Positions 1 through 64,000 of a stretch of DNA of 64,000 bases are shown here, in pieces. Origin of the DNA: Octopus vulgaris (taxonomy: Eukaryota); contig OX597819.1 in NCBI GenBank assembly GCA_951406725.2, forward strand, positions 107,570,001-107,634,000, written 5' to 3'. The notes under the pieces are model-generated. The model saw only the letters and a program-made list of their open reading frames with translations, searched no databases and was not told the origin of the DNA. A program made the translations under genes and the position numbers. Position 1 is the stretch's first letter; every line of letters starts with the position of its first letter.

Positions 1-1779
1 TAGGTGTTTATAAAATTCCGTGTCCATAAGGACCACAGCACTCCCTTTGTCCGCTTCTTTGATGGTGAGGTTTTTATCCAGTTGTATGTCACGTAGGTTT
101 TCCCATTCTTCCTTACTGAAATTGGATTTTACCTTGGTTTTGCTTGGGGTAAAGGGAGACTCTGGATGTGTTTACAGAAATCGTCCAGTGTTTTATTTCT
201 CCCTTTTGGTGGTAGGAAGTTGCTTTTATTTCTGATCAATGAGTCGTCCCCATTGTTGATATCTGTCAAAGCTTCTGTTAGGCGAAGTTTTCTGCAGAAT
301 TCAGAAACGTCATCCAAACAAGACCCACCAAAAACCTGGTTTTCCAATCACTCTAACACCCCTCCCCCACCGATTAGAACCTTCAAGAACCTCCCATACA
401 CTAGAAATTATCCCCCCTCAAGGCTCCCCTCCCTCACACTAATAACAAACAAGGCATCCTACCCACACCGATACATATAAGACCCACCCAACGAACCCCC
501 TATAGTCCACCCATCCAACAACCACATTCCTACCACATCTCCTACAGATCTCCAAACCCTCACATCCCACACGAACCCAATCACCACAACTACATACCCC
601 CCTACATCCCCCCATACAATCTACCAGACACACACCCACAAACCCATCGCATTTCTCACAAATCCTTACACCATCGCATCCCATACCAACACAAATACGA
701 CAACTACCTACCCCCTCCAACCTCCCCACCCAAAAACACTCCTACACATACAACCAGAACTTTAACAAAGAATACACCCCTTACCTCAACAACCATTTTT
801 TAGACAGAGGGGAAAAATACAAACACCACCGCTAACACAGACCCAAAATAAGAAAACATCTTGCTAGGATGTTGATTTGGGTTGGTGTCAGTGTTTTGCT
901 GGAGAGGTTTATAATTTTTGTTTTCTTATTTTGGGTCTGTGTTAGCGGTGGTGTTTGTATTTTTCCCCTCTGTCTAAAAAATGGTTGTTGAGGTAAGGGG
1001 TGTATTCTTTGTTAAAGTTCTGGTTGTATGTGTAGGAGTGTTTTTGGGTGGGGAGGTTGGAGGGGGGTAGGTAGTTGTCGTATTTGTGTTGGTATGGGAT
1101 GCGATGGTGTAAGGATTTGTGAGAAATGCGATGGGTTTGTGGGTGTGTGTCTGGTAGATTGTATGGGGGGATGTAGGGGGGTATGTAGTTGTGGTGATTG
1201 GGTTCGTGTGGGATGTGAGGGTTTGGAGATCTGTAGGAGATGTGGTAGGAATGTGGTTGTTGGATGGGTGGACTATAGGGGGTTCGTTGGGTGGGTCTTA
1301 TATGTATCGGTGTGGGTAGGATGCCTTGTTTGTTATTAGTGTGAGGGAGGGGAGCCTTGAGGGGGGATAATTTCTAGTGTATGGGAGGTTCTTGAAGGTT
1401 CTAATCGGTGGGGGAGGGGTGTTAGAGTGATTGGAAAACCAGGTTTTGTGGTGGGTCTTGTTTGGATGACGTTTCTGAATTCTGCAGAAAACTTCGCCTA
1501 ACAGAAGCTTTGACAGATATCAACAATGGGGACGACTCATTGATCAGAAATAAAAGCAACTTCCTACCACCAAAAGGGAGAAATAAAACACTGGACGATT
1601 TCTGTAAACACATCCAGAGTCTCCCCTTTACCCCAAGCAAAACCAAGGTAAAATCCAATTTCAGTAAGGAAGAATGGGAAAACCTACGTGACATACAACT
1701 GGATAAAAACCTCACCATCAAAGAAGCGGACAAAGAGAGTGCTGTGGTCCTTATGGACACGGAATTTTATAAACACCTA
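1..1779. repeat. Large inverted repeat (fold-back): 1-858 is the reverse complement of 919-1779, with a ~60-bp spacer; the left arm runs off the window
   Basis: Base 1 onward (taggtgtttataaaattccg) is the reverse complement of 1779 backward; 841-858 acccaaaataagaaaaca pairs with 919-936. The arms differ by a few homopolymer indels and one substitution (DKG vs DKE). Confidence 0.95.
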
Positions 1780-3608
1780 GTGTTCTCCATGCTTAACAAT
1801 AACATTTTCTATGAGGTTATTAACAACTACAAACAGCAAAAAACAATCAGAAACCTCACCACACTCATACGCCAACACGGTCAGGGACTCACAGAAAAAG
1901 AAAGGGATTATATCACCATTTTCAAATGCAAGCCCAGCCTTTTTTATGGCCTTCCTAAAATCCATAAAAACAAATACATCACCGAAGCCTGCAAACTCTC
2001 CACTGACATCCACATCAACATCAAAGCACCGGAGGACCTAAAACTAAGGCCCATCGTGGCTGGTACCTCCTGTGAAACACACCGCCTGAGTAACTTCCTA
2101 GACATCCTTTTGAAACCTTTCCTTACCCACATCAAAAGTTTCATTAGGGATGATCTGGACATGCTCAAACACCTCCCGAAAACAGTTAACGAGGAGGCAC
2201 TCCTGGTATCCTTTGATGTCATCAACCTCTACACCAACATTCCACATGAGTATGGTATAGAGGCAATTGACTTCTGGCTAGAAAAACACCCAGAGACATT
2301 CCCTGACCGCATTAACAAGTCTTTTATTACAGAATCTCTTAAGTTCATTCTGACAAACAATTTTTTTCTTTCGACGACACACACTACCGTCAAAAATGTG
2401 GCATTGCGATGGGTACCAAGGCTGCACCAGTCCTTGCGAACCTCATAATGGGTTACTTCGAACTGTCACTCTATGAAATATCAAGCCAGAAATTTGGACA
2501 TGTTTTCCACACCTACCTAATGGAAAACTGGAAAAGGTATTTAGATGATTGTTTCATCATATGGAAAGAACCTTATGAAAAACTCCTGGAATTCAAAACC
2601 ATACTAAACAACATACATCCCAACATCCAATTCACTATGGAATTAAGTAAACATCATCTCCCATTCCTTGATCTCCTAATTATAAAAACACCTAAGAACC
2701 AAATCATAACAGACATCTACCACAAACCTACAGACTCACAACAATACCTCCTCTTTAGTTCATGCCACCCAAAACACACCAAGACAAATATCCCTTTCAA
2801 TTTAGCTAAAAGGGTATGCACCATTGTCTCGGATCCAAAAACACGAGAAATACGCCTTCAAGACCTCAAAAAAACACTATTACAACGTCAATATCCCTCC
2901 ACCCTTATAGAGTATGGAATAAAACGCGCCAAAGAACTAGACAACACTACACTGATAACCACCCAACCTAACACCACACACAACCTCAAAATACTTCCAT
3001 ACATTTCCACCCACAACCCCAAAAATATCGAAGCATACACCACAATCATACAAAACCTCAGTCTACTGTCAACAGACCCAAAAATGAAAAACATTATAAA
3101 TACACACAAAATCCTCAAATGCAAAAGGCAACACAAATCTTTAAAAAAACTCTTGACAAATGCCAAACTTCACACACCACATCCACCCCCAACAGTAAAA
3201 AAATGTGCACGCTCAAACTGTGGTACCTGCCCCTTTCTACTTGAAGGCTCTGAATTTACCTTCAAACAAGGTACGAAGTTTAAAATCAAGACTAACTTCT
3301 CCTGTTCCTCCGAGAACCTTATCTACGTTCTCACATGCGCTGGTTGCCAACATAATTATGTGGGACAAACGAGTCTCCCGTTACGTAAACGAGTAACGGT
3401 GCATAAAGAACAAATAAATCTCCCGGAATACCGACAAATTCCACTGAGTGACCACTTAGACTCATGTGCTAAAGACTTAAACCCCAAATTCTATATATTC
3501 CCCTTCTACCAATGTAAAGACGGGATCACCACACAGGAGAGAATTAACAAGGAGAATCTCTTTATTGAAAAATTCCAAACACAACTTAATATGCAAACTC
3601 CTCGTTGA
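1462..3608 (+). pseudogene. PLE reverse transcriptase + GIY-YIG endonuclease, split by a 1-nt frameshift at ~2361-2372
   Basis: Motifs FYGLPKIHK, LRPIVAG, SFDVINLYTNIP, AMGTKAAP, KRYLDDCF, LPFLD, linker CARSNCGTC, and NLIYVLTCAGCQHNYVGQT...H...HL...E...LN. One extra T in the T-run restores NNFFLFDDTHYRQKCGIAMGTK, so this may be a sequencing error. Confidence 0.9.
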
Positions 3609-4243
3609 TCAAACTTCCTTTCTCTACCTCACTCTTCATGGATGGACTAACACAAATATATAAAGATACCATGCATTCACCACTTCAAGCTAAAACTTAT
3701 ATTCTTTAAATATCATTTTCACTATTGTTGTTGTTACTACTATCATTTTTATTATAAATGATATGACAATTTGAAATGCAATTGTCTATGCAGTTTTATA
3801 TTATTAGAAAATAATATAAATAAAGTGTTAAAATCTGAAAGTTAAGTTAACAAGCAATTATATAAAAAAGATAATGCAAATGAAGCTAAAATGATAGTTT
3901 TATAATTTGGGTTTTATTGAAGAACTCAAAAGAGTTGTCTCCCCTTACTCACAACACAGGAACTGAAGAACCAGGACCACAATTACTACTACTTCCTGTC
4001 CTGCAACATGCTGAATTTAACAACACAACACATCACATGCTCTTAATCCCTTTGGATCTTAACACCTCAAGGTAATTTTTTGGTAAACAACCATAAAACT
4101 CAAGATACACAACGAACTCACAATGTATCGGAGAACTTATTTTTTAATTTTTGTACATTTTCATCATTATTCTTTTACAAAAAACATTGCAAGTTTCTTT
4201 TTTTCCCCTTTCTAATTTTTAAAAAAACTTCTTAAAACATAAA

Positions 4244-4284
4244 TATTCTTGACAAGTCATACATTGACGAAAACCGGTTGAATA
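4244..4284 (+). ncRNA. Type I hammerhead-like motif with U3:A8 core variant
   Basis: tattc-TTGACAA-gtca tacat tgac-GAAA-accgg-TT-gaata; helices I and II pair, and the stem III region is palindromic (aaccggtt). Confidence 0.65.
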
Positions 4285-4371
4285 AATATATATATTTATA
4301 TATTTTATCATTTTCTCATTTTATTAAAATTTTCTTTCATTTGAGCATTCTGCATTTTTAAAAAAAATTTT

Positions 4372-4422
<51 letters not shown>

Positions 4423-4423
<1 letters not shown>

Positions 4424-4806
4424 TAGCAGTATCGCCCGGCGTTGCTCAGTTTGTAAGGGAAATAACTATAAAGCATTTTTAGAGAGATATAGCAAAAAAA
4501 TAGCAAAAAATGGAAAAAAATGATGGTAAATTTTTTTTTGAGAGTTAAAAAAGGATGGAGTTGCGTCCCCTAGACAGCTTGTGGTTCGTGTTTCTAATTC
4601 TCGACCCCATGTCGAATTTATCGATTTTTTTCAGAACTGGGGGAACTTTTCAAAATTTTGGCTGCGTTAGTTTTGAATTATGACATTGGGCTATGTGTGT
4701 GTCAAGTTTCATCAGAATCGGTTGAAAGCCGTGGTCAGGGTGAGGGTACAAGCAAACAGACACACAGAAACACGCACAGACAAACTGCCGTTTATATATA
4801 GAGAGA
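4423..4806 (-). mobile_element. Non-autonomous Helitron-like element
   Basis: Minus strand reads 5'-TC...GC-rich hairpin region (gagcaacgccgggcga)...CTAG-3'; the same 3' end occurs at 17980-18006 and 50015-50045. Confidence 0.7.
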
Positions 4807-4927
4807 TATATACACACACATATATGTATATATGTATGTATGCATGTATACGTACAGATTTGTATGTTTTGTTTTATGCATGTCTTCTCATGCATATACC
4901 TGCATATCTCGACATGCATACATATAA

Positions 4928-5290
4928 TTAAATGATAATTTCTGGAAAGTTCCAGTGATTGATTGGCTCCGTAGTCTTCGAATTAGCTTTCTCTTTTCTG
5001 GATTTGAGAAGTCTAATTTCTCAAGATTGGTATTTAGGCAGTGTATTACCTATCTCGGTGTCCCCAAAATTACAGGTATAAACATGAACTTGTAATCTGG
5101 ATAGAGTAACCGCAGATTCCAGCGTAGGTGCTCTCATTTTCACTGATCCTCAGCTTTAAGTTAACATCCGCAGGGCAGCTGATTTCCAGTTTTACAGTTT
5201 CTCTTCTTTATCCTAAATCATTAAATCAGGTCTATTGTGTTTACATTTTATTGAGGTTTTCACTAGGACATTCCACTAGTACTCCATGTT
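4928..5290. repeat. Interspersed repeat associated with (TATG)n; second copy at 55312-55632
   Basis: Shared taaatgataa(a/t)ttctggaaagtt...ctaatttctcaagattggtatttagg...cagcttta(a/t)gttaaca; both copies abut (TATG)n. Confidence 0.75.
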
Positions 5291-5293
5291 ATT

Positions 5294-7070
<1,777 letters not shown>

Positions 7071-7074
7071 TACG

Positions 7075-7860
7075 TTGGTAGGTAGTAACGTTAATTGCTT
7101 CGTTCTTTGATTAATATATTTGTTTACAGTTCGGGGTTGAATATTCCTTCGCTTATTATTATTTTATTTTCCGTTTTAAGTATGTGTTGTATGTGTTTCG
7201 ACAATGTTCAGTAATTTCCATTCTATACGTTTAGTTCGCTAGTTTCTCTTTAATATTTTATGGTTTTTAAGTTCTACAGTTCATTGAGTGGTAATGTCAC
7301 TTTGATGATATTTACCTGTCTTCTATATTTTAACTTTTTTCAATTTCTATACCACGTATGTATAGATATGTATGTGACGGTTTATGTTTGAGATTTGGTG
7401 TATTGATTTGTGTTATGTAACAATAATCAGATGTAGATATAAGAGATATACTTCGTTAATGTTTGACCATTTCTTATTGTCTTTTAATTCCCGGACAACA
7501 TTGATGTTTGTAAGATTGTTGACACTGCTCGATTGAACTGTGCTGCACATGTGTGAAAACTATAATGATATCCGTTAGGCAGCTGAAGATAGGAGTATAC
7601 GTTTCATGTGTTTTTTCCTCATTGCTATGTTCTATTAACAGTTAACTTTATGTATCTTGCGTTTTCGTGGCTTTAAGTTATTCTTCATTAAAGTTTAAAT
7701 TCTAGTAGAGTTCAACTCGTTCGGCGAGTCCTTCGTCTTTTTGGTTTATGGTGATTTCATGGTATAAATTATACCATGTGTTCATATTATGTCATTTCCT
7801 TTGATTGGAATACTAATTCTCGTAATTGGTATGTTTGTCCAGGAGTTTCTAGTTTATGGA
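7075..7860 (-). pseudogene. Highly decayed PLE RT/GIY-YIG remnant (tentative)
   Basis: A/C-rich minus strand with peptide traces QCQQSYKHQCC (linker-like), NEVYLL...YITQ (GIY-YIG-like) and EWKLLNIVET; many stops. Confidence 0.35.
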
Positions 7861-7916
7861 GGTTTTATTACCTGCACATACACACATGCATATATGTATA
7901 TATATGTGTGTGTGTG

Positions 7917-8228
7917 TATCACGTGATCACGTGGCCGACTAGGCTTTCAGATGTTGCTACACATCGCTGATCACAATGCTCTTCGCACCGTTTTAGCCTG
8001 GAAATGACGCCACCCCACTAGCTAAGCGAGCAGGCTAACAGAAGAAAGAGTGAGAGAAAATTGTGGCGAAAGAGTACAACAGGGATCGCCACCACCCCCT
8101 ACCGGAGCGTCGTGAAGATTTAGGTGTTTTCGCTCAATAAACACTCACAACGCCCGGTCTGAGAATCGAAACCGCGATCCTACCACCGCGAGTCCGCTGC
8201 CCTAACCACTGGGCCATTGCGCCTCCAC
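7917..8228 (-). mobile_element. tRNA-derived SINE (family B)
   Basis: Minus-strand head gtggaggcgcaaTGGCCCAGTGGttagggcagcgg...GTTTCGATTCT with Pol III A/B boxes; related head at 47820 (+). Confidence 0.75.
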
Positions 8229-8347
8229 ATATACATACATACATACATACTTTCTGTGTATCTTTCTGTAGAAGAACGTAAAAGACATTTTCTATTCCTG
8301 AGCGCTATACTAATACATTCGTCTTTTGTTTATTATCGTAAACTTTC

Positions 8348-8381
<34 letters not shown>

Positions 8382-8850
8382 TTGATTCGTGCTCCTGTAT
8401 AGTTGTTAAATAACTTCTATATCTGTTGGAAACAATTCAAGCATGAATTAGAAGCATCTCGAGGTATATAAACGAAATATTAGTTTGTAGGGCGGCTGAT
8501 GGTTCTTAAACAATTCAGTATACAGTTATAGTCGGTGAGATAGCTTGCAGCAAACCCTGTTCGATGTGTGGTATTGATAAGTCAAGACAATGACAAAGCA
8601 TCGATGTCTGTCGGTCAGCACAAAAAAGGGACATGAGTAGTGTCGATTGTCTATCACTAACTTTCAGGTTTTACACCAGAAGCAATGAAAATATATTCTC
8701 CGACGCCTAAAAAACGCAACCTCCCGACGAACTAACAACACACGCACCTTGTGTATGTGTTCAAGATTGTGTTTACACATTCATACATACATACATACAT
8801 TAATACATTCATAAATACATACATACATACATACATACATACATACATAC

Positions 8851-9060
8851 AGCTGCAAGCACATCTGCGATGTTTCTCTCAGTTCTGATGGTTGCGGGTC
8901 TCCCAGAACGTTTGTCAATATCGATATTTTTTCGCCCATCTTGGAAACGTGTGCAGCTCATACACTCCTCTCCATACACTTTCTGCAGCTTTGTGTAGGC
9001 CTCAGAGCAGGTATCGCCATGAGAGCTTTCTCTGTTATGGTCAATGCGACGATCATACGC
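8851..9060 (-). pseudogene. Mariner transposase N-terminal HTH fragment
   Basis: Minus-strand translation GDTCSEAYTKLQKVYGEECMS...RFQDGRKNIDIDKRSGRPATIRTERNIADV. Confidence 0.75.
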
Positions 9061-10154
9061 TACACACTTTTTCTAATCACTGCTGTAAACAACTAAAGTG
9101 AGCTAGAACGTTAAAACTTAGCAGGGCAGAGTTCAAGTTCAATCTTTCCCAAACGGCTTCACTCTGGATGCTTTAGGTTCATTACTATGGCAACATACCG
9201 GATACTTATTGATCGGACCTCGTACATACATGCACTTTTAGGTCACGAAGTAATATAGGCGGATTTTTGAAGAATGCTTACAAGACCTTCAGCAATAACC
9301 ATCTCCTTAGATACGTCTTTTGTTTTTCAAAATTCCTGAATTGCCAACCTGTTTAGCTCTTTGTAGATTAAATTTCAAGTGTTTTCTTCTAACCAGTATT
9401 TACATTTACTTTTAAATTAAGCAGTATAACCCAACACATTCAAATCACTGGGGTATATAATAACGACAAGCTTACTTTCTTCGATATCAGCTGAAAGAAA
9501 TATCTATCAACAGAAATAAATAAATTATTGGAACTGCTATATGTGTTAAGCCTAGGGACGCAAGAAAATAACTACTATATATATCATACCACCCAAGAGA
9601 TATTCCGAGTTAAGGTCTCTTATAGATGGCAAAAAAATTTCTACAATAGTCTCTAATCATTCAACAATCGATTATGGGCAAGAAGTTTTAAAACGCAGAA
9701 TCTTCCCAGTGGAAAGTTGGTAGAGTTGCGTCAATTATAGATTAGAGTATGGGATGGGTATTGTGTGGGTGCGTGTTCGTTTTTGTGGAAACCGTTAATA
9801 TCTATGTAAGAGTAGCTAATACTAAAGTCATAACCATTAACGATTTTATGATAAGGTTTCATAGGAAATGATCTCTTAAGCCTAGAAAGGTTTTTAATAC
9901 AATAAATACATCTAGACTGAATAGAGGACTAAAATAGATTATCTTCATTTTTCTAACTCTTTTCGTGTTTTGTAGTAGAATGGGTGGTCTGCATATAAGT
10001 TAGCTTATCAGTAAAATCGCTTCTCTGGCTAATATCTTGCTAATATAGGGGTTAAGACCTGTTAATGTTCTCTCTATTTTGGTATTTGACAAGATTCTTC
10101 TGCAGATGATCGCGAATAGTTTTCTAATTTACAGACAAGAGTGGATGGTATACG

Positions 10155-10571
10155 CTCTTTTCTCTTTTACTCTTTTACTTGTTTCAGTCATTTGACTGCG
10201 GCCATGCTGGAGCACCGCCTTTAGGCGAGCAAATCGACCCCGGGACTTATTCTTTGTAAGCCCAGTACTTATTCTATCGGATTCTTTTGCCGAACCGCTA
10301 AGTGACGGGGACGTAAACACACCAGCATCGGTTGTCAAGCACTGCTAGGAGGACAAACACAGACTCACAAATATATACACAGACATATATATATATATAT
10401 ATATATATACGACAGGCTTCTTTCAGTTTCCGTCTACCAAATCCACTCACAAGGCATTAGTCGGCCCGAGGCTATAGCAGAAGACACTTGCCCAAAATGC
10501 CACGCAGTGGGACTGAACCCGGAACCATGTGGTTGGTAAGCAAGCTACTTACCACACAGCCACTACTGCGC
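10155..10571 (-). mobile_element. tRNA-derived SINE (family A, octopus OK/OR-like)
   Basis: Minus-strand head gtggctgtgtggtaagtagcttgc...ggttcagtccc, internal CA/TA tract and (AAAAGAGT)n tail; several near-identical copies in the window. Confidence 0.85.
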
Positions 10572-11105
10572 CAATACAAATGGATATAAATAATTTCTTC
10601 GTTAGGATTTTCTGTCTAGAAGTTCAGGTGATATCCAGCAAGTCGACATTTGTTACGTTGGCGGTAATAGTTACACTTGGGCTGGATTCTTTAATATTTC
10701 TAAGATTCTTCTTGAATTTAATCCTGGTGTGGCCGTTAACACGGTTTGGTATTACTTCCTAATACTGAGCCGAAATGGGAAGCGTTGTACGTCATCTTCG
10801 TGTATCTAAAATAAATACGCCGACGAGGTATGTGTGTGTGTGATTTGGCGCATGTATGTGTGCGTGCGTGGTGTGTGTGTGTGGGTGCACGTGTAGGTGA
10901 TTGTGTATGTGTGCGAGCGCATGTATGTGCCCGTGTATGTGTGTGTGTGAATGTGTGCGTGCGTGTGTGTTTGAGAGCGTGTGTGTGTATTACTTTCATC
11001 GTCAGAAGTTACAAATTGCTTAGAGTCGAATTTTGTGCATAGCACTTATTGAAGCTCTGTGTGTGTGTGTATCTGTGTGCACGTGTGTTTGTGTATTTGT
11101 GTATT

Positions 11106-11167
<62 letters not shown>

Positions 11168-11349
11168 TATTTGTCTGGAGTTAACTTGAAAGCAAACAAG
11201 ATTTGTTCATAAAGGGAGGAGTTGCAAAGTAAAGGAAAAGTGGATTGAAACGTATAAAAGAAAACTCTTAGTCAATAATTTGAGTGGATGAATAAAAGAA
11301 AAAAATATACTGCAGAGTATATTATCTTGGAGCCAAATTGTTTGAATTG

Positions 11350-11640
11350 GATAAAAAAAAACTGAAAGAAGTTGAAGAGAGAAGAGGAGGGAGGAGGAAG
11401 AGGAGGAGGAGGAGAAGGAGGAGGAGGAAAACAACAACAACAAATGACAAGGAGGAAAAGGAGAATGGAAGAGAAGAAAAAAAGAAGATAAAGATAATGA
11501 AGAAGAAAAAGAAGAAAAAGAAGATGAAGAAGAAAACGAAGAAAAAGAAGATGAAGAAGATGAAGAAGAAGTAGCAGAAGATGAAGAACAAGAACAACGA
11601 CGACTACGGTGACGACAACAACAACAGCTGCTGCAACAAG
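11350..11640. repeat. GA-rich trinucleotide low-complexity tract
   Basis: (GAG)n/(GAA)n/(CAA)n mosaic; explains the poly-S, poly-K and poly-F ORFs. Confidence 0.9.
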
Positions 11641-11724
11641 AAAATGCTTGATAAATTTTAAGTGAGGATAGGTTAAAGTTGGTCATACCGAAGATAGAAT
11701 TCTATAGATAATTGATTTCCAACT

Positions 11725-11769
<45 letters not shown>

Positions 11770-12136
11770 GCTTTTGTTTTTGTTTGTTGCTTGTTAATAT
11801 CTCTTTTTAAGGATATCAGTTTAATCATTTAGCTGAAATCAGTCGAGTGTGGAGCTAAATTAAGATGTATAGGGAAATTAAGATGTACAGGGATTCATGA
11901 CTTGTACTTAAAATGTCAGGTTCATTTACCAAAATGAACGAATACTAATTTTTCGGATTTATTTATATATACGAGTGTATACACACACACACACACAAAT
12001 ACATACATAAGGATGCGCATAGATATACATTCACATATAAGTTCTATGCACGTATAGATATATACACATGTATATATATATATACAGGGTCAAGATACAG
12101 GACTCTTGACCTGTCCAACAAAGCGTGATGCCTAAA

Positions 12137-12278
12137 CCAATCAGCTCAACCAACCAATCAGCTTAAGTAATTGAGTGATACTACACACTGATTGGTCAGA
12201 ATACAGTTTGCAAAACCTAGCACTCTGGAGCCTACCCAGCTGTATTTATAGCACAGAATCACTCATCTTGCTACAGTC
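12137..12278 (+). promoter_or_regulatory. Putative Pol II promoter in the pLTR
   Basis: CCAAT at 12137 and 12154, inverted ATTGG at 12191, TATTTATA at 12243-12250 and an Inr-like tacagtc ~30 nt later; upstream of the HHR and the ORF. Confidence 0.45.
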
Positions 12279-12313
12279 AAAAATTGTGAAGCATGACTGT
12301 CAACACTACTACA

Positions 12314-12358
12314 TGAACCCGAAGATTGCAGAATTCAATGCATGAAAGTACTAGTTCA
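12314..12358 (+). ncRNA. Minimal type I hammerhead ribozyme, U4C core variant
   Basis: tgaac-CCGAAGA-ttgca gaattcaa tgcat-GAAA-gtac-TA-gttca; 5-bp helix I and palindromic GTAC stem III. Confidence 0.75.
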
Positions 12359-12563
12359 ATCAGAATGAATATTTAACATTCTACTATTTCATTTTATTTT
12401 ATTCAATTATAATATATTATCTTATAATATATCATTATAAGATTGTAAATAAAACGTGAAAATCAGACAAGGTTGGAATTCTTTTTATTAATATATTCTT
12501 CTATACACAATCACACACACCCATATATATATATATCTATATTCCTATTGTGTATATGCCAAC

Positions 12564-15500
12564 ATGTCTGGAAAGCAACAAACAAAATTAACAGAATCCG
12601 AAAGAATTCTAATGGAAATTTCATCGAAATTATCAACACTCATCACGATGATTGACACACAATCCTCTATTTTAAAGGAAATAGAAAAACAGTCTACAGA
12701 CGGAAAACTTGGAAATGAACACATAAACTCTGAAATTAAGAATTTAGCTGAAATGATACCAACAATTATAAAATCTACAAGAGAAAGCCTACCACAACCT
12801 CCTTGGATGTCAGAAATAAACGAAAGAAATCTGGAAAAAGAGGCACACCGAAAAAGAGAAGAGATACAGAAGACATGGAAAAAACTCCTTAACATAAGAA
12901 AACAGAACTTCTGGAAGGCATATAAATGCGAAAAATATGCTGAAATACATTCGAAATGGATATCTTTAGCGGCACCCGTACTTCCTCGGAAGTACCTAAT
13001 TAAAGAAATTGCAGGAGAACCAGAGGAAGAAACTAAACTTCGATGGGACCTTAGTTTGATAAAATTCAGGACCGACATCTCCATTACCCTGTCTAAACAA
13101 TCCCGCTACAAAGCCAAATACGAAGCTATCGATGATCAAATCAGAGATGAAATATCCAAACTAACGACCGGCAATATAGCAGAAAAAATGCGAGAACTAT
13201 GGATCAGAGATATCTCAAAAGAAGAAAGCAGATCAAGAAAGTTTTGGCAGCGGAAACAATTATTTCTCGACAAATATGCTACAAATTACGGTAAAGACAC
13301 CAGAACTCCGAGAAATAGCATTAAAAGTGGACAACCTCACCAACGCAACATACACCAGAACACGTGGCAACATGAACACCCGTTTCACCACGAATCGAAG
13401 ACGAACTACGGTAAGAACTCTTCCCATTTTGTATGCAAACACCCTAATGCACACAACATGAACAAAAAGCACAAACAAAATAGATATTGTTTTGAACAGA
13501 CCATTAGCAGTAGAAATAACAGGAGATCATTTTCAAGACCTCAACAGAGATTACCCACAAGAAACTGGACAAAAAACCGATCTAGATCTAGAAGTAAACC
13601 CAGATCATTTCTCCAGGTGGTTAAAAACAATGCTAACAAGAAATTGAAAAGTAGCATACATAATACCAAAAACAAGACAGAAAACATAACGAAACCAAGT
13701 AAAGTACCACAACCAAAACGCAAAATTCATCAAGCAAACATCAACAGGAATATAAATCATAACCAGAAAAAAAATCCATTTTTTTACGTCAGGACAACAA
13801 ACACCGGAGAAAGAAAAAATCCAAGAGGAAACATACCCCAAACAACTGAACGTATAGATCCTAAAATAATTAATTTATCAAAAAGAGATCTTGACAATGA
13901 TGAAATCCAACTTCTGTCAAAAGGACTGAAATTCACACCTACACCAACAGCCAACCACCAAGAATTAAAGGAGGATATCCAAAAATTCTGTCGAAAATTA
14001 CGACTTGTAGAATTCTTCGCTAACAAAAGTAATGAGATTGATGAATCCCTAGTAAGGAATAAATCAAATTTCACCCCACCAAAAGGAAGAAATAGCTACC
14101 TTGACCAATACATTGATATCCTGTCTAAATTTCCCCTTAGACGCAATACCAATGTTAGGCCAAACATTAGCAAATCAGAGATGTCTGCATGTAAACGTAT
14201 ACAAAACGATCAAACAATAATAATTAAACAAGCAGATAAAGGTGGTGCAATTGTTATTATGGATACCGAATACTATAAGGATTTGGTTGAAGACCAACTG
14301 AAGGATACAACCTTCTATTGTGAAATACCCGCAAATATAGACCACCACATCATGAAAAAGATCAACAACCTGATTTCAACACACCACAACTCACTTACGG
14401 ATAATGAAAAAGACTACATCACCAATTTTGAACCAAAACCCAGCAACTTCTACGGCTTACCAAAAATACACAAATCAAAAAACATTCAACAGGCAGTAAA
14501 AGAACAAGAAAGTGAGTACATAAAATTATTACATCCAAAAGACCTAAAACTTAGACCTATTATAGCTGGTCCAGCATGCCCTACACACCGTCTAAGCAAT
14601 TTTATTGACATTGTTTTGAAACCACTATGTACTTACATACCAAGTTTCATCAGGGATGACATCGACTTCCTGTCCCATCTTCCCAAAACAACAGAAACAA
14701 ATTCAGTTTTACTAAGTTTTGATGTGGTAAGCCTCTACACCAATATTCCACACGATTTAGGAATAAAGGCGATTAAATACTGGTTAGAAAAACATAGAGA
14801 AGTGATTCCCAGCAGATTCACAGTGCCATTTATATTAGACACAGTCAAACTTATTCTAGAAAATAACACATTCTTCTTCAATGGAAAGAATTACATCCAA
14901 ATTAGAGGCACGGCGATGGGAACGAGGTTTGCTCCCGTTTACGCCAACTCTGTAATGGGATACTTAGAAGAACAACTCTACCAAGAGGTGGAGGTAAACT
15001 ATGGCACTGGATTTAGAAAGTATATTGAAAAGGCATGGAAGAGATACCTAGACGACTGTTTCATAATCTGGACAGAATCTCTAAATACTCTGGAAGAGTT
15101 CAATATCCTCCTGAACAACCTACACCCATCTCTCAAATTTACAAAGGAGATGAGTAGTACCAAATTACCATTCCTGGATATAATGGTAATTAAAAAAGAC
15201 ACCACCATCACCACAGATATATACTATAAACACACAGACACACATCAATACCTAAATTTTAAGTCGTGCCATCCACCACATACAAAACGTAACATCCCAT
15301 ACTGCCTAGCCAGAAGAATTTGTACTATTGTAGAAGATGCAAATATCAGGAACAAACGCCTAATAGAACTAAGAGAATTTTTGCTCAAACAAAAATACCC
15401 ATCTCTACTTATAGAAAATAGCATACAGCGGGCTATAAAAATACCTATACAACAACTTAGGACAACCCAAGGAAGAGGAAAACAAGAACAAGTCATACCA

Positions 15501-16091
15501 TTCATAGTGACACACAACCCATGTCACCAGAATATCTTCAACATTGCCAAAGCAAACCTACCAATCATTGCCCAAAGTAATGAATTAAAAGACATAATCA
15601 AGGATCGAGCTATGGTGCTTAGTAAAAGACAGCCTAAAAACTTGAAAACATTACTAACAAAGGCAAAATTTGACCTCAGCAACAAAGACCAAACATTCAC
15701 GGTATCTAAATGCAATGATAGCCGATGTGGCACATGCCAATTCATACATACCGGTCAATATATAAACACAAAAACCGGGAAAATATTCACAAACGCGAAT
15801 ATGAACTGCAAAAGCAGAAATTTAATTTACTGCATCAAATGCCCAAATTGTGAAGAAATATATGTAGGTCAGACGGGAAACGCACTATTAGAACGCTCAC
15901 GTGTACACCGGCAACAGATTAGAGACCCAGAGGTCCGTCAGATACCTTTGAGTAACCACCTAGCAACATGTGGTCGGAAAATATATATAATATTTCCATT
16001 CTACAAATTACACAGCCCAAGTGAAATCGAGAGGAAAATCAGAGAAAAGAATTTTATTGATAAATTCGAACCCAAGCTAAATAAGCAATAA
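12564..16091 (+). CDS. PLE polyprotein: ~400-aa coiled-coil/basic N-terminal region, reverse transcriptase, CxxxxCxxC linker, GIY-YIG endonuclease with CCHH
   Basis: Motifs IINLS...LLSKGLKFTP, KQADKGGAIVIMD, FYGLPKIHK, SFDVVSLYTNIP, GTAMGTRFAPVYAN, KRYLDDCF, LPFLDI, CNDSRCGTC, NLIYCIKCPNCEEIYVGQTG, H...HL and REKNFI...LN. Confidence 0.95.
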   Translation: MSGKQQTKLTESERILMEISSKLSTLITMIDTQSSILKEIEKQSTDGKLGNEHINSEIKNLAEMIPTIIKSTRESLPQPPWMSEINERNLEKEAHRKREEIQKTWKKLLNIRKQNFWKAYKCEKYAEIHSKWISLAAPVLPRKYLIKEIAGEPEEETKLRWDLSLIKFRTDISITLSKQSRYKAKYEAIDDQIRDEISKLTTGNIAEKMRELWIRDISKEESRSRKFWQRKQLFLDKYATNYGKDTRTPRNSIKSGQPHQRNIHQNTWQHEHPFHHESKTNYGKNSSHFVCKHPNAHNMNKKHKQNRYCFEQTISSRNNRRSFSRPQQRLPTRNWTKNRSRSRSKPRSFLQVVKNNANKKLKSSIHNTKNKTENITKPSKVPQPKRKIHQANINRNINHNQKKNPFFYVRTTNTGERKNPRGNIPQTTERIDPKIINLSKRDLDNDEIQLLSKGLKFTPTPTANHQELKEDIQKFCRKLRLVEFFANKSNEIDESLVRNKSNFTPPKGRNSYLDQYIDILSKFPLRRNTNVRPNISKSEMSACKRIQNDQTIIIKQADKGGAIVIMDTEYYKDLVEDQLKDTTFYCEIPANIDHHIMKKINNLISTHHNSLTDNEKDYITNFEPKPSNFYGLPKIHKSKNIQQAVKEQESEYIKLLHPKDLKLRPIIAGPACPTHRLSNFIDIVLKPLCTYIPSFIRDDIDFLSHLPKTTETNSVLLSFDVVSLYTNIPHDLGIKAIKYWLEKHREVIPSRFTVPFILDTVKLILENNTFFFNGKNYIQIRGTAMGTRFAPVYANSVMGYLEEQLYQEVEVNYGTGFRKYIEKAWKRYLDDCFIIWTESLNTLEEFNILLNNLHPSLKFTKEMSSTKLPFLDIMVIKKDTTITTDIYYKHTDTHQYLNFKSCHPPHTKRNIPYCLARRICTIVEDANIRNKRLIELREFLLKQKYPSLLIENSIQRAIKIPIQQLRTTQGRGKQEQVIPFIVTHNPCHQNIFNIAKANLPIIAQSNELKDIIKDRAMVLSKRQPKNLKTLLTKAKFDLSNKDQTFTVSKCNDSRCGTCQFIHTGQYINTKTGKIFTNANMNCKSRNLIYCIKCPNCEEIYVGQTGNALLERSRVHRQQIRDPEVRQIPLSNHLATCGRKIYIIFPFYKLHSPSEIERKIREKNFIDKFEPKLNKQ

Positions 16092-16356
16092 TAATAATAC
16101 TTAGAGGTATTACTTCCACTGCTACGACCATGACCACTAACAACAACAACAATACTAAAGGTGATCAAGACGAAGATAGCAGGAAAATTATCTTGTTTAG
16201 GGTTAAAAGTTCTATTGCCACCACCATCACCACTAGCAACAATAATTAAGGTGCTGACAATGATGATGATGACAATTGAAATATAAAAATATAAAAATCT
16301 CTGACAAAGGATATTTACAACATTTCTAAAAATAACCCAACAATTGCTGCTTCGGC

Positions 16357-16809
16357 CAGGGTCAAGATACAGGACTCTTGACCTGTCCAACAAAGCGTGA
16401 TGCCTAAACCAATCAGCTCAACCAACCAATCAGCTTAAGTAATTGAGTGATACTACACACTGATTGGTCAGAATACAGTTTGCAAAACCTAGCACTCTGG
16501 AGCCTACCCAGCTGTATTTATAGCACAGAATCACTCATCTTGCTACAGTCAAAAATTGTGAAGCATGACTGTCAACACTACTACATGAACCCGAAGATTG
16601 CAGAATTCAATGCATGAAAGTACTAGTTCAATCAGAATGAATATTTAACATTCTACTATTTCATTTTATTTTATTCAATTATAATATATTATCTTATAAT
16701 ATATCATTATAAGATTGTAAATAAAACGTGAAAATCAGACAAGGTTGGAATTCTTTTTATTAATATATTCTTCTATACACAATCACACACACCCATATAT
16801 ATATATATC

Positions 16810-16814
<5 letters not shown>
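16357..16814 (+). repeat. 3' pseudo-LTR of PLE 2
   Basis: Direct repeat of 12085-12542; runs into a TA-rich microsatellite. Confidence 0.95.
16586..16630 (+). ncRNA. Minimal type I hammerhead ribozyme (copy in the 3' pLTR)
   Basis: Identical to 12314-12358. Confidence 0.75.
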
Positions 16815-16844
<30 letters not shown>

Positions 16845-17610
16845 TATTTATATATACATGTATATAGATAGATAGATGCCAATTTATATATATACAGGTA
16901 TCTACGTAGCAATGTATGTAGTTATACATATATATGTATACACACACATAAATGTATATAAATATAGACACATGCACTCACATACACACTCACACACACA
17001 TATGTATTTATACATTTATATGTGTATGCATGTCTGTCTATTGTGTGCATGTATATATAGGTAGATATTTACATATACATGCTTACATATATGCTTACAT
17101 CAACAAACGGCCATACACTTGAGCGTATGCATATACACACGTATGTAGATTCCTACATTTTCACATAGCCGAACGTGTGTGTATAAATGAGTATACATAC
17201 ATTAAAATACGTAAATTGGCCCACGTGTACGTACATAGTTATTGAATCACATACATTGTTATCATTATCCCTTTTCTTCCTTTTTTCTCATTCTCCTTGT
17301 TTTTTCTATTTTTCAACTTCTTCCTCCCCTTAGTTTTTAACCACTCAAGCGTTTTAGCTTCATTTTAGTATGATTTATTCATTATTTTGTTTATTTGTAT
17401 TTTTCATCCACTCAAATAATTGATTATGAGGATTTCTTTTTTATATTTTTCAATGCAACTTTACTTTGCTTTAAAACCCACTAATTTAAAAACCACGATT
17501 ACAATGCACTCACTACACTATCTAGAAGATTCTTGAAAATATAACCAGTACTCAATACAAGAGAACGTACAATTTGGAGAAGTTTTGTCCACGAATAACA
17601 AGCATCATAA

Positions 17611-18006
17611 TCTCTGTATATATATATATAGCTGAAGTTGTCTGTGTATGGTAGGTTTGGTAGCCTTCAACTAACACTATCTCTTCCGAGACCCTGCAGC
17701 GCAAGTTGACCAAAATTGAGAGTATGATAGAAGAAGGTTTGCACTTCCTTCCGTAGAAGAAAAAATTCAAATCGGACCATGTTAACACCAAAAATTATTT
17801 ACATAAAAAGGGTGCTTTTTTCTATGTAAATCCCTATTTTTTTACGATTTTTTGACTGCTGTGTCGCCATTTTTCGGTGTATTTCAACCAGAAAAACGTT
17901 CACTTAAAGAGAATAACAAGCTACATAATGCACAATTTTTACTTTTCAAAAATTCCACTTCTAAAGGGTCGAAACAAACCCGAGCAACGCCGGGCGATAC
18001 TGCTAG
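17611..18006 (+). mobile_element. Non-autonomous Helitron-like element
   Basis: A|TCTCTGTATATA...cccgagcaacgccgggcgatactgCTAG|T: TC start, subterminal hairpin, CTAG end, AT insertion site. Confidence 0.75.
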
Positions 18007-18229
18007 TAACCTGATACATGAAAATAATAAGAGTCATAATATAAGTTCTTATCACAAAAATTATGTGAGGGATGGTGGTGGAATGAGCGTTACTAGAAGA
18101 ATGATGAACAATACTTACTATCTTACAGTTTATTATCACGAACATCAACTTGAGGGGTAAAAGTCTTATGCAAAGTTGTTTGTTGTTTATGACGCATCAT
18201 CTCTTTGTACAGCTAAGTATAGTAACAGA

Positions 18230-20478
18230 GCTCATTATAAACCCCTCTTTTAATATGTTACGTTCACGATTAGGATCCTTATCAGTAAAATCCTGTAGTG
18301 CTTCCTCTATAAGCGCCAGAACTTCTCAGCTTGTTCTTTTTCTAACAATATTAGCTGTTCGTTAGATAATATCCATCTCTGGGAAGTTATCAACTCACTC
18401 CCATCATCTTCTATGACTTTTTAAAACCCTACATAATTTACAGGTATCACAATATCTTTCCAAATCTAATTTAGATTTTCTGCTTGAGGAAAACTTATGT
18501 CACCGATATGTTCTGGCCATATACTTTTTCAAACATTATTCAAAGTTTAAAGTTTCACTTCATCTAATGGCTGAGTTATATTATCCCATAGCATTCATTA
18601 TGTTGAATTGCTTCCAGAAATCCCTGAAAGTAGGTTTAACCTCCTTGCCAATTACTTTCATATTTTGTTTGAAAGTTCTCATATAATATGCCTTTAGGTT
18701 AACTATCACACGTTGATCCACTGACTGGAGTAAAGAGATTGCATTCTTGAGCATATAGCCTACTCCCACATTATCAGAAGGTCAAGAGAGTTTGCTTGGT
18801 GGTTCGGTGCATTGTCTAAAATAAGCAATGCTTTGTTGGAAATATGTCTGGCAATGTACATTTCTACTGTAGGAGCAAAAATAATTTTGAATTACTTTAT
18901 AAAAAGGGATTTTGTATAATCCGTCAAAGCCCTTAGATTTTCGGGGTGTTACACGTGTAGAGGCTTTAATTTCATATCACCAGTGACATTTCCTCCCAAA
19001 AGAAGTATCTGTCGATTTTTGGAAGCTTTAAATCCGGATGTTGATTTTTCTTCTCGGGAAATAAAAGTTCTAGCAAGCATGCACTTCCAGAAAAGTGCAG
19101 TCTCAACTTAGTATACCTGTTCTGGTGTGCAACCCCCTTCAGCAATCATTTTCTGCAACTGACTAGGACAATTATTTGCAGCTCTGTATCAGCGTTCACA
19201 GTTTCACCAGTCATTTTCATGTTGTGTAAATTCAGGCTCTTCTTAAACATTTCAAACCAGACTTTACTAGCCTAAAAAGGGGTTTTCATTACAAGTTTCA
19301 CCTTCCTTTTTCTGCAATTTGTCATATAATATTTTGGTCCTTTCTTGACTTGTCACCGTGCTTATTGGTACATTGCACCAATTGTGATCCTCGATCCATA
19401 CACTCAAGAGATGTTCTACTTTAAGCATCACATGGAATAATAAAGTTCGGAACATTAACAGAGTAGTTTCTTGAGCTCTTGGTCTAAGTTTCTCTTTGTT
19501 GTCAAGTGTTTTCTCACTGTCGACATTGTAAGATTTAACGTTTTGGCAATATAACTTAGTTTTCCTCCCGCATCAAATCTTTTTAAAATATCAGGTTTGA
19601 TATCCAATGTAATTCCTTTGTGGTGCTTTTCGCACCACTGCCTTCAGATCTACTTGATAGCTCTTTCTGATATCTTAAACTGAAAGCAAATTCAACGACA
19701 CCAGCGCTGTGGTATAAAAATTGGTCCAGGAAAGATCTGATTTCTGAGAGGGGGAAATTGTCTTATTCTCATTGATGCAATAATGATAAAGATGAAATGG
19801 TGGAGGTCTGGAGAAGAGAAAGTACTATATGATTAGAATTAGTTGAAGGAGCGCCAGATCTTTTAGGTAATTCACCCCTTGCACCTCTGACTTCAGACGT
19901 AAATACACACACACACACACACAAACAAACAGTCATACGCACACACATACACACACATTCACCCACACTCATACATACACCAACACACACACGCAAACAG
20001 ACACACTCGTCTACACACATGCTGGCGTACATGCTAATATCCATTGTAAACAATTGGATTAACAAGTTAGGGAGTTGATAATGGTGATGATGTGGGTTGC
20101 ATTGATGTGTGGTTTAGATGTTAGTGATGGTAGGCGTGTATTGTTGGTATTGTGATGGTTATATTGTTCTTGCTAATTGTATCGTTGCGACTGTTTAGTC
20201 TCAAGTCAATACTCATAGACCTAAGATAAAAGACATTTCATTCAACTTTTAAAATTCCCTAGCAAACCGCATTACGGTAATCATTCACCATATTACGGTT
20301 CACATATCACGTACTCACTGCATCGCGATTTTTTTATTTATTTATTTTGTTTTTGCTAATATATGTAAATTTATATCGCGGATTTCTGCGGCCGATATGT
20401 ATTTATATTTTTTTTTAATTTTAACTATTTCTGTGAGAAATTTTCGAACGCAACAACCGCAGTAGTCGAGGGATTACA
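18230..20478 (-). mobile_element. Decayed Tigger/pogo (CENP-B-like) DNA transposon
   Basis: Peptide remnants LLQSVDQRVIVNLKAYYMRTF...RDFWKQFNI and KVEHLLSVWIED...ILYDKLQKKEG; terminal-like taatccctcgacta at ~20463-20476. Boundaries approximate. Confidence 0.7.
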
Positions 20479-20654
20479 CACACTCACACATACATATACA
20501 TATATACATACATACGTAGATATAAACATTCATATGTGTGTGTGCGTGTGCGTGTGTGTGTGTTTGTGTGCGAGTATTTGTGTGAGTATGTGTGTGTGTG
20601 CGTGTTTGTGTATATTTGTGCACGTATGTCTGTAGCGTGATTATAGTTTTCCAA

Positions 20655-20691
<37 letters not shown>

Positions 20692-20693
<2 letters not shown>

Positions 20694-20922
20694 TCTTTAT
20701 TACCCACAAGGGGCTAAACATAGAGAGGACAAACAAGGACAGACAAAGGGATTAAGTCGATTACATCGACCCCAGTGCGTAACTGGTACTTCATTTATCG
20801 ACCCCCGAAAGGATGAAAGGCAAAGTCAACCTCAGCGGAATTTGAACTCAGAACGTAGCGACGGGTGAAATACCACGAAGCACTTCGCCCGGCGTGCTGA
20901 CGTCTCTGCCAGCTCGCCGCCT
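20692..20922 (-). mobile_element. tRNA-derived SINE (family C)
   Basis: Minus-strand head ggcggcgagctggcaga...gagttcaaattccgc; the same family occurs at 35056-35467 and 61031-61259. Confidence 0.85.
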
Positions 20923-21323
20923 TTATATATATAAAGGGCAAAAGACCTGATATTTTGCTTTTTTGGTCTTTCTGGCTCTTTTCTGTAACATTAGTACGTG
21001 TGTTTGTAACACATATTTATTACATGTGTATGTATTCTTCTAATACGTTATAATACGTTTGAATAATTATATATACTAGACTGTCTACCGGCTGATGTAT
21101 GTCATTTTTATATCCTCTCTATTTTCGTATTTTAAGGGTAAACCACATTTTACCTCCGCCCATATATAACACTCAATTGCGAGATTGCCACGCAATAAAC
21201 ATTACTTGGGTATGAATAATTAGGCACACTACCAACAGTATATTGGATAGATACTATCCCTTAGTTGGTTGGTTTCCCAACCACTAACAGAAATATATAA
21301 TATATATATATATATATATATAG

Positions 21324-21857
<534 letters not shown>

Positions 21858-23044
21858 AAACCGGTTGGATATCACGACATCCATAAAATATGTATATATA
21901 TATTTTTTTTAATTTCTTAATAAAAAGATATTAACCTATGTGAAACGAAGGCATTTCTCTTCCACTTTTTGTATGTTTTCCAGATATTTTGAACCTATAT
22001 ATATGTGTGTGTGTATGTGTATGTATATACATCTATATACACACACACATACATATACATATATATTTATCTATATATATATATGTGTGTGTGTGTGTGT
22101 TTGTGTAATGTTCATCTTTTGCTGAGATTAGCGTAGCCAATCCTTTGAATGCAACATCAAAAGATATACCCGTGCATATGTGCATACGTGTATTTATGTA
22201 ATTTTTTCTGATAATTTTATGTGTATAGAGACTTCACCTTCATTCTCAAAGCTCAATAGATTTATATGATAATTTAGTTTAATTGTCTATTCATTCGAGA
22301 TGCATCCATTATGGTAGCATTCTATCCCTAATTAAGCTGATGTTGCCAACCACCTGCGACCTTAAGTTTAGCTAGTTATGCTTTGATAATATTGACTCAA
22401 ACATTGTACATTACAACAGAATCAAATACTCACCACCATCAAGAAAATGATATTACTAACATCATATGGTGCCTAGCTGACTGCGACCATCCCTACTCCT
22501 ATATTGAATTTGTATTAATCGAATATGCCTCTGAGGAAAGCTGCACATATTGTAACAGCCTGCAGTATCGCCAACAGGGAAACCAAAGAATCCTATCGCC
22601 CTCATCAAACAGACATCTTGTTAATGAACTTCAAACCATCCACTGCCAGCGTACCAGAAAGAACATCTTCACTCTAGCACAATTTTAGGATAAACAACCC
22701 CTGTTTGCTCTTGGCAAGATTATTTGCTTTCCGTGTTTTGTGATCGTGGCTTAGTAGCACTTAGGTAAAATTAAGTCATATAGCTATGCATGAAACGCAC
22801 ATCGAATTGCAGCCTGATGTCATCGCCTCATTTACCTTCACAAGTGAAGCGCCTTCTGCCCATTATTCCAAGTATTTGACATCAGTCACATCTCTGAGAT
22901 ACAAAACCCTACAAGTCACCGGTTGGCTCCACGCGGCAGCATACACATACATACTCTCACACACAAATTCATAAACACACAATCACACAAGCACACACAC
23001 TCACCATATATATATATATATACACATACATGCATACATATATG

Positions 23045-23108
<64 letters not shown>

Positions 23109-23395
23109 GCAATATAGCTGCGTCTACGCTGAAACAACTTATTAAATACATAATCTTAAAAAACTTATTAAATATTTGAAACTCCATCTGCATGAGTTTA
23201 TACAGCTTTCGTTTCTTCTGCCATTAATATGCCTGTGGATATAAATATATATGTATTTGTGTGTGCGTGTGAGGGGGTGGGGTGGAGACAGAGTACGGGA
23301 AAGAGAGAGAAATAGACAGACAAAAAGACAGGCGGCAGCTTGACAGACAGCAGACAGACAGACAGACATACAGACAGAACGACAGACAGACAGAA

Positions 23396-23551
<156 letters not shown>

Positions 23552-24168
23552 CTACATAATCTAACATGATCTTCATTTTTAAGACAGCTCGAATATGATT
23601 TTATAGTGATTTGTTTGCTCTTCCTAATAATCCAGCCATGTTGAGAAGGCTCAAGCATTAGATGGCTGATGGAAATGTTTCAGTAATTGTAAACTATTGC
23701 CAGTACTCCCATCGGAAGTACTTTGTAAACTGCGCTCTCGATGTATAGCGAGCGGAAGATTCAGTGATTATGAATAAATAGCATTCAGGAAGAAGAATTG
23801 TAAAATCGATATTTGTATTTGAGTGAGATGCAGGTAATGGAAACAATACAATATAATATAAATATAGTCAAGGGAACTTTGTGTTAAAGAACTGACACTC
23901 ACAAATTCACACCCACGAATACGTATGTATGTTTGAAGTTACGAAAGAGGTAACGTCATATTTATGAATCGCTTAGCAAGTATTATGTGTACAACTTACT
24001 ATGTGGTGAATGCAATAGACTTTACCTTGGCATTATACTTCACAGACTATACATCTGCGTAAAGAAACGCATTTGCACAAACGCTATATTTACCAGAAAA
24101 TATCTGGTGAAATGTTGAAACCAGAAGAGGCCGAAAATCCGCGTTGTCAGAAAAAAAAATTACTAATA

Positions 24169-25413
24169 CGAGAGCCGGCTGTAAAGTTTATAGGCTGACC
24201 AAGATAATCTCATGGAATGTCACCAAATAAGGATTTTTTTTTTCAACATAGTCCTCCTAGCGGTCCTCACTTATTTCATCAGTGTTGTAGTGCTTGGATC
24301 CCATTGGTGAAGAAAGAAGCTTTATTGTTGACCCAAAAATTCAACAGCAGATTTGAACTCATCATCACTACAATACTGGTTCCCGGTGAAATGTTTTTTA
24401 TGTTGGAGACAAATCAGAAGAATAGGGAATGTGATCAACGAGCTGAAAGCCACAATCACGTAAGCAGCCAAGACTTCTGTACTGGAACATTGTCCTGAGA
24501 AAACAAGACCTCTTTCTCTAGTTTTCCTGGACATTTGGCCTTGAAAGCCTTTCGTAAGTGCCTCAGCAAGTTGTCATTGATGATGGGACCCTATGAAAAT
24601 AGTCAAAAAACGGTGCCTTTTTGCATCACCAAAATCTGATGCCATCACCTTCCCTGCAGATGAAGCCACTTTGGCCTTCTTTGGCACTGGTAAGGAAGGC
24701 TATTTCCATCGCATGGATTGTTTCTTTGTCTTTAGCTGAATGTCATGAGCCCCCAACACTCATTCTATATTAAGAAACGTTCAAAGAAACCAGATGGATC
24801 AGCCTCAAACAATATCAGATTGTCCTGTGATGTGATTACCCTGGTGCGCTTTTCATCGTGTGTCAGAAAACATGACGCCCACAAAACAGGAACCTTCGTC
24901 AAGCCAAGTTCACTGTGCAAAATATTCTTAACTATCTCACGGGATATGCTAAATGTGTTGGCTATTTGATTCATTGTCAATTGCCTGTCGTCCATCACCA
25001 TGTGGTGAACACTATCAATGCTTTCCTCAGTGGTAGCATTTGCAGGATATTAAAATCTTGGGTGATCTTCAAGTTACTCCGTTCTCCTCCCAAATTCAGC
25101 GGCTTACTTTTGCACTGTTTATAAAGCAGGAGCGTCATCCTTAATGTAGCAACGATGTCAATATAAATGCTGTTGGGGGCTAAACCCTTTTTTTCTGAAG
25201 GTACTTGATAACACCACGAAGTCAAGCTGTGTCCATTTTCAAGAGAAGTTGCTACTACTTACTCTTGAAATCTTTGAACAGTCAGATGTCAGTTTACCTG
25301 GAAAGAAGCAACGCAAGTATTAATAAAAAGAGCTGAAATTAATGCATGCACAATTTCACAGCTCTTGCATCACACCTTCATAGTTAGTCTATGAACTTTT
25401 CAGCCCACCCTTA
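24169..25413 (-). mobile_element. Decayed full-length mariner transposon
   Basis: Imperfect ~31-bp TIRs (cgagagccggctgtaaagtttataggctgac / gttagtctatgaacttttcagcccaccctta), TA flanks, ~1.25 kb; ORF remnant MVMDDRQLTMNQIANTFSISREIVKNILHSELGLTKVPVLW. Confidence 0.85.
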
Positions 25414-27491
25414 TATAATAATTAAAAAGTGTATTCTCATTAAATCAAAAAAGCTCAAGCCCCATGCTATCAATAACATACAGGTATTGCAACAGCCTAA
25501 TTAGCTAATTTCAAGTTAGCAACTTTGGCCCGTCATAGTCGTTTGTTTATTTCACATTTCACCGAAGATCGGTCTAATTTCGATCTCTATTTTTTGTGCT
25601 TTATATCGACATTCTATTATATATGCAGAGAGTGTAAGCTTAATTTTAATTTTCCTTTTATTTTCACTCTTTTCGTTCCAAATTACATTGTATTGTCTTG
25701 CCAAATCACTTTAACTTTTCACAAAGCTGCAAATAAATTTTACTACTCTAATATCATTAAGTCTACGACAGAATGTATTTATCTTCATAAAGAACTTATT
25801 CGATGTGTCGCTAAGATAGATCTGCTGGCGGATTAATTTCCCAAAACATGACTTGAAATGCAATGTTCACCGTCATACAAACATTTACCAACCTTAATGT
25901 TTTACTTTGCCAAGCTAAAACTTTCCTATGAAATATCGTTATTCATAAACTTTGCGACAATTTCATGTACAATTCCATCAATACATACAAGAGATTTTTA
26001 GTTTCAAATTAAAACTTTAACAATTTCCAGGCACAGTATTATCACGCAGACTAGATACTATTTTGCTGTACTACGGCTGTTGACTTGGTCCTTGGTAAGA
26101 AACGTGCCCAGCATAAATTTCTTGGATTTAGGTTGTGCACTGCAACGCCTTTGTTTTCTGCTACAATCGTTTTGACAGCAATAACAGCGATAACAGTTAT
26201 ACCAGCTCTGCTAATATCATAGACGTACGGCCCATCGTAACTACTTAACCATTTGTCGTAGATTTAATTGGCTCTCTTTCACTTGTGCATCCAACAGAAA
26301 ACTCAGTGACCAACCATATCATTTCTTATAACTCCTACGGCTCCGACCTTACACCCCAGACATACACTAAACTATTAATTTTCGCTAAATTTTATTGAAT
26401 TTGAACATGACTTAACAACAAGCTTAAAGCTGATATAGAAAAAAAAATTGGAAAACTGTCTACGGATTAAATTGATATTTCCTCACAAATTCATCATATC
26501 CTAACCTATCTGTCGATTTACGTCCTGCACAGCCTTCATCTTAAACAACATCGAAGTTAATCTTAAAATGTCGAAACTCAAATATTTCAGCAGCTATACC
26601 TTAGAAAAACACTTCACACATTCACGACCCTTTCTAATTTGCAATTCTGAATCTTCCCAATCTATCATCTAACTACCTCATACACCTCAATTTGGACACC
26701 TGGAGGAACCCTACCTTATCGATTAGAACATATACACTAACCTAACAATCGAACATAACCTAACGATCGCCAAGGCTGCGTATTATGAAAATGCAAATGA
26801 CGTCCTACCTACACACCTAGAAAATACCACCAACACGACTAGCACAAACATCTGTAACTTTCTCAAAAAATTAAACGAAAAATATCAAACTTCTATTAAT
26901 CATCTCATTGTGACATATGAACCCGTTCCCAAGATAAAAATTAGTCCCGTCACCTTTAGCATAGAATTAACTTTATTTACAATGTGCCGGGTACGATCCT
27001 CACATTAATAAGACAGTTTCCCTGAATATGTCAACCTCGCCGTCTATAAACTTGATTCCACCTCACTCAAGCATGATAGATACACTTTTAGACAAGACGT
27101 CGTTTCTCTCAGTATTTCTGTACTTACTATCCGAGAGTGAACTTAGTGACCAACCCCATCATTTCTTACAACTCCTACAGCTCCGACCTTACACCACAGA
27201 CATAAACTATATTCTGAATATTGTTAACAACACGATTTCGATTTTGTTTGATCTATAAACAAGCATAGGAATTATCAGTAGGATTGAGTTCGTTGGATTA
27301 GAAGTCATCATGTATACGGATTAGTTTGATATTTCAGTGCGTTAAACTCCTGTCAACTGTGTGGCTTTTTCGACAACATATAGATGACAACCTCATCTTC
27401 GCTTCTTGCCGAAAGAATACAGACTGTATTGTATACCTAACCATAACGAGGAGCATGTAGATCACAAATTGGATCATCGCAGCTACACAAG

Positions 27492-27629
<138 letters not shown>

Positions 27630-27639
27630 TAATAATAAT

Positions 27640-28068
27640 AGGGAGTATATCCAAACTTACAGGGAAAAATTAGATTTAGGATTAAATCAAATTTCACAGT
27701 ATAAATATAAATTAAATTAGAGACAAAACCACTATCATGCAACTCGAACAGTGATAGACATAAACCAATACATAGATAACAAAAAATAAATATAATTGAT
27801 ATAATATATAATATATATATAAAATATAAAATTTAAAATCTAAATTTTTAATTTTTTTTTCATTTTTTAAAACTAACCAAAAAGTATTTAAAAAATAAAT
27901 ATAACATAAGTAAAAGTTTGAAAAATTAAAAAATTCAAATTTTAAATTTTATATTTTATATATATATCATATATTATATTAATTATATTTATTTTTTGTT
28001 ATTTATGTATTGATTTATGTCTATCACTGTTTGAGTTGCCTAATAGTAGTTTTATCTCTAATTTAATT

Positions 28069-28072
<4 letters not shown>
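27640..28072. repeat. AT-rich palindromic element between microsatellites
   Basis: 27705-27810 pairs with 27965-28072. The leading 27640-27700 segment recurs inverted at 40130-40198. Confidence 0.75.
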
Positions 28073-28102
<30 letters not shown>

Positions 28103-28880
28103 AACTTGGTACTCGGCTTACTAATATTACTACTATACTCCCGCTTATTATTATACCAAAAAGATCACCTCCTACAAACAGTCGTTGTTTCCATGACTTG
28201 CGTGAGAACATCAACTACATAATTTGGTTGTATAACTGTGCGTGTGTGAATGTGTGTGCGTGTGCGTGTGTGTGTGCGCGCGCATGCGTGCGTTTGTGTG
28301 TGTCTATGTATGTAGTAGGTTGACATGTTTAACTTTCACATACAAACACACATACACACAGGTGTAGTGGAGATTATTCTGGTTTCCAGGACGTTTAAAA
28401 AGCTGAAAGTGCAAGTCCCTGTCTTGTACGGAAAACTTGTTCAACATAGAGTTCGTCCCTATAACCGCTAGCAGCCATATCCAACTGGCTGGACTGCAAC
28501 AACATTTTTAAACACAATGCGCTACCCGGTCCAGAATCGAAACAACAACCTGACGATTGGGAGGAAAACACTATAACCTGTAGTCCACACACCTCTTCAA
28601 ACACACACACCACACAGCACGCATGTATGCATGTACATACAAACACACACACACACACGTATATATATATGTATATATATATGTATCTATGTATGTATGT
28701 ATGTATGTATGTATATACGTATGTATGTATATGTATGTATGTACGTATGTATGTATGCAAGCATGCAAAAGTTATGTTAGACTTTTCTCCCGGGGTGTCT
28801 CTGTGTGTATATTACGTGTGTGTGAATCTGTGAGCGTGGGATCTCTGTGCGTATATGTGCTTACATGTGTATACATACTT

Positions 28881-28924
<44 letters not shown>

Positions 28925-31041
28925 TACACACCCTCATACACACGTATATTTTCGTTTGACATGAAGTTTCTGTTGATTGTAATTATAACGTTTCCGTTAT
29001 CCAACGCATTGCGTGAACTTCGTTCTTAAGACAAATATCGATTTTTCTATCTTTTACCTGATTACTATTTATCCATAATCAGTGAATTTTCCATTTACCC
29101 TAATAGATGTAAATACATCGAGATACTGCTTGCATTGCTTTTGTCCGGTGGGAGCAGTGCCAACATAATGTAATTAAGAAGCATTTTCGTCAACCAGATA
29201 ATAATAGACCACCTGCTGGTTACAAAACCCACAAGAAATAGTAGCCAAATCGTCATAAAATATAAATATACCATTACAAAGAAAAAAACCTTTATAACTA
29301 ATAAGTACGTGTGTATGCATACATGTAAGTATATGCATGTGTATGTGTGTATGTGTGCGTGTGTGAATGAAAATCTCAACACTCAGAGGGGTTAACAAAC
29401 AAATTAGTATTCAACACATTTAGGTGGAGTCGTAAGTTATTAAAGAGAGATTAACTCATCTTTACATTACATAAAGTTCTGTAGGCGCAGAATGTATCTA
29501 CAGTCAGATGAATGGAATCATATTGGAGAGAATTTATAAGAAATTTAAGCAACAGCATCAGTTAACTGAAATGAATAGCAATCTAGTGCTGGCGCAGCCT
29601 CCTTTCTTCCTGAGTCATATATTCTCCATGAACTTATGTATTTATGATTGCATGTAATTACACAGACGCTTCAGAGCATAAGTGTAAGCATGGTAAAAGT
29701 TACCATATTATATTTGCTTTACGGCGTACACATGCACACACAAACACACACAAGCACACACACATACACACACACATACACACGCAGACACACAGACATA
29801 CAAAAACACACTACAGTAGAAAAGTAATCCAATGAATGAGTTTCTATGATTGAGGTAATGAAGCTATAATACGTCAAAAGTTTTTCGTTGATATGTGATT
29901 GTTTTTGTAAAAAGAAATCTCACTGTGCTATCATGTTAAGCAAAATACTTCGTTATAAGCAATTAAGGCAAACTAAAATACGTGTATACATGTAATACAC
30001 ACTCTAATGAGAGGGTTATTAAAGAAATAAACGTCCCACACTCCAACTTATCACTGCTCTATGCAGTCGGTCGAACTGCTAGGAATAGCAACTAAATCCA
30101 TTCATATTAGACCTTCCGCTGTCCTAAAATGAATGAAGCTTAAGAAATTGTGCTCATCAACCTTCAAAGAAAGCTCAATATCTTTGATCCTAATTCCTAT
30201 TTGGGGTGTCTTAGACAGCATCTAGATTATTTCAGATAAGGGTTGTTCTGTGTCAGAATCATTGATTCTAATACTTAGCGGATTTCAGCATCATAATGAG
30301 ATGACACAGGATAGAAATGTTTCAAATTCTAGTTAGAAAATTTCGTTTAATTTTATTTGGAATAAATTTGTGGTCACAAATGTTAGTTACGAGCGTCCTT
30401 GATTAGGGATTTTATCAGTCAGAATCACCTCCTCTGGCGCACCAAAGTAATCCTGATATACAAAATAAGGAGATGGCCACAGGTGGAATGAATTTTATAA
30501 GTCTATTCATATTAAATTATTTAAGGAAAAATCTGCTTTAGGAGTCATTCCAGTTCAAAATACCAGATTATAAATGTTAGATTTAAATTTATCCACTAGG
30601 CCAGCAAATTTGGAGCAGGAGCTAAGTGGGTTACATCGACCACTGAGCTCAACAGCGACTTGTTTTATCGAATCTAAAAGGGAAGAAAATCAAGGTCATT
30701 CTCCGCAACAATTCAAATTTAAAACGTAGAAACGGACGAAATGCCGGTTTATACTTGCCCGAAGGGCTAACGATTCTACCAGCTCACCACCTTCAACTGG
30801 CTCATTAAAGAAAATGAACAGTCGTCATCAGTAGAGCAAAATAGATATGCTGTCAGTTAAAGAGTAGAAACATGTCTGTATGGTTCTGGTGTCGATTTTC
30901 CGACATGATTTGGTGCGGGTTTGGAAGTCTGCATAGCATTTGAATCATTTTATCTGGTAAGACTTTACCAATAATATTTCTTGGAAGAATATTTATGATT
31001 ATCCGTTATTAATATATATATGTGTATATACATATATATAC

Positions 31042-31112
<71 letters not shown>

Positions 31113-31416
31113 CATATATACACACATATATATATACATATATGTATATATTACATATATACATTCACATATACGTATACTTTATATATATATGTATGGA
31201 TGCATATATGTATATGAAACAACAAGTCAGGATAGAAAATGCTAAAATAATTTTATAAAGAACATTTCAGTTCCGGTTTCAGTCTGTAACAATTAAATAA
31301 TTAAATTTAGAAAAATTAAAAGAAAAGTTTTTTTTAAAGAATATTTGTATAGTGTTCAAATATAAGTGGCATTTTCGTTGTTTCTGCCTGTCTCTGTCTC
31401 TCTTGTTTACTCTTGT

Positions 31417-31473
<57 letters not shown>

Positions 31474-31562
31474 AAGAAAATACAAAATGGGACAAGAACG
31501 CAAAACATTGGGACAATTAGGTGATACAAAAATGGGACAACAAAACATCCAGATAGCAGTAG

Positions 31563-31797
31563 TCTTGTTGGTGTCTCACTGAACTGCGCCGCGCACATGA
31601 TAATTAAGGGGGTTACAGTCTGGGGAGTTAGATGGCCAGATCATAGGAGTGATGTGGTGGCAGAAATTGTCTGACGGCCATGACTGAGTTGTCCTGCTTG
31701 GGTGGCGTGGTGTAGAGTCCTGTTGCCAGACATAGGCGCTTCCAGCAGTCACTCTTTTGACCCATGGCAGCACTACCTCCTCCAGATACTTGATGTG
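31563..31797 (-). pseudogene. Tc1/mariner-superfamily (maT/DD37D-like) transposase fragment
   Basis: VLPWVKRVTAGSAYVWQQDSTPRH...IWPSNSPDCNPLNY. Confidence 0.75.
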
Positions 31798-32672
31798 TGT
31801 GTGTATTATTTTAGATACCAAATTTAGGTGCTCAGAAATCATCTTTTCTGTTGAAATAGGCCACGACGTAGTTTACTGGGTTTATTCTCTGCGGGCTCGT
31901 GTTTCTATTGATGCCTACATGGTGATTTCTGCTAAATGATTTAATTGGTTATGGATATATAATAGAATGTTTGTTTTATGTTTGTTTTTTGAATGGTTTC
32001 GTTCTATATTGAGCTCATTACACACGTGGTTTAGACCTGTAGGCTACACTCTGATTTAAAAACTATAAAATTCACACATAATTTATTTATAATCGCAGAC
32101 ACAGAGAAGGAATTAATGAGTTGTGCAAAGATACAACGATAAATAATGGTATAGCAAATACCTACAAACAACAAGTATACTGAAATTAACGCATAACCAC
32201 GCAGATAGAAGGAAAACATAAAATCCTAAACAAAACTGTGCGTGTCCGTTTTTGGTGTATGTTTGCGATTCCGTGTAGATGTGAGAAAGAGATAGAATGT
32301 GTGTATGTGTGTGTGTGTGTGTGTGTGTGTTGTTACACGTTTTCTTGAAACTAAAACGTCAAGAACATTAATTGAAGTAATCAATAAAAACAAGGAAGTG
32401 CTAATCTTATTATGAGGAAAAATGCAGGTGACTTTAATGTTTTGCTAAGAGTGACTTGTCAAACAGTAAAGGTGTGATATTACAACTGATATATGATGAA
32501 TAGAAAGTAATGTAAGGGAGGTGAGTTTGTGAATAAGGAGAGGGATTTAAAAAAGTAAGCGTAGGTTCTAGAAGCGAGGAAATAAATTTTCATAACATTA
32601 CGTCACTAATGGAACAAGTTTAGTATAAGCTGAGGGAAATTTTCTGAACATGGTAGCAGGCATGATGAGATG

Positions 32673-32768
<96 letters not shown>

Positions 32769-33009
32769 TACATTATTCGGATTAATTATAAAATTATAAC
32801 ATTTTAAAATTAAGAGCACAAGTGAAAAGTTAAATGCTAGTAATAGCATACGGAATGCATACACAGTAAACACACATGCATGCACACACACACACACACA
32901 TAACGTACTTAGTACAGTGAATAAACCGTCGTCTAAATTTTAACAGATATATTTATCGAAATTACATTAAAATATCTTGAAATGCTAAATTTAATCAATA
33001 AAATCGCTG

Positions 33010-33620
33010 TTGGCTTCAACCATGGCCTCCAGACTACTTCACAATCTCCTGCAACTCTTCTGGGTGGTTTTCTTGTTTAAGTTGGTGAACGCTGCCAAAA
33101 CCTTGCCTTCAGTTCCTCTTTTGTGTTACAAGGAATGTTGTTGGTGTCTCACTGAACTGCGCCGCACACATGATAATCAATGTATTTATATATATATATA
33201 TACAAAATGGGACAAGAACGCAAAACATTGGCACAGTTAGGTGATACAAAAATGGGATGACAAAACATCCGCACACATGATAATCAAGGGGGTTACAGTC
33301 TGGGGAGTTAGATGGCCAGATCATAGGAGTGATGTGGTGGCAGAATTTGTCTGACAGCCATGACTGAGTTGTCCTGCTTGTGTGGCATGGTGTAGAGTCA
33401 TGTTGCCAGACATAGACGCTTCCAGCAGCCACCCTTTTGACCCATGGCAGCACTGCCTCCTCCAGATACTTGATGTAGGTCTTGTGTTGAGTCTGAGGTC
33501 GTGCGGGAAGATGAATGGAGCCATAACGTTGCTATCACTAGTGATTACTCCAAAACACCGTGATGGCGACTGGATTTTTATCACTCTCAGCACATATTTT
33601 GGGGGCACAGCAAGTCTCAC
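33010..33620 (-). pseudogene. Tc1/mariner-superfamily (maT/DD37D-like) transposase fragment, interrupted at 33181-33268
   Basis: FGVITSDSNVMAPFIFPHDLRLNT and LPWVKRVAAGSVYVWQHDSTPCHTSRTTQSWLSDKF...WPSNSPDCNPLDY. Confidence 0.8.
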
Positions 33621-35055
33621 TGACAGTCAATCACTCTGAAATGTTCGTATTGTAGCTTCCGGCGTGAATGTACGTACATGCATACATACATACATATATA
33701 TTTATAAATCATTAAGCACATAAGCACACACGCATATATATATATGCGTGTGTGTGTGAAATTACACACCATGCATATACATGCATATATATGTGTGTTT
33801 GGGTGAGCATTATATATATATATATATATATAATTATGTAAGTATGTATAGACAAACAGACAAACAGAGACACAGACATACACAGACGCACAGACAGACA
33901 GACAGACAGACTGACAGGCAGGCTGGCAGGCAGCCAGGTAGGGTGGTAGGTAGGTAGGTAGGTAGGTAGGTAGGTAGGTAGGTAGGTAGGTAGTCACATG
34001 AGTGTGTGTATAATTTTGAAATGCGTAGAAGTTTCGAATGGCAATTATTAAGTAGCAACGAAAGGAAGGAAACATATTTCGCGTTAAGATTGATGAAGAG
34101 AATTTACTCCACATCCATAAGTATTTCCTGTATTCCTTATTTTGGCAAGTTAGGTTTGGAAATCTGCATAGTAGAGCCTACCTTGAATTCCAGGCATGGA
34201 CAAATAGAAAAAAACACAAGTATATAATTTCAAGTAATTTGCTAGAGTAGCGCAGTTTATTTTCTGAAACATCAATCTGACATTTCCGCGTGAGGAAATG
34301 TCACTAAGAAGGAATAATAGCATGTATAAGATAAATTACCATATACAACAAATTGTTACTTACCTATTGATTTTAATATCAGATTTCACCAAACCAATTT
34401 ATAACTTGTTAAACCTGTACTTGTGTCGACCGCATCAATTACATAGCCACAGGTACATTTGTACTTTGCATTAAATACTGTCACTGTCAGCATGAGATCT
34501 TGACGAATTTTTTTTTATCATTGGTTTGTTTGTTCTACCAAAATCGACACAGGGCCATGCAATAAAAAGTATAGCCACGAATACTGACGACTATGATATA
34601 CACGAGTTTAGAGGGAAACTTTAGGCAGTTGTTTTACCTTCCACATTTAGCATTAAACCCTTGTCAAATCATATCTCTCCGTTTTAAAAAGACTGGGGTG
34701 CACTGGATAATGTAGTCCGGGGTATTATTACGCCGCAAATCAAGGATAAAAACAATGATGCATATGGTTGCAACGCTTTATATCTGATATGGCTTGGATC
34801 TAGACTACAACAACAATACACACTCTATATTAAATTTTATTTTTATATCTAATCAGGAGAGAAGGAGGCTACTAAGGCCTTTTACCTGTCTCCTGAAATT
34901 GGTGGGAGGAAATGGCAAAACTGACCCGAATGCTTGCAAAATATTGGATTCCACGAAAGCAAGTCAAGGTATCAAGTGGTAATGTTAAATCAGGCGCAGG
35001 ATAATATTTAAATATATCCAAGTCTTCTATATGGAAGCATAATATAAATATATAT

Positions 35056-35467
35056 TTCGTTTTTGCCCACAAGGGGCTAAACATAGAGGGGACAAACAAA
35101 GACAGACAAAGTGATTAAGTCGATTAGATCGACCCTAGTGCGTAACTGGTACTATATTTATTGACCTCGAAAGGATGAAAGGCAAAGTCGACCTCGGCGG
35201 AATTTGAACTCAGAAAGTAACGGCAGACTAAATACCTATTTCTTTACTACCCACTAGGGGCTAAACACAGAGGGGACAAACAAGGCCAGACAAACGGATT
35301 AAGTCGACTACATCGATCTCCAGTGCGTAACTGGTACTGAGTTTATCGACCCCGAAAGGATGAAAGGTAAAGTCGACCCGGCGGAATTTGAACTCAGAAC
35401 GTAACGACAGACAAAATACCGCTCAGCTTTTCGCTCAGCGCGCTAACGTTTCTGCCAGCTCGCCGCC
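35056..35467 (-). mobile_element. Two tandem family C SINE copies (the left copy lacks the head)
   Basis: The body ggggctaaaca...gaaaggatgaaagg...gaatttgaactcaga appears twice. Confidence 0.8.
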
Positions 35468-36753
35468 TTTATATAAATATATTTATATTTATAATATAAT
35501 ATAAATACATTTATATATAGCATGTTGAGCTTAATTTATACTAGATAATTACTCTAAATGCAGATTAACTTCATTTGCACACGAAGTTTGCTAGAAATAG
35601 CCACCAAATATTAGACCGTGTAGTCCAAGGTTCACTGTGTCTGAAAAGTTATGAAATTACTATAACTGGAATACATTAATCATATCTCATTGTGTTCAAC
35701 GTTTTTTTGATGTCCTGTACCCATATATGCATGTATAAATATGTATGTGTGTGTGTAAGTGTGTACATATGTGTATGTATATATACATATATTTATATAT
35801 TATTTATATTATTATGATCGAACGTCACGCATCCTTTTCCAAGTATATATAATTTTTCATTATCGAATTGATAAAAGGTGACTTTTTCTAATTTATATAT
35901 ATATATAAATTAGCAGATGGGGGAAATCTCCCCCAACGAAGCTTCTCACTATATATAAATGTGTGTGTGTGTCCGTGCGTGTGTGTCCGTGCGTGTGTGT
36001 CCGTGCGTGTGTGTGCGCGCGTGCACGCATTTATATATCGCCGGCTGTAATTTAAAGGAGCGTTTGTTAGTATTTCTAGCAAGTCAAGCATTTAAGAAAA
36101 TCCTTAGATGTCATCCGATAAATTACATAGGTTGATAAATATTTCCTCAACATTTAACATTGCGTTTATAATCTTCTCGTGTTTTACCTCCCATAAAGAA
36201 ATCAGATAACCCATGAAGCGATACTGAAATAGCAAATTAGTATACAATTATTTATGTACTTGTCCATTTTTTTTTTCTAAGTATTATGTTGCTACTCCAC
36301 AATTTTATCCAAGCTTACGCAGCGTGTAACACAAGAAAAAAGATTTATTGATATTACTTCGTTTATGCATACAGGCATACATGAGTGTATGTACTTGTGT
36401 ATATATATATTGTGTGTGTGTGTGTGCGTGTGTGTAGGTGTTTATTATCTATGTTAAATTTGTATAATGTTTAGATAGTTCCTTACGAATACATTAGTAT
36501 GCAACCGTGCATGTTTTACGCAGGTGAACTGCACCATAATTAGATATGTCGCCTTGTTATAAACTGTAATTACATACGAACGAATAGCAAGCTGACCAGC
36601 CCTGTCTCCATGTTTTATGCATGCATATGCATGTATACACACGTACACACACAAACGTACATCCGCACGCGCACACATATCTGAGTGCTATTTTCAGCAC
36701 CTTGTTTTATAGCTATATGCTCGCATGTATGTATGTATATATTAATATATATA

Positions 36754-36957
36754 CTCTTTTACTTGTTTCAGTCATTTGACTGTGGCCATGCTTTAGTCGA
36801 GAAAATCAACCCCAGGACTTATTTTTTGTAAGCCTAGTACATATTCTATCGGTCTCTTTTGCCGAACCGCTAAGTTACGGGGACGTAAACACACCGGCGT
36901 CGGTTGCCATGCGATGTTGGGGGTACAAATACAGACACACAAACATATACACTCACT

Positions 36958-37029
<72 letters not shown>

Positions 37030-37195
37030 CATATATACTTCAGGGTAGTTCTTTCAGTTTCCGTCTGCCAAATCCACTCACTTTGGCCCGAGGCTATGGT
37101 AGAAGACGCTTACACAAGATGCCACGCAGTGGGACTGAACCCGGAACCATGTGGTTCGTAAGCAAGCTACTTACCACACAGCCACTGGTACGCCT
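36754..37195 (-). mobile_element. Family A SINE with an expanded internal (TA)n
   Basis: Matches 10155-10571. Confidence 0.8.
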
Positions 37196-37233
37196 ATAAA
37201 AATGATTTTCATTCAAAGAAATCAAAGAACAAG

Positions 37234-37305
37234 TTCCCATGCCGAGAATCGAACCCGGGCCGCCTGGGTGAAAGCTAGGGATCCTATCCACTAGTCCACA
37301 TGGGA
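37234..37305 (-). tRNA. tRNA-Glu(TTC) gene or pseudogene
   Basis: TCCCATGTGGACTAGTGGATAGGATCCCTAGCTTTCACCCAGGCGGCCCGGGTTCGATTCTCGGCATGGGAA: 72 nt, perfect acceptor stem, TTC anticodon, but an A-C mismatch in the anticodon stem. Confidence 0.7.
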
Positions 37306-37313
37306 TATGTATG

Positions 37314-37386
<73 letters not shown>

Positions 37387-38061
37387 ATGTATATATATAT
37401 ATATATATATATTTCAACAATTGAGGGTAAAATTAATTAATTATTAATTAATTTCACCAAGTATTCAGTATGTAAAGGGACCATTTAAGGCAAATCCAAT
37501 TCAAATTATTACATTATATAAAAGGGCTTAGTAAAATAAATTACTTTTGCCACATACTGAACTCATTAGAAATAGTAGCTAAAAAAACTTTTTAAAAATA
37601 CTTTTTGTAAAACTATTTCTAATACTTAAAGAAAATCTCTCTCATATAGTGTTTGCTCAATTCAACTCAGACGGTTTGCGTGAATATATATATATATATA
37701 TATATACGTCTGTATATGTATGTATGGCGTTTACGCGCATCCTTTTGTGTATGTTGATATATATATGTGGATTTTAATATAAATATGTATTGCAGTATTT
37801 ATAACAGGTTTAATTTCTATGCATTAATTTGTACTGTCTTCATTAACGGCAACAGGTTTTTTCCTCGGTATTTTCCTCGGATTTTATAATTTTTATAAGT
37901 TTTTATATATATATACATATATTTTTGACCTTTTTGTTTATCGCTCGAAGATTGACCGTTTTTTTCTAAAGGGCCAATCAAACAAGTCCATTTCTTTTTA
38001 AAGGTGTAGCGTTTGTAAGAGTATAGATTGAATTAATATATATGTTCCATTCTAGCAAAAA

Positions 38062-38099
38062 CTGTCTGATGAACGGCAACGAGAAACTCAGAGTAACAG
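38062..38099 (+). ncRNA. Type I hammerhead ribozyme, canonical core
   Basis: ctgt-CTGATGA-acg gcaa cga-GAAA-ctc a gag-TA-acag; GUA cleavage triplet; lies in a module (37671-38133) ending in (TA)n. Confidence 0.85.
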
Positions 38100-38357
38100 A
38101 TTTTGTTGATTTTTCTGCTGCTTAAAATAAAGTATATATATATATATATATATATACATATATACTTCAGGGTTCTTTCAGTTTCCGTCTGCCAAATCCA
38201 CTCACTTTGACCCGAGGCTATGGTAGAAGACGCTTACACAAGATGCCACGCAGTGGGACTGAACCCGGAACCATGTGGTTCGTAAGCAAGCTACTTACCA
38301 CACAGCCACTGGTACGCCTATAAAAATGATTTTCATTCAAAGAAATCAAAGAACAAG

Positions 38358-38429
38358 TTCCCATGCCGAGAATCGAACCCGGGCCGCCTGGGTGAAAGCT
38401 AGGGATCCTATCCACTAGTCCACATGGGA
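38358..38429 (-). tRNA. tRNA-Glu(TTC) gene or pseudogene, duplicate copy
   Basis: Identical to 37234-37305. Confidence 0.7.
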
Positions 38430-38437
38430 TATGTATG

Positions 38438-38532
<95 letters not shown>

Positions 38533-38830
38533 ATATTTCAACAATTGAGGGTAAAATTAATTAATTATTAATTAATTTCACCAAGTATTCAGTATGTAAA
38601 GGGACCATTTAAGGCGAATTCAAATTATTACATTATATAAAAGGGCTTAGTAAAATAAATTACTTTGCCACATACTGAACTCATTAGAAATAGTAGCTAA
38701 AAAAACTTTTAAAACTTTTTTAAAACTATTTCTAATACTTAAAGAAAATCTCTCTCATATAGTGTTTGCTCAATTCAACTCACGAAAGTATGGGGGTAAA
38801 GACATTAAAAAATCAAATGCAAAGGTTATT

Positions 38831-38882
38831 TGAGAACGTACGTTTCAAGATTAGTCAACTCGACATTTCTATCATCAGCTCA
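38831..38882 (-). ncRNA. Type I hammerhead ribozyme, canonical core
   Basis: Minus strand tgag-CTGATGA-taga aat gtc gagtt gac taa tctt-GAAA-cgtacg-TT-ctca; palindromic CGTACG stem III. Confidence 0.85.
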
Positions 38883-39389
38883 GAACTCCTTGGTTTGGAT
38901 TTGAAAACACTGAAAGCGGGAGCATACCCTTTCGGCTTCTTATCGCTTCTGAAGATCTGCTCGAAACTAACAGTGCCAGCAAACCCAAAATATGCAAGCG
39001 AAGAATTTCTGCTCTCCCCTTTCCACCAGCGTGGGTTAAAATCAGTAAACACTATGCTTTTTCGGTAAAATCCGAAGCATTAAATAGAGAGAGATGAATT
39101 ATAATTTCAACAATTGAGGGTAAAATTAATTAATTATTAATCAATTTCACCAAGTATTCAGTATGTAAAGGGACCATTTAAGGCGAATTCAAATTATTAC
39201 ATTATATAAAAGGGCTTAGTAAAATAAATTACTTTGCCACATACTGAACTCATTAGAAATAGTAGCTAAAAAACTTTTTTAAAACTATTTCTAATACTTA
39301 AAGAAAATCTCTCTCATATAGTGTTTGCTCAATTCAACTCACGAAAGTATGGGGGTAAAGACATTAAAAAATCAAATGCAAAGGTTATT

Positions 39390-39441
39390 TGAGAACGTAC
39401 GTTTCAAGATTAGTCAACTCGACATTTCTATCATCAGCTCA
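39390..39441 (-). ncRNA. Type I hammerhead ribozyme (second tandem unit)
   Basis: Identical to 38831-38882, 559 nt away. Confidence 0.85.
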
Positions 39442-39633
39442 GAACTCCTTGGTTTGGATTTGAAAACACTGAAAGCGGGAGCATACCCTTTCGGCTTCTT
39501 ATCGCTTCTGAAGATCTGCTCGAAACTAACAGTGCCAGCAAACCCAAAATATGCAAGCGAGGAATTTCTGCTCTCCCCTTTCCCCTTTCCATATATATAT
39601 ATATACATATATATATATACATATATATACATA

Positions 39634-40247
<614 letters not shown>

Positions 40248-40304
40248 AAGTATGTATGGGCATATGAATATATACATATAATTGAAAAGATGGAATCAAG
40301 AAGG

Positions 40305-40537
40305 AGTACGGCTGGAGATTTATTTTCAATCACTACAATTGTTTCTACGCAATGTAGTTCTCAAGACGTGCAGGTGCTTGAATATGCAACATCTGGGTGT
40401 GTTTCCTCAAGCGAGACCTGAGGAAGCACAAGTGGATCTCAATACAGGGAAACGGTTGCACAATCAAGTAACTGCATGCCAGAAAAACGTTGCGTAGAAA
40501 CAATTGTAGTGATTGAAATTATATGTCCAGCCGTACT
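40305..40537. repeat. Small inverted-repeat element whose arms carry HHR 3' halves
   Basis: agtacggctgga...ttcaatcactacaattgtttctacgcaa pairs with ttgcgtaGAAAcaattgTAgtgattgaa...tccagccgtact. Confidence 0.7.
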
Positions 40538-40748
40538 ATTTGTTGTTGACTCTAGTTTTTTCGATTATCTATTCACACAAACCTGAAAGTACGTATATTA
40601 GTAACAACTGGATAGCAGAGGGTGAAATCTGGAGATGGACGAGCTTTATACTCTACTCTACTACATTCTTAACAAAATATACCATAAATATATACACAAA
40701 CACACACACACTTATATATACACGCGCACTCACACGCACACACGCATG

Positions 40749-40840
<92 letters not shown>

Positions 40841-41255
40841 AATTGTGGGTGTTTAGTTCAGAGGTGATCTAAATGGCTAGGTAGGCTGAGTAAGTGCTGT
40901 AACAGATTACCAGGGTTCCAAGGTTATTAGCCGAGACATGAGTTATCGAACCATTGTAGAGTTCTGACATAGTAGATATACAATTGCTAAAGAGGACAGC
41001 AAGCGATAAGTTAAGACAAACATCTCAAGTGATATACGTTATTATTATTGGTATTTAATTAGGTCGTTTTATATTCCGAATAACAAAGTCCCACTGATTC
41101 CAGCTTTGCTTTCCTTATATATGTGTGTATATGTGTCTGTATTAATATGCATACACAGACACAGAAACACACATATGTTTAATTGTTAACAACAACGGTA
41201 AGGCAAGACAAACATCTCACGTCATATTCATTAGTGTTATGGGAAAATTTGAAAG

Positions 41256-41309
41256 TCTTACAGCTGTTTCTGAGATATCCCAAAGTATGTGATATTCCGT
41301 CATTGGAGA
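41256..41309 (-). ncRNA. Decayed hammerhead motif
   Basis: tct-CCAATGA-...atatc...gatat...-GAAA-cagctg-TA-aga; G5 is mutated, so probably inactive. Confidence 0.5.
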
Positions 41310-42024
41310 AAAATACGGGAAATGAGAAGGGCAGACATTAATGAAACGACAACATAGAAGACAGGATAAAAGGAATAAGAAGAAAACAGAAGCGTAAAGT
41401 TTCGCAGTTCAATTTCCCATTCGTGTAGACGTTAGTCCATAAGTCCTTAGGTGCAATCTTGTGTGAATCCATGTAGGTTAAAGTCTACATAAGTGTAAGT
41501 ATCCGGAAATCAACACGAACAAATGGACGTTCCGTAAAAGAATGGTAGCGGAGGTGGTTATTAAAGGGTAAAGAGAAAGAAAAATAAATAAATAGAAAGA
41601 GATGTAGAGAGTGTGGGGGAGGAAACCAAGGATTAGTATTAAGGATGAAATAAGATATATATGAATATAGCGTACAAAAATAACCAAGAAGATAAATAAA
41701 TATGAAATAAATAAATGAAAATGTATAGGGTTAAATAAGGAGATAGGAGGAGGATGTAAAGGAACATAACGTAAAAAATAAAATAAAATGAAAGGGATTC
41801 AAAGAGAATAGGAGGTGCCAATGGTATTCTTTTAGGCTGTATGAGTTGGGGAGGAAATCCAATAGTAAGTTTTTGTGTCCGTTTTACGGCTAAGGTCAGT
41901 GGCTGTAGAAATATTTTTAGCTATGGGGGTATGGGTGTGTAGGGAGTCGTGAACGAAGAAACCAGTTGAATGTTAAATTATTTAGGAATAAGAGTTACCA
42001 CTAAATATTAGGGGTAGACCTGAT

Positions 42025-42460
42025 AACTGCAACTGCAGATCTGGGACCGACTTGCCGCTGCAAGCCCGTTGCAGAAGATTCAGCATCGTGTACCAATGCA
42101 CCGTTCAGAACATAGTAAATAGCTCTAATAGCTATAATATTAGATCTATCACAAATTTTAAGCAAAAGTATTATGCACATTCAAACTAGTTTAAATATAA
42201 AGAGCATAGCAATTCCGCATCACTAGCCAGTTACGTACACCATCTAATTAATAGAAAAATATAATACGGGCTATCCTGGACTATAATAGATTCTAGCATC
42301 CCATACCAGGGCCAGCGCTCCACTTGTGGACTCTGCTTAAAGGAAGACCTCAAAATTTTAATCCATAACTTACCACAATCGCTTAATAAGCACAACGAAG
42401 CCCTCACAAAGTGTAAACACAAATTCTTCCGCACTTTTAATTTCTTCCATAAATCCAAAT
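42025..42460 (+). pseudogene. Decayed GIY-YIG endonuclease of a different PLE clade (CxC linker, Hydra-like), preceded by an inverted copy of its 3' region
   Basis: NCNCRSGTDLPLQARC...IVYQCTV...NFKQKYYAH..*F...NSASLASYVHHL...SWTII...PY...CGLCLKE...LNKHNEALTKCKH; 41970-42013 is inverted at ~42606-42651. Confidence 0.8.
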
Positions 42461-43347
42461 GTAAATTCACCCCACCACGCTCACATACATACCTCCATGA
42501 TCGTTAACACATACCCTTGTATATTTCTTCTCTCAACCTTACCTTAGTGCTTTATAAGATAAACGTTAATTCTTCAATTTATTTTTAAACCTTAACCTAT
42601 AAAATCCCTTAATATTTAGTGGTAACTCTTATTCCTAAATAATTTAACATTCCAAACTAATAATTTAACATTCCTAAATAATTTAACAAGAGCCCAATGT
42701 TTGACTTTCATTTTAGCTCGAATAATGGTGGGGGAAACTTTTTAATTTAGGGAACAATTCCGATCCAAATTTCCTTTTAGATTGTGACTACTTTATCTCC
42801 ATATGTTATTGGATTTAATATGCATCAGCTATATTCAAATTACTGGTAACAATTTCGTGTGAGTGTGTGTGTGTGTGTGTGTGAATACGCGTGCGCACAC
42901 GCGTGTATAAACATGTATAAAAATACTTATATTCTTAGATTGCTTAAAATATCGAGTCTTTGTACTTTAATTACTTAATTAATTAATTACTTAATTGTTT
43001 AAGCCCTTACTGATTAGTGTCACCGTCGTGAATTGGAATTACAATCAAAATGTGTATAAAAATACGTCTTATAAATTAACTCATATCAACTACTAAATAT
43101 TTTCCAACACTCAAATTAATGACCTAATGTTTTGGACAGTTATCACAAAAGTAGTGAGACAAATAATATGTGCACTAAATTCGTCGTAAAAGCTGTTTCG
43201 TTATCTTTTTAAAGAACAGAAGCGCCAATTGAATGCAAAAATTAGGAAATGACTACGTCGCTCTATCAAGCACATGGAGCAAAACACATTCATTCACCAA
43301 TACTACGCCTTTGCATGTATGCACAAATAGACACACACGCAAATAAG

Positions 43348-43437
<90 letters not shown>

Positions 43438-43472
43438 GATACATAGATACATACATACATACATACATAAAT

Positions 43473-43511
<39 letters not shown>

Positions 43512-43935
43512 TAGTGACAGAGCGAGACAGAGACAGTGACAGAGAGAAGAATATGAACATAACATGTTACTTCTTCATTTCAGCAGTTTTATGTGTTTCA
43601 GACAATCGAAAAAGGTTGTCTAAAAGTAAGCTTGCTCCGCGTTCGCTCTATAATGTACATCCACTGGTCGCATCTGTACAGTAACGTCATATATTGCCGG
43701 ATATTGAAACATACGTAACAGATGAAATAAAGGAATATCATGTTATGCCCGCTGGTATTGCTGTCCTCTTTCTACCATGTCATAGACCATCCTTGGATTG
43801 GGACAACTTGTGTGTACATGCGATGATGGCAGTACCTGGGACAAATTGGAACAGAAACCTGAAGGGAATAATTGTCGCGCGTCAAGCGCATCCAATAATT
43901 TACACACACACATACACATACGCGTGCGCCCACGC

Positions 43936-43978
<43 letters not shown>

Positions 43979-44027
43979 AACATATATACACATATACATA
44001 TATAAATATATATACATATATATATGC

Positions 44028-44130
<103 letters not shown>

Positions 44131-44246
44131 TACATACATATATACATATATACATATATACATATATAAATATAAATGTGACCTCGTGAGTACCGCTGGC
44201 GATTTTTTCCTCTGTCTTCCCTTCTCGGGATCTTTCCTTCTCCTAT

Positions 44247-44281
44247 GTTTCCGACGAAGAGCTCCGCTCGAAACTTTAAAC
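44247..44281 (+). ncRNA. Minimal hammerhead-like motif (CCGACGA core) in a ~217-bp module between (TA)n tracts
   Basis: gttt-CCGACGA-a gagc tcc gctc-GAAA-ct-TT-aaac. Confidence 0.6.
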
Positions 44282-44388
44282 CCTCCTTCTTCCCTCCTTT
44301 CCTGAGCGTCCAATAATACTTTATTTGTTCCACGTACTCGCGTTGTTGTGTTTATTGTTTTTTTGTGTTTTCTTGTTTGGATTAACCA

Positions 44389-44453
<65 letters not shown>

Positions 44454-44566
44454 ATATAAATCTTAATTTTTATAACTGTACCAACTAGAATGTCTGTCTG
44501 CTCCCTCAGCCGTACCCCTACCAGATACTGCCCTCTGTTATAATTTAATTAAAATCTATGTCTTTG

Positions 44567-44653
44567 TGCCACTGAAGATTGCTCTGCCTTTTAAATTCAT
44601 GTAATGTTAGCATTGTTCAATTAAATGGAGTTGCATGAAACGATCGTACTGCA
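44567..44653 (+). ncRNA. Hammerhead motif with long stem II and imperfect helix I
   Basis: CTGAAGA-ttgc...gcat-GAAA-cgatcg-TA; palindromic stem III; the module is flanked by (TA)n. Confidence 0.6.
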
Positions 44654-44822
44654 TTACATCTTGATATCCTTGTTGCTTATTGTGATATATATATATATAT
44701 ATATAAACATTGGTCATTTACATTTGAGCACTTCCGTTTGCAGTCCTATAAACCCTTTTGTTTCTATAAAAAGAGCCAAATATTATTTCTTGTTTCATGT
44801 AGATAGATAGATAGATTGATAG

Positions 44823-44915
<93 letters not shown>

Positions 44916-45504
44916 CATACTTACTGGATTACGTGCCTACCTTGAGAAATTAGCTACGAATTTCCCGTGTGCTTGGGTTTGTCAAATTTTCTGTTTGTTC
45001 AGGGTTTTTTTCAAATTTTCCGTGTTTTTGTGAAACATTCCGGTTTTCATGTTTTTATAAATATTCTCATATATATATATATATGTATGTATGTATGTAT
45101 ATGTATTCATATATGTGTCTTTGTGTGAATGAGATATTCTTGCAGCCAAAGTGCGCGTGTCTAAAACTGACTGTATAGTTATGACAAGTGATATGGCTGA
45201 CGGGAAAAATCGGTAGCTTGATTTTTTTAAAAATTTTATATGCAATTGAAGTATTAACAGTACAATCGAAATACTTAGAGAGGAGGATGTCAGTACATAT
45301 ACTTTAGTGACGACTATTTAGACAAAACTTATAAATTAAGTAAGTGTGAAGATATTTCATGCATGTAGAATTAAATACGTTATCACTACCAATACAATTT
45401 CATAGATATTTATATTGATATTTAGAGATGGATAAATTGATACATACATACATACATGCATACATACATACATACATACGTACGTGCGTGCGTGCGTGCG
45501 TGCG

Positions 45505-45543
<39 letters not shown>

Positions 45544-45811
45544 ATGTGGGTATGTGTCCGTATACACGCGAATACACAGATATATATAGAATTAGTTAAA
45601 TTAATATATTTCATACAATGGAGATTCAGAAATAAGTAAAAATAATTATTGAATAAAAGAACAAAGATATATAAGCTTAATATGTGTATGTGAATATGTG
45701 TGTGTATGTGTGTTTGTTTGTGTCTGTTTGAGTGTGTGAGCATGTGGTTTTATGTGTTTCTGTGTGTATGTATCTTAATGTTTGTTCTTATATGAAGTTA
45801 TATTCCAAAAC

Positions 45812-46045
45812 TGGAAAGAGAAGAGAATTGGAAAGACAAGAAAAGACGTCAACAAGAAACTATGGCATTACAACCAGCCGGGAACAGTCTTCGCTACATT
45901 TGCGGTACCTGCCAGAGGGAGTGTTTGTCCAGGATAGGACTACACAGCCACAGCAGGAAATGTATCAGGACATGAAATGTAAAAGCCGGACTAGACTACT
46001 TTATGCGCAACTCCATTGTCTCCCGAGACAAAAAGGATGCCAACA
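45812..46045 (+). mobile_element. 5'-truncated RTE-clade LINE 3' end with 51-bp flanking direct repeats
   Basis: Encodes YICGTCQRECLSRIGLHSHSRKC; 3' hairpin tgtctc cc gagaca; 45761-45811 equals 46046-46096. Confidence 0.8.
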
Positions 46046-46260
46046 TGTGTGTATGTATCTTAATGTTTGTTCTTATATGAAGTTATATTCCAAAACAATT
46101 GAACATTTACTGAAGAACAACTCGATATTTTCTAGTAGACTGCTCTTTTTATATACTTTATAGCAGAAAGTAATCGCTACCATCAGACAAAATTTCCAAG
46201 TTACTGTCAAACTTTTCCTTTACACACACAAACATACATATATATATGCGTGTGTGTGTG

Positions 46261-46307
<47 letters not shown>

Positions 46308-46391
46308 GTTTGTGTGTAAGTATATATGTATGAATGTATGTATGTGTACGTATATGTATACATATATATACATATATATATATAAACACAC

Positions 46392-46509
<118 letters not shown>

Positions 46510-46518
46510 GTATATATA

Positions 46519-47769
46519 TTGGGTCATTAAGAATGAAATATCTGATTTTGAACTGAAAGTTTATTTTACTTTATCTCAACAAAAAGCAGTTCATGAAACT
46601 ATGCACGTAAGTTATTTACACAATTTTGTCATTTTATCGGTAGCTTATTTATGCCGGCAGCAAAGAATTCTGGAGAGGAAGAGGTGAAGAAATCACGAAA
46701 GGTTGTTTTCAGACTTGAAGTTTTCTCCATGCAAAAAGTTATCTGATGATGGAAAACATGATAGTCAGTTGGTACAGAGCCTGGTAAATATGGTAGATGA
46801 TAGAGTACTTCCAACTTCAGTTGCTGTAACTTGAGTAATGTTCTTTGTGCAACATATGCTCGAGCATTGTCTTGCAAGAGAATTTACCTGTCTCTATTGA
46901 CCAATCTCGGTTGTTTAATTGCAAGTTCACTCATCACTTCATCCAATTGGTTGACGTATCCATCCGCTGTAATTAACGTAGCAGGTCTCATGAAGCTGTA
47001 GTGGATGATACCAGTGCTAGACCACCAAACAGACAGCATTAGCTTTTTTAGTGAATATTCTTTTTTGAATTGTGTTTTGGCACTTCGTGTCTATCCAACC
47101 ACCGTGCAGATTGCTTGCTATTGTTGAAAAGAATTCGTTTTTCATCACACGTAACAATACGATGGAAAACTTGTTCGCTTTTATGTCGTAACAGAAAAGA
47201 ACAGCAAGTTACAAGACGACGTGTCATTTGATGCTTGTTCAGTTCGTGTGGTACCCACGTGTTCAATTCTTTACCTTGCCAATTTGTTTCAGATAGTGCA
47301 ATACAGCTGAAATTGAAACATCAAATCTTGCTGCTAATTCAATACGTAGTTTAAGAGGTATCCACTTCAACTACAGTTTCCAGCTTATCATTATCCACCT
47401 TGGTCTCAAGTCTGCCGCGCAGCTGATTTTCAAGAGTAATGGCACCAGATAATCGACATACAGTGTGCTCATTCACCACATCTTCACCAAACACCTTATT
47501 GATGTTTCGAGCTATCCGGGATGCATTGGTTCCACGATGGAACTCATATTAATAAACACGATTTTTTTTTATCTATCCAAGGGTTCACAAAAATTTATTT
47601 ACAAGAGAAAACTCACAATATAATCAAACACCATGAATAGCGTTTCGAAAAGGGATAATGTAATTCTTCAATGTTGTAAAACAAAGAACTGTCAGCATAA
47701 AACATTAGAGTTAACGACCGTCAAACTTGGTGCATGACAACATTGGACATTTCTTTCTTAATGACCTGA
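46519..47769 (-). mobile_element. Decayed full-length mariner transposon (Mos1-like)
   Basis: TIRs ttgggtcattaagaatgaaat / atttctttcttaatgacctga; WVPHEL...RIVTCDEK, QDNARA and HLPYLPGSVPTDYH motifs; ~1.25 kb. Confidence 0.9.
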
Positions 47770-47819
47770 TGTGTGTGTATGTGTATGTGCGCGTGTGTAT
47801 GTGCGAATTGTGTGTGTGT

Positions 47820-48180
47820 GTGAAGGCGCACGGCTTAGTTGTTAGTGTGTCGATCTTACGATCGTAAGCTTGTGAGTTCGATACCCCGACCAGTCTGCGT
47901 GGTGTGTTCTTGAGCAAGACACTTTAGCTCATATTGCTCCACTTCACTCAGCTGTAAAAATGAATTGCGACGTCACTGGTACCAAGCTGTATCGGCCTTT
48001 GCCTTTCCGTTGGACAACGTCGGTGGCGTGGAGACTGGAGGCAGGTATGCATGGGCGACTGCCTGTCATCCTTAAAAACAACCCGAGGTTGCGCGTTCGC
48101 CGGTGAGGCGACTTTTTGCCCAGACTAACCCCGGAGAGGAAACGCTTAGATGTACCTATGGCCATTCGTGACCGACGAAG
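47820..48180 (+). mobile_element. tRNA-derived SINE (family B-related)
   Basis: gtgaaggcgcacggcttagttgttag...gagttcgatacccc head with A/B boxes. Confidence 0.6.
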
Positions 48181-48215
48181 TCGAGTTTAGATAGATAGAT
48201 AGATACATACATACA

Positions 48216-48247
<32 letters not shown>

Positions 48248-48278
48248 CATATGCATACATCTATATATATACATATAT

Positions 48279-48343
<65 letters not shown>

Positions 48344-48484
48344 TTATATTTTTTAAAGTTCAATAGGAGGTTAAATAAGCCTCATTAAGGGATAATAATA
48401 TCCATTGAATTTACTGGTTTATTTCCTACTATTTATTTTGAATATTAATTTTAATACTCATAAATAGGTAATTAGATAAATCGA

Positions 48485-51325
48485 AGTTTCTAGTTATTTA
48501 TGAAAAATAGGAAAATAGAGATAAATCAATTAATAATTATATTTATTGATTACAAAAATAGACATAATCCCCGACAGCTGTTTCGATTCACACTTTAAAG
48601 ATTTTAATTTAAATAATTAAATCATTGTGAAGTGATTAAATCATTGTGAATAATCATTGTGATTAAATCATTAAAGTGATTAAATCATTGTGAATAATAA
48701 TTAAATCATTGTGAATAAATCTCATCGGAGCTACAAAAAAGATATACCATTACATATCTATGTGTTAGGTTTACGGAACATTTCATCTGAGTCTTATTTT
48801 ATGGATAAATTTAGTATAAACCATATAAAAGGAGGTAATGGTGTATATTTAGAAAAAAGTGCATATGTAATATAATATATAATATACCCTTGATAATCTA
48901 TAGAAAGTATAGAGATAAATAGTATCATTCAAACGTGGTTGAATGATATTATTTATCTCTATTAATTTACCGTGTATTTAAGTATCATATTAATATTGGG
49001 GTACATGTGTTTATAAAAATTCAAGTAATAATGGTGTATAAATTTCTAAGTAAAAATAAAGAATGGATATATTCATATATATTTGAATGTATATATAGAT
49101 ATAAATACATTCAATACTTATACATATATAAAAATACATAAAAATATATAAAAATTAAAAATAAAGATAATTGGGCACGTAAATTATCTCATCTTGCATA
49201 TGTACTTACATATATTTACACGCTCATACATAATAAATAAATGTTAATATCTGTACAGAAATCACATGCAGAAAAATTTTATGAATATATTGTTTTGTCA
49301 GTAATATGTTACTACATAGATTCATAGAAAAAAAATTACTTATGTTCAAATAGAGTTCAGTAAAAATACAAAAGTAAATAAATAAAAATGTATTTATTAT
49401 ACGTAGTTATTTTAGCAAAAAACTGACACACCCCAATCTATTTTGTATTAATCAAATAAGTTAAAGAGAGTCTATTGGTTATATGTTTTAGAAATAAGTA
49501 GCGTTTCATTGATTTAGGGATCATTAACGGTAAGGTAAAATATAATAAAATATAATAAATTTTATAGTTTTTTAGTTTAGGGGACATCATACTTATTTGT
49601 GCAAAAAATATAGTGGTCAAGGGGAGGTAAATATGGGTAGTTAATTTATCTTCGGAATAACAGAAAATACTTTTACCTCTCCTGACTACTATATTTTTGC
49701 ACACATAAGCATGTTATCCCCTACACTAAAAAAAAAACTACAAAATTTTTTCTTTCATATAAGATATTTTTCCTTGCTCTCTTATTCTATACACATAATA
49801 TATCAACTCTGTTATTTTATTTTGTTTCTTTATTTACTTATTTATTATATTTTACATTACAGGTAATGATCCCTAAATGAATGAAGCGCTACTTATTTCT
49901 AAAACGTATGACCAATAGACTCTCTTTAACTTATTTGATTAATACAAAATAGATTGAGTCGTATCAGTTTTTTACCAAAATAAGTACGTATAATAAATAC
50001 ATTTTTATTTATTACTAGCAGTATCGCTCGGCGTTGCTCGGGTTTGTAAGGGAAATAACTATATAAGTATTTTTAGAGAGTTGTAGCCAAAAAATAGCAA
50101 AAAAATGCATTAAAAATGGAAAAAAAGTTATGGTAAATTTTTTTTAAATCGTTGACTCATCGTAGACATTTTCTGTTTTGGTGTCTTCAAGCCATGAAGT
50201 CGTTGTTCTAAAAGAACGCTGGTCTCCTTGACAACGCTTTACGACGTTTATTTCCTTACACTCCCTTCACCACAGCTTCACGAGGGAGGGAAGAAGGGGG
50301 AGAAGCAACACAGGTGCAGGTGTGACCATGGACGCCAACTCCGCCGCCATCGACACACGAAAAAATATGCGTTAAAATGGAAAAAAATGATGTTAAATTA
50401 TTTTTAAAATCGTAGACTCATCGTAGACGCGCGCTAATACCCAGACGGGCTCGATATGAATCACGACTATAAGATACCCGAATTTGGTTAAACTGCACCG
50501 CAAAATGTGGGAGTAGTTAGGAATCTAAATCGTAGGAGACAGACACTCACACAACTACAGTTTTATATATATAGATTTACTATTGTATTTTTACTAAACT
50601 CTATTTGAACATCAACAATTTTTTTCTATGAATCTAATTAGTAACATATTACTGACACAATTGTATATTCATACAATTTTTCTGTATGTGATATTTACAT
50701 GTGTTTATTATGTATGAACGTGTAAAATACATGTAAGTACATATGTAAGATGAGATAATTTACGTGCCCATTCATTTATATTTTTTTATATATATTTTTT
50801 ATGTATTTATATATATGAATAAATATATGAATGTATTTATATCTATATATGCATTCAAATATATATGAATATATCTATAACTCTATCCATTGATTATTTT
50901 TATTTACGAATTTATACACCATTATTACTTAAATTTTTAGAAACACATGTACCCCAATATTATGATATTAAATACACGGTTGATTACTATATATTATTTA
51001 TCTCTACACTTTTTAATGATTACCCAGAGTATATTATAATTTATATTACATATGTACATTTTTTCTAAATATACACACTACTTACCTCCTTATAAGGTTT
51101 ATACCAAATTTATCCATAAAAAATACTCAGCTGAAATGTTCCGTACACTTAACACTTAAAAAATTAATGGTATTTCTTTTATACTACCTCCGTCGAGATT
51201 CTACTTTAAATGATTTCAATTAAAATCTTTAAAGTGTGAATGGAAACAGCTGTCGGTGATTAGTCTACTTTTATAATTAATAAATGGAATTATTAATTGA
51301 TTTATCTCTATTTTATTATTTTCTT
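48485..51325. repeat. Large diverged AT-rich palindrome (arms ~48485-49560 and ~49830-51325) with decayed HHRs at both outer ends
   Basis: For example ccgacagctgtttc...cacactttaaagattttaatt pairs with aattaaaatctttaaagtgtga...gaaacagctgtcgg; the right arm is interrupted by a Helitron at 50015-50575. Confidence 0.85.
50015..50575 (-). mobile_element. Non-autonomous Helitron-like element
   Basis: Minus strand A|TC...hairpin...CTAG|T; shares its 3' ~130 bp with 4423-4806; absent from the other palindrome arm. Confidence 0.8.
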
Positions 51326-51466
51326 ACATATATACTCTTTTACTCTTTTACTTGTTTCAGTCATTTGACTGCGGCCATGCTGGAGCACCGCCTTTAGTCG
51401 AGAAAATCGACCCCGGGACTACCCCGCAAATACGCAAGATATAAATGAAATACTTACTCATACCCA

Positions 51467-51525
51467 TGCCGCTGAAGAGGGGAAAATTTCTTAGGAATTA
51501 ACCCCGAAATTGGACCAATACGGTA
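51467..51525 (+). ncRNA. Type I hammerhead ribozyme, canonical core
   Basis: tgccg-CTGAAGA-gggg aa aatttc ttag gaatt aa cccc-GAAA-ttgg a ccaa-TA-cggta; the module ends in (TA)n at ~51653. Confidence 0.88.
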
Positions 51526-51648
51526 ATAACGAGTTTTTTAGAGATTTCTATCGGTTTGTTTCGAGACGCATAAATTATAATGGTTATCGACAGAATTTTT
51601 TGTTTCGGCATATTTGGCATTAGAATTTTTCTTCTGCCCTTATCTTGT

Positions 51649-51744
<96 letters not shown>

Positions 51745-51899
51745 CTAATAGCCTTCTCTTCAACAGGATCAATGATGGCGGTTGAGGAACATGTTCAGTC
51801 CAGATGACCTGATGAACAATAAAGAAAAACATACATTACGTATATACTCAACAGTAAAAACAGTAAACTGCAAGGACTAATAGAAGAACTGAACAATTG

Positions 51900-52900
51900 C
51901 TCTAAGTGTACAGCTGTTACAAATTTGGTTGAATGACTTACTTAAACAGAGACTTGGAAGAGAAGTACTCCTCATACCAGAAAAATAGTTTTGCATGGTT
52001 ACATGTCCTGCAAGCCGGACAATGCCAGCAACTAACACCAACTGACAGGAATAGCACCTCTCCTGGACTTGCGATAAGTATCTCATCTAGAAGACAATAT
52101 CTTTGCTATTCAAGAACAGGAGATAGCTCTTTTACTTGTTTCAGTCATTTGACTGTGGCCATGCTAGAGCACCGCCTTTAGTCGAGCTAATCGACCCCAA
52201 GACTTATTCTTTGTAAGCCTAGTACTTATTCTATCGGTCTCTTTTGCCGGACCGCTAAGTTACGGGGACGTAAATACACCAGCATCGGTTGTCAAGCGAT
52301 GTTGGGGGGACAAACATAGACAAACAAACATATACACATACATACATATATATGTGTGTGTGTGTGTGTGTATACGACGGGCTTCTTTCAGTTTCCATCT
52401 ACCAAATCCACTCACAAGGCTTTGGTCGGCCCGAGGCTATAGTAGAAGACACTTGCCCAAGGTGCCATGCAGTGAGACTGAACCTGGAACCATGTGGTTC
52501 GTAAGCAAGCCACTTACCACACAGCTACTCCAACGCCTATAGCCACTTACCATACAGCCACTCCTACAAATATTTGATTAACACAAGAGATACAGGTGCC
52601 TCTAAATCTCTAGGAGGTGTTAGAAAGTACCGATTATACCATACTAGTGTGGACGATATCATTCATACTATCAAGAACTTCCGCAAAATTTCTGCAAGTT
52701 ACTACTTCCCCATGAGACATGACAATGTTGTCAAGACCGATTATAATGTACGCAAGGATTGTATTAGCGGCCATGCGAAAGGCACACTATTACCAGAGAT
52801 TATCCACACCTTTAAAAATAAAGAATACTGGAGGAAAATACCAATAAACTACAGAAACTCTATGTAAGCACAACATACCAGATATTATCAGCCCAGCTGA
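51900..52900 (+). pseudogene. Decayed RLE-type (R4/Dong-like) non-LTR retrotransposon C-terminal region, interrupted by a SINE
   Basis: Traces LHGY, SHLEDNIFAIQEQEI | PTKYLINTRD, DDIIHTI...YYFPMRHDNVVK and KHNIPDII. Confidence 0.65.
52127..52540 (-). mobile_element. Family A SINE
   Basis: Matches 10155-10571; a partial copy also lies at 51335-51421. Confidence 0.85.
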
Positions 52901-52978
52901 TGCAAATATATCTTTAAAAGTGAGGGGGGAAAGAGAACATCTACACGGAACTAACGAAAATACTGCGGCTCTTATATA

Positions 52979-53394
52979 CTCTTTTTACTCTTTTACTCTT
53001 TTACTGGTTTCAGTCATTTGACTGCGGTCATGCTGGAGCACCGCCTTTAATCGAGCAACTCGAACTCCGGACTTATTCTTTTGTAAGCCCAGTACTTATT
53101 CTATCGGTCTCTTTTGCCGAACCGCTAAGTTACGGGGACATAAACACACCAGCATCGATTGTCAAGCAATGCAAGGGGGGCAAACACAGACACACAAACA
53201 CACACACGCATATATAAATATACATATATAAGACGGGCTTCTTTCAGTTTCCATCTACCAAATCCACTCGCAAGGCTTTGGTTGGCCCGAGGCTATAGTA
53301 TAAGACACTTCCCCAAGGTGCCACGCAGTGGAACTGAACCCGGAACCATGTGGTTGGTAAATAAGCTACTTACCACACAGCCACTCCTGCGCCT
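52979..53394 (-). mobile_element. Family A SINE
   Basis: Matches 10155-10571. Confidence 0.85.
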
Positions 53395-53900
53395 ATATGT
53401 GGATATAGTTCTTTTTTTTTTTATTCTCATAGGTGCACTGTGCTATATAACAACTAATCTGCATAGAAACCTGAAAGTGCTTGAGTTCTCCAAATAAGAG
53501 CAGGGGAACTTGGTAAGCATTCTCATAATTCAATCAATCAGATGGGATGTAAAACTACGTAAAACATTTCAGTGATTTTTTCTATTTGAGGTACTTGGGC
53601 GAACATATGCTAACAGCCACATATGGAATAGATATACACTCATACACATAAACATTAGTGAAACATACACACCTATGTTCTGATGTGACTGCTCCTCTAC
53701 GTGAGCAGGTTTATTCAGACGAACAGCGCCTAGGCATATATGCATACATCAACTACTTCAAGTAACCACAAACTCCAGCAGCTATCTTGAATTATCCCCT
53801 TGTTAGTAACCGGCTTGAATTCTGCAAAGGAAAAGTCTTAAAATAAATCCCAAAGATAAATACACAGAGGCACACATACATACATACATACATACATACA

Positions 53901-53934
<34 letters not shown>

Positions 53935-55859
53935 CATACATACATACATACATATTTGTATGGTTTGTTAGCGTTCCCGTTTACTAGCAGCTGAAGAAAA
54001 GATTTCGAGTGAATAGTTACCAGTCTTTAAAAAATGAGTTTTAAAATAAATTTTATCGATCGAAAGTTACAAAGCGCTGTCCCAGCATGGCCGCAGTTTA
54101 GTAATTGAATCGCATAAAAGGAAGAGAAATAAAAAATAATCTTGAACTATATTGTCTAATATATCTTTCATTTTCAAAGATATTAACGTGTGAATTTAGT
54201 GAAAATTTATCTGTCATTTCTATCTGATCAGGATTCCATTTAATATTGTTTGGAAGGCGATTGTAATTAAGAATATATTAATGTAACGATAGTCATGACT
54301 GAATGTATTTCAATATTAAATATTGGAATTTTTATAAAGATCTTAATTTGTTTCATTGTTCTGTCGAAATTACAAACACTTCTGCCTACGCCAGTTTCAA
54401 ATAGATTTATAATAAACATTATAACAAACATGGGGAAAACAAACAAGCCAAATATACTAATAGATTATCAATGAATAGAATGAAGCGATCCAAATCCTCA
54501 ATATTAATACTTTTGTTTATTAGATGAAACCTTAATTATATTTTGTTGTATGATAAACATATCAATACTGTTTACAGGTTGTTGCTGCTATTGTTGTTTA
54601 GTAGCACTATGAAACAGAAACAGTCGGCCTAATGATAAACTGCGCTCTCTTATCAATTGATTCATAATTCTCACTAACAATTTAGTGGTAGAGAGCGGGG
54701 GAACTGAAAGATAGATAGAGTGAGAGGGAGAAAGAGATGTATTACCATTACATTCATATAAATGCAAGTAACTAGCTTTAAAATGTTATGTATATACGTA
54801 TGTTTATGCATGTATGCATGCATGCATTATGTACGCATGCATGTATGTATGGATGGATGCATGCATGGATGAATGGATGGATGGGTGGATAAATAGATGA
54901 ATGTATGTATGTATGTATGTATGTATGTATGTATGTATGTATATATGCATGTATGTATGTGTGTGTGTATGTCACTTCTGTTTTTAATCATTTACATTCC
55001 ACCTCTGAAGAAGCTAGTTTATAACACACAAAGCTCCATTGTTGAAATGTTGATAATGAAAACAATGTCACATTTTAAACCTGAGAAAAGTGTTGCAGTG
55101 CTTTACTGTTGCGCTTACAGATTGTATTTGCAATGTGTGAGTCAGTTGGTTGATTTTTTTTTTTTTTCTGAAAATCCAAGCGATGTATGTATGTATGTAT
55201 GTATGTATGTATGTATGTATGTATGTATGTATGTATGTATGTATGTATGTATGTTCATTTATGTATGTACGTGTGTGTGTATATATATATGTATGTGATT
55301 ATTCAGTTTATATTTAAATGATAAACTTCTGGAAAGTTTTACAGATTTTTACAATTCCGGTGATGGATTGGATCTGTAGCCTTCGGATTAGCTTTCTCCT
55401 TTCTGGTTTTGAGAAGCCTAATTTCTCAAGATTGGTATTTAGGTAGTGTATTACATATCCCAGGGCCCCAATCTGGATAGAGAAATTGTAGATTTCTCAA
55501 TAGTTCAGAATAGGTGTTCTCTTTTCCACTGATCTTCAGCTTTATGTTAACACCCGCTGGGCAGCTAATTTCTACAACTGCGCACAGTTTCTCTTCTCTA
55601 TTCCAAATCATTATATCACGTCTGTTGTGCTTTATGTATGTATGTATGTATGTATGTATGTATGTATGTATGTATGTATGTATGTATGTATGTATGTATG
55701 TATGTATGTATGTATGTATCTATGTATGTATGAATGAATGTATCTATGTATGAATGAATGAATGTATGTATGTATGATGTGAACTGATTTTCTTTTAGAT
55801 ACATTAACAGCGTTTTGTTTTAATACTATAATATTCTACAGAATTTGTATATAAATTTA

Positions 55860-56355
55860 AGTTAACACTATTAATCATAGATAGAATTACCTTAAAACTA
55901 CATGAAATAGGTTTGTGGATAGAAAAGTCAGGATCAGCTGGACAAGTTCCAATCCTGTGCAGGGATTTCATCAAAGAACGATTGTTCTTTTTTCACTGAA
56001 GGCGGAAACACTGTTCATAGAACTATTATTATCAAGAGCTTTGATAAATTGGACAGGATGATTTATATATCAATCTATCCGATGTACATGAAATAGGTGT
56101 GTGGACAGAAAAGACAGGATCAGCTGAACAAGTTCCAAACCTGTTCTGGGATTTCATCAAGGGCAATCATTCGTTTTCACTGAACTCAGAAACACTGTTT
56201 ATAAAACTATTATTATCAAGAGCTTAAATAAATTGGACAGCATAATTTATAAATCCTTCTGTCTTATCAACATGAAATAGGCCTGTGTACGGAAAAGACA
56301 GGATCAGCTGGACAAGATCCAATCTTGTGTTAGGATCTCATCAAAGAACTATCGT
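55860..56355. repeat. Diverged tandem repeat, ~186-bp unit, about 2.6 copies
   Basis: acatgaaatagg...caggatcagctg...tcatcaa recurs at ~55900, ~56086 and ~56270. Confidence 0.85.
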
Positions 56356-56362
56356 TAAATAT

Positions 56363-56468
<106 letters not shown>

Positions 56469-56750
56469 GTATATATATGTATATGTATATATATATACGT
56501 ATATATGTATGCATGTATGTATATATGTATATATGTGTGTATGTATGTACACATGCTCGCGCACACACACTCAAGTTGAAGCAAATAATGATATCCAGCT
56601 CACGTCCCTTTTGGTCAATAAGGATATAAGACAGAGTACTTGTTCGTGTGTCAGGTTTCATATCATCGTTTAAAAAGCCCATGAAGTTGGTCCCAGAGAA
56701 TGGTCAGAGTTCATCAAGTGGGAAGCTAATAAAATAAAGAATATAGACCG

Positions 56751-56804
<54 letters not shown>

Positions 56805-57867
56805 ACAGGTTCAAATATTTGAAGAAAATATCTCCAGAATCTTAATGTTCGCGTAGATCGCTTTGAATTTAACATATTTTAAAAATCTGAAAAGATTTAT
56901 CTCATATATACACCAGTATATTTATAAACATGAGAACGTAGCTTCAATTTTCACACACATATGAATATTCAAGTAGACACTGAGGTCGCTTTTAAAATTA
57001 TCAAAACAACGACAAATAAATTTTTTTTAAATGTAAACACAAAGAAAACGTTTCAAGCAACACTTTTATTTCCTATTATGTTATTCAACATAGGAGTGAA
57101 ATAAATGAAGCCATTGGGTGGGAAATACATACATTTATTTTTAGAATGGAAACTTTAGATTATGTCTTTCACAAGTCACATCGTATTTAACCAACTCTGA
57201 TAACCGCAAAGCACCAAGAACTTTGCCACTTTTCTTGTGACCTCATTGAATTTTTCAAAGACTAAAATAGTTAAATAAATCTCAAAGTAAGACGTATAAA
57301 TCAGAAAATTTAATGACTAGAAAACTTAGAAACGTAGAAGGATACAAGTGCCAAGGCTTGGATTTTACACAGAAAAAAACGGTAACAATTAAAAATAAAT
57401 TTGTAGTTTCCAAGCAATAAATATAATGTCAATAAACAAATGGGAAGTGAGGTACGTAGGAAATTATGAAAGAAGAGAAAGAGAGACTTAATATAATACT
57501 TAGTTGTAAATAAAAGGATGAGGAAGTTATAATTTCTCTATATATGCGTTTGTGGTCTTTATATTTTCTCTGTATCACAATTAAACATTGTTGGATTACT
57601 TTTGATCAGAGGTGTACTAGAAAAGTGATAAGAGTTGCGAAGGCAAATTCAACATAAAGTTACTTGGCGAGTTAAAAAATAAAAATAAGATTGCCCGTTC
57701 ACTAATCTTGTTTCCTTCATTTGCTTCTCCCATAAGTATTCTAGTTAAGCTTTTTGATATTCACTACATGAAATATATAAGCACAAATTTACATCAGTGT
57801 ATTTCGATGCATAATTATTTCTAGTTAGTTTATCAATATTCACTCAAATAAATATATTGAAACTAGC

Positions 57868-57926
<59 letters not shown>

Positions 57927-57971
57927 CAGAGTGTGTGCATGTGATACACCCATGTATGTGCGTGTGTGTGT

Positions 57972-58002
<31 letters not shown>

Positions 58003-58191
58003 CATCCACGTATATATATATCTATATTCGAAATGAGGAGTAGAGAGAGACAGCCGACAACTGTGGAAGGGTCGTTCTTTGTATTATTTGTCCTGTTTTC
58101 CATTTGTATCTCTCGTTGTTTGTGTATTGAACTCATTTGTTTTCGTATTTCATGTTGTTTACTGTTGGTGACGTCTTGTACCCATATATGC

Positions 58192-58257
<66 letters not shown>

Positions 58258-60455
58258 TTAGTAGAAATACATAAATTAGGGGCAGAAATACTTTCTAAGA
58301 TATAGAGATGTAGAGCAGTCAATATTATAGAGGGGGACGATTTATGGGGTTACCCTGGATTTCTCGCTCATAAGGGGTTTGGAGACAATCGTTTACCTTC
58401 GTGGTTCTTTTGTGACCTCAAAGTGGTGGCGCAACCGAAGCTCGATGACCAATGGCAAAGGGAGATAATCATCTAGCGTTTACTTTTAAGGAGAAGCATT
58501 TCCACCTCCATATTTTGAAGAGGTCTTAGGCCAGCAGTGTTTGCGGTCTAAAGATACGTCGTAAGGTTAAACCCTCTATGAGCAAGAAGCCCATATATAT
58601 ATATATATATATATATCAGTTGAAGTCACTTGTCCAAGGGATACCGCGGAATGGGACTGACCCGCAACGAAGAGGCTGCAAAGTGAGTTTCTTGCTCACA
58701 CAGCTATTTATATATAAACGTGTATTTGTATATTCGTTATTGTCTCCATCAAGTCTGACAAGTTAATTGCTTCTATTTAGTGTTTCACTAATGACTACAT
58801 TAAATATCATAGTCTTAACGTGACTATTGTTTAACTTCGACTAACTTATATTGAATAAAGAGAAAGAAATCAATGGCTTAATGAAGTATACATTCAAATT
58901 AGACACAACATTCTCTTTAATACAAACAAATTTCAATTCCATATATGACATAATATAAATCGGTGTGTATTTGTGTCCGTAGCTCATTAATGTAACAAAA
59001 GCACCAGATAAATCATGATTACTGACCGCAAAAATCAGTTTGGTCTAAATCCTTAAATCCTTAAAAAGGTTTTAGCCCGAATGCCGCGGCCATGCTGGGG
59101 CACCACCGCTGCAAACATGTTTTATAAATTAGTGTTAATTATGTTTTATAAATTAGTGTTAATTATGTTTTATAAATTAGTGCGGTCATTTCTTTTACAA
59201 GCCCACCGAAGCCGAGTCTGCTGTAAACTCGTTTTGCGACTCATTACATGAAGGTCTCCCCGTCTTTTTTTCTCCTGATGTATCCCTTCTTAATGTACAG
59301 TTGTTTTTGGCCGTCCCCATGTGATAAATACTGAGAAAATGGTTACATACCATACAACAGACAATACATTTGTGTTGTTTGTTATTAATATTATTCAATT
59401 TAAATATTTAAATTAGACGATACAATCGACTGTTTTCTTCCCAAAATTTCTGAATTTGTGTTTCTGTCAATAATGAATTACATTTAAATTATTGTTACAT
59501 TTTCACAGAGTTTGAAAATCTTTCTTCACAACCAATAAGCAGTTAGGAACTACAAAATGTTCTCCACGCATTTTCAAGACACAATTTACATATAATTGGC
59601 AGTATTTACTTTAAAATTCCTGCGATTTTACAAACATCGTGTACCGCCATTTACCAATTTCGCTTTCGTAACCCTTAGGATATGCGTAACTTTGAGAATC
59701 CTGCAAAAAGTAATGAGATGCTGCCGGACAATTACTTTTATCCAATAGCTAATGGATGTTAAACATATTCTATCGCTCGGTGTCACACTGCCGTCCGCCT
59801 TTGCCTTTGGGATATTTTTATTTATTTATTTATTTTGTAGGGCTTTATATGTTAAATGTATTCGGACCACGATTTCGATTTCAGAATTGCTCGATAGTTT
59901 TGTGAGCTTTTCCCTACTTCAATAATCCATGAGTTTCAGTTTCCTCGAGTATAAACCATTGTTTACACATCCAGTAGACAGTGCTTTGTTTACAGAAACA
60001 TATGTCTCAAATTTATTTTGTTAAAACAGTGTTCGAAAGATACCAATTAATTATTTTGTGAATTGAATATCTGTCATACTGCTGGTTAAAGCAATTTCAA
60101 TACTACCAACGTGAGACATTTACCCTTTACCAATAAACTAATGCACACTTAGCCAAGAAAACATTAAACTCATAAACTCTTAGGCAAGCAATCAATAAAC
60201 TGAAACAATAAACCTGACAATTCATAACGATAGAAATATCCCAAGAAATTTAGCAAATAATTTATAAACAAAGAAAAAAGAAAGCAGCAATATAAACACA
60301 ATGTAATAAGATAACAGACAAAAAATATTGCTGCCATAGAGAAGTCACACAAAGAGACATTTAGACAAAAAGTATAACAATAAAAATGATTTTGAATACA
60401 CATACAGACATAATATACATATATAAATGCAGATAAAAGACACACACAGAGAAGT

Positions 60456-60496
<41 letters not shown>

Positions 60497-60536
60497 ACAG
60501 ACATAGCAAGCAAGCAGAGTGGCGGACAGACGAACC

Positions 60537-60611
<75 letters not shown>

Positions 60612-61030
60612 GGATGGATGGATGGATGGATGGATGGATGTCAAGCAAGTTTTAAAATAATAGCAGATCATATTTCGAACTCGACTCAATAGTGAGAGTA
60701 GATACAAATAAATGTGTTGAGCGGGACTTTGAAATTCAGCTGATGGCTCACTTAACCGAATCCAGGTAAAACAAAATGCCACAGGTAAAACAAAGTCATG
60801 GTAATAAAATTATAGAAGAAAAGTCACAGGGGTTTTGTCCAGGGTGGGGTGTCCTAGGGGGTTTTGTCCTGAAGGGTTTGTCTGGATCCAATAAATTAAT
60901 TGTGACTTTTTCCTTGCCAAAATTGACTTTATTACCGGTAACCCATATAACCAGTATTAAGTAAGCCATTAGTCCAAACATAAAGACCTAGCCAACAAGG
61001 ACTTCATAAAAGATAAATCAAGAGAGAAGC

Positions 61031-61259
61031 CGGCGAGCTGGCAGAAACGTTAGCACGCCGAGCGAAAAGTTTATCGGTATTTCGTCTGCCGTAACGTTCT
61101 GAGTTCGAATTCCGCCGAGGCCGACTGTGTCGTTCATCCTTTCGGGGTCGATTAAATGAATACCAGTTACGCACTTGGGTCAATATAATCGACTTAATAT
61201 GTTTGTCTGTCCTTGTTTGTCCCCTCTATGTGCAGCCCCTTGTGGGCAGTAAAGAAATA
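61031..61259 (+). mobile_element. Family C SINE
   Basis: ggcgagctggcagaaacgttagc...gagttcgaattccgccgagg...cccttgtgggcagtaaagaaata. Confidence 0.85.
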
Positions 61260-61342
61260 GATAAATCAAGAGAGATCAATAAAAGTTAGACGTAGATAAA
61301 GATGTGTACGTATTTATACACACTTATGTATGTATATGAATG

Positions 61343-61395
<53 letters not shown>

Positions 61396-62082
61396 GTATG
61401 TATCCATATGCATATATATATATGTACATACATTTATTTATATATATATATATATATATAAACATGCATATTCATACATACACTCGTGTGTATGCATGCA
61501 CATATATGCATATATACACGCTTACATAAATGTGTGTCCTTGGGTGCATGAGTGTATTATATATGTATGTGTGCCTGTATAAGAATGCATAAATATATCC
61601 ATATAACTCCTTACCTATCTTCCTACAAACATACATACATACATACATACATACATACATACATACATACATACATACATACATACATACATACATACAT
61701 ACATACATACATACATACATACATACATACATACATACATACATACATACATACACACAATGAAATGTGACTGTAAATCGACCAGAATTCTTATAGAATG
61801 CTTATTCCCTTCAATACAACTCTATAACATTTCGCTTGAAAAGTTAACTTTCATCTGAGAAATGAAATTGTTTACATCTAAGTTTATGGCCGTCTTGTAT
61901 CTAATGCACTGCACTCAATGTTAATAGAAGATTCCATAATTTGTGTAAATTACATGTATCTGATTCAAGTGTATTAAATTAGATCACAGGATTATGTAAA
62001 TGGAATTCAATTTGATTTCATTTGAATTGATTACTGAACATTATATATTGACTTTTATTCTTAAAATTCTGGAAATTCTTAA

Positions 62083-62370
62083 GGCGTGGCCGTGCCGTTA
62101 AGAAATCTCGCTTTACAACCACCCAGTTTTAGGTTCAATCCCAGTGCGCGGCACCTTGGGCAGGTGACTTCTACTATTGTTCGGGAATAACATATGCTTT
62201 GTGATAAATTTGCTAGCAAGAAACTGTACGGAAGCCACTCGCATATATATCATATGTGTGTGTGTGTGATTTTGTGCTTCTGACCATATTTGTCACCCAA
62301 ACGCCGCTTGACATGTTCTGGATTGTTTACCAGCCCATAACTTAGCGTTTTAGTAATAGAGATCAACAGA

Positions 62371-62411
<41 letters not shown>

Positions 62412-62520
62412 CACACACACATATATATGTCTATGTGTCTGTGTGTGTGTATGCGTGCTTCACAATAAAAGTGTTAAGGTCAATTTGTTCGACTAAGAAC
62501 GTTTAAGATGACGCTGTAGT
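62083..62520 (+). mobile_element. Old, diverged family A-like SINE
   Basis: ggcgtggccgtgccgttaagaa...ggttcaatccc...ccttgggcag...cttctactat. Confidence 0.55.
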
Positions 62521-62879
62521 AAAAGTTTAGAGGTATTTAGTAGAAATTTGAATGTCGGAAAGTAAACCACGAACAGAAATAATGTCATTTTCATAATACT
62601 TGGAAACCAAGGTGCCAAGAGGACAATTCACATGCATAGATATGTAATCAGTAATACATGCAGTGGTAAGGAAATACCATTTTTAATTCAGCCCAGTTTA
62701 TTTGATATTATATCTGTAGCCATCATACTTTTGAGAATTTTGACCATTATCCCGTCAGTGTATTAGGATAATCAATGTCCAGGAATATATATTTTGAGGG
62801 CAGCTTCCCATATTTCAGTATCCTGCATTAGAATTGTCATAAAGGAAACAGTATTCTTCAAAATGAAATTCATCCACTG

Positions 62880-63220
62880 CCTATATTTCTCCTTGATTTA
62901 TTAATTGAAATGGAAAAGCTTATTTGGACTAGAATGAAATGGCACAATGGTAGTGATGAATGAAATAGCAGATATAACTACATACTCTTTCTTGGTGTAA
63001 CCAGTGAGGAAAGACTGACAGGCCTTTAGTGAGAAAAGCGTGTCAATAAACAAGTGGCATGAGCACTTCTTAATAATTTGTTTTGTACCATTGCATAGCC
63101 ATAATTGATATTAATTATACAACTGCACTATTGGGAGTCATTCTAAGCTGAAGTTTGTGTGGTAATAGATTTCAAGATTCCAATAAATATCAAAATCTTG
63201 AGGGATGGTTATCTGTTTCA
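62880..63220 (-). pseudogene. Decayed Helitron PIF1-like helicase C-terminal fragment
   Basis: Frameshifted traces PHKLQL, LCNGTK (GLCNGTR motif), FLTG..K.E.V and AFSISINKS (AFAMTINKSQG motif) in the correct order. Confidence 0.6.
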
Positions 63221-64000
63221 TCCTGGCCCACATGTCGATGTTGTCCTAACCACTACGTCTGTGAGAGATTTGTGTGATCATTACTGCTGGATTGACTCAA
63301 TGACCAGACAGTTAAGCTTTATTCATGATAATCACGTTAATTTTATGTGTGTGTATGCATGAGTGTGTATAAATTTTATACTCACACACACACACATATG
63401 TAAATGTTAATAAGAATTATCTCCCCTACAAAGTAGCTCTCACTGTTGGATTATACAATTGATGGTAGCCATGTTTAATTCATGGAGAGAAAATTACCAT
63501 ACAGATAAGTTAACATTTCTTCTTATTAACATTTCTTTTTCCTACTTTTATTCCACATTTCTGTCCATTATTTACTAAAGTAAAATTATTCCAACAACTT
63601 CTAGTTATATAATTTTAGTTTGTCATGTTGTGATATACGATGTAAATAACAAAATAGGTTCATATAAGATAGACCTGAAGATTGTTAATATAATCGTTTT
63701 AATATGATATTGTATAGAGACATTCTATTTCAGCAATATCGGGGAATATGTTGTCATGAAACGCGCGTAGTCAAGATAACGTAAAGTATATGATTTGTAA
63801 TAAGAATTGAAGGTATTAATTTTGATAATTTGGAATAAGAATCGTAGGTATTAATTTTGATAATTTTAATATTTAGTCCTATATGTACGTATTGTGGATA
63901 ATGTCATTCAGTGATGATTGAGTTGCTTGAGGATGATTCTATCTCTTTAACCTATCTATTTATATGTATATAATACAGCGAGTAATTCATTTTAGTACCA

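What the first reader, a model, noticed from the sequence alone, without database searches (positions are those of the whole stretch)
38535..39590. Retrozyme-like tandem predicted to release a 559-nt self-cleaved, possibly circular, RNA
Seen: a non-coding head-to-tail repeat, near-identical between units, each with a canonical CUGAUGA/GAAA hammerhead on the minus strand. The cleavage sites are 559 nt apart, (TA)n lies at both ends, and a third truncated end lies at 37411-37670. The palindromic CGUACG stem III allows the two HHRs to pair as a dimer. Established: metazoan non-LTR retrozymes are HHR tandems that yield circRNAs and are thought to be mobilised by PLEs. Inference: a cephalopod-type retrozyme with a relatively long monomer, copied by rolling reverse transcription and parasitising the local PLEs.
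Basis: partly seen in the sequence, partly recalled or inferred. Interest (0 to 1): 0.8.

Follow-up and report, generated by a model that had tools for sequence, protein, structure and literature searches.

The report
Hammerhead-bearing tandem repeat, retrozyme-like
A 560-base non-coding repeat with a self-cutting RNA motif in each of its two copies looks like a new member of the known "retrozyme" parasites of Penelope-type jumping genes, but whether it really cuts itself and forms a circular RNA is untested.

Summary
Two head-to-tail copies (569 and 487 nt; 2 substitutions, one 10-nt indel) lie between (TA)n tracts. Each carries a type I hammerhead on the minus strand, with cleavage sites 559 nt apart. 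Corrections: the ribozyme is not fully canonical (4-bp stem I, U·U at the base of stem II, GUU triplet), and the "third end" is part of a 630-bp local duplication without a ribozyme.

It is one copy of a large family. 4621 and 3044 contigs of two public runs guessed to be DNA align, and both runs hold the head-to-tail joint. The monomer is non-coding, 33% GC and strongly self-paired (z −6.5 to −8.1; four Penelope-type termini in the window +0.8 to −1.9).

Best reading: a non-autonomous, Penelope-mobilised, non-LTR retrozyme-type element. Cleavage, expression, circularity, the partner element and a cephalopod host were not shown. The class is published, with monomers up to 972 bp. The scan held no look-alike of this sequence but noted similar element types in other genomes. 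New member of a known kind; modest interest.

The parts
38535..39103 (-). Unit 1: complete 569-nt repeat unit, the downstream copy in transcript sense; its 3' end abuts (TA)n
39104..39590 (-). Unit 2: 5'-truncated upstream copy (480 nt matching unit 1, plus a 7-nt duplication at the truncation point)
38831..38882 (-). Type I hammerhead 1: stem I 4 bp (extendable over 38822-38891), core CUGAUGA/GAAA, long stem II opening with U·U, stem III 2 bp with palindromic GUAC loop; predicted cut after U17 at 38835
39390..39441 (-). Type I hammerhead 2, identical; predicted cut after U17 at 39394
38835..39393 (-). Predicted cut-to-cut monomer, 559 nt, 33.5% GC; circular MFE -149.1 kcal/mol, 63% paired
39025..39103 (-). 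79-nt stretch present once; pairs with the region downstream of the hammerhead (helices such as 39095-39087 with 38748-38756 and 39055-39047 with 38759-38767), so it belongs to the monomer's rod
   Evidence: duplex -33.4 vs -20.1 +/- 3.7 kcal/mol, 1 of 500 mononucleotide shuffles as low
38429..38536 (.). (TA)n tract at the element's 3' end (insertion target)
39591..39765 (.). (TA)n tract at the element's 5' end
37038..37669 (.). Local duplicate of 38165-38782: repeat fragment + tRNA-Glu + TA tract + the 3'-most 259 nt of the unit, without a ribozyme; not a third unit of the array

Best explanation
This is one inserted copy of a high-copy, non-autonomous retroelement family of the non-LTR retrozyme type, moved by the reverse transcriptase and GIY-YIG endonuclease of a Penelope-like element (PLE). 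Steps: (1, inferred) read-through transcription of a tandem copy on the minus strand; (2, predicted) the two hammerheads pair their palindromic stem III as a double hammerhead and cut slowly after GUU, releasing a 559-569-nt monomer; (3, inferred) the monomer, a long rod with three AU-rich hairpins and the ribozyme on a branch, is ligated to a circle; (4, inferred) a PLE enzyme nicks a (TA)n tract, primes at the AU-rich unit boundary 300 nt downstream of the cut site and copies more than once round, here 1.86 turns, leaving a 5'-truncated partial tandem. Shown: the anatomy, the ribozyme motifs, the family and its recurring joint, the lack of coding. Steps 2-4 are not shown. I put about 0.85 on 'non-autonomous PLE-type tandem family' and about 0.55 on a circular RNA really being made.
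For: Two complete type I motifs in consecutive units, which meets the working definition of an active non-LTR retrozyme in bioRxiv 10.64898/2026.07.22.740005. Family: 4621 and 3044 contigs laid in runs X2 and X3 (two studies, two organism labels). 9 of the 10 rows of table 5c join 39102/39103 back to 38535-38540 (2 in X2, 7 in X3), so the head-to-tail joint is not a one-locus accident. Non-coding: 0 of 5 frames tested reach a Pfam cut-off; best tblastn E 0.08 with the window's PLE proteins. Self-pairing: z -6.5 (40 shuffles) and -8.1 (30 shuffles), against +0.8 to -1.9 for 4 PLE-type termini and +2.4 to -2.8 for 6 background stretches. The single-copy 79 nt pairs with the rest of the unit. Family variants tend to spare the helices: 8 of 40 break a pair in the ribozyme-constrained fold against 14.6-15.0 expected (P 0.006-0.007), and at two pairs both sides vary towards a new Watson-Crick pair (P 0.08). 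In the core only N7 varies, and a variant at 38871 would turn the U·U into A-U. The insert crosses both cut sites and neither end lies at one, so the template was a circle or an uncut multimer. Both units share the window's letter at 13 of 14 polymorphic sites checked, including one where 96-100% of the depth has another letter, as expected for one template. PLE marks: 5' truncation, partial tandem, (TA)n target (PMC8557442 section 6), the same layout as the intact coding PLE at 12087-16812.
Against: No expression, cleavage or circle was observed. The ribozyme has the proportions of the weak PLE type (short stem I, long stem II, no G10.1-C11.1; PMC4209133 reports low in vitro activity for these) and a GUU triplet (slower than GUC or GUA; recalled, not from a call). 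The active fold is not the computed minimum: +4.6 kcal/mol in the circle and +9.7 for the double hammerhead in the two-unit transcript, where the palindrome can form an inactive duplex that buries GAAA. In the 2026 preprint only 1 of 9 predicted retrozymes cleaved in vitro. The variant test is weak and not strand-specific: P 0.09 on the unconstrained fold (11 of 40 break), P 0.05 outside the ribozyme (8 of 35), and the plus-strand fold is spared just as well (6 of 40, P 0.0005). The frequencies of the two 'compensatory' pairs do not match well (for example 8% and 40% in X2) and phase is unknown. An invariant core is expected by chance at 0.43. The exact joint is not among the 5 rows of table 5; only variant forms are listed. 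Depth falls over 39048-39103 to 8-23% (X2) and 23-68% (X3) of the median, and 6 contigs in X3 run into other sequence near 39059, so other 5' contexts exist. No partner PLE was found.
Confidence: 0.6

Rival explanations
1. A non-autonomous PLE derivative that travels as uncut linear multimeric transcripts. The hammerhead is an inherited, weak or idle pLTR motif, no monomer circle accumulates, and tandems arise from tandem donors or template jumps.
For: PLE-type ribozyme proportions, and the active fold is not the minimum. Low activity reported for PLE hammerheads; 8 of 9 predicted retrozymes did not cleave. Insert ends do not coincide with the cut site. The self-pairing signal is also strong on the plus strand (z -5.5).
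Against: The rod ties the far 5' 79 nt to the region behind the ribozyme, and PLE termini in the same window show no such folding. The axolotl HHR_Amex2, with U·U in stem II and a 2-bp stem III, cleaves as a dimer and yields circles (PMC7229834).
Confidence: 0.27
2. The two copies are simply the pseudo-LTRs of a coding PLE whose body was deleted at this locus; the family is the terminal repeat of an autonomous element.
For: Same layout as the coding PLE at 12087-16812 (454-nt identical pLTRs, hammerhead, TA flanks). Lower depth over the far 5' part and an alternative continuation near 39059. 231 of 255 loose ends were not displayed.
Against: The short joint recurs in 9 variant forms in two other runs. 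The 79-nt middle shows no coding trace and is structurally matched to the unit. None of the 24 loose ends shown is recognisably an ORF (read by eye).
Confidence: 0.09
3. A local DNA-level tandem duplication, or an assembly artefact, of a single dispersed repeat.
For: The neighbourhood does hold a recent 630-bp local duplication, and the units are near-identical.
Against: The joint is present in contigs of two runs from two different studies, at depths 29-190 per variant; at most one of them can be the source of the window.
Confidence: 0.04

Closest known systems
Metazoan non-LTR retrozymes (Cervera and de la Pena 2020, PMC7229834; Li, Clavereau and Pollet 2026, bioRxiv 10.64898/2026.07.22.740005)
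   Same: Non-coding head-to-tail repeat with a type I hammerhead per unit, low GC, strongly self-paired predicted circle, many copies, coexistence with coding PLEs. U·U at the base of stem II with a 2-bp stem III matches the description of axolotl HHR_Amex2.
   Different: Monomer 559-569 nt, against 150-450 bp in the 2020 paper (mussel 350-390), though inside the 51-972 bp of the 2026 preprint. Stem I is short and stem II long, no loop-loop contact was identified, and the triplet is GUU. Cleavage and circles are proven for coral, mussel and axolotl but not here.
[quoted passage not shown]
   Same: Short helix I, large helix II, small palindromic helix III suited to dimer cleavage; partial tandem with 5' truncation; (TA)n target. 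The hammerhead of the coding PLE in this window also opens stem II with U·U.
   Different: No ORF between the repeats (79 nt instead of about 3.8 kb). The unit folds as a rod, while the window's pLTRs do not. No DNA similarity to the two coding PLEs in the window.
Plant LTR retrozymes (PMC4918200; seen as a search listing and through other papers' descriptions only)
   Same: Two hammerheads flanking a monomer of similar size (600-1000 nt), predicted circular intermediate.
   Different: Those have type III hammerheads, LTRs, PBS/PPT, GC above 55% and 4-bp target duplications; this has type I motifs, 33% GC and a microsatellite target.

Membership tests
non-LTR retrozyme | Complete type I hammerhead in at least two consecutive tandem units | tested here: met
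   identical motifs at 38878-38835 and 39437-39394
non-LTR retrozyme | Head-to-tail tandem family, many copies (dimers to multimers) | tested here: met
   1.86 units here; joint in 9 variant forms in two other runs; 4621 and 3044 contigs laid. Arrays longer than two units could not be seen in short contigs.
non-LTR retrozyme | No protein coding | tested here: met
non-LTR retrozyme | Low GC (below 45-50%) | tested here: met
   33%
non-LTR retrozyme | Monomer size | tested here: inconclusive
   559-569 nt: above 150-450 bp, within 51-972 bp
non-LTR retrozyme | Canonical hammerhead with loop 1-loop 2 tertiary contacts | tested here: inconclusive
   Core canonical; stem I 4 bp plus internal loop, stem II opens U·U; no contact identified and no Rfam model matches. 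Mussel retrozymes also lack most contact nucleotides.
non-LTR retrozyme | Highly self-paired predicted circle | tested here: met
   z -6.5 and -8.1, 63% paired; prediction only
non-LTR retrozyme | Self-cleavage in vitro or in vivo | not testable with these tools
   needs a bench assay; energetics allow it but do not favour it
non-LTR retrozyme | Accumulation as linear and circular monomer RNA | not testable with these tools
   all four runs laid are assembled contigs, which cannot show ends, strand or level of an RNA
autonomous Penelope-like element | RT + GIY-YIG ORF between the pseudo-LTRs | tested here: not met
   79 nt between the repeats, no coding match
autonomous Penelope-like element | 5'-truncated partial tandem with a hammerhead in each repeat, inserted in (TA)n | tested here: met
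   features as described in PMC8557442
autonomous Penelope-like element | Same terminal repeat attached to a coding copy elsewhere in the genome | not testable with these tools
   no genome held; none in this window

The most novel reading that the evidence does not exclude
A transitional form between a Penelope pseudo-LTR and a retrozyme: a PLE-type, GUU-cutting hammerhead embedded in a 560-nt viroid-like rod that is kept by selection on the RNA across a very large family. It would accumulate as an abundant circular RNA in a mollusc group (probably octopods) for which the searches found no report of retrozymes, and so give a direct test of how PLE enzymes prime on (TA)n and roll round a circle.
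Probability: 0.2. Interest if true: 0.55.

Novelty: new member of a known kind. Interest (0 to 1): 0.33.

Why it matters
That PLE enzymes move non-LTR retrozymes through circular RNAs is proposed but not demonstrated (PMC7229834 discussion; the 2026 preprint lists it as open). This copy records the needed geometry: an insert that crosses two cut sites, ends 300 nt away from them in a (TA)n target and is 5'-truncated like a PLE, in a genome with an intact young PLE nearby. It would be a convenient test case, and a further mollusc example with a longer monomer than the mussel's. It does not change the class or reveal a new mechanism by itself.

Tried and rejected
Own-genome search: no genome is held, so array lengths, copy number and linkage to an ORF could not be counted.

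Exact-pattern scans: a 26-nt ribozyme stretch gave 0 hits in metagenome contigs and 0 in viral contigs; a gapped core pattern gave 0 in metagenome contigs.

RNA evidence: no RNA holder listed. None of the 24 runs is on record as RNA. X13 and X10 are guessed RNA and hold the unit (233 and 40 contigs), and X13's depth relative to X2 peaks near the ribozyme (48 against a median of 13 per thousand). Contig depth is no measure of expression, so I use none of this for or against. No place where many molecules begin or end was listed. Summed depth of about a million is not a copy number.

Rfam: only two tRNA matches at gathering level in the window; 14 sub-threshold matches in the region, none a hammerhead.

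Small frames as a PLE remnant: rejected; 2 of 5 had sub-cut-off Pfam matches only.

The tRNA-Glu as a promoter for the unit: rejected; it lies downstream in transcript sense. Target-site duplication: none readable, the ends lie in TA tracts. A promoter scan of 11 bases was uninformative.

Earlier scan notes: 0 look-alikes by sequence, 0 notes in this genome.

Literature for a cephalopod report: 'octopus + Penelope + hammerhead' (4 of 5 papers listed), 'hammerhead ribozyme + octopus' (4 of 5 listed), 'octopus + genome + Penelope + satellite + tandem repeat' (4 of 4) and 'retrozyme/cephalopod/octopus/squid' (15 of 4262 listed, none with the word retrozyme) showed none. 'Octopus' does not occur in the main text of PMC7229834 or PMC7761336. 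The supplement of PMC7229834, which shows further invertebrate examples, could not be read and may bear on this. PMC5785218 (dimer cleavage of PLE hammerheads) is not held.

Full report
THE OBSERVATION. The sequence holds a head-to-tail repeat between two (TA)n tracts (38429-38536 and 39591-39765). Unit 1 is 38535-39103 (569 nt). Unit 2 runs from 39104 to 39583 and ends with a 7-nt duplication at 39590. Over 490 columns the units differ by 2 substitutions and a 10-nt indel. On the minus strand each unit has a type I hammerhead: stem I of 4 bp, CUGAUGA, a 25-nt stem II region, GAAA, CGUACG, UU. The predicted cuts follow 38835 and 39394, 559 nt apart. A relaxed descriptor hit 11 of 1000 shuffles of the unit, and gave 0.57 sites per shuffled window (30 shuffles) against 5 in the real one. 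The motif is real by that test, although no Rfam hammerhead model matches. In transcript sense unit 2 is the upstream, 5'-truncated copy, and 79 nt (39025-39103) occur once. It shares unit 1's minor allele at 38573.

THE RIBOZYME. The core is canonical but the arms are not. PMC4209133 (parts 1 and 2 of 4 read) describes PLE hammerheads as having a short helix I, a large helix II and a small palindromic helix III, with low activity even as dimers. This motif has those proportions and lacks the usual G10.1-C11.1 pair. PMC7229834 (passages and parts 2-3 of 6 read) describes a working axolotl retrozyme, HHR_Amex2, with U·U at the base of helix II and a 2-bp helix III that cleaves well as a dimer, so these features do not exclude activity. 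Computed energies: in the two-unit transcript the double hammerhead is -281.3 kcal/mol, two single hammerheads -275.1, and the unconstrained minimum -291.0, in which the palindrome forms a longer, inactive duplex. In the circular monomer the active fold costs 4.6 kcal/mol and stem I forms with probability about 0.5. These models omit tertiary stabilisation of the core. That GUU is a slower triplet is recalled; one search gave only a listing, which I did not read further.

THE FAMILY. No genome is held. Of 24 runs listed for unit 1, 20 hold it or a part, 17 with half the words or more, from 8 studies and 4 organism labels; one may be the window's source. I laid 4 of the 24. In X2 and X3 (guessed DNA, different studies and labels) 4621 and 3044 contigs aligned at 85% or better, with single contigs at depths from about 21 to 1434, so this is a large polymorphic family; the depth is not a copy number. 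Nine of 10 rows in table 5c join the end of the unit back to its start (2 in X2, 7 in X3, depths 29-190), each with a small letter difference. The exact joint is not among the 5 rows of table 5, possibly because such contigs are too short to call (inference). Depth drops over the far 5' 55 nt (8-23% of the median in X2, 23-68% in X3; the opposite edge bin is 55-71%). That fits 5' truncation or diverged subfamilies, and indel variants cluster there. Six X3 contigs continue into other sequence near 39059. Only 24 of 255 loose ends were shown, so a link to a coding PLE is neither seen nor excluded.

FOLDING. The cut-to-cut monomer folds as a circle at -149.1 kcal/mol with 63% of bases paired, z -6.5 and -8.1. 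The plus strand gives -5.5. Four PLE-type termini from the window give +0.8 to -1.9 and six background stretches +2.4 to -2.8. The fold is a long rod, a side arm, the hammerhead on a branch and three AU-rich hairpins; the 300 nt that hold the hairpins give z -5.8 alone. The single-copy 79 nt pairs with the region behind the ribozyme (-33.4 against -20.1 +/- 3.7; 1 of 500 shuffles), so it is part of the unit rather than a random remnant. This pairing can form in the linear unit as well as in a circle. Of 40 listed variants (2 more were not shown), 11 break a pair in the free fold (14.7 expected, P 0.09) and 8 in the ribozyme-constrained fold (P 0.006-0.007); 3 of the 8 could be rescued by a variant at the partner site. 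Outside the ribozyme 8 of 35 break (P 0.05), and the plus-strand fold is spared too (6 of 40, P 0.0005). So self-complementarity looks conserved, but the test does not say on which strand, or whether at RNA or DNA level, and the constrained fold was chosen after the free one.

CODING AND CONTEXT. Five frames of 58-101 aa within unit 1 gave no Pfam match at cut-off, and tblastn with the window's PLE proteins gave E 0.08 at best. The window holds an intact PLE (12087-16812) and a broken one (1426-3608), both with RT and GIY-YIG. The intact one has the same layout as the finding, with 3.8 kb in place of 79 nt between the repeats, but neither shares DNA similarity with the unit. The intact one's CX4CX2C linker is the kind that PMC8557442 (passages and section 6 read) assigns to Neptune/Nematis elements and suspects of steering insertion to (TA)n. 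Named relatives are oyster, mussel and bivalve-symbiont records (120 of 411 hits listed), which fits a mollusc. That the host is an octopus is my recollection of its repeat landscape and comes from no call.

MECHANISM. The insert is 1056 nt, crosses both cut sites, and its 3' end lies 300 nt downstream of a cut. A monomer cut at both ends could not have been the template; a circle or an uncut multimer could. Both units carry the same letter at 13 of 14 polymorphic sites checked, one of them rare in the family, which fits a single template but also a homogeneous donor dimer. With the rod-like fold and the recurring joint I favour the retrozyme cycle (0.6) over linear copying with an idle ribozyme (0.27), a deleted coding PLE (0.09) and a local artefact (0.04).

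COMPARISON AND NOVELTY. It works like a metazoan non-LTR retrozyme and meets every feature that could be tested clearly; size and tertiary contacts are inconclusive, and cleavage and circles are untestable here. It is not an autonomous PLE. The 2026 preprint (parts 1-3 of 5 read) already argues that such repeats derive from PLE pseudo-LTRs, reports monomers of 51-972 bp, sampled no mollusc, and found cleavage in 1 of 9 elements tested. PMC7761336 and PMC6765202 were seen as passages; PMC4918200 as a listing only. Searches for a cephalopod report showed none, but the supplement of PMC7229834 could not be read. Earlier scan notes (unchecked, other genomes) describe tandem hammerheads that turned out to be PLE ends and ribozyme-free PLE-type tandems; they matched rivals I already held and did not change the reading. 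Verdict: a correct catch, a new member of a known kind, interest 0.33.

Noticed in passing
window 12087-16812 (+): Intact-looking coding Penelope-like element: 1175-aa ORF from ATG 12564 with RT and GIY-YIG and a CX4CX2C linker, 454-nt identical pseudo-LTRs, (TA)n flanks. Each repeat has a hammerhead with the variant core CCGAAGA and a U·U opening of stem II (12319-12353, 16591-16625). Best relatives are 65% identical.
   Followed up: partly
window 1-4340: Second PLE with an inverted 5' copy (1-581 against 1779-1197) and a reading-frame break near 2343-2448. A possible hammerhead with a U3-A8 core and GUU triplet lies near 4250-4285 (read by eye, not found by the descriptor). A 99%-identical piece of its terminal repeat lies at 21419-21703 on the other strand.
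   Followed up: partly
window 37038-37669 and 38165-38782: Local duplication whose one end lies in a TA tract and whose other end is truncated inside the repeat unit, 52 nt short of the cut site. The flank is 99% identical while the element part has 2 substitutions and 11 gap columns. It could be a 3' transduction by retrotransposition, a DNA duplication or an assembly artefact.
   Followed up: partly
window 38066-38095 (+) and 51472-51520 (+): Two further hammerhead-like motifs of unrelated sequence, probably ends of other PLE families; the first sits between the two duplicated blocks.
   Followed up: no
window 37233-37305 and 38357-38429 (-): Two identical tRNA-Glu(TTC) genes or pseudogenes inside the duplication.
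   Followed up: no
window 39777-40086 and 40297-40545: A 139-nt inverted repeat (92%) directly beyond the upstream TA tract, and a self-inverted 250-nt stretch; neither is similar to the unit.
   Followed up: no
window 35045-35420 and 55898-56353: Two different 184-nt tandem repeats (2.0 and 2.5 copies); the first belongs to a dispersed family with copies near 20692 and 61027.
   Followed up: no
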